Of a stretch of 64,000 nucleotides of DNA, positions 1 to 64,000 are shown piece by piece. The notes beneath the pieces are model-generated. The model was not told where the DNA came from. It did not search any database and worked only from the letters and a program-made list of their open reading frames with translations. The position numbers were made by a program, and so were the translations under genes. The DNA is from Massalongia carnosa. Lineage: Eukaryota. The stretch's first letter is position 1. Each line of letters starts with the position of its first letter. Location: NCBI GenBank assembly GCA_965645245.1, contig OZ287070.1, positions 1,736,001 through 1,800,000 of the forward strand, given 5' to 3'.

Positions 1-165
1 TCGCATCCGTGGTATCATCCATCCCATACATGACTCCTATCCTTCCCCTCTAGTAGGAACGCCGCAACCCCGTTATACGTGTCCCTTCACAGATATAACA
101 CCGATCCCTCGCGATACGCCCCAAGGAGATTCGGGGGGAAACTATATAAGCCAGCTATTCGTTAA

Positions 166-3100
166 TCAATGCAGTAGATTGCGCAGCGAAGGACTTGCGC
201 TCGCGCCGTTCGTCATCTGCCCATCGGCGCCAAGCCACCCTCCACCGCGCCCAAGCCCATCCGGGGGCGTCTCAGGTCTCTCGAAATTGCCCCGAGGGCT
301 GCCGTATATGCCTTGGTAGAGCTGCCGTGGAGGAGAGTGTGATTGGTAAGGTATAACAAAAGGGTTCTCTGCCGCTCGAGGTGGTCCATGTGGCCCCTGC
401 GTATTTTGATCATGCATGGGAGGCGAACGGATGGGAGGTGGGGGAGCAGGGTGGGCGCGGATGGCATGTGGCGGATGAGGATGTGGGGTGTGCTGGGTAT
501 TTGAAGGGTGTGAATGGTGAAGCGGATATGGAGTAGGTACCATGTGCGATGGATGATTCCGTGGCGGAGGATATGGAGACGGTGCCCCGTTGGGTAGGTG
601 TTGCAATGGTGCTTCATGGTGTTGTTGTTGTTGTGGATGGCCATAACTAGCTGCATGATATTGGGCCGAGGGCCCGATGAAATGCGGTTGTAGCGGTGGC
701 ACGGCAGCGGGAGGTGAATGTGAAACGCCGTTAGACATGCGTGGACGACCGTTAAAGCGCGGTGTAGGTTGATTCCCCCATCCGTGATATGGATCATGGC
801 TTGGCATCCCCAACGCTGGAGGCCATATTGGTTGTGCTAACTGTGGAGGAGTGCCTGGTTCTATGATCTCATCATGCAGGTCCAGCAGGACGGGATCAGG
901 TTCAGAAGAAGTACTTCTTCGCGGAGTTGGCTCTCGAAGTTTTCGCAGATGGCATTTGTGGCAGAGAAAGTCCGGAGAAAGAACTGCCCCGATAGGAAGC
1001 TCCAATCCAACCTCGGTTGTTGTGGTGATTCCCGGAGCACTGGCGGTGTGAATCAATGGTTCGCTTGAGATATCTTTGCTTATCCCATTATTGCCATGGT
1101 TCGTAGATAAGTTTTCGGGTTGCGCAGCAGCGAAGCGTGTAAGAGAGTCGTCTGATTTGCCAATGACATCTCCATTCGCTTGACCACACGAGTCACCTAC
1201 AAATATCTGACCCGGGGCTTCGGGAATATCAGTTCTCAAAAGGGGGTCCGCTAATGGCGGCGGCGGCGCTTCGATGATCTGAGGAATTGCTTTATGCCAT
1301 TTGGGACTTGTGTCGGTGCCACATACGGTACATTCCTTCGTACTTGGTTCAGTAACAGTTGTTTCACTCAGGTGTACTACACGGTCTCCATCGCCATCAA
1401 CTTCTTCCGACTTGATAGTGACCGTTGCGGGTGATACCCTCGAGCTCCTCGTAACTGGCCCCGATATCGAGTTGCCGGAGGGGACACTATTCAAGGTCGA
1501 CGTAGAGCTGCGGTGAGTAGCAGAAGCACCGGTAACGTGTGTGACTGCCTTCGTGGATGAGTGAATTAGCGCTGCCTTGCGAACCGTGCCAGTCATGGTC
1601 AGGTCGGCTTGCTTGAAGTTACGCGCGAACACCTGCAGGGCGTTGAGAGAGCTCTCCTCCACAGCCTCATGCATTGGATGAAAACTTGACTTGATCGAGT
1701 GCTCTCGACAAAATGCAACTGCTGAGATGATGCCAGTTTCGCCCCCGAGTGTTGTAGTATTCGCGACCTCCTTACGCGAGCTTTTAACCGGCGTCACATC
1801 AAAGCCAAGCGAGTAACCGTACTGTTGAGCACAGCTTACATGAAACGGGGCCGCGCAGTGATGGCAGGATATGCAGACGCCCTTACTAGTTTTGCAAAGC
1901 TTGCAAAGCTGTTCGTATTTAGCCGAAGGAATGGAGGGAACCCCTTCAACGGAATCCAACAGCTTTGCATTGCCCAGACGTATCTCGGGGTTCCAGAGAG
2001 CACAAACGACATGTACCCAGTTGTTGCCAGCTGTCCTTTTGAGAGGTTCTCGAGGTTCCACTGGTCTCCCTTGTTCTATCTGTTTACGGCGGTGCATACC
2101 AACGGCATCATTGATCATGTCCCGCTCCAGAACTTCTTTCTCGCGCTCACGGTCAGTCTTCTTCTTATGAGAGACTTTCGGAGGTTCCATGAGTTCGTGC
2201 TCGACGTGAGTGACTGGACAAAGCACACACTCATAAGAAGTCGATATTTGGGATGTCGAATCGTTGGAGCATGTATCACAGGTCCATTTGTTGCCAGATC
2301 GACTTTCCGCGATTCCATAGCAGTTTCGATGAACTGTGAGTCTGCAGTGGCGACAACTAAGATGCTGATCTCCCATAGGCTCCATCTGGTAACAGACAGC
2401 ACAAGGCAGAATCTTGATCCGAGGCGGGTCGGGGATGAGTGGCGGCTCCGGAGGCTTTTCGGCCTTCTTCTTTGGGGGGGGCTCACTGTGAACGGTGACT
2501 GGAGTCGCCGAAGATCTGGAGTTTTCAACTCCAGTCTTTTGCTTTTTCCTTGGACCATCTTGAATGGTGAGCCCCGATGGGACCTCTACGCCAGCAGAAG
2601 CAGCAGCAGCAGCAGCAGCGCTGCTCACACCCATTGCATTTGCTTCGTTTGCGCTGAAAAGTTCAATCAAGAGTTCTTCATCAATCCTACGCTTCCAGGC
2701 TCGACCACCCCCGTTTGCAACCTTTTTCGCGACCTCATCAATATTTTCCCATTGGATCCCATACTTTCGCCAGAGGCCTGCACAACGCTGGCAAAGTGCA
2801 ACCATAAGATAGGCATTTTTATCTTTGCCGCCCTTAGAGGATGTTTCAGACGCCACGGTGGTTCCGGGGGCAGTCGCAGGCGCGCGTCGCCATTGCGGGG
2901 ATTTTCTAGATGCGCAGAATTTGCACTCAAAGCCACGTTTCCGCGCGGCAGCTTTGCCGTTATCAAATGCAGAATCATCGATATCATCTGCCACGTCATC
3001 CACTAGTTTCGAATCAGCCTGTTTCGGCTGTTTCTTGCCCTTCCGTCCTTCATGATGTCCCCAGATCCTCTTGCCAGCATCCGTTTTCTTCCACATGTAG

Positions 3101-5641
3101 TAAAATCGGACAATTTCACCGTATTTCTGGGACTTGCCTACATGTCTGGAAACGTTGCGAAGTTCCGATCCGTATCTTAGGACGCCCTCTTCGAACCGTT
3201 TCAGCTCTTCCTTGCTGAGCTCTGGTTCTTTGAGATCCTTTCGCTTATTAACTATTTTTAGCTGCTGCAGCGCTGGTTCGACAGAGTAGTTATTGGAACG
3301 TAACAGCTCAAGAGCTTTGTCAAGGAAATTAGTTGAATGCTCTGAAACCCCCACGAATTCTGCCAGACTTTTCGCTTGCGCAATATAATCATCGATTGCT
3401 TGTTCCCGAAAATCGGGCTTATTGACTGAGTAGTCACTCAAGTCATTTCCTCGTAAGGAGATTTCACCTACTTTGGGCATCTTGAATTGAAGTTTCGCGG
3501 TAGTTGCAGAAGCTCCACTTGGATGGTCTTCACCACGACGGATATAGCCAACTGGCTCATCCATTACCCACTTGGGGCGTTTTTCTTTGGTGATTTTCTC
3601 TGCTTCCAAAGCAGCAATGGTCTCTTTTGTCAGCTTCGCATCCTTCTTATGACTACCACTTTTGATGTACTTCTTCCTTATGTCAGCGGGTTTGACTAAC
3701 TCAACAGGCCGGCCGTGCCAAACGTGCACATTCGCTTGATGTTTTGGCCCTAGCCGAGAACTAGCTCGAGGGTATATTCGATCGTCGTAATCAAGGGCGT
3801 CCTCCACTCGGCAGTGTATGCCCAAATATCTGTATGGCCAAAGTTTAGCCTGAGCAATTTGTTCTGCAGTTGCAGGGCGAGGGCCTGAATTCTGCGTAGC
3901 CGGGTCGTGCGAATTGTTGCCGCCAGTTGAGTTTGACAAGCCCCCATGGTCGTCGTCTTCTTCATCCAAAAGTTCTTCGTCCTCGCCTTCGGTAGCTCTC
4001 TCACTAAAATGAGGCGTATTCCGGGCCTCTAGTTTTCGCTCTTGCTTTCGGCTACAAGGCCCACAAGACCAAGCAAATCCTCGAGCGGGTTTCTTGAGCA
4101 AAGGTGGTCGTACACAGTTCATGTGATATGTGTTCTTGCACATAGCGCAGTCGACCGAGTCGTTGCTAAATAGTAGTGTAAGATAATATTCTCTGTAGCA
4201 GGCTTCAGCAACTGACCTTGCACAATAACCCACACACCGTTTGCAAGTCTTTATCGCACTGGTCAATTCTTTCCCGCGGCCCATTTCCACAATGACGAAC
4301 TTCCAGCGCTCATCCAGAACTTTCTTCACCCGGGCAGGAACGTTGATGACTTGGCTTGTAGGTATAACTTCATAATAACGATGTATATAACGGTCAAACA
4401 TTTTTTCGTACCAAAAGCAATCTTTGGTCTTTCGGTATTCATCAAGATCGGAGATATCATTCCTATGAAGTATTTGACATTTCCCCCGGAGTGATGTGAG
4501 AGGGCAAGTATCGGAATGCATTGATGCGAAAACGACTCGGGTGTCGTTGACTTTGCGTTGTATATCTCGGGGGCGATAGTACCAGTTCACCCGCAAAAAC
4601 TCTATCGGCAAAGTTTGATCGTTTTTTGACCCTTGACTATTTTTGGAGTGTAGAAACTCCATGATACGTGCGAGGTAATATGGCTCCCCAGGAGGTTCGC
4701 ATATTAAGTAAACGTGATCTTGTCCAGATTAGTGAGCTGAGCCATGCAATAAGACTGCTTCAAGTTGCTCGGATCAACATACCATTGATACTCAAGGTTG
4801 TCCCATCATCCGCCTTAAGGCGGCCGTTCTTCAGATAACCTTGGCTATTTTCGAAACTCAGCATGTTCGTTTGCCTATGACTAGCGGACGAACCAGCGAC
4901 GGCAGCTTTCCGAGAGTGTCCATTGGTGGTAGTGGGCCCTACGCTAGGCAACGCAGTGGAGGAACTAGTAATAGCCCCGGGAGCCTTGCGTTTTTTCGAT
5001 GCTGGGGGTGGAGGGACGGGATTGTTGTCTGCGTTCAAAGCAAAACTCAACGTACCCGGAATGGGCTCTTTCGCTGAAGTTAACGGACCAACTTTGCCCT
5101 CCCCAGCTCCTGACAATGTATTAGACGACCGCCGGGTACTAACGCCTGCTGATCTACCAGTATCCCCCGTCTGGGGGAGGCTTATGGCTGTCGGGGGTCC
5201 AAGAGCTTGTAGTTTCTTTGCAGAGTTCCAATCGTATTCCATGTCCAGTTCACGATCCTCTGCATAATTTGGCCTTGCATTGCCAGTTCGATTTCGCGAT
5301 CTTGTCCCATAGGGCGACGGACCGTTCGTATCCGGGGCATTTGTACCTTGAACCGATGGTAAGGAAGACGACGACGAAGTCTTCGTCATGGGTTGAGAGT
5401 CGAGGGCTGCCGCCTTAATCGCAGAGCCCGTTGAGTGTGGTTGGAGTAGCGGGGATTTCGAAGGTGCGAAATTAGCTACAGGTGGAATTTTCGAGAGTGT
5501 TTGATGAACGGGAGATGTTGAGCGTGGGAAGATAGCTCTAGGTTCTTCCTTGGTACCTGCCGAGGGTGATGAAGGCGTGGGTTGGCTTAATGCTTGGCTT
5601 CCCTCCCGGCCGTGCGGAGCATCATCAGTGTCGTCCGCCAT
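166..5641 (-). CDS. SNT2: Snt2-like chromatin protein / E3 ligase (BAH, PHD fingers, ELM2, SANT, extended PHD)
   Basis: Exon 1 (MADDTDD.., ~5641-4785; an alternative ATG lies at 5653) joins across an intron (~4720-4784) to DHVYLICEPPGEPYYLARIMEF (BAH domain). PHD 'CAMCKNTYHMNCVRPPL', ELM2 'SRLGPKHQANV', SANT 'FEEGVLRYGSELR..YYMWKK' and further PHDs follow. A 51-nt in-frame intron (4166-4216, GTCAGT..TTTAG) is hidden in the long ORF. Confidence 0.9.
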
Positions 5642-7093
5642 GTTGTACACCATCCTTGACCGATCGTATCAGCAAGGATGCAGGCCTTGTGAAGATGCAC
5701 GACCTGCCCAAGACTGTCCGTGAGGCGGCGACAGTGATGTGTACTACATTGATTGGGAGTGGGATGATCAGGCAAACATCTGGTGTGCCCAACTGCTAGT
5801 GGGAACCTGGCTCCTTTGGGACCGCATGTGGAGCGGAGTTTTGCGCTTCTGATAAACGGTGGAGTAGCAGACCGTGTTGCAACTAGGCGATGCAATGATC
5901 TCAGAGCAGAGCAAATCGCTTGTATCCAGCGCTTCGGAAGGTTAGTGGTTTACAGATGGCAGATAGATGTACAACTATGCCAAGGAGCATCGAGAGCCCA
6001 AGTACTTTATGTACGTGTATATGAGTGTATGTGAGCCTTTTTGTCTGTCTCTATATTGTGTATGTGTGTAGTTAGTGTTGGGAGGGTACAAGCCAGAAGA
6101 AGCGATGAGCGCGTAAAGATGGTATATGAAGGTGGGTAGGTATTTGAGTGGGCAAAGTAAGGAAGAAAAGAATGGGATATTGGAAGGGTCTAGTGAAGGG
6201 CAACGAGGAAGGTAAGTGTAAGGTAAAAACCACTCCACATGGTACGGCACCGGTGCTAAGGTGCTAAGGTTCTCGTACAGTACCAGTACTACTTACAACT
6301 ACCGATATAACTATATAGAGTGCTCTGTGCGTAGTGTACGGAAGTAGAGAGTACTCTATAGGTACTCTGTATTTACCTAATGATACAGAGTTACAATGTA
6401 CATACTCGTCGCTCACTCGCCTGCACAAAATCGGTCTTCCTTGCCGGGATCAGCCCAGTCGTCACATGTTTCCGACTCGTCAAAATTCCTCCAGTCTTAA
6501 CCTCACCTCATACGCCCCTAACTAGCCACTTGATTGCTATTACCATCTCGGACAGATTTGACACCACAAGAAATAGCGGAAGCTCTGGAAGTGTTTCAAT
6601 CGTAATCGTGTCTTTTCATAATTTGGCTTCAATGAGTCGTCCGTCCTAGGTTCTTCATGAGCGTTCATTCCCCGGGAGTGATGTTTATTGGCCGTCATTG
6701 GAAGGGAGTCGGGGCTGTTTTGACCCCCGCCTCTCCAAGATGCTCTTTTGTCATCATGAAACCCTTTCGGAGGATTAGAAGAACTCCGCTAAGCTAGATT
6801 GTGAACCGAGTCTTGCTTCCAAAAGCTCATTGACTTCGCAGTTGCTACGGGCTAGTATGCTAATTGTGACGCCTATGCAGAGTACAAAGTGCTTCGCTTC
6901 TGGGGCTTTTAACCTTTCACACACGTCCCTTGGCGCTTAGCCCATCTAGGTTAGGTAAGCCATTAAATCAGATCACATTGTTTACTTTCATTAGCGCCTT
7001 CATCGGTACCAAGTATCTACAGCAGCTTCAACTTGATAATTGTCTCTGCCGTGCACGCTCCAGTTTTCTTTTTTGCTTGAAATTCGCACTATC

Positions 7094-10329
<3,236 letters not shown>

Positions 10330-10671
10330 TCTCGAAGCGCTGGATTGCGATGTGGAGTCCAGCAAAGAGCTCTGCCAAGATCCTGTAGGCGGCTCCGTCC
10401 TTGTGGCGTTTCTGGGTGTGGGGGGGTTTTAGGAAATTGACAGAGGCTGTCCAGCCCAAGTACCTTGGTATGTATTTGTCTGCCTCCCTGCTCTAGTTCT
10501 GTTTACGAGCAAAGATTTATGTTGGCTTTGTCACGGTGAAAGTGCTGACACTGCGTTGAGGGCTTTTCGGGGCTACCATAAGGCCGTTAGCCGCGAGAGG
10601 GCGGGGCAGCTGTAGTGGGGTCAAAGTACTTGGTACCTATGAAGTTGTATGATACTTACCACAAGGTAGCT

Positions 10672-10708
10672 TCGGCACTCGGTACTCGGTACTCGGTACT
10701 CGGTACTC
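10672..10708. repeat. 7-bp tandem repeat (TCGGTAC)n, about 5 units
   Basis: tcggcac tcggtac tcggtac tcggtac tcggtac, about 300 bp upstream of the flavodoxin ATG. Confidence 0.85.
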
Positions 10709-11016
10709 ACGGACAGGGTCAGCTCCAGCGTCTGTAGGTATTGCATTTCCAATTGCTGAGTGATGTTTATCGAGCTTCCCGTCGTTCCTGGAGCCCCGCA
10801 CTAACTTAGCTACCCCTATTGCGGTTGAGTCAGCTAGCCGAAGCTTCCCCGACAGAGCTCAAAAGGTCCACAGCCCCTCATTCTTAACACGGCTTTTCAA
10901 CCCATCGGTCTGGCACTTTTTCTATCTCCCTCTCCTCCAGAGCAACTTCAGATCAACTTCTGTCCATACCCTATACCCCCACCCTCCGCTCATTACCAAT
11001 CCTCGATCCAGCAGCC

Positions 11017-11926
11017 ATGGCTCCCAAAATTGCCATCGTCTTTGTACGTCACTCCCCGCAGCCATGGGTCCGACCACGTCTGGCAAGACATGTTTGTACG
11101 CGCATGCTTGAACCGCCTTTGACCCTCTCTATGATCTAGTATTCCATGTATGGCCATATCCATAAGCTTGCCGAAGCCGAGAAGGCTGGTATTAAAGCTG
11201 CAGGGGGTATAGTAGATTTTTTCCAGTAAGCGATCTATTGAACCACGCGGTCGTCGTCGACGCATCTCAGCAAAAATCCCTCCAAATCCTAGGCTACCAA
11301 ACCCTTGCTAACTCTTCGCCACAACAGGGTCAAGGAAACCCTCCCTCAAGAAGTTCTCACCAAGATGCACGCCCCCGGTCAAACCGCCGACATCCCCTTC
11401 GTGACGCCCGAGACCCTAGAGGAGTACGACGGCTTCCTCTTCGGCATCCCGACCCGTTACGGTAACTTCCCGGCGCAGTGGAAAGCCTTCTGGGACTCCA
11501 CCGGTAAGCAATGGCAAACGGGCGGCTACTGGGGCAAGTATGCCGGCATCTTCGTCAGCACAGCCACCCCCGGCGGTGGCCAGGAGTCGACCGTCATCTC
11601 CGCTTTGAGCACTTTGGCTCACCATGGCATTCTCTATGTTCCGTTGGGATACAAGACCACGTTTCCGCTATTGGCTGAGTTGTCCGAGGTTCGTGGTGGC
11701 AGTCCATGGGGCGCGGGCACTTTTTCCGTGAGTACAGGGTCTCTTTTTGGCTTTCCAAAATTCGATTCGTTTGTTGTTATCCTCTCAAACGAAGCAAAAC
11801 CAATCTAACATGTCTATCCCCCACCTTCAGGGCGGCGACGGCTCCCGCCAACCTACCGCCAAAGAACTCGAGCTGGCCACCGCCCAGGGAAAAGCCTTCT
11901 ACGAGGCCGTCGCTAAGGCTGTCTGA
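11017..11926 (+). CDS. PST2: Flavodoxin-like NAD(P)H:quinone oxidoreductase (WrbA/Pst2/Ycp4/Alt a 7 family), short isoform, 4 exons
   Basis: [16 protein letters not shown].., '[27 protein letters not shown]', 'GGGQEST', '[20 protein letters not shown]'. Introns at ~11044-11139, ~11226-11327 and 11728-11830. Stop TGA at 11924-11926. Confidence 0.93.
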
Positions 11927-12172
11927 CTAGATGGTCCCTCTTCATCTCCTTTTACCACCCCTGCTGCAACACTAAAGCCGACGGAAAATTTGGTAAGGGG
12001 TAACAATGGTGTTGGTAGCGGTGTTGCTTTTGGAACTGAACATGGAACTAGAATTAGATCTGGAGCTGGCACTGGAGCCGGAGTGGGAGCCGGAGCGCAA
12101 CAGCCTGAGACGACGGATACTGAGCAAAATGCGGGTCCCTGCGGTTTACCAACTAAATGCTCGATTCTTTAA
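11924..12172 (+). other. Putative stop-codon readthrough signal (TGA CTA G) and in-frame C-terminal extension ending in CaaX (..GPCGLPTKCSIL*)
   Basis: The last exon starts in phase 0 at 11831. TGA at 11924 is followed by CTAG and 81 stop-free codons in the same frame to TAA at 12170-12172. Confidence 0.7.
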
Positions 12173-12533
12173 TTAACACTTACCCCTTACTTGTCCCCTT
12201 CAATGGATAATGCCATCGCTTGATGAAGATAATCCAGTCTGGCCTCGCTTTGGTCCCTTGCGTGATGAATCTTACAACTTTGCGCGTAGAGTCTTCCCAA
12301 CAAGTGATGTTTTTCCTCAGAGAATAAGACCTAGGTTCTTCGTCCCAAGTGGATTCCTCGGTTTAGCGAAACCCAAACCCGAAATCCCTTTTCTCGGTAC
12401 CTGCCGTCTCCAAGCACTTTCCCCCTTTCTCTACCGGCCTACGTTCCCATGCCCGCGCGAGCATAAGAAAAAACACCAACAACCACCCTCCCGGGTCCTC
12501 CAACCCGCCAATCCATCCGTCATCCGTCATCCG

Positions 12534-15457
12534 TCATCCATCCTCTGCCCCTCTCGTCGCGGTCCCAAACCGGCTCCCGAACCCCCCCATGTCCCGCTTA
12601 AAGAACTTACCAATGCTCCTAAGATTCTCGTTGAGATTGCCTGCCGATGTTGTGGTCGCGTCCGTGGCGTTGGTGTTGGTCGATGCTTGCGATTGCAGCT
12701 GATGCTGCGACTGCGACTGCTGCTGCGGCTGATACGATTGTTGGTGCTGCATGTTCTGGTGGGAGGAGGGGGGAAGGGGGGCGGGCGTGCCCGCCCCCGG
12801 AAGCGCAGGGCTGCTGCTGCCGCCCAAGCGATCGACACCGTCGCGGGCGGCGGACATGATTGCGTTGCCTAGCATCGCGGGATCGAAGCGGTTGGGCAGG
12901 TTTGACGCGCTAGCGTTCGCGGCTACGGAGAGAGATCCCAGCCCACCACTACCAGCACCGCTAACCCCGCCGCCGACGACGCCGCCACCGCTGGCGTGAA
13001 TGACGAAAGGGGTAAGAACGGGATTGGAGAGCGGGAGGGAGTCGTGGCGCGGGTGAGCGCGATGGGCGTGGAAGAGGTCGATTAAGGGAGCTTGGTCGGA
13101 TTTGCGGGCGATGCCTTTTAGCTCAAGGAGTTTCTTGAAGTTGGCGTCGGATTTGTCGGCAATGTGGATTAGGTAGGCCTGCACGAGAGCTTCGGGTGGG
13201 GAGGGGCGTACTTGAAGAGTTTTGAGGAGGGGGGAGAGGCGCGCTGTGGACTGAGCGACCCGTTTGAGGTAGCTCTGGGGGGGTGGGGTGCCAGCGGGGG
13301 AGGCTATGGTAAGGAGGTCCTCAAAGCCTTTTCTTAGGACATAGGTGTCCAGGAGCATCTATGGTAAGAAGGGAGGATTAGTGATTAATGCATCACCGAT
13401 TTATGGGGGTTTAGGAGTAAGTTAGTACCTGCTCCGCGCCGACTTCGGAGATGGGCTTGCATTGGAAGATGTTAGAGAGGTAAGCATTCGTGATCAATTC
13501 GATAAGGTTATCGCAGAACGCCCTTGAGTATTGCGGCTTGTGTAGCATTCCTAGTATCTCGCTAGACTTGCTCTTGATCCGCCGTAGCATCTCTTCCACA
13601 TAGGAACTCTGATCGCCAACGGATTCCATCTTGCTCCATCCTGTGTTCCGCATCTCCCGCCAAACGGGTTCAATGTCCATTTCCACCCTTCGCACTAGCG
13701 CGCGAACGCTGGCACTGGCAATACCCATAAATGAATCTGCCTGGCTTTGTAAATCAATGTTCGGTCTATAGTTTTCGTCGATGCGGGCTTTAATCTTCTC
13801 TTCCAGCTGATTGCACGTATTGAAACAGTAATCGGCCGTGTTCAATACGAGAACGATATCTTCAAGCAAGGGTGTCTTCGATGGTGTTTGCCCGCTTGGA
13901 CGTTCGCTGATGTAGTAAAGGAGAATCTGCTGAGCATACTGGTTAAGATATTTAATGAAGACTTTGCTCAACTCTACAAGCCTTGCGCCGGGAGAGAGTT
14001 TGGCGCACTGAGCAAGAGTCAATCGATAGAAGTTGAACAATTCCGTCGACGATGGGATGACCATCTGAGGAGAGAAATCTTCATCCAGCGGTCTTGGGGG
14101 CTGTTGACGATATTTTGGGATCATAGTTGACAAATGCCTAAAAAGATCGGTAAAGGTAACAGCAAGCGTTTGAAAAGAAACCCACCTATCCTGCGCCTCG
14201 ACCCACAGGCTCATATATGGCTCAAATGCCTCTGAGATAGCCTGGCTGAAGACTGGCATTTTTTCATCGTTTGAGCTTAGAGTATCGATTGATGCACGAG
14301 ACTGGCTTGATGTAAGAAATGACCAGAAGCCCTATTTTGGCCCGACATACCGTATTCGTGAACCGCCTTTCCAGGTCATGTTCGAAATCTAAAGTTTCCT
14401 GAAGACAAGAAAGGAGTAGATCAACATTCAAGGATTGACCATCAACTTTTCTTGCAGACCTTGCCAATATCCCTCGAAAATCTTCCCGTGTACTTTCACA
14501 GAACGCATTTGCCAGCATTTCATTCACACGCCAAATGGGAGGAAACATGGCTGCATGCTCATCATCATAAGTTTTGAGCATTCTTTTAAACCACGAGTAT
14601 CTTCTTGAGATGTTGTCCAATGAGCCCGCCTCCTCGTTGCCTCGGAACACCTGCCGGTATTCACGCAGCTGGGTATTACAATACCAGGTGATGAGCCTTG
14701 ACCTTGCATTTTCTCCCAATGCATTCATCACGAGACACGCCTCTGCCAGTATACTCCTATGTTGTGCCAACTCCCCCTTAGAAAAAGTAACCTCGAAATC
14801 CTCACACACCTGTTCGAGGAGCTCTCTTTGTAGATCTGCTACGTTCCTACTAAGCGTAGCTATCTGGTCAATCGAGCGGTAGGATTTGAAATGCGCCATC
14901 AGCTGAAGAACTGCTTGAAGTAACTGTGCGCATTCTCGATACTGCCGGGAGCTGCTGAGCCCCCGGAGCTGCTCATAGGCTGTCGTGAGCATTTGGAGCC
15001 TCTTTAGAGCAGTCATAGACAAGGCGAGATTTTTCTTGGTGTTGTCAAGCCGTTTAATATCGGCCGTCATCTCTGTTATCGTCTCTTCTGTCTGGATAGC
15101 TCGCTCCCGCACGCCCTCGACCTTGCGAAATAGTTCGGCAAGGTCTGTCTTGGCGGTCTGTATTCGTTTGTGACTTTCCACGTCCGACGCCGACTGCAGT
15201 GAAATGAAGGCTGAGATGTCATTATCAAGTTCTTTTTGATAGCCCCGTAAGGCTTTGGAGGTTCTAGGCACCGAGGAAAGGGCCGATGGATGAGTGAAAA
15301 TAGCATTGAGGTGCTCGATAGGGTCATAGTCATCTACATTGTTAGTAACTACTAAAAACTCTATGGTCATAACTTGTCTCACGAACCGGAATCTAACGTG
15401 TTCGTGGGTAGGGCCACGCCGTTCGACCGGGGCATAAGTTCTGTTGACAGTGGTCAT
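12534..15457 (-). CDS. VPS53: GARP complex subunit Vps53, multi-exon
   Basis: 'DYDPIEHLNAIF', 'MTADIKRLDNTKKNL..SMTALKRLQMLTTAYEQL', 'EAGSLDNISRRYSWF', 'SVGDQSSYV', 'CKPISEVGAEQ|MLLD'. Three ORF blocks joined by GT-AG introns. Confidence 0.93.
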
Positions 15458-16933
15458 GGGTCTATGAATTACTTAGAGGGTGCGAACGAAGAGTGAAGCG
15501 TCAATTTTGCGACGAGCATATCATGTTAACTTGCATGATCTTTCGATCGTTTTTTGTCTGGGCGGCTAAAAGTTTTACCGGAAACTCGGCGGAAATTCGG
15601 CGGTTCCGGAGCCTTTAAGTACTCTGCTCACCCCTTTTGCCTCAGTGCCCAGAAAAACCGTGCAATTGTCTCATCCACTTATATGATTGTAGACTCAATT
15701 ACATACCCTTTTAAAAATGAGGATTTTTTTCCGTTTTCGTAATCAATATCGCTGTTGGATTTAATTTTGATATTAGTAATAAAAAACCCCAGTTTAGCGG
15801 CTGTTTCTAGCACTGATACAAAAGGGGGTCGATCAACATAAAAAGGCCTCTAATTAACCTATCTAGCCGCTCCTAAATGGTTTGAAACCCCCCAATCCTA
15901 CTAGATCAATCAACAGGCCTGACATGATTTACCCAAAAACGCCCCTAACTACCATGTATCCACATCCCCTGCTCTCCCATTCCGATATCCCCTTTTACCA
16001 GCGTCCTCCCTGTTTCCCCTCCCTGAAAACGACATAGGTACATGACTAGATTAACAACGAACTTCCTTGAAAACTAATCGCCTCTTGCGGTCTTGGCGAG
16101 CCTGAAGGGTAAGGAGAGGGGAAGGGGAAAGAAAAAGGTTACGGGATACTGTCCAGTCGATGGATACGTAATCGCAGAGTATGAGCGATAATGTTCATCG
16201 AATATAAGCTCAACTAACCCTCTCTGTCTAAAATGTAGAGGGTTTCGCTCCGAGCCCCTGCTTCAAAGACTCGCCGAACGAGAAGAGACGCACGCTTTGG
16301 ACCGAACTGCACGAACCTGTCATATGATACTTCCCATAACTACCTCACTCCCGTTCCCCGTCTCTGAAAAATGGGTGCACAGAATAATGGTTTTCCGAAG
16401 ATTTTTTGTAAAAGGATGAAAGAAAGATCGAAAGAAAAACAGGAGATGCTTTTCGCTGCTTTGGTTGTTGCATACGCTGAAAGGAGATGTTCCTTTTCGG
16501 GCTTCTATCTTCTGTACCTTCCGATACAAGAAGCTAGGTGTAATTGATATAAATTTGCCTTTTCGGAGATGTTTGTAGCTCGAAAGTTCCGTAGAAATAT
16601 AAGGAGGAAGATAAGTGAATCGAAAAGGTAGAGTTTAAGCAATAAGAAATGGGCAACGGGGGGTGGAATGGAGAGGAAGTTGCGGATTACCGAAGATATT
16701 TTCTTTTTTTAAATAATTATTAAGTTATATTTTCATTTTGGGCCTGCTTCTAGGTAGGTAAGAACTAGTAGCGATGATAAGCTAAACAAAGGGAAATAAA
16801 TAGAAGCCAATTCCCCTAAATATTAATGTCATTTGAAGATTTGCCACCCAAGGGAACTCGAAACCTGATAAACAACGCCCACCTTGCAGCCAGGATGCAT
16901 CCGCGAATATTTCTCCGCTCAAGTTTCTGTTTG

Positions 16934-18279
16934 TTACGATGCTCCAACACAGACATAATAGCCCAGAAACAAATTTGAGCAATCGCTGGCGATGCCCGTG
17001 TTCCATTGCAAGAACTGCTGCGAAGAAATATCCTCGTTTTGTTCAATCACATAGCAGCCGTCTCCGCTCTTAACTAGATAGTACTTGTTGCAATTGCTCA
17101 CGATGCCCGGCTGCTGCGGCTGCGGCCCTGTACTGGCTGGACCGGGCGCAGGCGTCGAGGGGCGTCTCGCTGGCGTGCCCGGGACAGCGATGCAGTAATA
17201 GTAGCCGAGAAACAGAAGGGAGCAGTCCGGCTTCACAGCAGGATTCCAAGCCTGAAAATCGCTAACGGTGAAAGTGCCGAATTGGTCCGCGATGACTGTG
17301 CACGAGTCGCCAGAGACAGCTTTGTAGTATTTCGTGCCTGAAAAAGACGCATCAATTAGTCAAAGCCTTCCGGGAATGGAGCGTTCTAGAACTAGATGGC
17401 GGCGGGGATAACATACAATCCGAGGCAATCCCAAACTGGGTAGGTGAGGGGCCACTTGACGTTGTTGAGGTAGCAGTAGGCGTGCTGAATGTTTGGGTTG
17501 TAGGCGTCCCTGGGACACCCACACAAACATAATACCCTACGAAAAGGGTCTCACAATCTGGAAAGTTTAATCAGGATAGTCTCCAAAAACCAGACTCCGG
17601 AACACTGACTGCTACCAACTGCTGGGTTCCAGGAATAGCTGCCGGAGAAAAGTCAGCTGCTGAAGCAATAAGGCAAAGCCACAACCGGACCAACAAATGC
17701 AGTTTTCAAAAGACTTACAAATCTTGCAAAGTAAATGTATGATAGCTGTTGACAATTCCGCTACAAGTATCCCCTGCCCGAGCCTTGTAGTATTGCGTAC
17801 CTGTCTCTTCATTTAGCTGTGATCAATCCCTTACGATTGCAATGTTTCATACACTGAGAGGTGATGCCAGCTTGAGTGGGTCTGGGCCCAGCGGAAGCGG
17901 TAGACGTAGTAGCCGTCCTTATTGAGGTTGGGAGTGAGGCGGACGTTGGTGGGATGGTTGTCGAGGTTGTTGAGGGCCTTGCCGGGCCATGGCCAAAGTT
18001 CTCCTCAATACAATAAGAGTTGCCAATGATCAGCCCTGAACAATCCGACTTAACAGATGGATTATATGCCAGGAACTGTTGAGCTGTGATTCCCCAATCG
18101 TTGGCGATTGAGGCGCAAGTATCTCCAGATTTTGCATTGTAGAAATAAGTGCAATCTTTGATAGTGTCAGGGGCTACAGGCCCGTCTCGCCGACGGAGAG
18201 ATCGATGACCGTTGATGGCGCTCGCATCAGCAGCAACGACCAGTGTGAGGAACCCCCATAAGAAGCTCTGGAAGAACAT
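16934..18279 (-). CDS. Secreted LysM-domain protein (signal peptide, RRR pro-site, 4 fungal-type LysM modules with Thr/Pro linkers)
   Basis: MFFQSFLWGFLTLVVAADA signal peptide. Modules: CTYFYNAKSGDTC..YNPSVKSDC; CTQYYKARAGDTC..|YSWNPAVGS|NCETLFVGYYVCV; CTKYYKAVSGDSC..WNPAVKPDC; CNKYYLVKSGDGC..WNTGIASDCSNLFLGYYVCV. About 4 introns. Confidence 0.9.
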
Positions 18280-18992
18280 ATTGCCTAATCAGATGATCCC
18301 GTGGCTTTTCCGACTGGACGCAGCTGAGGCCGGCAATTATGCTGAATAGTACGCAGAAGGTGGGCGATGGCTATAATATACATCTTCACGGGCAAGGAGA
18401 TGAACGGATCAAGCAATAGCATACCGTTTGAAGGTGATGGGTCGAGATCGTTCCGGAGATTATCAACTATACGAGAAGGTCGCTAGGGAGGTATTGGGAC
18501 CTAGAAGCCGCAAGAGGTGGCTGATTTGCCTCCATCATTGCTTGTTGAGAGGCACAGTTCCTGTATGCAGATATTGCGCGAGAGAAGGACGATTAGGGTT
18601 GAGGGGAAACGATCAACGATAGAAATTAACAATACCAGCGGGAAATCCGTTGCATGCCGAGACAGTACTAGGTTGTCCCAGGTAGCATTAGGCTAAACGC
18701 CTTCGATGCCAGACCTGAGTCCAGCATAACGAACGGGTCGACGGGCCAGGGGCCAGGGCCAACGGGTTCAACGGCCTAGTAGACCAATGGGCCAACAGGT
18801 ATGTACCTGCAGTAGCATTCGTGTTCAACGTCATTTCAACTGTGCCGTTAGTAATTAACTAGTTTCGTACCAACCCCCAGCGACTCCGTACCTATTCCCG
18901 TAAGTAGATGGTTTGGTGTGTCTCATCTCTCTTGACAATTTCAAGATCAATCAAACACCTCTTCAACCCCTATCCAGTACCAGATCAGGACA

Positions 18993-20111
18993 ATGAGTAA
19001 CGCGAGCAGAGAAGAATCAGCCGAATCTGATCAAGTCTCCCCGCCTTGGGGCACACTTGCCGTGGAGAGATATCTCCTGGTATGAATCCCTCGGATTCGC
19101 CGCCAAAGGCAACGTCCCAGCAGCAACTAATCCACCGTCTCTCTGGGCGCAGCAAAAATGGGACTCCCACTCCCCGGAGGACTCCAATGAGCAGCGAACG
19201 AGGCTCGTGAGAGAGTATGTGCGCGAAAGCCAGCGACCGGTATGGCAGCTCACCATCCCAAGTCTTCTACCCCCGCACGAAGTTACCCAACTCCCAGCCC
19301 AAGAACCCCACGTCCTAACCGATCCTCCCCATTTCCCCGCCCTCGCTCACAGGACCCAACCGCCCCCGCCTCACCACCAGCCCCCACGCAAGTCTCGCAG
19401 ATCCTAAAACCCCTCCGTACCCCCTCCCAACGACATCTCGCCGCCCACCCAGGGCAAATCGGCACCCTCTGGCTCCGCACCTGCTACGCGCCCGACACCT
19501 CCGAACAACACAGCGACCTCATCTCCCCCGTCGACCTTGACAACGCCATCGACGGCCCCGCCTACCTCCTCTCCGACCCCACCCTCTACGACTTCGGCCC
19601 CGACTGGCCGCGCATCCTTGACGTCTTCCCCGAACTAATCGGTCTCCCCGACCGCCCCGCCCAGCTCGCGCATCAGGCCCGCATTCAGGCCGCCATCGCC
19701 GCCTTCCACGCCGCCCGTACCGCTCTCGCTTCCACCGACCCCTCGGTCATCCCCGGCGCACCCACTGCCCTGATCGAAGGCGCGCGCGAATTCCTCCCCG
19801 CCCAGGACGTCACCCCGCATGTCCTGACCGCCATGCAATCGTCCATTCACAAAGCCTGCGTGGTCAACTACCTCCTCGTGGAGGATGCGCTGGCGCTCGA
19901 GAGCGGCGAGCTGCGGCTGCTGTTCCTGGACGCGCGCGGCCGGGTGGTGAGGGAGGCGAGAGTGGATGGAAGCGCGGCGGAGGAGATGGGTGGGTTTTGG
20001 CTACAACGGTCGTGGGACGAGGTGGGGGAGTGGACAAGAGCGGAGTGGGGGGAGAGTTATCGCGAAGGGGGCGCCGAGGGGGCATTGCTGCTTTTTCAAG
20101 CGGGAAGTTAG
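18993..20111 (+). CDS. Uncharacterised fungal protein, no signal peptide, 3 exons
   Basis: ATG at 18993 (MSNASREES..PPWGTLAVERYLL), intron 19080-19152, exon QKWD..EYVRESQRP, intron 19240-19352 (GTATGG..CTAAC..CAG), then a long GC-rich exon with 'LWLRTCY', 'YDFGPDWPRILDVFPEL' and 'LLVEDALALESGELRLLFLDARGRVVREAR'. Confidence 0.7.
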
Positions 20112-20709
20112 ATTTCCATTTCTCTTGGCGAGGCTTTCTTTGGTCATTAAGCTCCGATCCGCCGGAAATAATAAGATTCCTCTGTATATCTATCCATGAA
20201 ACAAAAAGGGAATGAAGGCATTGATCGAATTTACATCTTCATTTCCTTATCTTATCGCACCCTACCTGCGTTTCGATCCCCGCGGTCGGGCCCTGCCGAA
20301 AAGGAGGAAGAATTTTCGTGGCCGAAGTGGATGGGATGCATGGAAAAAGGGGGAGGGGAGAAGGTGAAGATATAAAAGTTGGAGGGTGGAATTTGGAAAT
20401 TGAAAGTGGGGAATGTACCCTTTTTTCTTTTTCTTTCTTTATTCGTTTCTTAGGAAGCGAACCGAAAGTTCAGCTAAAATAAACTAATCACCTCAAGTAC
20501 CGATCTATCTACCAGATCTTTATACCCCCCCCCAAGTGAATCTCCACGTTATCTAAACGGAAGCCGAGAATTTGCGCAAAAGTAAATGTTGTCTCGTCAT
20601 GTTGTTAGCCCTAGAAAAGATACAAAGAAAGCGAAAATATAATACAGCCTGCACAGGTCGAAAAAGGTGCCTTCCTCCCTAACGCCTTCCCCCCTTCCCT
20701 TTTAACGGC

Positions 20710-22666
20710 TCACGCCTTGATACACACGTAATAGCCCAGAAACAACTTGGCGCAGTCGGCACCGACATACGGGTTCCAAGCGTTAAACTGCACCGAAGCG
20801 TTAGCGGGCGGCGGAGACAGTCTGCAAAGTCGTGGGGAAGTAGGAATTACCTGGTCCAAGCTAATGCCGAAACTGTTCGCGATGCCGTAGCAATTGTCGC
20901 CGCCGATGACTTGATAATATTGCTTGCAGGAAGCCACCGTGTTGGGCTCCAGCGGTGAGGGCACGGCGTTGAGGTTGGCCGTGGTGCTGGTGGCGAGTGG
21001 CTGGACGGGCGTGCAATTTGCGGGGAAACGGGTAGAGGTGGGGATGGGCGCGTCCGGATTCGGATAACAGTAGGGCTCGACAAGAGCTTGGCAGGCGGCG
21101 GGGAGGTCGGCTTCGGACACGCCGCGACCGTAGTCGTCCGGGGAGATGGGGCAGTAGCCGGTGCGAGCGGCAATCAGACTTGCAGCGGTGAGGTTTGCGG
21201 TGATGGTCGTTGTAGGTGGGGGTAGGAATGTGGTTTGTGGGTTGTACCAAGAAGTGGTGATTTTGGGTGGAGAGGCCACAATCGCGCCGGTGACAAAGGG
21301 GCCGGGAAACATGGAGGACCTTTTTTTTTGATCCCCTTGTGTTAGAGGAGACCTAAAGAAATATTGAGACGAGGACTTTTGACTTACATTGCTGCGGTGG
21401 CGGGAACGTCTAGGGTGCTTGCGTCATAAGTTAATGATCCAGGTGGTCTAACGATATCAGCGTTTGAGAGGAACATTCCATATAATAAAAGAGCGGACTG
21501 ACGAGACGCAAATGTTTCTACCGACCATAGCATCTAAATTGTCACAATTGGCATGGATCGTACTGAAATTTGTCAGTTTATAGCTGTCGGTATACCCGAG
21601 TTGTTGGGTCTTACGGATTCCACGACGTTAACTGAACCAAGGTAAATCTTTTGTTGGCAGTAATGCTTTGGCATGTTTGGCCTTGCGTTACGGTCTGTAG
21701 AGCACATTTAGGGCCAAGACAGAGCTTAGTTCCTGGTTTTAACGACGAGCAGTTATAGTCGAGATTGTTGGAGGAGATCAGCAAGTCAACGGCAATCGAG
21801 TTCGCTTGAGAAATGGATTGGCAAGTATCCTGAGAGCTGACAGTATAAGGTGTACCAGCGCAGCTTGCTGTAGGGACAGACGACGCCGCTCTACTATTCT
21901 CTAAGTGGACTTAAGAGGTCTAGATGTTGGGTAACTTACGTCGTAGAGCTAACGCTGGATGTCGACGTATAAGTGTATGGATACTTTGATGCTGGGGTTC
22001 CACAAGACGACAATAACGAGGAGAAGGCATTCGGCTGGATTTTAGCTCTCCCGTAGTCCGAGCTGAGCATTGCAGCGCCATATTTCAACGAGCAGTCCGA
22101 ACAAGCAGTTTTTGTGCCTTTGTACAGGTCTGAAAGACAAAAGCCCGTCCTATATTGACCACATCTTAGTAAAAGTTACAACCTCAGATAGAATAAACCT
22201 CCACTTACTCGTCTTGAATACATGTGACGCTGTAGGCCCAAGCCAAAGGGTCCGCGACGGACGCTCCAGACTGCTGCAGCTCACTGTTGGCAAACATTTG
22301 ATATAGAGTGTCTCCGCAACGCGTGTCCACGTTAGTTTTGAAGGTCTATAAAGATATGCGTGTCAGCAGAGATTTTCTGAGAGCCGCAAGATATAAATTC
22401 TGTGCATTTACCTGAAGAGAATCGAAGCAGTCTGTTGTGCAGTATGCCGTGAGAGTAGGTTTATCAAGGGACCTGCCGCCAGCAACAAATCTTGCCGACA
22501 CAAGATCTGGCGAGCATGTAAGGTTTTGGCTCAAGGCAGCGCGACAGCCGGCGGGAATAGTTGTCGGTAGGGCACCAGGGTTGTTCCATATTTGAATTGA
22601 GAAAGCTCGCAAGAAAAAGAGTTGCAGAGCGAGAAAGAGAACGACTCGACCAGTATGAGACCACAT
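20710..22666 (-). CDS. Secreted LysM-domain protein (Cys-rich N-terminal domain plus 3 LysM), divergently transcribed from the GH18-C gene
   Basis: Signal MWSHTGRVVLFLALQLFFLRAFS. 'CRAALSQNLTC..YCTTDC' N-domain. Tandem LysMs 'CAGTPYTVSSQDTCQSIS..NCSSL' and 'CALQTVTQGQTC..SWNP|TIHANCDNL'. C-terminal LysM 'CKQYYQVIGGDNC..FNAWNPYVGADCAKLFLGYYVCI'. Confidence 0.88.
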
Positions 22667-24420
22667 CGTGACTCTGAACAAAGGAGAACGAAACAAGTAT
22701 TCGATTAAGCCAAAGACCATTCAAAGAACCCAAGTCAACAATGAAAGAAGATGGAAGAGGAGACTTTGGCCTCTTAGGCGAACAGTGGAGGACATTTCAA
22801 TCGATCACAATCAATATTGATAAAATACGTCAAATGAAGTGGGAATAGCGCAGAATGGTCGTTGGTGGTCCTGATTTCGGTCCACTAAAGGTCTGGGGAT
22901 GAAGAACTAAAAAATGGCGAGGACGTGGAAGGCGTAGGAAGAGCCGTCGAGTTTCTCAAGAATTTTTACCGCCTCTTTAGATAAGGTATTGTTAGCTATT
23001 GGTTGATTCCTATGCTAAGTAGATATTTGACCGGTAACTACTTTAATTAGGTAGGTGGGACTACAAGATCCAAGCACGTCAAGCTCAGGGGCGATAGAGG
23101 CTGAGAATATGCATACTGCAAGGTACGAGCCCACAGGACCCCTTTAAACGAGCGTTAATAGTCCAACATAACCTCGGCCGCTATGGTATTGGTGTAGAGC
23201 ACCACAAGATATACGGGAAAACTGCCTATAAATAAACATTTCTAATAGAACAGCGCGTGTTAAAGTTCTCGGAAATCCAACATGTGGTAGTGTGAAGAAT
23301 ACCTCCCTAAAAGGACCGATGTAACAACATGGGATATTGGTCCTCCCTTGGCCACACTCCTTGCGTTCATTTTAGAAAGAGATAAATTAGCGATTAGATC
23401 TGGCCCATTTGAGCTTAGCTGCCAGGCCGCAGGTCGGGTTGACCCAGCTTGGCACGTAACGTTGATAGATGTTGATTAACAACGCGGGATAGAGATTGGC
23501 GTTGAGATTGGTGTCCGGGGTTTAGCTGACGTGAGACGTTCATGATAGCCTTACGTAAATGCAGGTACGGAATACCTACTTCCCCTTCTCGTTAGCTTGA
23601 AAACTAGCGCTGTCTACACCAACAACAATCCAACAACGACAGTTCACGAACTCGGACCACAATTCGTTCATTTATCAGCTCATCGTCGCAAAAGGAAGGA
23701 CTGCCGAAGACCGTAGCCGATGCTATTAGCTACAGCAAGAATAATATACACCATGAAGTGGATGCGGGAAGCTGTAAGTTCCCTTAGCGACCTTCTCGGA
23801 AGGGCTAGCCAGAGTAAGACCTTACTCCGTACATCTATGGCTTTGAACGCTACAAAACTGTGGGGGATACGGTGATATGGAATATTCTGTACCGTAGTTA
23901 GTACAAGTCTGGATCATCCTTGCATCGTAGGATTCAAGGTCAATGACTCAGTTCTCCAGGAATTCATCCTTTCGATGCCCCATTCCTTTCTCCTTTTTCT
24001 TGCAGTATCATGTCAAACTGCCTGATATGACATGTTACTTATATGCACGCTATTGGCACAGTGCCAAGGTCAGAAAATCTTTCAAGCCTGGATTACCGCA
24101 AAATGTTTTTCTTCAAAATGAGCGGCCAAAAATATGGGTTTAAGTACTAGAGGCTACGGACTACGCTTCAAATGCTAGAAATTAAGTTCTCCCTTGCCTT
24201 GGGATGGTTTTCGCTCAAGTATCTTCATTCTTGATCCACAAGACTGGTCTTGAAAAAGGCGCATGACAGTCATTCTGCTCTTCAGCATCCAGCCCTTTTC
24301 ATTCAGTGATCACTTTCTCTTACGAGGTATGATATGAGGGGCTAACATATAACGCCACACCCTTTTCCAGATACGGCTGTTGCCAATTTACCATTTCTCA
24401 CACTCTCTTTAAACAACATC
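22667..24420. promoter_or_regulatory. Divergent promoter region shared by the LysM gene and the GH18-C gene; contains a probable 5'-UTR intron (24327-24370)
   Basis: Head-to-head ATGs at 22666 (-) and 24421 (+). GTATGA..GCTAAC..TTCCAG (44 nt) lies just upstream of the chitinase ATG. Confidence 0.55.
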
Positions 24421-27400
24421 ATGCGTAACCCTTTACTTTTCTTTCTTTGTCTATCTTTTCTGGCATTCGTCACAGCGCAAGATGATCCTTCGACATGTTC
24501 GGCCACAAGGCCTTGCCATCAGGGATGCTGCAGTAAAGATGGAAATTGTGGGTTCTCACCCGAGTTTTGTGGGACTGGCTGCCAAAGCAATTGCGATGCC
24601 AAAGCAGAATGTGGGCAATATGCTCCAGTTGCCTCGAAAGACTGTCCGATAAACGTCTGTTGCAGGTATAGCTTCGTCCAAGCCTCCCTTAGGCGGCTTC
24701 TGCTGACAAGGACTGACTGGTGAAAGCCAATATGGTTATTGTGGCACAACCACGGAGTTCTGCGGAGACGGTTGTCAAAAGAACAGCAAAGGAGGCGGTT
24801 GCGGAGAAGCAAAGTGAGCGAACTTATCTGACCCAATTGTCTTTCTTCGAATGAGCGGTTGACATTTTTTTCGTTTTTGGCAGCCGACCATCATGTTCCA
24901 AAAATACAGACGCCATGTCGTACCAGCGCCGTGTTGGGTATTATGAGCTTTTCAATCTGCAAGAACGGCTCTGCGATAAAGTTTACCCTGAGGATCTTGA
25001 GGTTGCCCCTCTAACCCACATCAATCTTGCGTTTGTGTTGTTCGATAGTAGTTTCAACATGATTGATAAAGATGGCGAGCTAATTTCTCGTGTTTCATTT
25101 CTGAAAAGTCGTTACAGAGGATTGAAGGTTAACGTTGCAATTGGTGGTTGGACTTTCAATGATCCCCCATCGCAAACTTTATTTTCCGACAGTAAGGACT
25201 CGCATGATATTCTGATAAGGTTTTACTGACGATCAAGTGGCAAGCACGTACCCCAATCGTCAAACCTTTATTGGTTCTTTGGTGTCGTTCTTGCAAAAGT
25301 ATGGCCTAGATGGGGTCGATATTGATTGGGAATATCCTGGAGCCAGTGACCGAGGTGGTATCCCTGCTGACACCGACAATTTTGTCCTTCTCATGTCTGA
25401 GATTCAAGAAACCTTTGCCAGAACAAATCCAGGCTGGGAGGCTACCATTACCGTTCCAACGAGTTACTGGTACTTACGCGGATTCGATATCAATCGGCTT
25501 CAAAAATATGTTTCGTGGTTCAATGTTATGTCGTATGACTTGGCGAGTATTCAGTCGGCGAGAGGAACTTTTTGGAACCAGTGGCTAACATTTTGGGTAG
25601 CACGGTATGTGGGATCGGGACAATCATTTTACGGGCCCATTTCTTCAAGGGCATACCAATATTTCGGAAATCGATCTGGGCCTAGATCTTCTCTGGCGCA
25701 ATGGTATTGACCCAGCCAATGTTGTCATGGGTTTTGCATTTTACGGGCGGTCTTTTACTATGAGCGATGCATCTTGTTCCGTCCCAGGCTGTACCTTTTC
25801 TACTTCAGGTCGTCCTGGAAGCTGCACCAACACCGGAGGCATTTTATCGTACAGTGAAGTCAGCTCTAGGAACTTCTCCCTTAGCACGCAGACATTCTAC
25901 GACGCAAAGACAACTGTCAAATACAACGTCTACGATGGCAATCAATGGATTTCATATGACGACGAACAATCTTTCTTCGATAAGAAGGGATTTCTTTCTG
26001 GGCGGTGCCTCAGCGGCTTAATGATTTGGGCGATTGACCAAGATACCCAGAATCATAGTGCCCTCGAAGGGCTACTTGGAGATTTTTCGAGCAGTCAACT
26101 AGAAGGTGGCGGTTTAGATGACAATACCGCAGCAGCGCTATCAAATGCCTTTGGTGCGTATACCGGGCAAAACTGCTTCGTCACGCCGACTTGCACGGAC
26201 GGCTCGGACGACCAGAAGCAAAATGACCAGGTCTGCCCGTCAGGAACCACGTCCGTATCAACAGCACATTCTCCACTCCAAGCCAGTAGCCATGAGCTCC
26301 ATGGTGACTGCTCGGAAGGTTGGTATCGTCACATTTGCTGCCCCACCATATCGATGCCCAAGAATTGCAAATGGAACGGAGCCCCCGTACGGAGTGAGTT
26401 TGGTTGCAGCGGCAAGTGCGGGGACAAACAGTTTCTTCTAAATACCGACGCCTACCTTGATGCCAATGGTGAAGGCAGTTGTTTCACAGGAACCCGCGAC
26501 CTTTGTTGCGACTCTACCGAAGTAATTGACGAATGCTTCTGGACAGATTGCCAAGGCCCATTATCCCCTAGCACGAATCCTTCGTGTGGCACGAATGATT
26601 TCGAGTTGCAGACCTATCGGTTCGACCAAGACAGCGGTGATTGGTGCTCTTCGACATATGTATCTCCGTTGGACGGCTCCCTCGGATCCCCGCTACATGA
26701 TCGCTTCAAGCGAGCATTTTGTTGTCCGAAAGGAAAAGGCTTCCGCAACTGCAATTGGTCAAACGATCCACGGCTAAAAGATCAACCAAATGGCATCCTT
26801 CTCTCAGATCCAGATCTAGTTTGTAAGCCACAGCCATGCGCGAAAACACAGACCGAAGTTACGCAAGCGCTGGAGCCCCCGCAGTCCCCTGAAGTTAACC
26901 CATCTCACACCGGCACTAGCTGTGATGGTGTCTCCACGTCGGCAGGATTTAATCAAGACTTTCCATATTGTTGCGATCCCCCAAGCACCTACAGTGACAA
27001 ATGGCCGGTCGATCCAAAATATCTTTTTGAGCATTATTACGATGCCCCTGAGGACGAGGTCATGTGGTCTTATGACAATGAATTTCGCAACAACAACGCG
27101 GACTCGAGTCAGTCTCCCCCAGGCGATGAGACCGGTCATGATGCTTACGGATTTGTCATGCTTGACGGTGCACCTGGATCACTGGATAATGACTTCCCAG
27201 CAAGTCATACTATCGCAAGGCGCACGGTGGAGTTTTCTAAAAGGAAGAGATCTTTATTGACGACAAATAGTACTGTGATTGACTCTAATTTTGATCACTC
27301 CGAGGAGGTTGTTTACGTTTATTGCAATTACCCACGGGACTCGCCGGGGTGTCAGAAAATCTGGCATAAAGGAGCTGAAGATACTATCATTAGGCTGCCA

Positions 27401-30400
27401 GATCACGTTGGAGAGGGTCCATATGCACGAGTTGTATCTATGAACATCGCCGAGCAAGAGTATATGCTTCCACAGCATCACATTCAAGCTCGATCGGTCG
27501 AGAGAAATACCAATCCCGTCTATAAATTAAAATTCGATTACGATTTCCATCTCATCAAGCGGGACGACGTGGTCAATATCCGTGTGGACTTTACAAATCT
27601 TCTTGGATATTGGGATGACATAACAGACGTACCATCTAGCAAAAAATCGAAACGTGAAGCCTATCAAGAGCATCTATCCAATGAAGCGTGGCGTTCCAGG
27701 ATTGGAAAGGCAAAACGCAGACATTCAAAGCTACGGAAACGTAAATTGCCCAATAAGCAAGATACCACGACAACAGATATGAATCCAAGTAACAAGAGTC
27801 TCTCGAAGAGGTGGTTTGGCACATTTCTCGCCTGGCTTGGCCGGTTGGTAAGTGCTCAATGTCAAGCTTCGTTTCCCGGTGTTACACCGCCAGATACTGA
27901 TGATTTAGTAGAATACTGTGGAAACCAAAGAGGTCGGGTTCCTGAGTATGGCATTTCAAAAAAGCATCCTACTTTTCAAAGCCACTTATGGGTACTTAAT
28001 TTTTCTCTTTTTTTTCCACGTTTGACGCGATGAACTTACTATTTTTAGCTGTATCGGAAACAACTTTTCTGCCAACTTGAAGATGTATCTTGATGCCAAT
28101 GTCGAGATGGAAGCTACGTACGCCTATTACTTCTCTGGGACCGTTGTCCCCCCTGCTGTTACAGGCACATACGCCTTCTTCAGTCTTGAACCTAGTGCAT
28201 ATCTTGGTCTTCGGCTTGTTGGAAACGCTAGACTACAAGCCTCTACTGGACGTAAGAAGCTCCTTGACACCATATCTTACCCTGGGCTAGCGATCAAAGG
28301 CCTGGCCGCGGTTGGACCCACATTGGACTTGTATGGTGAGGTAAGCAAATATGCTCCATCCCCCCAAAAGCCGCAAATTGAACTTGAATATAGATTCGTG
28401 GCGTCGTTACGCTGAAAGGCGAGATGAAGGCTGGTGCTAAGCTCAACTTTGGAAAGGCGGAAGTTTACTGGCCTCAGGATGACACAGCCAGTGACAAATA
28501 TCAAGCGCTTCTGGGTATCACAGCAAATCCATCAGCTCAAGACAAGGATCTGATCGAACCAACCTTTGATGCAAAGGTCAAGATCGACGCACAAATTGAT
28601 GTTCTCGTTACACCAGAGGTCAGTCTCCCACCTTCGTTTTACTTTAGCAACTTTCTTGACTTTCTTTATTACTAGTCGCTATTGGCCCACAGCTTCAGTG
28701 TTGATGACCAGAGCTAACCTTGCCCATGCAGGCGAATATCGGTCTAAGGATTGGGGGCAAAATCAGTGGCGGTACGCCTCTTGTTGATGCTCAGCTAGTC
28801 GGTTATGTCAACACTTCTCTGTCGTTTCAGGCTTCCGCAACGGCCTCGGGTGGGTCGAACAGCGCCGGCTCGCTTGTCTATCGCTATGGCGTATATTTGT
28901 ATTACAACCTTGGATATGGGGCCTACGCAACGGTCAAATTCTTTCCAAACTGGGCGTTGGCACCGCGTAATGCCTACAATCCTTCGCCGCGATTCACAAT
29001 CTATGAAAACACGGGTTCCTTTAGCGGAAGTGGCGCTGGCAGTAAACGCAGTATCGAGGTTCCGGAGCCCCTTCACCTTCCTCGTAGAGGCCTGCTGGAG
29101 GGTGGTCACGGCGCAAAACTCACCCCAACTGATCACATTCGCCACGGCTTAGGTCTTTATGAAAGTAGTTCATACGTATCGCAGCCTAATGTTTCCTCAT
29201 CCGCCGATACACAGTTTATTTTGGGAAAAAGGGCTGATTCATCAGATGGCAGCCTTCCCGATGCCCAAAGCCCAGACTTTAGCCAGCAGCTAACTTGCCC
29301 ACCTGGAGACACGGCACAAGTTAGACTTCCGGATTTTCGTCGTATGTCATCCAATGTTTATTCCGTGCACGATTAGACTGACAATAGAGGACAGTAAACT
29401 GTAATGTTTTTGGAAACAGCATATTAAACAGCCAAAACGGTGGGGCTAGCCAGGAGGTGAAGGGCATCTGCTATGGGATCCAAACATTTTTCAACAGCCG
29501 GGGCCTGGCCAATAGCGATATTGTTCTCACCTGGGATCCAGTCTCAACTAGGGTTGACACACGACGAAACCAAGCATGTGGGTCGAGTTACTGTACTCCA
29601 GCCCAAACTCAGTTGCAGACAACAATTGGGGACAGGAACATTGCCATATCGTGTGACGAGTTCCCATTTGCCGGCACGGAAGAAGGGGGAAATTACTATA
29701 CCACGTTACCAAATAACCCAACCAATGCTCAAAAGACTTGTGTTCCCGCATGGCAAAATAGCTTGCAAGGAAATTGTAACAGTGAGTTTGGCTCATCAAA
29801 GTCCCCTACCGTAAAACGGGGTACGCTAATCCATCTTATTCATCTTAGAGATATTGAGTCAGCTCCAAACAAATGTGGGATACTTCGAACGTCAGTCGAG
29901 AGGGGACAGTTTGGAGAACTTTGTTCAATGGAGCACTGGAACGGTAGACAACACCTGGACCACCGTTGGTAATCAGTTCAACGGTCAACCGCTCACGACA
30001 CAAAGGCTATCCGTCTACCCGAACCAAATCCCGCAAGCAGCGGGAGTGAGCAGCAATGTAAGGATCTCTCGCTGTTATCAAGCAACTTCCCTGATTTTCA
30101 TCTTGCACCGTTTAGTTGCTGATGAGGCTTGACCACACTTCAGGATTATAATGCCAATGGCGACGCGATTGGCTACATGTTCAAGCGAAATTTTACCTTC
30201 GGGCTCGCCTCACCGAGCTCACCTAGCGACGGCGCGGCCTGGGTTCCGGGTACTGGACCCGCACAGGCTTGGACATTAAAGGATGGGACCTTCCCCGTCG
30301 GTACCCATGGTGGCGACGTTAGCACGATCGCTTGTGCTGTAAATACTTTTGGGCAGGACGACGTGTTCCACGCCCCCTATAACGGTCTGTGTTATAACGG

Positions 30401-30803
30401 CAAATCTCTAAACTCCGGAAGAGGTACGTTTCTCCCCCCAGCGAGAGTGATTGCGAATTCTTCTGCGAAACGCCCTCCCTAACGAGTTCCCCCCCCAAAA
30501 GGGTTTGAACCGCCCCCAAGCTTCAGCCAGTGCCAGGTCGAATTTGGTGGCGGTGGCGGGACCAAGCGCAGTATCGGCCAGTTCAACGGCTGGAACGTCA
30601 AAAGTACGTTTACCTCGCTTTTCTCCATTGCACACCTCTCTCCTGTACTCGAGATCGAATCATACTTCCTCATTATTGTAGCATCCCTAATATTCAATCC
30701 CCTCCCAGGCATTAAAATCAGAGACGATATTGCTTTCGAGCTGCCGGGACCCGACGAACCCCGCGTTCCCCTTAGTGCACTCTTCAAACCACCAAAAGCG
30801 TAA
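24421..30803 (+). CDS. Subgroup C (killer-toxin-like) GH18 chitinase polyprotein: signal peptide, 2x CBM18, GH18, Cys-rich repeats, beta-rich domain, C-terminal NucA/NucB-type DNase domain
   Basis: Signal MRNPLLFFLCLSFLAFVTA. Hevein-like 'CCSKDGNCGFSPEFCG' and 'CPINVCC..YGYCGTTTEFCG'. Catalytic 'LDGVDIDWEYP' intact. 'GLMIWAIDQD'. Repeated 'CCP/CCD' modules. Several KR sites. 'RRNQAC..SCDEFPFAGTEEGG..CVPAWQNSLQG'. Last exon IKIRDD..FKPPKA* (TAA 30801-30803). More than 10 introns. Confidence 0.85.
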
Positions 30804-31791
30804 AGTTCTTCGGATGGAAATATATGAATCGCTAAGGAAAACGAGTGAGACTGTTATGTATACCACTTGTTCAGGTTTGTAGAAGATGCAGCCCGGAAAA
30901 CTGTATGAGCAGCAGGGTTAAGAGGAGAGAAACTGCATATACCTCCCTTCTCTATCTATCATGGAGTTCCTCCTGGATTTTGACGTCGATGTGATTTTAT
31001 TTATTCCCGAACCACAAATCAAGACATGGCATTATTGAGTTCCTTTTCAGCGGCGCTTGATCGAATCATGAAAAATCCGAAAACTTGGAGTCTCATCACC
31101 ACAGAATCGAGCCTCAACTATTTGGATCATTGATCGATTATCCAGGTAGACAAGACAGAACTGTGACTAGTCTCCAAACCCGATTCGTCGACCTCCAGCC
31201 CAATCACTCACTACTTGAATTCGATAGGCAGGTAAGGTAAAAAAAAAAAAACCAACAAACATTCAACCTTAGTGATGATGATGGTTTGGGTCACGTTCAG
31301 GAGAGTAAATTTATATACATGGTGATATTATATGTGGAGGTAGGTAGGTATTCATTCAGTCTATAGTTACTTGCTTTATTTACGGTGGACCATGCGGATT
31401 GTTTAGATTTGTTGGGCCAGGGTGTGATTCTGGTTCCGTGAACTACCCGCCTACCCTCGTTTCGGGGTTTGTTTCGGATGGTGGACGGAGAGGGGTGAAA
31501 TGGAAGATCAATTTACGTGATCTTTTGATTTGGGGGGGGGGGGGTTAATTCAGGGGGTTTTTTTGGACTTTGCGGGTCCTTTGCACTCACCCCACCCTGG
31601 CTATCTTGGAAAGTAACAAGCACCTAAGTAGAATGAGATAAAGAGATTTCACGCTTTTCATTCTCAATCATCCCTGCATAAACCTACGGGGCGTACTTTC
31701 TGTTTCCTGCAAGCAGCACCGCAAGAGCCCTACGTGCTCACCCACGAAAAAAGAACTCCAGGCACCCCTCCCCCCTCCCCCCACCCGGTCT

Positions 31792-33100
31792 CTATCCCAA
31801 ATTTAACGTCCGATAGCCTGTCTCGACCAGACTCCTCTCCGCCGCGTCCGCGTCTGCGGTTCCGGTCCAGTAAAACAGGCCGCCGAGTCCGCGCTGTTTC
31901 GCGAACTGCGCCTTCAGCCGCACCGTGCGCGGATTGTCGTACGTGACGAATCCGCCGTCGCCGCCCACGCAGAAGGCCGCGCCGGCCTGCTCGTCGACCT
32001 GCTCGCGCGCTCCGGCGCGGGGTAGATCGCGGTACTCGAACGTGCCCTCCTCGCCCGCGTGCCCGGAGTAGCGCTCGCCGACGGCGCTGGCGCCCAGGAA
32101 GGAGCGGCCGTAGGCGGGAACGCCGAGGAGGATCTTGGCGGGGGGGACGCCGTTGGAGAGCATGTAGGTGGTGGCGGAGCTGGCGGATGTGGCTGCTTCG
32201 CTGCTGTGATGGTGCCGGGGAGCGTGTAGCTGGGCGTGGTGACCCGATGCTTGGGTCCAGGGGCCGGAGAAGTCGTAGGCCATCAGGTTGATGAAGTCGA
32301 GATGCGCCGAGGCTTGGCCGAGCGGGATGTTGCGTAAGGCCCATTCGCCGGCTGGGAGAGCGGTTGTTAGTGTGTATGTTGGTGACGGGAGCGTGGCTCG
32401 GAGGGAGGCGAGAAGGTGAACGTAGTCTTGTCCTTGTCCGGGGTCAGATGGATGCTCCCAGTCAACTTGCAGCTGGAGATTAGAATCTAGCTTTTTCCAT
32501 CATACGGGTCTGACATACTGTCTATCCCATCGAGGCCATACTGATCGACTATGTCTCTTGCACTCCGCGCGAACGTCTCTCTGGCATTGGGATCGGCGGC
32601 GGCTGTGGGGAAAGTTGCGCTGCCTTCTCCTCCACCTCCGATGGAGAGAATGATCTTGAGTTGCTGATACTGCTCTTTCTGGGAGACCAAGGCGTTCAGA
32701 CAGCCTCTTTTGCCATCGACTTCAATTTGAGTGTCCGCATACTCGTCCGCAAGCTAGCCTCAAAGTAAGTTTCAGCATGGTAGTCTTCCATATCTTGATC
32801 TCACGTAGATAAAGCCGTCGGGTTTGACTCTATCACTACAGTTAACTAGAAAATCCCAGCAAGGTACATCCTACTTGACGGGCCAACCTGCCTCGCAAAT
32901 GCATAAAAGACGTGGGAAATGCATCCCAGACGTAAGGATGATGGCGGTTGTTGACGATAGATTCTCCAGTTTGGATAGTATACCGCATTCGCGAACCCGG
33001 TGGTGGTTTGGGGTTCGTTCATTACAGGCTGCTGGCTTTCCTTGTTCCTTGACGGATGGGTCAGCCAGTTGGGCATAGGAGGCTTGAAGAATGAAGGCAT
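31792..33100 (-). CDS. GH18 chitinase, subgroup A type, no signal peptide (probably intracellular)
   Basis: 'NAVYYPNWRIY', 'SHVFYAFA', 'LKIILSIGGG', catalytic 'GLDGID|IDWEHP', 'INLMAYDFSGPW', 'FVTYDNP', 'GLGGLFYW'. Confidence 0.9.
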
Positions 33101-33517
33101 TTTGGTAGTTCTCCGCTGCTGATCACGTATTGTCAGTTGCTAAAACTATCACCATCGCTATGGGCATCCATCTTCTGCTACATCATACTTATACGTGAAT
33201 TGTCGTTCATGGACTATCATGGGCTCGGCTCATTACTGCTACGTATGTTGAAAAGCTTTCACGTTGATTATTCAAGTAACCCACCTTCATCTTCTTTCGA
33301 ATATATTGTTTTATATTACATATAAAATATCCTAAGACATCGAATTTGTGTTGGCAAGAAATGCATGGCCACTTTACGAGGAAAGGCATGGAACTGCCAG
33401 TGGATCTCGGTTAACTAGCTGCCCTGCCACCTGCTCACGGAATCAAAATACTTTGAGCATTGTTCAATCTTGTAAATAAGGAATATTTAGCATAATTTCT
33501 GAAAAACACATAGCTAC

Positions 33518-33610
33518 TCCCTGGTGGTGTAGGGGTTAACATCTGCCGCTTTCATTTCTTCTCCTAAGGAAAGGCCCGGCAAGCCCCGGGTTCGATTCCC
33601 GGCCAGGGAA
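33518..33610 (+). tRNA. tRNA-Glu (anticodon TTC) with a ~21-nt intron (33555-33575)
   Basis: Acceptor stem TCCCTGG/CCAGGGA; anticodon arm TGCCG-CT-TTC-A..CGGCA; T-loop GGTTCGATTCC; intron after position 37 containing GAAAG complementary to the anticodon loop; T-rich terminator just downstream. Confidence 0.93.
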
Positions 33611-35647
33611 TAAATTTTACTTTTTGTCTTGTTGAGTGAGAGTGAGGGAGACTTTAAAAGTGCAAAATGATTTTTGATGGTTAGTTGGTTGGTTATGTTA
33701 TTTATGCTTGAATATTTTTGGAAAAGTGTTGAACTATTCGCAACGAGCATCACGTTTATCGGTCACTCACTCTATAGCATATCAAGCTTGTATATCATGT
33801 ATATTCATTTCACACACACTTCATCATATCCTCTTCATGACAACATGAAAAAAAAAACCCTTGTCAATTCTAGCATGCCCAAACCCGCCTATCTTGTTCT
33901 TCTCACATGATTTCCGATTCGGACTGGCATAGGATATTATCCAAGATGAGAGTCATACGTTCAAGCCTTCACGCAATTTTTCGACGTCGCGGACTATGCG
34001 AAGTGCCGTATCATCTTCTCCCACGATGGCTAAAAATGAATTATTAGCACCGCATATGGAGTCTACTATGACTTGCGTGACGCCAGGAGTTAACCAGCGT
34101 TATAGCGAGGAGGGTGGACCATAAAGACGATTGATCTATTAACCAATGTGCTACATACTGCTTGATAAAACCTTTTGAGTCGGGGTAGCTTTTGCATTAT
34201 AGAAAATAGACAATGTTTTAGACGTATTCGACCTTGGCCGGAAGGAGAAACGTTCAAAGCTGTTGTGGATTTGACGAGGAAGCCCGGAGTTTTTAAAAAA
34301 ACACCTACTCATTCCCTTCCCTTAAGAAAATTTAGGCACTGAAGCTTCCTGTGGGATATTGAATACCGAAGACCGCAATGAGTGTGATGAAATAGCAGTA
34401 TTTCCCCGTGCAGAACAAACAATCACCAAGAATAGCCTGAGTGAAGCTAACATCAATTTCCGTATCCAGTCGCCGAGGAGGAGTTGCTCAAGGCCAAGTA
34501 AGAACCATGCAAGCTCTTAAGCGCGAGCAAGTCTAACAATTCACGCAAGGCCGCAAGCTCTGAAATAGGACGTTTTAGAAGCAGCGAGCACGAAAAGAAA
34601 AATAAGAAAAACATATTACATCAAAACCTACTCTCGTGAAAAACCGAGCATTCGACACAACTTGCAATAAGAGAATCAAGAGTTTTAACTAATCACTATA
34701 TCTAACAAGCGTTGTAAGGACTCGATAGCTAGAAGCTGGTCAAGCTTCCCGTTTCTCATATGGATTATACAACTTCGCATTGCTTCAAAAAGCTATGAAG
34801 TGATTATAGAAATATCTGGATACTTGCGTCTGAAGTGCGTTTTCCTTATATCTCTAAATTCATGTTAGTTATCAGAGAATATCATGCTTCAATGGAATGG
34901 ATAAGGATTGTAGTAGAAGTCGTTGATATGAAGCCCTAGAGCATCGGACGAGATCGCATGTCGGGTATTGTCAAGGAACATGGATGACTATCTATCCTCA
35001 TTCCTGCGCTATAATAATCAGCTCCATAGAACTCTAGCTCCATAGAACTCCAGCTCATGTGATATTACTAGAATCAACCCAGAAGAGAATTACAACGCAA
35101 ATGCAAATACATCATGATTTGCTATAATCGTATCTATGACGATCTTACTGAGGTTGTTGTCAATTCAAGGTCATTTTATACGGCCGGTTCAGTTGCGTCC
35201 AGTGAGAAAGGGAGCTCGTGTCGAAAGATGCTGGCCTTTCGACCATTTATCCATTCCACAAGACCTAGGATGTCTTCGAGATCAGGAAGGACATTGGTAA
35301 TTAAGAAGTCATCTTGATCTTTCAGACTGAATTATAGCACTCATCGACATTAACAGTTACCTAACATGCGCCCTGCCACATTTTGGTTTTGTCCCTTCCA
35401 CATCTTCACGCCTGCTTCTTTCTACACCGGATGAGTTTAAGCTCGTTGCCGACTCCTCTGTGATTCAACTACCCTGTATAGACGTAGAGTCTCACGCTTC
35501 GTTTCAGCAACATTCAGCATCAGTGTAAATTTTGTGAACACTTCACTAAAGCTTTCTTCTTAGGTAGAATCAATCGCTAAGCTCTAGAATATGCTAGCCA
35601 AGGATGCATTTATATATGAGATGAACATATCAGAAACCGGGCATTGA

Positions 35648-35720
35648 GATTGAGAGTGACAAACTTGTCTATCATAGGTTTGGGATTGAGAGTGACAAAC
35701 TTGTCTATCATAGGTTTGGG
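35648..35720. repeat. Perfect 36-bp direct tandem duplication
   Basis: GATTGAGAGTGACAAACTTGTCTATCATAGGTTTGG occurs twice head-to-tail. Confidence 0.9.
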
Positions 35721-36725
35721 CATAAGAACCAGTTCAAATAAAGCTGTTTGTTGAAATCCGGTCACCACTCGAATACTGGGAAGATGGAGCAATGCCATAA
35801 CAGGTCGGACGGGCCAGAGGGACTCGGATGATGTCACGAATCTCGGGAGAGTCTAAGCTTTTAGAATCTTGGCGCTTTGAACTCTGTCTTGAATAAGTAT
35901 ACCTATTCTGTTCCGATCGCAAAGGTCTAGACGAAACGAAAGGATTGTGTTGTACTCTGTAGGTTGTACGCTGTACCTAGTACAGCGTAGTACAATGTAC
36001 AAGAAGGTCAGCCCCGAGCTTGGCGCTAACTTGTATCGGCGACTTCCGTCTCACTGGCATTTCCACCGTCTGCACGATTGCGTAATCTTCCTTGACAAAC
36101 GTACTCTGTACGGGGTATCCGTACTCTACCGTCTACTCTGTTCTCTGAACGGCAAATCCAATCCATCTTCGATGTTGTGTAATGGTACAGTGTACGGAGG
36201 TACGAGTTTCTATCATTCGTCACGTCCTGGCACCAACCTCCTAAAGAACTAGCTGTTCTCCGTCCGGAAAGAAGACTTTGAAATTTTACATTTGGATTCT
36301 CAGTCCGTGCATATAAGCAACGATCGGCCATCACGATGGGGCCGACGCGGAAGGGATGGGAGCAATACCGAATCATTTGGCGCCGGTAACACTAGTCGCT
36401 GTTGTTCTGAATTTTCCTTTCTTCCGTTCTTTCAAAATTGCGTTTGAGTGGCGCAGCTGCATGATGTCTTGAAAACGCTCTCATTGAAGCATAAGCTATC
36501 TATGCGGAGCGTAGAGTACATGATAATTGCATGCAGGGATCGAGCGGGTGGAGCGTTTGTAGCCTATGATGTTGCTTAGATTGACGGTGGCATTCTGTCT
36601 ACCGCTTTGTTCCTGCTTCCTCTCGATTTTCCTAGGTGGTTTCTTAAAGGTAGTCGCATGGTCGTGGTTATATAGTCCTTGTGCTGCCCCCGTCGAAATG
36701 ATGCTTGTCATCTAACCGCGCCATC

Positions 36726-39700
36726 ATGAAATCGCCTTGCTTTGCGCTTTTATGGACGTATGTTTTTCTCCGTGTCGAGGCCCAGTTGAGCTCTTTCGGT
36801 CAGTATGGAAAAGCGAATCGCATAAGCCCACTTTTCGTGCCATCTTGATCGTTCGCATACACATCTGGCTTCTTCCTCCTCGCAAACCCGAGGGATGCTG
36901 CTAGGAGATATAAACATTAACTGTGTGCAGGCAATTCAACAGGGAATTCAACCCTGACAACCCAGAGCCCAGCCGTAACGCGGGTGATTTCACTCGTGGC
37001 AGCTCAACCCCACCAGTCGTTCTCTTTCGTTATACCAGCCAAAAACACGCAAGAATGCAACATTTACGGACCACTCTGCCAGACTGGCTCAATCACCGTG
37101 GGAGTGGACTTGACCAGCATCACGACGACGACAACCCTTCCCTGCTCCTCTTACCTCACTGCGCAATCATCGTATTTGAATCTTGCGAACCCGTTCCCCT
37201 GCGAGATAAAGCCATTTTTCCCTGATGTATGGAAATCGGGGTTTGGCCGTAGCCCCGAATGCACATCATATGCAGCGGTCTATCGGAAGCAAGGCAACTA
37301 TACCTTTTCAAACTGTGGGACCAACGATGCCGTCGTTCCCGCCTCTGCCGGAGTCTGTGTACCGCCGCAGATACCTCCTGGCGTTCTGCGCCAGATTCCA
37401 TTTCAGGTGTACGAATGTTGCGGCAATTGCACGCTTGACGTTGCGGAAGTGAGACTCTACTATTTCCCCGATGAAACAATCAACACGTCATGTCACGCGA
37501 ACATGACGTTGGAGTCAAGGACGAATTCGTCCGCTACTCTCAGCGAAAACCGGGCAAACTCGATCCTTGGCAGTAGCAGCATTGCCATTTTGAGCGGATA
37601 CACGTTGTAAGCAACCCAGTCATTATATTTCATGGCCATACGGTTTACGCAGTCTCTAGCACCTCGCCTTCAGTCTACTTGGAGATTGTCGGGACAGCCG
37701 CTGTGACTGATTCCTGCGCTCCCGTGGGTGCTATCCTCACCAACCCAATCGTAGCGTTGCCCCCCGGCGCGCTCTCAACGTATTCGCCTCAGTTTCCCTT
37801 TACGGTGGGCGAGGAATATCATGATCCTAACGGGATTATCGGAGGGCTGTTTGTGGGCCACGCGAAACCATTGAATATTGCAGAGCTCGCGTGTCCCTCA
37901 TTTGGCGTTGGGCAAGCCACAAGAAGCGACGGTAGCGTTTACATTACATATGGGCCTCCATATCTTCCTATCATTATACCTCCACCACAAGTACTGTCCC
38001 TCGATCCGGACTGGCAGAAGTACTGCACTGGCTATGTGTCCTACTCGCCAGGATTGCGCAGTTTTGCTATTTTCGACCCTCCCCGTATATTAACTCCCGT
38101 GGCAGCACTTTTGCCACCGGCTACGTCACTCCCTTCTCCCGTTGAGGCAAGGAAAACGCTAACTCTAGATCAAACAGCGATGCCTGCTGCTCAGCCAGCT
38201 CAAGCAACATCGCCAAGCGTTCCAAAACCAACCGCTGGCCGTCTTGTTGTCTCTGATCTACCAGTTGTTGAAATAGAAACCGCCCCATCGGAAAACTCCA
38301 AGCCACCTCCTTCAAGGGACTCTGATATCTCTAAGCCCCAAGCAGCGCCGCCTGCCGCTGGGCCTGTGGCCACCCCACCGGAACCAGGGTCATCACTTAA
38401 CGACGATTCGTCCCCAACCCCACCATCTCCTAGCACTGGGCAGGGACGTGACCCCGAGCCAAAACCCCAGAATCTGGGAGCATTGATCTTTAGCGCATTC
38501 GGCGGAGCTGGTGCACCATCAGCTAAAATTCCCGGTGCAGCCAGCGCGGTTATATTACCTCTTTCGGGTGCCCCTGATGTACATGTGGATGGGCAAAAGG
38601 TTGTTCCCCTTGATCCTTCTGAAGTCGCCATCGACGGGACAACGTATTCTGCTGGCGGAGCTGCCGTTACACTACCAGACGGAGTTTTATCGGTAATTCA
38701 ACCTACCAAGGCTGGTAATGTTGGCAATCCTCCGTCATCGAGACCTTTCTCCCCACAAATCTTTACAGTTGCTGGCCAGACCTTTGCAGCAGACCCTTCG
38801 ACACTTGTTATTGCGGGAACTACGCTCCTTCCTGGTGGCCCCGGTATCACTCTATCCGGCACCCCGATCAGCCTTGCTCCATCTGGTGCACTCTTCATCG
38901 ATAGTATCCCTATTCGCATCCCAAATTCTCCCGTTAACAATCCAACCTCCGTCTTTACCGTTGGAGACCAAACTTTTACAGCGAACCCAAACGGGTTTGT
39001 TATCGGTAACACGAAGATTCTCCCAGGCGGCGCGCGTGTTTCTATCTCTGGAACGCCCATCTCGCTTGCGCCAGATGGAGCAATTGTCATTGGGAAGTCG
39101 ACGATTCCTCTCCCAGCTCAGACACCGGCTCCAAATGTGCTTATCGTTGGAGGTCAGGTATTCACGGCCAACCCGACTGGCTTTACAGTTGCTGGAACTG
39201 CGCTCCTTCCAGGTGATGCGCCAGTTGTGGTTTCGGGAACACCAATCTCACTCGCTTCGGCTGGTGCGGTAATCATTGGCGATTCAACTTTACAGCTTCC
39301 AGCGCAAACACCAGCTCCATATGTTCTCACCGCTGGAGGCCAGGTATTCACCCCGAATCCCAAGGGCTTCATAATTGCCGGATCAACGCTTCTCCCAGGC
39401 GACGCGCCAATCGTAGTCTCCGGAACTTCCTTCTCATTGGGGTCAGCCGGGAAATTGGTAATTGGAAGCTCTACTCTCAACATCCCAATTCAAACCCCAG
39501 CTACGAACGTGATCACTGTTGGAGGGTTGGTTTTGACGGCGGAACAATCTGGCATTGTACTGGACAAAACCACTCTATTACCTGGAGGGCCTGGGGCTAT
39601 TATTTCGGGGATGCCCGTGAGTTTGGAGACTGGGGGAAATTCCGGGATATTGCTCATAGGGACATCGAAGTTTCACCTTCCAGCCCAAACATTTACGCCA

Positions 39701-40198
39701 GATGTCTTCACCGCTGAAGGATTGGTTATCACGGCTGAATCGTCAGCAGTTGTAGTCGATGGGGAAACGCTCGTACCCGATGGTTCAGCGGCTACCATCT
39801 CGGGAACGCCGATCCGGTTGCAGGCTGAGGGGAGTTCGGGAGCAGCCTTAATCATAGGGTCTTCGACCATTCATCTCCCAGCCCCGACGAATTCCCCCAA
39901 CGTATTCACCGTCGGAGGCCTGACTTTCACGGCAGAAGCTTCCACGGCGATAATTGATGGGACTACGCTGGTACCAGGAGGGCCCGGCGCTCTAATTTCG
40001 GGGACTCCCGTGAGCCTGAATGTGGGGGGAAGCTTGTTTGTAGGGTCTGCCACCATTCCACTCAACACTGGCGCATCCAAAGGAAGTGCCACAGCGCAAC
40101 CGTTTGAGGGAAGCGGTATTAAGTCATCGCATCCCCTGTGCCTTTGGGGTATTCTAGGAGCGGCGGTTGGGGTGATTTGGAGCAACTGGGGTGTTTGA
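36726..40198 (+). CDS. Secreted, probably GPI-anchored cell-surface protein: Cys-containing N-domain, Pro/Ser/Thr linker, ~8 beta-rich repeats of ~64 aa (adhesin-like)
   Basis: Signal-like MKSPCFALLWTYVFLRVEA at 36726. 'FGRSPEC..CCGNCTL....VRLYYFP', intron ~37607-37659, 'TSPSVYL', repeats 'FTVGGQTFTA..G.TLLPGG...ISGTPISL', and a hydrophobic C-terminal tail after 'FEGSG'. The first intron boundaries are uncertain. Confidence 0.75.
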
Positions 40199-42278
40199 GA
40201 GGTAGTTTTCGCCATGTACATACAGTATCTATCGACAAGATGTATAAGTCGAGAAACCTTCCCACGGATGACTTGAGCCGCAATAGAGATGAACACAACC
40301 AAGTAACACGAGGGCGTCCACGAGCTTTTTCAAAGTAAAAAATTAAAAAGTGGAGAGCTCGGATTAGTCGAAAATAACCCGCTGAGGAGAGGTATCGTTC
40401 TCTTGTTCTGAGCCCATCCGTCAAAGGGCTAGGTATTAGATTTAGAACAGGGGAGGGAGGGAGGCTCGGGGGCCGTGGCCCAAGCATGCATGGGTGGACA
40501 CATAAAGTAAACGGGAAAATCCCTCTGGCTAGGAGAAAACTCACCAGAGCCCATGTAAAACCTTACATACCGCTACCCGTTCCCGAACCGGGGCTTTCCC
40601 CCCCCCCCCCCCCCCCATCTTTCACCGGCCGGTGGCTTTCCCTCCTCCTCCTCCTCCTCCTCCTCCTCCTACTACTACCACTACACAAGCAAAGGACTCG
40701 GTGAGGAGGAATAACTAACTAACCCGATGATGTGAGATAATTTAGGGTGCCTTTTTTGAGGGTTTCGTGCTTGTGTTGTATGTATGTATGTGTGTAGAAC
40801 GGCGTGATTGGGCTCGGTAATACATAAGGTTACTCGCTCAATCTAGTGGTTATCAAGTGATGCAAGACGCAAGACGGTAATGGAGAGAGTTGGTTGTTGG
40901 ATTAAATGGTTTATATTTATTTCAGTATTGTTGTTATGTTACTTTGTTGACATGAGCATTTGTGAGTGGATTTGATTGATTGGCCTATGGAAACCCCCCT
41001 ATTCCGACTAGTCCGGTGTGTTCTATCTAGGTATTTGGGGTTCTTTTGTAAAGTAATATCTATTTTTTTTTCCCTCGTTGTTTGATGTTCGTCTATGTTG
41101 AAGGCTATTTTTGAGTTTTTCTGTGTTTGACAGCAGTAAAAGAAGGAAAAAATTAGTTTCATCTAATTATGCAGTTGATGATTGAGATACATTGAGTAAA
41201 TGAATAAGAGTTCTTTTGAAGTCTTAATATATATTTTTGTTTTCCCCTCTTTTTCGGTTTTTTTATGCTTATGCTCTTCGATCTTCGTCGATTACACAAG
41301 ATATGGTCGTCTATTCTCGAGTCCGGCATTATCTCTCGCCCTAGCCGAGTTACTAAGAAATCTTGAGGGAATTGGATGTACCTAGACGCGTGGGCCCTTA
41401 AGTTGTGAGGAAAGAGATCCCCCCCTTAATGAAGTACTGAACTCATATTCCTTGTTTTGCTGGAAACCCTCAGTACTTCACTTGCTCTACTGGTAAAAAC
41501 CACCTAACAGCTTCCGAGATGCATCAAAGGTCGACTATAGAGTTATTAGGAAATTGTGATGCTAGGCTTCTAGACGTAAAGTACTGTCGGCATGAAATCT
41601 AGTTCCGCAAGACTGGCTCACTCTCAAGGGAGGCAGGTCTTGCATGGCTCCCGACTGGGATTCCTAATCACTTAAGATTTGTAGAATTATAGGGAGTGCG
41701 GGAAGCGTCGAGAAGGTGCGTAGAAGTAAGATGGTCCTATTCGAGACCACTCACCGCAGGTGAATATTTACTTTTTTGTTTAATCACCGAAAGATTCGAC
41801 GAAAACCGAGAACAAGCAGCGAGAGTCGTCTATCCCTGATATTTTAAGCGCTGTTCATATTTTCCATGGCCACTTCGTCGATTCCAGCTCGGCTGGTGAA
41901 TTAGCTGGGAGGTTGAGTGATAATCAATTTAAAATATGACTCGTCTGAGACGCTTGAAGTATTTCACAAATCTGGATTACTTTCACCTAGGAGATCGGGA
42001 ATTTTATATGACGTGTCCTTGAGTAAGCAAATTTTGGGGAACATTCAATAGCTGAAGTTGGAGCTTTGCCACCAACTGCAAAACCTCGAAGCCTCGAGAA
42101 ATCGACCTTTGCGTTGGATGGAAAAATCAGCTGATCGGAAGTGAATCTAGGATTGGTTTTTCACGACCATTTCCAGGAAAGCGAGTTATCAATGTATTAT
42201 CCATGAAGGTCCCCAAAAATCCAGCACATAGGTCTCTTCTGAATTGATCGTTGAGATACTATGCCTCTTGAGCTTGTG

Positions 42279-43960
42279 TCAAATAATTGAAATCGATTCC
42301 TTTACTCCATCACTGAACCAATTCAACTGCCTGATCTCCCCTAGCCCCACCCTGGAATATTCCCGAACAGTACCCTCAATCCGTCGTAGTAGAAGAACAT
42401 TGTACGATGCTGTATCTTCTCGCGGGAGACGAAAACCTAAACCTTTCAGATGGATGTCGGAAACTCGCAGGCAGTAAATGATATGTCCTGCTGTGGCTGT
42501 GCAGGCCTCATCGAAGTTTGCCCATCCGATGATTTCGCCCATAGGATCAAGGAGCATATGAAGCTTTTATACCAATGATCGCATTGGATTAATGTGATAA
42601 GAAGGACGCCCTAGATCGGTAAAGGAATCCTCATAAACAATGGTTTGTAAACGATCGACAGCATTGAGGGAATATGCCACGGGTCTAATCCAGCCAGTTA
42701 AGTCTAGCCGCCCTGATCAAACCTGTCCAAATCGGTAAAGCCCTTGAACATCTTTGATGCCACAATGTTTTCGATGGCCGATATGTTGATATTTCCACGA
42801 GTATTTAATTTTTGGTAAACGATAGGATCTTCGAGAGCCGTCTAGGACCACGATGGTGCCCTGTATGCGCTTGGCCGAGCGAGATATTCATTTTTGGCCT
42901 GCCAAAGAAGCACTGTCGATAAGGATGATTTCCATATCCCGGCTAGATACTCGTCCTTCGTATGCTTTCCAAATTCGCTCGCCAATCTAGACAACGCTGG
43001 CAGCATGTCCGTGCAACGTGCTAAAGCCCGAGTCTTGTATTCTTATATCATATCAAGCCAATGATTTTCCAACGAGCGGCTGTAGTTAAACCTAGTTGAT
43101 TTCTGAAAGTTTAGCAATTGCTTGAAGAGGCTGTAAGCGCCGAGTTCAGCCCCATCTTCAGCCCGAGAGAGCAATTGGCATTCCCACTAAATCTGTTCCT
43201 TTCCGTAATGCCCGATACGAGGATAGTAAAAATTCCTGTAGAGTCCAGCCGCGAAGACTCAAGGGCCCATGCCGAATGCTTTTGTCAAATTCCGAAACCT
43301 GTGGGCCGACGAAAAATTGACCAATTTTGTCGGAGCCAATGATCTGGTATTCCACCATGACTGGCTTTATCAAAGGATCACTGCGGGGAAGAGAGCAACC
43401 TTGGCTTGAGTCTTTAGATCCAGTAGCGGCAGTTGTGATCAAGGAGTTGGAGTAGATGGAACCCATGTTAGCCGACTTGCGCTCACAATCCTCGCTATCA
43501 TCTTGTATGATGCAAAGAGAGCCTATCCAAAGGAACCTTTGATTCAGTTTACGCGTGATAACGATTGCATCTTGAAAATTTTTGGAAGCGAATTAACGGA
43601 GATAGCGAGTTTGAATGAAACTTTCGAGAGAAGCCTTTAGAGTTCTTATCATATCTTTTGGCTTTGCCCAGCGATGACTTAAAGTAACATACTGCCCCAA
43701 AGGTCCTTTCGTTTCAACAAGCGAGAAGGATAGTGAGCCGTCTATAAGTCCCACATCTAGAAGTCTGGTTGGTAACTTCACGTTGACAATGGGTGATAGT
43801 GACTGCATGGAGTTTCGGTGACGCAGATGCTTCGAACAAGCATAGTGATTCATTTAAAAATCATGTAACCACAGCTTTATTAGATTGAAATTCTGCTCCA
43901 AAGATGGATCGGCATCGACCACTCTGCCGCTGATACCAATCATGCTCTGTCTAGTGGTTG
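42279..43960 (-). pseudogene. Degraded HET (heterokaryon incompatibility) domain gene
   Basis: HET motifs 'LPTRLLDV', 'YVTLSHRW', 'FQDAIVITRKLNQRFLWIGSLCIIQDD', 'MGSIYSNSLIT' and 'PLSLRGWTLQE' are spread over different frames, with an in-frame stop at ~43854-43856 and a frameshift near 43593. C-terminal 'YSRVGLG' remnant. Confidence 0.8.
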
Positions 43961-44179
43961 ACAGAATGAAAACGAGAATGAGAATGTGAACCAAGTCGGT
44001 TAGTAGCGAAGTTGAATACATACGAGTAGTTTGATAGACTCACCAAAACATTCCACTTCCACAAAGTTCCTCGGCATTCGAAGATTTCAAATCCCTATGT
44101 CGTTCATCATCAGTGATTAAGCTGCCTCTATTCCGATTTACTACTTAGCTACCTCAGCGTCTGATCCCCTCAAAGCAGA

Positions 44180-45123
44180 ATGGGCGCACCTGTAGATCAG
44201 CGCGCCGTAACGCCCAATAATGCAAGCAAACCCGCCGATTCCACTCTCTTCAACTCACCCTATGACTTCTCTTTCAATGCCTTTCTCAAACGTGAGTATC
44301 GGTTCGGCTTAGACCCGAATCGTCCGTTCTGCAAAGCTTTCCGCGAAGGCCACTGTCCGCTTGGGAATAAATGCCCCGACAAGCACCAAATCTCGCACTC
44401 GTTCAACAGCCTCATCTGCAAGCATTGGCTGCGCGGCCTATGCAAGAAGGGCGACCAATGCGAGTTTCTGCACGAGTATAATCTGTAAGTTTCAATCGCA
44501 AACACGGCACCATTTTATCATCATTCGCTAATCTAACGCCGAAAAACATCAGACGCCGCATGCCCGAATGTAACCATTACACCCGTACCCTCTACTGCCC
44601 CAACGGCGACGAATGCCTCTACCTCCACATCGACCCCACCACCAAACTAACCCCCTGCCCGCACTACGACCGCGGCTTCTGCCCTCTCGGCCCGCGCTGC
44701 TCCCAAAAACACGCGCGCCGCAACCAACTCTGTCGTTTCTACCTCGCCGGCTTCTGCCCCTACGGCAGCAGCAACACCACCACCACTGGTGGCGGCGCCA
44801 ACACCACCAATACCACCGCCACTACCGCCGCAACCACCAACGCCACCAACAATAGTCAGACCAACAACCGGTCCGTCCCTACCTGCCCCGAAGGCGCCCA
44901 TCCCCGCTGGCCAGCCAACCTCCCCCCGCCAACAGTGAAGATCGAACGCACCGCCGAGCAGCTCGAGCGCGAACGGACTCGCATCCGGGAGGAGGGCGAG
45001 CGGGAGGAGGAGCGGGAGTGGGAGCGGCGGGAGGGGAATCGCCGCGAGGGGCGGGGCGGTAGGGATCGTGATGGTGGCAAGGGGAGGTTCTTGAGGCGGA
45101 AAAGGGGCGGGTGGGGCGCTTGA
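44180..45123 (+). CDS. YTH1: mRNA 3'-end processing factor Yth1/CPSF30 (CCCH zinc fingers)
   Basis: '[55 protein letters not shown]'. Intron ~44485-44552. Confidence 0.95.
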
Positions 45124-45575
45124 GCGCTGTGAACTTTTGCTTTAGAATTACTAATCGCAATATTAATTGTATTGGGAATGTCTACACCCTCTTCATTCTC
45201 CGTGTTTTTCGTTCTTTGTGTTCCGTTCCGTTCCGTACCCGTTTCGTTTCTTCTCATCATCGCGTTTTATTCCTTGATACTTCCCTTTCTTCGCGCGCGA
45301 GATACTTAAGTTAGTACCTACTAAGGCCATCTCTCACGTGCTTTTCCGCTTTTCTTTTCTTCGCCGAGGCCGCCTTTTGAATCCCCTCTGCTCTATGAGA
45401 GGTACGATATTCACCCCCTCTCCTTGTGGATTTAAAGGAAAGAGAGAAGAAGGTTGGATTTGAGTTGAAATTTCATGTAATTGAGGGGAGGAGGATATAT
45501 ACCCTGAAAGCCCCGGATTTCCAACAATTACCCCGCTGACATCTCCATCATTGACTAAATAGCCAGCACTATAAA

Positions 45576-47050
45576 TCAATACGCCCCCCCCTCCACTTTC
45601 TCCCACTCTGCACTTTCCTCCCCACGCCCATGCCCTCCATATCCCAAGCCTCCGCCTCCGAGACCCCCACCGCCCCGACCTCTGAGCATCCATCCCACCA
45701 CTCCCCCTGGAACCCACCTTCCCACAAAGTCGTACGCCCGACTACCTTTTCCCACGAACACCGTCCCACCCCTGCCTAAGCCGCCAACCATAGCGTCAAA
45801 GACAGCAACGTGTAGGTCTCGCAATGGACTCCCTCTCACTAACGATTTCTTCCCCCGAATAGCCGCCGCGGCATCTTCCCTTGCATACCGCGCGCGAGCT
45901 GATTCTTCGCGTTGTGAAGATGCTTCCTCGCCACTCGACGAAGTGACGCTGGGAGTTCGGAGGGATGTGGGCACCAGAGCCCGACTCGTGGGGCCGTAAT
46001 CGAAAAGGCCGAGTTTGAAATGAACGATGTTGAGGTCCAACGTAGATGTTTCTTGGCGCAAGGTAGCAATATAAGCACCCCATGCGGCCGCAGTGACGTT
46101 TTCAAGGGCGTGCGAGGCAGGATTGAGAGGGGGTATTATAGCCGGGGATAGGATTAGTAGGGAAGATTTGTGGGTTATAAGCAAGGGCAAAAAGGCGTTG
46201 AGGGTTGTAAAGGGGGCGAGGAGGTGGCTCGTTAGAGTATCGTCCCAGGTTTCAGGGGGGAGGTGGGAGATGTGAGATGCAGGTGGCGGGGATGGTGGAA
46301 GAAGAATAAGGGAGGTAAGGTGGAGTGTATGCGGAGGGGTATGGGGAAGGGGATGGTGAGATCGGGAGAGGAGGGAGGAGAGTTTGGAGAGGGAGTCGGC
46401 TGTTGAGGTTGGCTATGGGTTGTGAGTATATTTCTTAGTGAAGGAGAAAAGGATGAACAGGAGTGAAGTGGACGAACCGAGGTTAAATCCAAGTTCAACG
46501 GCCTTATATCAACCCGCGACTCGGATTGTACTAGCTGTTCTTCCGAAAGGTCGGTGACGGGGATATACACGATGAATCTTCTCCGCTCTAGGTCAAGTGC
46601 GAGTGAGCGCGTGAGCGGTGAATGTGGTGAGCCGGCCAAGACAACGACTTCAGTCCTTGAGCCATTTTTTGCCCGTCGAGCATGCCGCTTGGCGCTATGG
46701 GATCGTCTTTTGCGGCGTTGCCAAATAATGACGCAGGTGCCGGTGCCTACAAAGGCGACAATGGCGGCTGTGAGGGCCCGATGGCGGGATATCCAGTCTT
46801 TGCTGTATGCCAAATAACCAAGCGGAGCGGCGAGTAAAACAGGGCGGACAGCATGGGGAATGGACTTCTGGGGGGGTTTTATGGAGTCGGGGAGCCAGGA
46901 GGTGTTGCGGAGAGCATCGTTTATGGAGGCGGCAACGGACGCGAAATGGGAGTCGATCGTATGGCTGATTTTGTTGATTTCATCATTAATGGAGGTGAGG
47001 TCAGGGATCAACGATTCGAAAGACGAGGGTTCACCACCATTGCGTGCCAT
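45576..47050 (-). CDS. DUF1776 (Ysc83-like) membrane-anchored protein
   Basis: TM segment 'ALTAAIVAFVGTGTCVIIW' followed by 'RAKNGSRTEVVVLAGSPHSPLTRSLALDLERR', 'GSPLRDLHVAVFDA', 'VGKGSRAYDFVGRWVP'. One intron near 46410-46478. Confidence 0.75.
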
Positions 47051-47444
47051 GCTGTGAGGAGGTGAAGTTGAAAGATTTCGAAGCTGGCGGCGGCGGGGAT
47101 GACGAACTAAGTTAGCAGCTTTCTGCCGATATATATCAGCACGTGACTTTGACTGCTTGTCAACATATCTTTTCTTTTCTTCGTTAGCTGCTGGAATGAA
47201 CTCCAATCGCCGGCAAGGATCCAAGATGCCCAAGCTCTTTCCTATTATGTCGTTCTTCGGTGCCTGGTATTTGAGTGTTTCAAGAATGGAGCGAATCGTG
47301 AATTACAAAGGCGATTCATAAGCGCTTCTATTCAATTCTACCCCTTCTAGATGCCACGCAAGCATCCATCTTTCTCTTGGATTTTTCTCTTGGATTACTT
47401 CTTCCCTTTCTAAATCACTGAAGTTCCACCTGTCTGTTGCCAAA

Positions 47445-48853
47445 ATGCTCGAGCATGACCCTCTCATCTCAGAATACGAGCATGAGAAATTCCGCCCCCG
47501 AGAGGCAGATGCCCTTCAAACCCTCCGCAAAGTCGCCTCATTGGTCAAACCCATAATGCGACAGCGAGGATGGAAGGTCGGCATTCTCACCGAGTTCTGG
47601 CCGCCGGAGAAAAATCTACTGGGTCTGAACTGGAATAAAGGTCAAAAAATCTGTCTGCGCCTTCGATATCCACACGATGAACGGCAATTCATCCCTCTGG
47701 AAGAGGTGGTTGATACTATGCTACACGAGTATGAATATCTCCCTCTCTCAACCCCTATCGTAAACACTATAATCTCCATACTAACCAAAACCTCTCTCCC
47801 TTCCGTAGACTCTGCCATATTGTCCATGGCCCGCACGACGAACCATTCCACATCCTTTGGAACCAGCTGCGTACCGAGCACGAACAGCTCATCCGAAAAG
47901 GCTACACAGGTGAAGGTTTTCTCTCTGCCGGCCACAAACTTGGAGGGGGCCGTATTCCCCGACACGAAGCCCAGCGCCGCGCCCGCATCGCCGCGGAAAA
48001 ACGCCGCACGCTGACCGCTGGCTCTGGCCAGAAACTCGGTGGCGCTCCTGTGCGGCGTGGTGAGGATATCCGACGGGTAATTGCGGAGGCGGCGACGCGT
48101 CGGGCGAACGCGGCGAAGGGGTGCGCGAGCGGGACGGAGCGGGGACGGGGGATTGTGGAGGAGACGGCCAAGAACGGGACGCGGACGAAGGCGGACGCGG
48201 AGGATGCGCAGGAGGAGGCTATCATGCTGGCGTATATCGACTTGATCCAGGAAGAGGAGAAGGAGAAATACGGCGAGGGATACGTCCCTGCAAGCAAAGA
48301 GAATCCGGCCGGAAGCCAGGGCGCCGCGGCCGCAGCAGCAGCCGGGAAATCGACAGGGGCTATAGCGATCGCTGTGAACGACCCCTCACCACCGCCTCCT
48401 GCTATTCCTGAATCGACAAAACCCGCTCCGGTGATTGATCTCACCTCTACTCCTCCGAAGGACGACTCCTGGACCTGCGACATCTGCACCCTCGTCAACC
48501 CATCCAGCTATCTCTGCTGCGACGCTTGCAGCACCGAACGTCCCGACTTTTCCTTCCCTCAACACCATCCTTCCACCTCCTCCTCATCTTCCTCGTCCTC
48601 GAATCGCCGCCCACAACCCAATCCAACCACCACCACCACCACCACCACCACTTCCACCAACTCCTCCACCACACGCCTCCCTCCTCCCTCGAAAAAACAA
48701 AAAGACAGCATCCAATCTCTCATCGCCCTAGAAAAAGCCGCGCAGGCAAAACCCTCCCAACCGCTCGGTTGGCTGTGCCAGCGTTGCGGCAACTTCATGG
48801 AGAGCGAGTGGTGGACGTGTGCGCGGTGCGGGGTTATGAGGAGGAAGAGCTGA
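47445..48853 (+). CDS. WSS1: Wss1-like DNA-dependent metalloprotease (WLM domain plus RanBP2-type zinc fingers)
   Basis: 'LRKVASLVKPIMRQRGWKV..LLGLNWNKGQKICLRLR..TMLHE|LCH..HGPH' (HExxH split by an intron ~47729-47809). C-terminal 'WTCDICTLVN..CDAC' and 'WLCQRC..WWTCARC'. Confidence 0.9.
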
Positions 48854-49443
48854 TTTTGTAGGATGTTGAGAGGAGTAATCTGCACATTCTGTTTAGTTCC
48901 TATGTTCCGTCGCGCATAACGTTGGAGAGCGAGGGGAGTCCCTTCTTCTCCCTTCTCCCCTCTTCCCCAAACATATATATTCACACGAATCAATCGATCA
49001 CCTGCTGATCCGTCCGCTCCCTCTACCAACTAAACCTCCCCCTTTCACCCTAAACTATTTCCAAGAAAGAAAGAATATAGTCAGTCCATCCGCCCCTTTC
49101 CATTCATACGGTTGCGCGGCTTTTGCTCAAGAACAATGAATAACAATGAATAATAATAATTTTCCTCCTTTCCGTCTCTCAAGGAAACCCCCCCCCCCCC
49201 CCCCAGGGGAAAACTATATATGCAAAAGCGAATCAAACTTTCCCATCAATCATGAACCTGCTACGCTAACCCCCCATCTCTACCCTCCTGTCCTAGACCC
49301 CCTTTCCCCCCCCCCCCTCGGGGGCAGCCAGTGAAAGAAATTATTATGATTATCCATCCATTCAATCAATCTGTTTCCTTTCCATTATCCACTCTCTCAC
49401 CAGCCAAAAGCCCTGCCCCCTGCCCCCTTGCCCCCCCTTAGAC

Positions 49444-52400
49444 TCAGAAAAACCTTCTCCACCGACTCTCCCGATAAGCTTCAATGCCACCATACCCCTT
49501 CCCAGCCCCTACACTCGCCCTCTTCCCACCACCATCACCCTCGAGTTCAGTCGTGCTAGAATGGTGGTCGCCAGCATCATCCAGGGTATTCCCAAAGCGT
49601 GAATCAACTGTAGCACTTGGGCTTCCGTTCCCATTACCCACGCGGCCGACAGCCCCTACCCGTCCATTACCGCCAAACGTCCCCCGGCCATCCCCCCGTT
49701 CTCGACCTTCGGTCGGCCCCGCCATGCCCAACATGTCATCGACCTTGCTCGCTCGTCTCTCAGGGTCCTGTCTCCTTTGCACCACACTTCCTTGTCTTGC
49801 TCCGAAACCCGCTGCATCCCGCGCGTTTCCTACATCTCCACTTCTTCGTGAATTCCTCCATTCGCCCCTCCCAACCCCTCCCCGTTCACTTTCACTATCG
49901 CTCCCTGTGCCGCTTTCCTCGCTATAATCCCCACCCCACTCGCCTTTTCCCTGCGCTTTGGCCAGACCGGACTTCCTCCTCCCGCCAGCACCTATGCTCC
50001 CCATCCTACTGATCCATGATTTTTTACTATAGACCGCTTCATTGCGATCCTCAAGCCCTTTGTAAAATAGCGTGGGGATCAGCAGACGGTAAGGTACAGT
50101 GATCCCGGCGGGGTCCTTCTGGCTAACTTCGCAATTAAGCGCTACGTCTAGCCCGTGCTCGAGATTGATGTAGCCGTCTGCGTGGTCGTCTTCATCGCCT
50201 CTTGTGAAGGCCTTCCCGCTCATGTTGGTTGGGCGGCGGTGGAAATTCCCAGGGCGTGGAAGGGGTGCCGAGCTCTGGCGTAAGGGATTGTTGAGCATGC
50301 CGTTGGTGGCTGGGGGAGAAGCTTGGGATCCGTGGCGAGGGGTAAAGTAGCCCTCATCTATGGGAGATTGAATGGGCGAGGATCCGCCGAGTGGTGGAGA
50401 GGGGCGATATTGGGTGGATAGTGGATACTCCTTGGATGGAGGGGGTCCTCGCTGCGAAAGTCGCCTAAAGAGATTTCCTGGCTTCACATCATTTCTTGTG
50501 AGGGAGAGGGTTCGCTGAAGGCGATTTGGCGGTCTCTGAGGCTCATCACTTGGAAGAGGAGATTCTGATACCGGGGGTGTTGGTGGAGGCGTTGTCCCTG
50601 CACAACTCTGCAGATTAGCAGCCATCCTGCACGCACGACGGCAACATTTGCTGACCTGGATGATATTCTCTGATAGAGCACCAATTGCGACGTGGTAATA
50701 GGCGCTTGTTATTCCTTGGCTTCCCGTCCACATCATGGGAGAACATTGGGATCATATCCTCATCGGTCTGAAAGCAACCAAATCAGCGTGCCATTTTTGG
50801 ATACGTCGAGCGATTGGATTACCTCATGGTCAAGATGATGTATCTTGTTGCGCTTGTTCAGGATATCCCCAATCATCTCCGGAGGAGGTGTGTTGACAAT
50901 TGCAGAAGAAATGATATTGGCCATATATCGATGATCCTGATCCTTGGGTATCTTCAACTTCGGATTCGAAAAAAACTGGCCCACGGCCGCCAGATGTACA
51001 TCACCGCTACAGTAAGGGGTCAGCACTGTTTCCTCAGAGGTCTAGAAATGCATTCTTACCCGAGGATTGTAACCCTAACCGACTTCTCGGCGGCTAGTTC
51101 CTGAAGCTCTTGCACAAACCAATTTCTCTCTCGCTTGTGGTTCTTCGACGTCCAGTGGTCATCGAGATCATCCAAGATCTCTACGCCTCCGTCAAATTTG
51201 TTAAGGAAACCTCCGAGAATGCCGGCACGGCCTATGGCTTTTATGGGATCCATCACTTTGCTGGTTAGCAGGTTTTCCAGCCACACTAATCTGGGATACG
51301 CAATTGGCACTCCTAGCAGCACGATCAGGTGTTTTGTTTCACCCTCAATGATCTCTCGTCTGCATCGATCAAACGCAAGGTCGTAGGATGCCTCGCTAAG
51401 AACCTCAGTTCTCTGCAAAGAGTTAGCGTTATGTGTAAAAATGCTGAAAAACATAATCTCACCATGCGCTCTGTTCTGCAGTCAAGGCCAAGAAATGCAA
51501 CATGTTTTCCAAGGAACATAAAAACGCTTCTACTAAGTTCGCCGATATAAGGCCCGGGAGAAGCTCCAAGCAGCCAGCTGGGTTCATCCGCCATGCTTTC
51601 ATCCACAACACTTTGATGTTGAAATAGCATGTAATATTTGAATGCAACCGCGCCAACACCACAGAACACAGGCGTTCGCATAAAGCGATCGGGATAAGAT
51701 CCAAAGCCGTCGATAATATCTATCGTAATCACCATTAGGACTCCGAAAATTCCCATTACATTTCAGTCGGTTAAGCTTAGAAGCAGCTCAAGAATTCCAG
51801 CAGAGGTTCAACCTACCGTGGTCATCCCACATGTTGATCATGGGTATCTGAGAATTCGCCATTCCAAAAAGACCTTGAGAAAACCACATTGAATACCTCT
51901 CCAGATAGAATACCTCGAGTTCTTCCTGCATCTGTGGAGTAAACGGGGCTTCATGTTTGTGATGTGGATTCTTGATACGCAGCCATTCTTGGAAAAGAGT
52001 GGTTTGGCTCATTACCGCGTCGTTGTAGATCTGATCTCCTCCACCAATCATGACATGAAATGGTCGCATTTGATGACTATTGAGTACATCTCGCCACATC
52101 GGATCCGGCCCTGAAAAGTGGTCTGGGCTGTTGATTGATGTCCGTTAGCGCTTGACACAGAGCCAGATGCTTGAGGCTTACTTGACGCTCATGCTGAAGC
52201 CATTGCAGCTATGGAACATGACATTCATGGTTTGTCCCCGCGCTGGAACCCAAAAGCCAACTGAAGCAGAGTTGTTGATTCGATAAGCAATCCGAACCTG
52301 TCGCTCGCCCAATTCAACTTCGAGGTTGAATCTCCAGAACGTAACGCCACGTTCTGCATGCAATCTTACGCCTTGTGTTTGCTGATACCTTGTGGGCCCA

Positions 52401-55120
52401 TTTTTGTTTCTACGGCCACTTTTGGTATTAGCAGATGGAGATGTGATATCACGCTTAGGCCGATTGGTAGGTTGACCGTAGGAGGTTGGAACCGCAGCCG
52501 TGCGGGTTTCTTCAAAAAGCCCAGTGTCGTCCTCCACACGTGACAGATCAACTTCTTCTTCCAGGTCTTCTACCGGCTTTACATACACGGTGGTTCCAGT
52601 CCTTGATAGCTTTGGTAGCCCTGCTATTGGATCAAGATATTCAGGAGGAAGGGTATGACCGCTTTCATCATTGGCTTGCGGTGGTGGCGGGGGTAAAAGA
52701 TCGACGGGTTCCGGGTAAAGTCGTAAAACGGGGGCGGGATTGTATGATGAGTTGGTGTCCACCGTCACAATCATTACGCTGCCACGCCAAGTTTCGCGCT
52801 CCGTGGTTGATTGTAAGCTGTGAGCACTCGTACCATGAAGCTTTTCCCTTTTAAGGCCTGCATACCGCAGGAGTGGTCCACATTTGAGGTATAGTGGCGG
52901 ATCAAACGATACGGATGGTGGTACTGGCCGTATGCGGATTGACCGCATACTTCTGGTTAGCTCTTTGCTCATGTATGGCTTGCAAATATGATAGAGATGG
53001 GAAACATCATGCTCTGAAAGATGAGGGCAGGAATGAGAGTAGGCGGTGGAAAGACTAAAGTTTCGACCCTCCCTTCCACGCAACGAGGATCTAAACCTTG
53101 GCCGCCCCGACAGTAAAACATCATTCGCTATGTATTGCCTCAATTGAGCAGAACCCATGCTATTCGCATTTTGGGGTGAATGGTGTAGCTGAAATTGAAA
53201 CAAAGAGACCTCCTTACCGTACGACTCGTCATAGCCTCCGTCAAATGATTGTGTATCTCTCTTGCTTCTAATCTTAGAAGAGCCGCTTGGTCCACCGCTT
53301 TCCCACCACGCGCTTTGGCTTGCCGTGTTGGTGTTCCTTGGGTTCAAATCAGCCATTGTCAAACGTGCTACTCCCCCTTGTTTCCAGTCGTGTGCACGCC
53401 TTGTGTTCAACGCAGGTCTATTATCTATAACTGGATCTGGCTGTCGGTTGGGATGCAGAATATTAGACAAGTGATGATTATGATGAACTGGCATGTCTAT
53501 GGCCCCGTTTCGATTAGTACCGATGCCGTTTTGATTTGCGGCCTCCATTAGACTCCTATTTTGAAAGTCACTTTCATACTTTGCGGTATCGTGATTAATG
53601 GATGAAGTGGCCATAGGCATAGACTTGGTTACGCCTCGATCAGCCAACGGGGAAGCCTTGCCCTTTGGAGACTCTAATTTCGTGCTGCGTGGTAGTTGTT
53701 GCTGGGGCGGTCTTGGCTTTGAAACGTTATTACCCAGGAATGATTGGTCTCGATTGGACCGATCTCGGTCGTCTGGTGGACTCCGTGCTCCACTGGTAAG
53801 TAATGCAGATCCTGGTTCTTCCAGTTGGCTTGACTTGGAATGGCGACGACGATCTCCTGGTCTGGATTCAAGATGATTATTCGGGTCTGGCTCAAACGAA
53901 GGTGGCGGTTGTTGATTCTGGAATCTTACGGCTCGTTCGGGCTGCATCATGGGGTCAGAGACACCCGTAGGTCGACCGGGGGCTTTCTGGGCAGGATCAT
54001 GAGAGGCCGGTACTTTTGATACTGGGGCAATACGTCGTGAATCTAACCGCGGATTAATCTCGGGCTTTGGGGAGCCTTGCTGTCTCGGTCGAGAGACTTT
54101 GGGGGTATCGATGAACTCTGATTGTTCGCGGGGATGTTTCGAGGTGCCTAAATTGTGATTTATAATTTCTTTCTCCTGTGCTTTACGAGCATCGTCGGAA
54201 CGTACACTTCTTGACTTTTCATCCATACCAGCCGAAGCACGCCTAGATTGTCTATTGTTCAAAGTCATATCGATCTCTTGACTCGAGCTACCAGGTTTGT
54301 TGCCGGCGTTAAACTCCCTCAATAGTCTCTCGGCTTCCTCCACACGAGCCCTTTTTTCTTCCTTGCTGATGTCGTTGAATGTGACCTCAAGCTTCTGTAA
54401 GGGCGAGCGCTCCGTCCATTCCGTCCGCGGCTCCGCTAGGCCCGCCGAGGCCCGCCTGGTAGTGGATCGAGAGACAGAGTTTGACGCATCGTCCTCGGAT
54501 TTGTGTGGGACTGCACTGGTCGATACTAGCCTCAAAGGCTTTACGTCCCTGCCGTGAAATTGTCTTGGGGTATTGGTAGATGATGAGTATGGCGGAGAGC
54601 TGGAGCCAGCGGTAGGAGATGAAACTGGCGCACGATATGATTTCTGGACTGCTGCATATAGCGCACCTGGGGGGCGGCTTGTACTTGCGCGACGGTTGGG
54701 AATCGATGTCTGCACCAGCGGATCCAAATCCTCCCCACGGATCCGTGGCGGAACAAACTCGCTGGACGTAGCACGAATGCGTGCTGCGAAAGAAGTGGAG
54801 TTAATGTTCTTGGGGCTGTTGGGATCTACGTCCTCGTAAGGATTGCGATACGAGACCGGCAGCGGCTTCGGCAATTCTGGTGCTACAGGTGGAGGTGGAG
54901 GTTCATTGCGGGCGCTTCCACTCACTCGTCGCCTTCGGGAGGTTGTCCTTGCAACGCCATTTCCTTGTGCGCCATCGGGCAGGCGAGACCGCTCCGGGTA
55001 TTGGGAAGCGGGAAGGAGCGACGGCAATGGATATCTTGGATTGACCTTCAAAGGGCCCTGTGGAGGGTTCGATAGCGGCGGAGGGTTGCGCGACGGTGCA
55101 GAGGCTTGGGAGACGTTCAT
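49444..55120 (-). CDS. PhoD-like phosphatase-domain protein with long disordered N- and C-termini, multi-exon
   Basis: 'LKCGPLLRY', 'MFHSCNGFS', 'PFHVMIGGGDQIYND', 'MWDDH|DIIDGFGSYP', 'LDCRTER', 'LLGVPIAYPRL', 'DDLDDHW', 'GDVHLAA', 'IISSAIVNTPPP'. Confidence 0.85.
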
Positions 55121-56224
55121 GGTTGCACCGTGACGCTAATCTAAATCCAAGGGGCGTCGAAGGGATGAATTGAGTCTACTGGCACGGTCAATCTGATCGA
55201 TCATTCATGAAAAGAGACCCTCGTTTGTCGAACCAAAAACGTAGACAGGGTATGTTCGGTATAAAGCTCCCGGATCGACACATCTCCAAGCTACCAGTGA
55301 TTACACCTGAGTTCCCATTTGGTTAGAAAGATGAATGCATTGCCGTACAGAGAGAATGATATGCGTGAAAGGGTCAAGACTTGTCAAGGAAGAAACAGGT
55401 GCTCCATCACCGCCAACGGAGTTTTAGCCTCACCTATTTCTTGAGGAAATAAATGTACACAGTAGCTTCTAAGACAACTGGCACGGTCTTACTATAATGA
55501 GTTAGTCTCGAGGTTTCTAGAACACGTACGAATACAGAGTAAGGACTCGGTAGCTGTACTGTACTTGCTGCACCGTACGAAAATCACTAGTCTAAATACA
55601 GACTAGAGGACAGATCCTGCAATTGGGAGCCACTCACGTGAGATTGTCGTTGGCCACTAGTTATACTCTGTACGCGCTAGGCTCGCTTGTCCGAGCTCCG
55701 GAACCGCTTGAAACATCCATACAGAATACTCCGTACAATAAGGCATAGTTGTACGCTTTGCCTGCTGTCATGCTTCAGGCAAGCCATAGGATGGTGGACG
55801 GTCAGATACAAAGTACATTCGGCCACTCTTCCTGGCTTTATCCATCCATATCATACATAGAGGAAGCAGGTTCAAATCAACGAGGACGACTGACATCCTC
55901 GACTAACTTCCTCGCCTTCCCTTCTTGTCACCCCGTAGACGTGGATTTTCTCAGCTGGTGGACCCTTCCGTGAAGCCTTTGTTCTCAACTCCCGCCGGTA
56001 GGGCTGGCACCAACCGAGTTTCACAAATTTTCAGTGAGCGACAAAGCGACTCCTTACTAAGCTGACGACTTTTGGAAGTCGGTACATTAGACAACGAGAA
56101 CCTTGATCTCCAATACACAACCCTCCAAACCCCCCGAACTCACCGTTAACTCGCAGCATTTACGTTGCATCTGATTAATACATTCCGTCCGTGGCTTGTG
56201 AGCCTTAGCAGTAGCCTCTGGACA

Positions 56225-58905
56225 ATGCGTATCCCATCACTCCTGGCATTCGTCGCTTGGCTGTGCCTAGGTGCAACAGCAGACCAATACGCTCGGAATC
56301 ATGAGACCCACGATTACTACACACTGCACCTGCACCCAGGAACTTCCCCAGCAGAAGTAGCCTCGGTGTTAGGCCTCCAACTGGCAGGCAAAACCGGCGA
56401 GCTCCCAAACCACTGGACTTTTGCGAATCTTCGGTCGAGGGGAAATTCAGTAGAAGGAGTTCTCGAAAATGTGCGGAAACGACGAAGACGACGAGATAGA
56501 TCAGCCGGCGGAGGGGCGCTGGATGGTATACTGTGGTCGCAAAAGCAGAAGCTCAAACGCCGAATGGAGAAGAGAAATATTACGCCAAAGCTACCCGCTC
56601 GCACTGATTTCGCTTCACCGGGGGATGTTAGCGCACGACCCGTAGTGGTGGAGGCCGCTGTGGCGATGAGAGACGGCATCGCGCGCGAACTGGACATTCA
56701 AGATCCGATTTTTGGCGAGCAGTGGCATCTCTTTAACACGATTCAGCTTGGGCATGATGTCAATGTGACTGGCGTGTGGACTCAAGGTATTACAGGCCAA
56801 AACACGACGTTGGTCATGGTGGATGATGGAATAGACATGTACAGCGAGGATCTGAAGGCAAACTACTTCGCCGCGGGCTCATATGATTTCAATGACAAGA
56901 CGGATGAGCCAAAGCCAAGATTATCGGATGATAAGCACGGGACAAGGTGTGCCGGAGAGATTGCTGCCGTCAAGAATGGCGTGTGTGGGGTGGGAGTTGC
57001 GTACGACGCCAAAATTGGGGGCATCCGGATTTTGTCAAAGGTGATCACCGACGAAGACGAGGCTGTTGCAATGAATTATGCATTTCAGCAAAATCAAATC
57101 TACTCCTGCTCTTGGGGTCCACCGGATGACGGCCGTTCGATGGACGCCCCGGGGATTCTAATCAAAAAGGCCATGGTGAACGCCATACAGAACGGACGGC
57201 AGGGGAAAGGCAACATCTACGTTTTCGCGGCCGGAAACGGTGCAGGCAGCGGAGACAACTGTAACTTTGATGGATATACCAACAGCATATACAGCATCAC
57301 CGTTGGGGCAATTGACCGAAAAGGGCTGCATCCATATTACTCCGAGGAATGCTCGGCTCAGCTCGTAGTCACCTACAGTAGCGGCAGCGGCGATGCCATA
57401 CATACCACCGACGTTGGAACTAATCAATGCTATTCAAATCATGGGGGAACCTCGGCTGCCGCGCCTCTTGGGGCTGGCATTTTTGGCCTGGCGCTTTCCG
57501 TTCGCCCTGAGCTTACGTGGCGCGACATGCAAAGCATACTGGTCCAAACGGCAGTTCCAGTCAACGAACACGAGGTCTGGGACAAGACATATATTGGGAA
57601 AAAATTCAGCCACACCTATGGCTACGGCAAGCTGGATGCATACGCGGTTGTGGAGGCCGCCAAGTCTGCGACTCTTTTGAAGCCCCAGGCCTGGTTCAAC
57701 TCCCCATGGCTGCATGTCAACCGCGAAGTGCCCCAAGGTGTGGAGGGCTTGTTGAGCACCTTCGAAGTCACCAAGGAACATCTCCAGACGGCCAACTTGG
57801 AAAGGGTGGAGCATGTCACCGTTACCATGAACGTGGAGCATACGAGACGTGGGGATTTAAGTGTTGAATTGAGAAGTCCAACCAATGTTGTGAGTCATTT
57901 GAGTGTTGCTCGAAGACTCGATGATGCGGAAAGCGGATATGTGGATTGGACGTTCATGTCAGTAGCTCATTGGTAAGGCCGACTCCGTAAGCACTCGCTC
58001 TAAATTCCGCTAATTTATACAAAAGGGGTGAACCTGGCGTCGGGAAGTGGAGCGTCGTTGTGAAAGACACCAACGTTAATGAACACAACGGCACCTTTAC
58101 AGACTGGAAGCTTACCCTCTGGGGCGAGTGCATCGATCCTTCGTCGCAAAAGCTACTCCCAATGCCGGAAGAAACCGACGATGACAGCCACACAGTAATA
58201 TCTGCAGAAGTCTCTACCGCCACCGTTCCTCCCAACTCAGCCGAAAGCGACCTCCCCGCCAATCCATCTGACCACATAGACCGTCCCGTCAACGTCAAGC
58301 CTACCGGCAGCGCCAAGACCATTGGAACAACCGAGGCGCTCCCCACTGCCTGGGCCCCGTTAAATACGGCGTTGACCTCCTTCTCCTCCTCAATCCACCC
58401 AACTGTATCGTCATCTGCAATAACTACGCTTCACTCCGCCGCATCCTCCAGCTCCGCCGACAATGCTCTTCTACACTACTTCCCCACCTTCGGCGTCTCC
58501 AAGCGCACCCAGATCTGGATCTACGGCGCCCTGGCCATCATCGTGCTCTTCTGCGCCGGCTTAACTGCCTATATCTTCGTCCAGCGCCGAAAACGTATCC
58601 GCCACAGTCGCGATGAGTATGACTTCGACGTGCTCGAAGGTGACGAGGATGATGGTGTTCACGGGCTTGCTAAGGTGGGCGTGCAGAGCGGGGCTGTGTC
58701 TGGGAAAGGAAGACGGGTAAAGAAGCGCGCCGGCGAGCTTTACGATGCATTTGCTGGGGAGAGCGATGAGGAACTTCTGACGGATGGGGAAGAGGAGTAT
58801 AAGTATGTCGATATGGAGGAGGAGGAGGAGGATGATGATGCCGAAGGCGAGGTTGCGGAGAGGGGAAGGAGCCAGTCTAGAGGCAGAGACGGAGAGAAAA
58901 CATGA
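56225..58905 (+). CDS. KEX2: Kexin (Kex2) subtilisin-like proprotein convertase
   Basis: Signal MRIPSLLAFVAWLCLGATA, pro-domain ending MEKR, catalytic motifs VDDG, KHGTRCAGEI, AAGNG and GTSAAAP, P-domain 'RRGDLSVEL..AHW|GE', TM segment, acidic tail with 'GELYDAF'. Intron ~57973-58025. Confidence 0.96.
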
Positions 58906-60278
58906 GGTTTGGATCCCCCCCTCGAGGGGAGGGAAGGGGAGTGGAGCTGATTTTCCGTTCTTTTCCATAGTGACTGGTCGCATATGGCACGTTAAGTGTA
59001 TTACAGGATGGGCACGGGATGGGATGGGTTCGAGCCAACGACGTGCTAACTTGCACACATACATGCATAGCGAGAGGGTGTTTTGTGTTAGTCTTTAGGA
59101 TTTTGGTCGTGGTTTTTTCTTTCTATCCCTTGTTTACTTTACTTAGTGCCGACAGCGGAGCGGGGCGGAGTATTAAAATGCAGGTCAGCATAGATCGTAG
59201 ATACATATCTTAGGTATGGCTTTTTCCATCCCCGGGGAGAATCCTCGTCCTAGTTATTTTTTGGGGGGGGTTTGTTACATGTACTGAGGAGGTGCATATG
59301 TAGGAGGTATGTACATGGGAGTACTGGCACGACTGGTCGCTTAAGTTTTTTGGTGCGCGCGAAACTCCAAAGTTCGGTACACCCATTTTGCAAAGAGGTG
59401 TAAATATTTTGGTTTGTTTATATCTGTTCGTTCGTTCATTCGACGCAGAGAACGAGACGAATTCAGGGGCACAGACGAGGGGGAAGAAAAAGGAAAAGGA
59501 AAAAGACCTGAATCGGGGATTTCTTTCCCTCTTCTTTCCATAAATCTCTTTCTTCTAGGTATATCGAATCCCGACAGCACACGCCTTTTTTTTTCTTTTC
59601 ATTCAAATTTAGAATACGTACCTACTTTTCAAACCTGCCCACCCCCCCCCCCCCTCTCGGGGCCCTCCCTCTCTCCCTGTCCCAACCTTACGGGAAAATG
59701 AAAGGGGGGGGAAATGGAGAAGAAACGAAAAGTGGAGTTACGGATTGTGTGGTACCTCCGGGGGAAAGAAACGAGGGGTTTGGAGGGGAGTTTGGTGGTT
59801 GATATTTGCTTTCGCTCTGGGAAATATTTAAGGGGGGGGGGGTGGGGGGGGTTTGCCTGCCAGTCTTTGGGAAGTAGGAATGAATAAATGGAAGACGGTT
59901 TGTGGTGAAGAGGGGAGTTTATCCACGCACGGACGGACGGACGGACATACATTTATATACGTAGGTATATAAGTACTTCGTAATAATGTATGTATGCTTA
60001 GCTTTACCGAACATGGCCATTCGTTTCAAGAAAAACGCCACTTCTTGTTCTCGCCCAAACTTGTGAATGGAAACCAGGGCACGGTTACTTACTCACTCAC
60101 CACTCTCCATAACTAACGCCTGCTCCGCCCCGCTCCGTTCCGTTGCCCATTCTAGCGGAAATGAAAGAAAGAAGAAGAGGAAGAAGAAAAAAGAAATAAT
60201 TCATTGCTTCCTGCTTCCCTTCCCCCTACCCCTAAATCTCCCCCCCCCCCCATCCCCCAGCAAAACAAAACCTTGTCC

Positions 60279-61760
60279 TCATCCGCCTCCCTCCCTCTCC
60301 ATCTCCCTCAAATACCCCTCCCACGTATTCACCACGCCCTCGTAAAAGTCCACGTGCCTCGCAGCCAACCCGCCCAACGTGTCCCGGAACTCAACCGCCT
60401 TAATGCGTTCGAAATCGGCGACCTCGCGCATGACCTCCTCGTCGAAGCGTTCGCTCAGCCGCTTGGCATCCTCGACCTCGCGCGTTAGACGTTCAATCTG
60501 TAGCTCTAGCTTGCGCACACGCTCGCGCCGGCTCTGCTCGTGGTCGACGCCGCGCACGTCTTCGATCTTGGCGCGGATGAAGCCGCCCGGGCCGCCGAGG
60601 CCGGAGCCCGAGTGCGCCGATGCGAGTATGTCCCGGTCCTGCACGGCTTTGGTGAGATATTCAGTCAGGCCTTCAAAATCGAGCTGTTTCTGCTCGCGCG
60701 ACTTGAGTAGCGCTTTGATGGCCACGATGTAGGCTTGCATATCGCGCAGGCTGCCGAGGTATTTCTGATCGGTGTGTTCCTTTAAGCTCCCGAGCCCGCG
60801 CGCCGTCTGCTCGACGCCCTGGGCGAAGGCATGCACGGCCCCTTCGACGCCGGGCTCGAGGTGGACGAGCCGCATAAACTGCACGGATAGATCCGCATAG
60901 TCTGCCTCTAGGTCGGCTTCGCGGCGCACAACCCGGGCGACGATCTTCTCTACGTGGCCAAGGTCTTCATCTAGCTTATCGGCTTTCTCACGCACGTCGA
61001 TGAAGCGCTTGTCAGGCTTGTGCAGCTTGCTGAAGGCGTTGACGAAGGTATCGGCAAGGTTATCAAAGACACTATTGCCCTGGTCCGAGGCCGAGGAGCC
61101 ACGCGAGGGCCGGAGTCGCATGTGGGCGTTCCAGTCCGGGGATTCGAGGAAGATGGTAAGGAGGGTGCTGCGACGGAGGACGGGATGGAGCGTCAGACGC
61201 TTCAAAAAGCGGTGCAATGAATGAGCGCGGCGCTGGGTGAAATCGGGCCCGAAGCGGTCACCACGGACGTATTCCATTTTATGTTTGTCTGGGAGGGGAG
61301 GGACGGCGCAGGCGGGATACTCCCTGTGGAGGGTTTTGTAGATGAAGACAAAATCAGTGAAGCGGCGGCGGACGCTGAAAGTGGATTTCTGAAAGGATTT
61401 AAAATTCGTCTGGGAGGAGCACGTTAGGCTGTATTTCCCGAGTCATTATAAGATATGGGGTGGCAATCGTAGACATACTTGAGTAGTGACAAGGTACGAG
61501 ATATAGGCATCTTTGGTCCCATCGTTCTCTTTCAACGGAGTATCAACTGTGCAATCTAGCATTCCATCTCCAATCCCCCCTAGATCCACTCTATCAACAT
61601 TCTGGCCCATGTGCGCAGAGGAATTGCTTGTTCGGCGTTTATCGTCGAAGCCAGGCCTGAAATTTCGACCGTCTGCATCACTGGGGCCCGCAGTGTTCGG
61701 GCGAGAGTGGTCACTCTCTGGCTCATTGCGCCATGAGACATTGTCGAAGTCGTTATCCAT
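60279..61760 (-). CDS. SNX4: Sorting nexin 4 / Atg24 (PX plus BAR)
   Basis: 'KENDGTKDAYISYLVTT|..VRRRFTDF..PPLPDKHKMEYVRGDRFGPDFTQRRAHSL', BAR region 'REQKQLDFE', 'EVADFERIKAVEF'. Intron ~61411-61478. Confidence 0.93.
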
Positions 61761-62559
61761 GATGGCTCAGATTCTAAAAAAGCTGGTTGGGAATGATCGG
61801 ACTTTGGAGGCCAGCGAGTCTTTGAACGTAGGGACGAGTATAGAATACGCCAAGCTCGGTCAAAGCTCTCTCGGTCGCCTCCGCGGCTTTAGCAAAGAAA
61901 CCGAGCAATTGAAAGGGTACAGACTACGTTCATGTAATTGGTTTGTTGCGCCGTTGGGATGAAGCAGCATCATCGCAGTCGATTTCGATCTCAATTTCAA
62001 TGCATGGACAACATGTAGCTTAATTTATCTTAAATCAACAGATCTGAGACAAAACACGGGTCTTTAACATGAGACATAAGAGGAATCCATAGTGAAAAGG
62101 GTGTTTTTATATGGAGGAACGGTTTGTCATGGGAAAGCAGCGAGAAGCAGACTCGTTCTGCCCAGGTCCCTGACAAATATGAGGATTTAGCTACTGGTGC
62201 GAAGGAATATCTACATAGGGTTTTTCTCGTTGCAGCAAACTAGCAGCCAGTTTCTCTCCCCCTCCATTCGCGTTCGATCCAACAGCATAATTCCCGGAGC
62301 CTAAGGAATTGCCAAATGCAATAAATGCCCTGTCTAGTTTAGAAATTATGAACAAGGAGACCGAAGGATCGCTTTGGGGGAGTGACAAACCCCTGGTCAA
62401 TTATGACTCAAAAGGCACCCAGGAATATACAGGTTCATGAAGAAGATTCCGGCGTTTGATGTTGGGAAAGAATCATACGGGAACACAGATTTCTCAAAGA
62501 CCCTGGGATACCTTTGCTCGGCTCATCACTCGAGTATCATCTGCTGCTACGCTACGACG

Positions 62560-63692
62560 AGCTCAAGAGGTCCTAATCCGGGCGGTGAAGGCGAGCAAAG
62601 CTTCAGCCGCAGTGGTAAATATGATAGGAAGAAGATGAAAAGTCCCAAAGTCCCAAAGTCTTAATGCTGGGAAGCTCCAGGTCTGGCAAATCAGCGGTTC
62701 TAAAATCCATGCATTTTTTCTGTGATATGACTTACTCGCGTGCTGAGCGTGTATCGTTCAAGCGTATTGTTTTGACTAACATCGTCAAATTTATGCAGGA
62801 CGTTCTGGGTGTCATGGAAGAGCGTGAATTGCGGCTGGAGCATCATGAAAATAATATTTATATCGAAGTCATCTTAACGCAGTCTACAACCCTTGAAGAT
62901 CCTGTGTTGCCTCCAGATGTACTTTCGGCAATAACCGCCTTATGAAAGGACTCTGGCGTGTAAGAATGCTTTGAAATGTTCAAGGAATACCTATATCCTC
63001 ATTCCCCCAGGTACATAGTAAGTACGGTGAAGTCTATGAATTCAGTTTCTCTGTATTAAATATAGCTAGATTATTGGATTAGTTATCTTGACGAACCGGA
63101 CTACTTGCCATCCGATCGAGATATTCTCTTGGCGTACTACTCCGCAACGGGATTCGTGGAGGGCCTTTTCTACCGCATCTATGACATCGGCCGTATGGGA
63201 AGCCGACTGAAACTCTATCTTCAGTTCCTCAACGATTCCAACGTAATCATCTTCACCGTGGATATCTCCTTGTACGACAAATGTCTCTGGCAGGATCCAC
63301 TGGTGCCTCATATCCTCGACGACGTGACTCTCTTCGACAGCGTCTGCAACTCTAGCTTGTTCACCAAGACTCACATCGTCTTGTTCTTCAACAAGGTCGA
63401 CGAGCTCGAGCGCAAGATCGTCATAACTCCCCTCAAGCGTCAACATTTCCCCGACTTCAGCGGCGACCCGGCCGACGCCGACGCCGTGAAAGATTACTTC
63501 CGAATGAGATTCTTGAATGCGAACCGGCAGCCAGACAGGAAGATCGATGTGTGTTTCGCCGCTCTCACGCACAACGCGAGCTTGGGCGGGGTGGCCTTTG
63601 CGGCTCTTGGGAAAGTCCTGAAGCATAGAATGTCAAGGTCGAATGTGGATTACAGCGCCATAATGAGAGCAAGAAACGTGCAGGGATTTTAA
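62560..63692 (+). pseudogene. Divergent heterotrimeric G-alpha-like gene with premature stops
   Basis: P-loop 'KVLMLGSSRSGKS', 'YLPSDRDIL' and 'IVLFFNKVD' are present. In-frame TGA (62943) and TAA (62961) sit where G-alpha has LW.D.GVQ. The upstream helix appears frameshifted. The 5' end is uncertain. Confidence 0.7.
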
Positions 63693-64000
63693 TGATAACC
63701 CTCCCTCTACAAGTTGAAGCGCCGGAGATATCTTCACGATTATACAACATCCTTGGATTTCCCTTTAACTGGATTATATCAGCGCTTTTCGTCTGCTAAA
63801 ACCGGCTTCTTCGTATAAAACGCGAATAAAAACTAATTATTGTTATTATTGCCAGCATCCCTTTCTTCCCCTTTCCTCACTTCAATCGTCACCTCTTTTA
63901 CCCCCCCATTTTATATATAATTACTACTTATTCAAAGATGGTTTTTTCCACCCAAACGCAAAGAAAAAAAACAGCTCGAGCCGAATCCCAAACACTACGA

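Follow-up and report, generated by a model that had tools for sequence, protein, structure and literature searches.

The window, by which we mean the entire 64,000-nucleotide stretch of Massalongia carnosa DNA that was analyzed (contig OZ287070.1, positions 1,736,001 to 1,800,000), carries on its forward strand a quinone reductase gene of the Pst2/WrbA type. The gene has four exons and a 202-amino acid product, and its stop codon is followed by a second open stretch in the same frame. The features are given below in window coordinates.

11017–11043, + strand: exon 1, starting with the ATG at 11017 and encoding MAPKIAIVF, an N-terminus that agrees with homologues; the 5′ splice site GTACGT follows at 11044
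11044–11139, + strand: intron 1, GT..AG
11140–11225, + strand: exon 2, spliced frame unbroken
11328–11727, + strand: exon 3, bulk of the flavodoxin-like fold
11728–11830, + strand: intron 3, with GTGAGT, a CTAAC branch site, and CAG
11831–11923 (to 11926 including the stop), + strand: exon 4, last helix of the core
11924–11935, + strand: candidate leaky stop with its context, TGA CTA GAT GGT; the TGA is 11924–11926 and is preceded by GTC
11927–12169, + strand: predicted readthrough extension of 81 codons, LDGPSSSPF...NAGPCGLPTKCSIL, a low-complexity linker with a conserved end
12134–12169, + strand: terminal motif GPCGLPTKCSIL, conserved in long homologues
12140–12142, + strand: upstream Cys codon, six residues before the CaaX Cys
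12158–12169, + strand: CaaX box CSIL, the last four residues of the extended form
12170–12172, + strand: TAA, final stop of the extended form

All three introns in the gene model are GT..AG. The peptide of exon 3 matched Pfam FMN_red (PF03358) with 31.6 bits against a cut-off of 24 and shares 64–82% identity with fungal homologues. The top solved structure for the core was PDB entry 5mp4, "Protoplast secreted protein 2" (Pst2), with E = 5.7e-49, and WrbA was matched with E = 1.7e-32. Several database sources name the relatives "minor allergen Alt a 7 / Cla h 7." Judged by sequence similarity, the gene product is a Pst2/WrbA-type flavodoxin-like NAD(P)H:quinone oxidoreductase.

A first-pass annotation of this DNA had described the stop context GTC TGA CTA GAT, a frame open for 81 codons behind it, and a CSIL end with a second Cys six residues upstream. 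We recovered each of these, the frame being closed by the TAA. The heptamer TGA CTA G at 11924–11930 fits the UGA-CU(A)(G) readthrough motif, and CSIL has the Cys position, the aliphatic a2 residue, and the accepted X residue of a CaaX box. Because the tail has no Met codon, it cannot be started at an AUG of its own. Viewed from the window by itself, the open tail is mildly unusual: stop codons make up a fraction of 0.038 over six frames, giving a probability of 0.043 for 81 open codons, and among the 4877 stop-to-stop stretches of the window, 4.6% reach 81 codons or more. It is the comparative data from relatives that place the tail far beyond chance.

A Pfam search of the tail returned no family, and the tail by itself gave 0 matches at E ≤ 0.001 among 1.84 billion representative proteins, as it is too short and too variable for that search. 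With its 81 codons, it is longer than most tails of the relatives, its middle cannot be aligned with theirs, and an in-frame intron may lie inside it. Folding of the 100 nt from the stop (z = +0.53) revealed no RNA structure 3′ of the stop. Elsewhere in the window, TGA-CT[AG] stops behind a long upstream ORF occur at 8712 (+ strand) and 44858 (− strand); their extensions are short and have no obvious signal. Contigs from four runs in two studies are collinear with the genome, show no joints, and look like DNA. Those of runs X1 and X2 span 10800–12700 with zero letter differences from the window and are possibly the source of this DNA, so they lend no independent support; run X4 (organism B) gives no cover over 11888–11951.

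Stop codon, context, and tail in related loci

We collected 79 related metagenome loci, which formed 63 clusters at 95% nucleotide identity. Two patterns, GPCGLPxKC and GIPTRYGN, served to find the loci, which were ranked by a tblastn comparison with a read-through protein, and 80 of 390 confirmed stretches were retained for the set. Because the search was based on patterns, the presence of a tail was selected for, and in-frame loci may have been slightly favored; the selection was blind to the identity and context of the stop. The nearest named relatives of the loci were Rutstroemia (100%), Penicillium citrinum (98%), Fusarium (94%), Colletotrichum (92%), Orbilia oligospora (88%), Aureobasidium (86%), and Alternaria (84–85%).

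In 47 of the 63 clusters, a CaaX-ended tail lies in frame after exactly one stop, the frame being part of the definition of this class. That stop is TGA in 47/47 clusters. The next codon is CTA in 32 clusters, CTG in 11, ACG in 3, and TCG in 1, and CTAG directly follows the TGA in 23 of the 47. Among the 43 TGA-CT clusters, the context is C at +4 (43) and T at +5 (43), followed by A (32) or G (11) at +6, A at +8 (39), T at +9 (36), G at +10 (41), and G at +11 (35). Conservation after the stop therefore reaches +11, with the extended context UGA CUR SAU GG. CTA makes up only 7.3% of the upstream Leu codons, yet it directly follows the stop in 32/43 clusters. The stop that closes the tail is TGA in 19 clusters, TAG in 17, and TAA in 11, and its context is not conserved. 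Twelve clusters of tail-less paralogues stop at TAA (6), TAG (3), or TGA (3), and CT follows none of these TGA codons. These results bear out the expectation of the first-pass annotation that relatives would share the TGA-CTA motif and keep an in-frame tail ending in a CaaX box; the one exception on frame is a Sordariales-like locus (L052), treated below.

The tails behave as coding sequence. Their lengths range from 44 to 100 codons, all in frame, and 59 of 65 gap runs in tails are multiples of 3, compared with 28 of 131 in the 3′-UTR. Within one group of close relatives, nucleotide identity falls from 0.82–0.87 in the tail to 0.54–0.72 past the second stop. In protein-guided alignments of the tail middle, dN/dS was 0.12–0.37 in five close pairs and 0.77 and 1.25 in two others, the latter two values pointing to weak constraint there; as most of the 316 pairs were saturated (dS undefined or >1), the ratio is usable in a handful of close pairs only. 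Across groups, the tails cannot be aligned.

Their end is a different matter. GPCGLP, K, and C are invariant in 25 aligned long homologues that were chosen for carrying the motif, and a GPCGLP..CaaX end is present in 73 of 120 long homologues among the matches listed. All 47 clusters end in C-x-x-X, with the Cys always four residues from the end. The X residue is L in 22 clusters, M in 10, S in 4, A in 4, Q in 3, V in 3, and I in 1. These are the X residues that farnesyltransferase or geranylgeranyltransferase I accepts according to textbook rules.

Transcripts, splice signals, and competing explanations

Intronless contigs, in which the ORF from Met to TGA is uninterrupted and the TGA and tail are kept, are included in 25 of the tail-bearing clusters. 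They were taken as cDNA from the absence of introns, with a direct check in one pair only: L015 equals the genomic locus L074 minus two introns, at 99.5–100% identity and collinear across the stop. The contigs extend 26–888 nt past the tail's stop. A transcript end ahead of the tail, named in the first-pass annotation as grounds against readthrough, is thus not what the relatives have, and their main mRNA retains the stop; assembled contigs show the major isoform, and a minor spliced one may exist beside it.

Splice signals near the stop are scarce. A 5′ splice site-like hexamer, GT[AG]NG[TC], lies within 30 nt of the stop in 1 of the 43 TGA-CT clusters and is absent from that interval in the window, where only GTCGCT and GTCTGA are present; the search around the window stop also turned up no in-frame intron that has a branch site. 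Five Sordariales-like loci (L038, L040, L041, L051, and L052) do have a 5′ splice site (G|GTGCGT) across the core end, a CTAA[CT] branch site, and an AG, a combination absent from the window. The predicted retained intron of 63–133 nt joins AKAFG to the tail in frame. L052 has TAA as its stop, with the tail out of frame behind it, so that splicing alone could join them. The Sordariales-like group thus appears, from these signals, to use intron retention and splicing, not readthrough, to obtain this tail.

Public gene models treat the stop inconsistently. Many skip it, and others are short (203–206 amino acids). A comparison of locus L013 with the stop-skipping model P0077 shows that the model implies a 15-nt "intron." For a Rutstroemia model (P0003 against L018), we tried to fit a canonical micro-intron; none fits, and the strains differ in the tail.

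Could the window gene itself use splicing, with a minor mRNA that drops the stop through an intron starting at or before the TGA at 11924? The five Sordariales-like loci look that way, and P0116, a 250-amino acid protein from a 1058-nt contig, reads AKAFGGIANG...GPCGLPSKCVIL without a stop. PTS1 tails in fungi are also reported to arise by both readthrough and splicing (PMC4207609). Weighing against this route, which the first-pass annotation had already raised, are the lack of the splice site-like hexamer in the window and in 42 of 43 TGA-CT clusters and the 24 TGA-CT clusters whose spliced-looking contigs retain the stop. Moreover, the TGA, the CTA after it, and the open frame onward are all conserved, and splicing needs none of them. 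We consider splicing a quite unlikely source of the tail at this locus. A-to-I editing of the mRNA, turning UGA into UGG in the manner of the stop-loss editing described from the sexual stages of some Sordariomycetes, is less likely still and in our view very improbable. Fungal A-to-I editing prefers UAG, with a U before the edited A; here a G precedes it. In the 25 transcript-like clusters, the base at the would-be edited position is A (as the majority base only), and what is conserved is the classic weak-termination context, TGA with CT[AG], in 43/47 clusters of several classes. Stage-specific A-to-I editing that removes a stop codon is reported for Fusarium graminearum (PMC13123824).

Another reading accepts readthrough and dispenses with the lipid anchor, the Cys pair of GPCGLPxKC acting, for instance, as a redox site, a metal site, a signal for a protease or for sorting, or a degron. 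Regulation by proteolytic cleavage has been reported for a Candida glabrata member of the family (PMC7943015). The block also exceeds the needs of a CaaX box, with both Cys, a Pro, and a Lys invariant; a polar residue (S, T, D, E, or N) is frequent at a1, and the X residue varies among clusters (L, M, S, A, Q, V, and I). This reading must be set against a Cys whose place, exactly four residues from the end, is constant over the 47 clusters despite the wide range of tail lengths, against the recurrence of the same ending in those 73 of the 120 listed long homologues, and against X residues that all belong to the transferase-accepted set of the textbook rules. C. albicans Ycp4, which has a CaaX end, was judged likely to be lipid modified (PMC4556627). 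We regard a tail without an anchor as unlikely, if the least unlikely of these alternatives. A chance open frame, or a Ycp4-like long gene with a recent nonsense mutation, could be argued from the probability of ~0.04 for 81 open codons in the window and from the lack of a database match to the tail by itself. Both are contradicted by the recurrence, at one and the same place, of a single TGA with the same bases after it and a CaaX tail in frame, in 47 clusters of several fungal classes, as well as by the coding-type indels of the tails, and we give them almost no credence.

A proposed lipid-anchored isoform and its relation to known systems

Together, comparison of the related loci shows conservation of the stop and its context, of the frame, and of the CaaX end, and shows that the relatives' mRNAs keep the stop. 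On this comparative basis, there is good support for a conserved, programmed readthrough by which a probable prenylation signal is added, and it is likely that one gene provides both a soluble 202-amino acid enzyme and a lipid-anchored long form by way of a leaky UGA. The first-pass annotation had proposed this pair of isoforms; the comparison with relatives supports it, with prenylation read from the sequence only.

The occurrence and efficiency of readthrough, the inserted residue, the lipidation of the tail, and the destination of the long form we infer as follows. Most ribosomes would terminate at the UGA (11924–11926) and release the soluble 202-amino acid enzyme. Owing to the weak-termination context UGA CUA GAU GG, a minority would decode the UGA with a near-cognate tRNA and translate 81 extra codons. 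The extension would form a disordered linker ending in GPCGLPTKCSIL, whose CaaX box (X = Leu) would be expected to undergo geranylgeranylation, cleavage, and methylation; a second lipid (palmitoyl) group may be attached to the conserved Cys six residues upstream. Through its long form, the enzyme would be held at a membrane, probably the plasma membrane, which is where the yeast relatives act.

A wider scenario, about which we are somewhat more doubtful than convinced, would place the origin of the leaky stop before the split of Orbiliomycetes from other filamentous ascomycetes. The 12-nt context (UGA CUR SAU GG) might set a fixed low share of lipid-anchored subunits. WrbA-type enzymes being tetramers, a minority of prenylated, perhaps palmitoylated, long subunits could tie whole tetramers to the plasma membrane or eisosomes, where they might reduce ubiquinone and protect lipids. 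Evolution could then have taken three routes to the same end: readthrough in most classes, intron retention in Sordariales, and duplication into Pst2 and Ycp4 in budding yeasts.

In Ustilago maydis, UGA followed by CU is reported to suffice for efficient readthrough, UAA and UAG being weaker, with UGA CUA (G) as the extended motif (PMC4207609). The candidate described here resembles the peroxisomal readthrough isoforms of fungi and animals (Freitag et al. 2012; Stiebler et al. 2014, PMC4207609) in its UGA with CUA(G), its in-frame extension closing with a C-terminal sorting signal, and its two destinations from one gene, and the interchange of readthrough and splicing between lineages described there appears to apply here as well. 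It differs from them in carrying a CaaX box and an upstream Cys instead of a PTS1, with the membrane instead of the peroxisome matrix as the predicted target, and in its long extension (44–100 codons), a context conserved to +11, and a quinone reductase as the host. The terms quinone, CaaX, and prenyl have 0 occurrences each in PMC4207609.

Within the enzyme family, C. albicans Ycp4 is described as having an extension of ~90 amino acids with a CaaX box at its end (PMC4556627), and palmitoylation is stated for S. cerevisiae Ycp4, with flavodoxin-like proteins at eisosomes and the plasma membrane (bioRxiv 10.1101/2023.04.27.538084). As far as these sources describe them, the Ycp4 proteins share with our candidate the enzyme family, a C-terminal extension with Cys-based lipidation, and the coexistence of a short (Pst2) and a long form. 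The yeast forms, however, are separate genes with ordinary ORFs, whereas here a single gene would use a leaky stop. We also considered a Ycp4-type single-ORF architecture, which does not apply, as an in-frame TGA splits the core from the tail in the window and in the 47 clusters. Pst2 (PDB entry 5mp4) and bacterial WrbA share the core fold, but both lack the tail and any recoding.

In hepatitis D virus, removal of a stop gives the large delta antigen a short tail with a farnesylated CaaX box and switches its role. The appended CaaX tail is the point of likeness; there, RNA editing removes the stop, and the gene is viral, not cellular. Readthrough that could expose a CaaX box has been noted for one Drosophila extension (PMC3840789) and for Arabidopsis MT1C (bioRxiv 10.1101/2021.11.09.467898). 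As presented in these sources, both are motif-predictor calls in a single species and demonstrate no conservation or function of the signal, whereas the signal described here is conserved across fungal classes. Our literature search, with subscription journals outside its scope, found no paper that ties flavodoxin-like proteins, Pst2, or Alt a 7 to readthrough, nor any that describes CaaX boxes appended by readthrough in fungi.

In fungi, functional readthrough is known from peroxisomal (PTS1) tails, and a lipid-anchor case spanning several classes would widen its uses. If true, the case would further offer a clean instance in nature of different lineages meeting a single need through readthrough, splicing, or gene duplication. 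At a practical level, the inconsistent public gene models represent a systematic, correctable annotation error, and the proposed lipidated second isoform of the Alt a 7 / Cla h 7 relatives is unrecognized in database sources. In C. albicans, flavodoxin-like quinone reductases are reported to shield membranes from lipid peroxidation and to promote virulence (PMC4556627), and how such enzymes are recruited to the membrane has been called unknown (bioRxiv 10.1101/2023.04.27.538084). For filamentous fungi, a lipidated readthrough isoform would answer that question directly.

The reductase gene and the open frame behind its stop

Window positions 10500–13000 were inspected for the reductase gene, and a four-exon model was obtained whose three introns are all GT..AG, with CTAAC branch sites in introns 2 and 3, and whose spliced product has 202 amino acids.

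Reductase gene and tail (window coordinates)
11017–11043, + strand: exon 1 of the four-exon reductase gene model
11140–11225, + strand: exon 2 of the same model
11328–11727, + strand: exon 3 of the same model
11831–11926, + strand: exon 4 of the same model, including the stop
11924–11926, + strand: first stop, TGA, in the context GTC TGA CTA GAT GGT
11927–12169, + strand: tail, 81 open codons in the frame of the core (the reductase up to the TGA), with the C-terminal end ...NAGPCGLPTKCSIL
12170–12172, + strand: the tail's own stop, TAA, in the same frame as the core

The exon 3 peptide matched Pfam FMN_red with 31.6 bits (cut-off 24), and its best solved relative was PDB entry 5mp4, "Protoplast secreted protein 2" (E 5.7e-49), with bacterial WrbA next. 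Fungal relatives carry the database names "minor allergen Alt a 7 / Cla h 7," "NADH-quinone oxidoreductase Pst2," and "flavoprotein WrbA," and the nearest relatives by exon 3 share 74–82% identity. Judged by these similarities, the gene is a Pst2/WrbA-type flavodoxin-like quinone reductase.

The stop, open frame, and CaaX end described in the first-pass annotation proved exact on re-reading the window sequence, as did the second Cys six residues ahead of the CaaX Cys. The tail contains no Met. From the stop frequency of the window, 81 open codons have a chance of P = 0.043, and 4.6% of the window's stop-to-stop stretches equal or exceed the tail in length; without the relatives, the open frame is thus only mildly unusual.

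A possible intron lies inside the tail at 11993–12058, with GTAAGG at 11993, an end at CTAG (12052) or TTAG (12058), and a weak branch-like ACTGAAC. Its length of 60 or 66 nt is in either case a multiple of three, no stop lies inside, and the frame is kept with or without splicing; if spliced, the 81-codon tail, which is unusually long, would come nearer to the 50–60 codons usual in relatives. Short tandem repeats flank the gene: about four copies of GGTACTC precede the promoter region (10670–10708), and about three copies of CATCCGT follow the tail (12508–12535). Convergent long ORFs of 274 and 306 amino acids, the first with a Gln/Ser-rich end, occupy 12534–14331 on the − strand; the ~360 nt between the two 3' ends leave limited room for a reductase 3'UTR. 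Two other TGA CTA sites in the window, at 8712 (+) and 44858 (−), close long frames of 98 and 136 codons; the open stretches behind them are 18 and 31 codons long, and neither ends in an obvious sorting signal.

Conservation of the stop context and the tail

For the scan of metagenome contigs, protein alignment was combined with two patterns, GPCGLPxKC and GIPTRYGN. Of 471 matching stretches, 390 proved to be relatives; the 80 best of these 390 gave the 79 loci used here, which form 63 clusters at 95% nucleotide identity. The arrangement singled out in the first-pass annotation, TGACTA followed by an in-frame CaaX tail, recurred widely. A CaaX-ended tail in the core frame after exactly one stop was present in 47 of the 63 clusters, a count in which tail presence is part of the selection because loci were selected via the tail motif and ranked against a read-through protein. 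The stop between core and tail was TGA in all 47, followed by CTA (32), CTG (11), ACG (3), or TCG (1), and by the four bases CTAG in 23; the tail's own stop was TGA in 19, TAG in 17, and TAA in 11. Twelve further clusters are tail-less paralogues with TAA (6), TAG (3), or TGA (3), none of these three TGA stops being followed by CT. The remaining four are L050, L052, L058, and L059, with L058 and L059 cut by the contig end. In L050 a reductase gene with TGA CTA GAT and 15 further codons runs into an ORF resembling an elongation factor (..AHVDHGKTS..); the contig is probably a chimeric assembly.

In the 43 clusters with CT directly after the TGA, conservation extends to +11 (+6 A 32/G 11, +7 G 23/C 15, +8 A 39, +9 T 36, +10 G 41, +11 G 35), giving the consensus TGA CTR SAT GG, and no conserved context was found around their tails' own stops. 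Upstream of the stop, CTA accounts for 7.3% of the Leu codons in the ORFs of these loci, yet in 32 of these 43 clusters it directly follows the stop, indicating a constraint on the nucleotides and not on Leu itself.

TGA-CT loci and their nearest named relatives
L018: Rutstroemia sp., 100% identity
L013: Penicillium citrinum, 98% identity
L014: Fusarium musae, 94% identity
L021: Colletotrichum tofieldiae, 92% identity
L030: Orbilia oligospora, 88% identity
L069: Aureobasidium, 86% identity
L022 and L024: Alternaria, 84–85% identity

The Orbilia-like loci L030 (TGA CTA GAC) and L055 have divergent tails, ending in KFCGLNCIVA and KFCGVKCVIV in place of GPCGLPxKCaaX, that are still preceded by TGA CTA GA and still CaaX-ended. 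Orbiliomycetes are an early branch of Pezizomycotina, so the arrangement would be old.

Tail length in relatives ranges from 44 to 100 codons, and many indels must therefore have happened. Gap runs were multiples of three in 59 of 65 cases in the tail (pairwise alignments inside eight groups of relatives, pairs within a group not being independent), the other six all falling in pairs at 52–55% identity, and in 28 of 131 cases in the first 160 nt past the second stop. Nucleotide identity in the closest group was 0.82–0.87 in the tail versus 0.54–0.72 behind it. dN/dS, computed on the tail minus its first 3 and last 13 codons from protein-guided alignments, which lower dN, was 0.17, 0.23, and 0.12 among L032, L035, and L036, 0.37 for L003 versus L013 and 0.26 for L003 versus L031, 0.77 for L002 versus L060, and 1.25 for L004 versus L008. 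In our reading, these results suggest weak constraint on the tail linker and strong constraint on frame, stop absence, and terminal motif.

The exon 3 peptide was also searched against proteins of at least 234 amino acids (889 candidates), yielding 551 matches at E up to 1e-20. Among the best 120 of these 551, whose source names cover Leotiomycetes, Sordariomycetes, Eurotiomycetes, Dothideomycetes, Lecanoromycetes, and others, GPCGLP occurs at any place in 77 and as GPCGLP..C-a-a-X at the C-terminal end in 73. An alignment of 25 long homologues, chosen because the motif is present, has G-P-C-G-L-P, K, and C invariant behind a linker that is not alignable. This comparison marks the tail as a genuine, conserved C-terminus.

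Readthrough, splicing, and editing as possible routes to the long form

In Ustilago maydis, UGA plus CU is sufficient for efficient readthrough, with UAA and UAG weaker and G at +4 helping, and fungi lack selenocysteine machinery, as stated in PMC4207609. TGA CTA G in the window fits this context, and the mechanism assumed here is therefore near-cognate decoding of UGA, which would let ribosomes translate into the tail. That the open frame reflects chance or decay is extremely improbable.

Contigs of 1.0–1.8 kb with an unbroken Met-to-TGA core ORF occur in 25 tail-bearing clusters, 24 of them TGA-CT, and run 26–888 nt beyond the tail's stop. Unlike these, the long genomic loci and the window contain introns, and we infer that the contigs are cDNA. 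L015 and genomic L074, the only pair compared directly, are 99.5–100% identical with two introns gone (63 nt and about 61 nt) and collinear from ahead of the TGA to past the tail. The spliced message of relatives thus appears to keep the stop and to span the whole tail, as far as assembled contigs tell, which a minor spliced isoform could escape. Alternative splicing joining core to tail in the window organism is improbable on these grounds, and a GT[AG]NG[TC] hexamer is absent within 30 nt of the window TGA and occurs at that distance in one of the 43 TGA-CT clusters (L027, without a fitting intron). What speaks for splicing comes from five clusters (L038, L040, L041, L051, and L052) that have Sordariales-like fungi as their nearest named relatives. 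They share G|GTGCGT across the core end (..AKAFG|), a CTAA[CT] branch site, and AG; excision of the predicted intron, 63–133 nt long and lying across the stop, would fuse AKAFG in frame with the tail. With its intron retained, L052 ends at TAA and has the tail out of frame; there, splicing alone could connect core and tail. P0116, a database protein on a 1058-nt contig, has the sequence AKAFGGIANG...GPCGLPSKCVIL uninterrupted by a stop, which is what a spliced message would give. Sordariales-like relatives thus seem to make the long form by a predicted splice. Peroxisomal tails in fungi likewise arise by either readthrough or alternative splicing (PMC4207609), a pattern that the reductase tails mirror. 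A-to-I editing of the stop, reported in Fusarium (PMC13123824), is a very improbable source of the long form, given the conserved TGA-CT context and transcript-like contigs that read A at the edited position.

Public models annotate the family inconsistently. Many species have a short annotation (203–206 amino acids; at most 210 in 102 of 115 newly found homologues); others have long models in which the in-frame TGA is skipped (P0077, P0003, P0033, P0038, and P0063). The core-tail junction differs between models of close species (Colletotrichum P0038 versus P0039, Alternaria P0063 versus P0071), which suggests annotators working round an obstacle. The Penicillium citrinum model P0077 has the junction VNH-H-TESKP versus AAC CAC CAG TGA CTG CAT GGT AGT in L013 DNA, implying, between sources 98% identical, a 15-nt "intron" GTGACTGCATGGTAG; being too short for a spliceosomal intron, it is regarded as an artefact. 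P0032 (JGI, 281 amino acids) has W at both expected stops (..NFAWLDG.., ..CAVLWDIN..) and extends into the 3'UTR, its fungal-looking contig presumably having been translated with TGA as Trp by the gene caller.

A candidate lipid anchor

The window tail has a Cys four residues from its C-terminus, with Ile at a2 and Leu at X. By the usual CaaX rules, X = Leu marks a geranylgeranyl acceptor, and X = M, S, Q, or A a farnesyl acceptor. The window CaaX is thus a candidate geranylgeranyl acceptor, and farnesylation would be expected in those relatives that have one of the latter four residues. Literature searches outside subscription journals turned up neither readthrough in a flavodoxin-like protein nor a conserved fungal CaaX box added by readthrough. 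A prenylation signal in a readthrough extension was predicted once in Drosophila (PMC3840789) and once in Arabidopsis (bioRxiv 10.1101/2021.11.09.467898); in contrast to such single predictions, the CaaX end of the reductase tail is conserved in 47 fungal clusters.

A translated tail in a non-lipid role is unlikely, even though a CaaX box by itself would not need so long a conserved block. According to PMC4556627, Candida albicans Ycp4, the long member of the family, has a CaaX-ended extension of ~90 amino acids and was judged likely to be lipid modified, and the enzyme family works at the plasma membrane, with ubiquinone as the probable substrate. A preprint (bioRxiv 10.1101/2023.04.27.538084) describes Saccharomyces cerevisiae Ycp4 as palmitoylated and places flavodoxin-like proteins at eisosomes. 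By its CaaX end and its likeness to Ycp4, the long form would most likely anchor the enzyme to a membrane.
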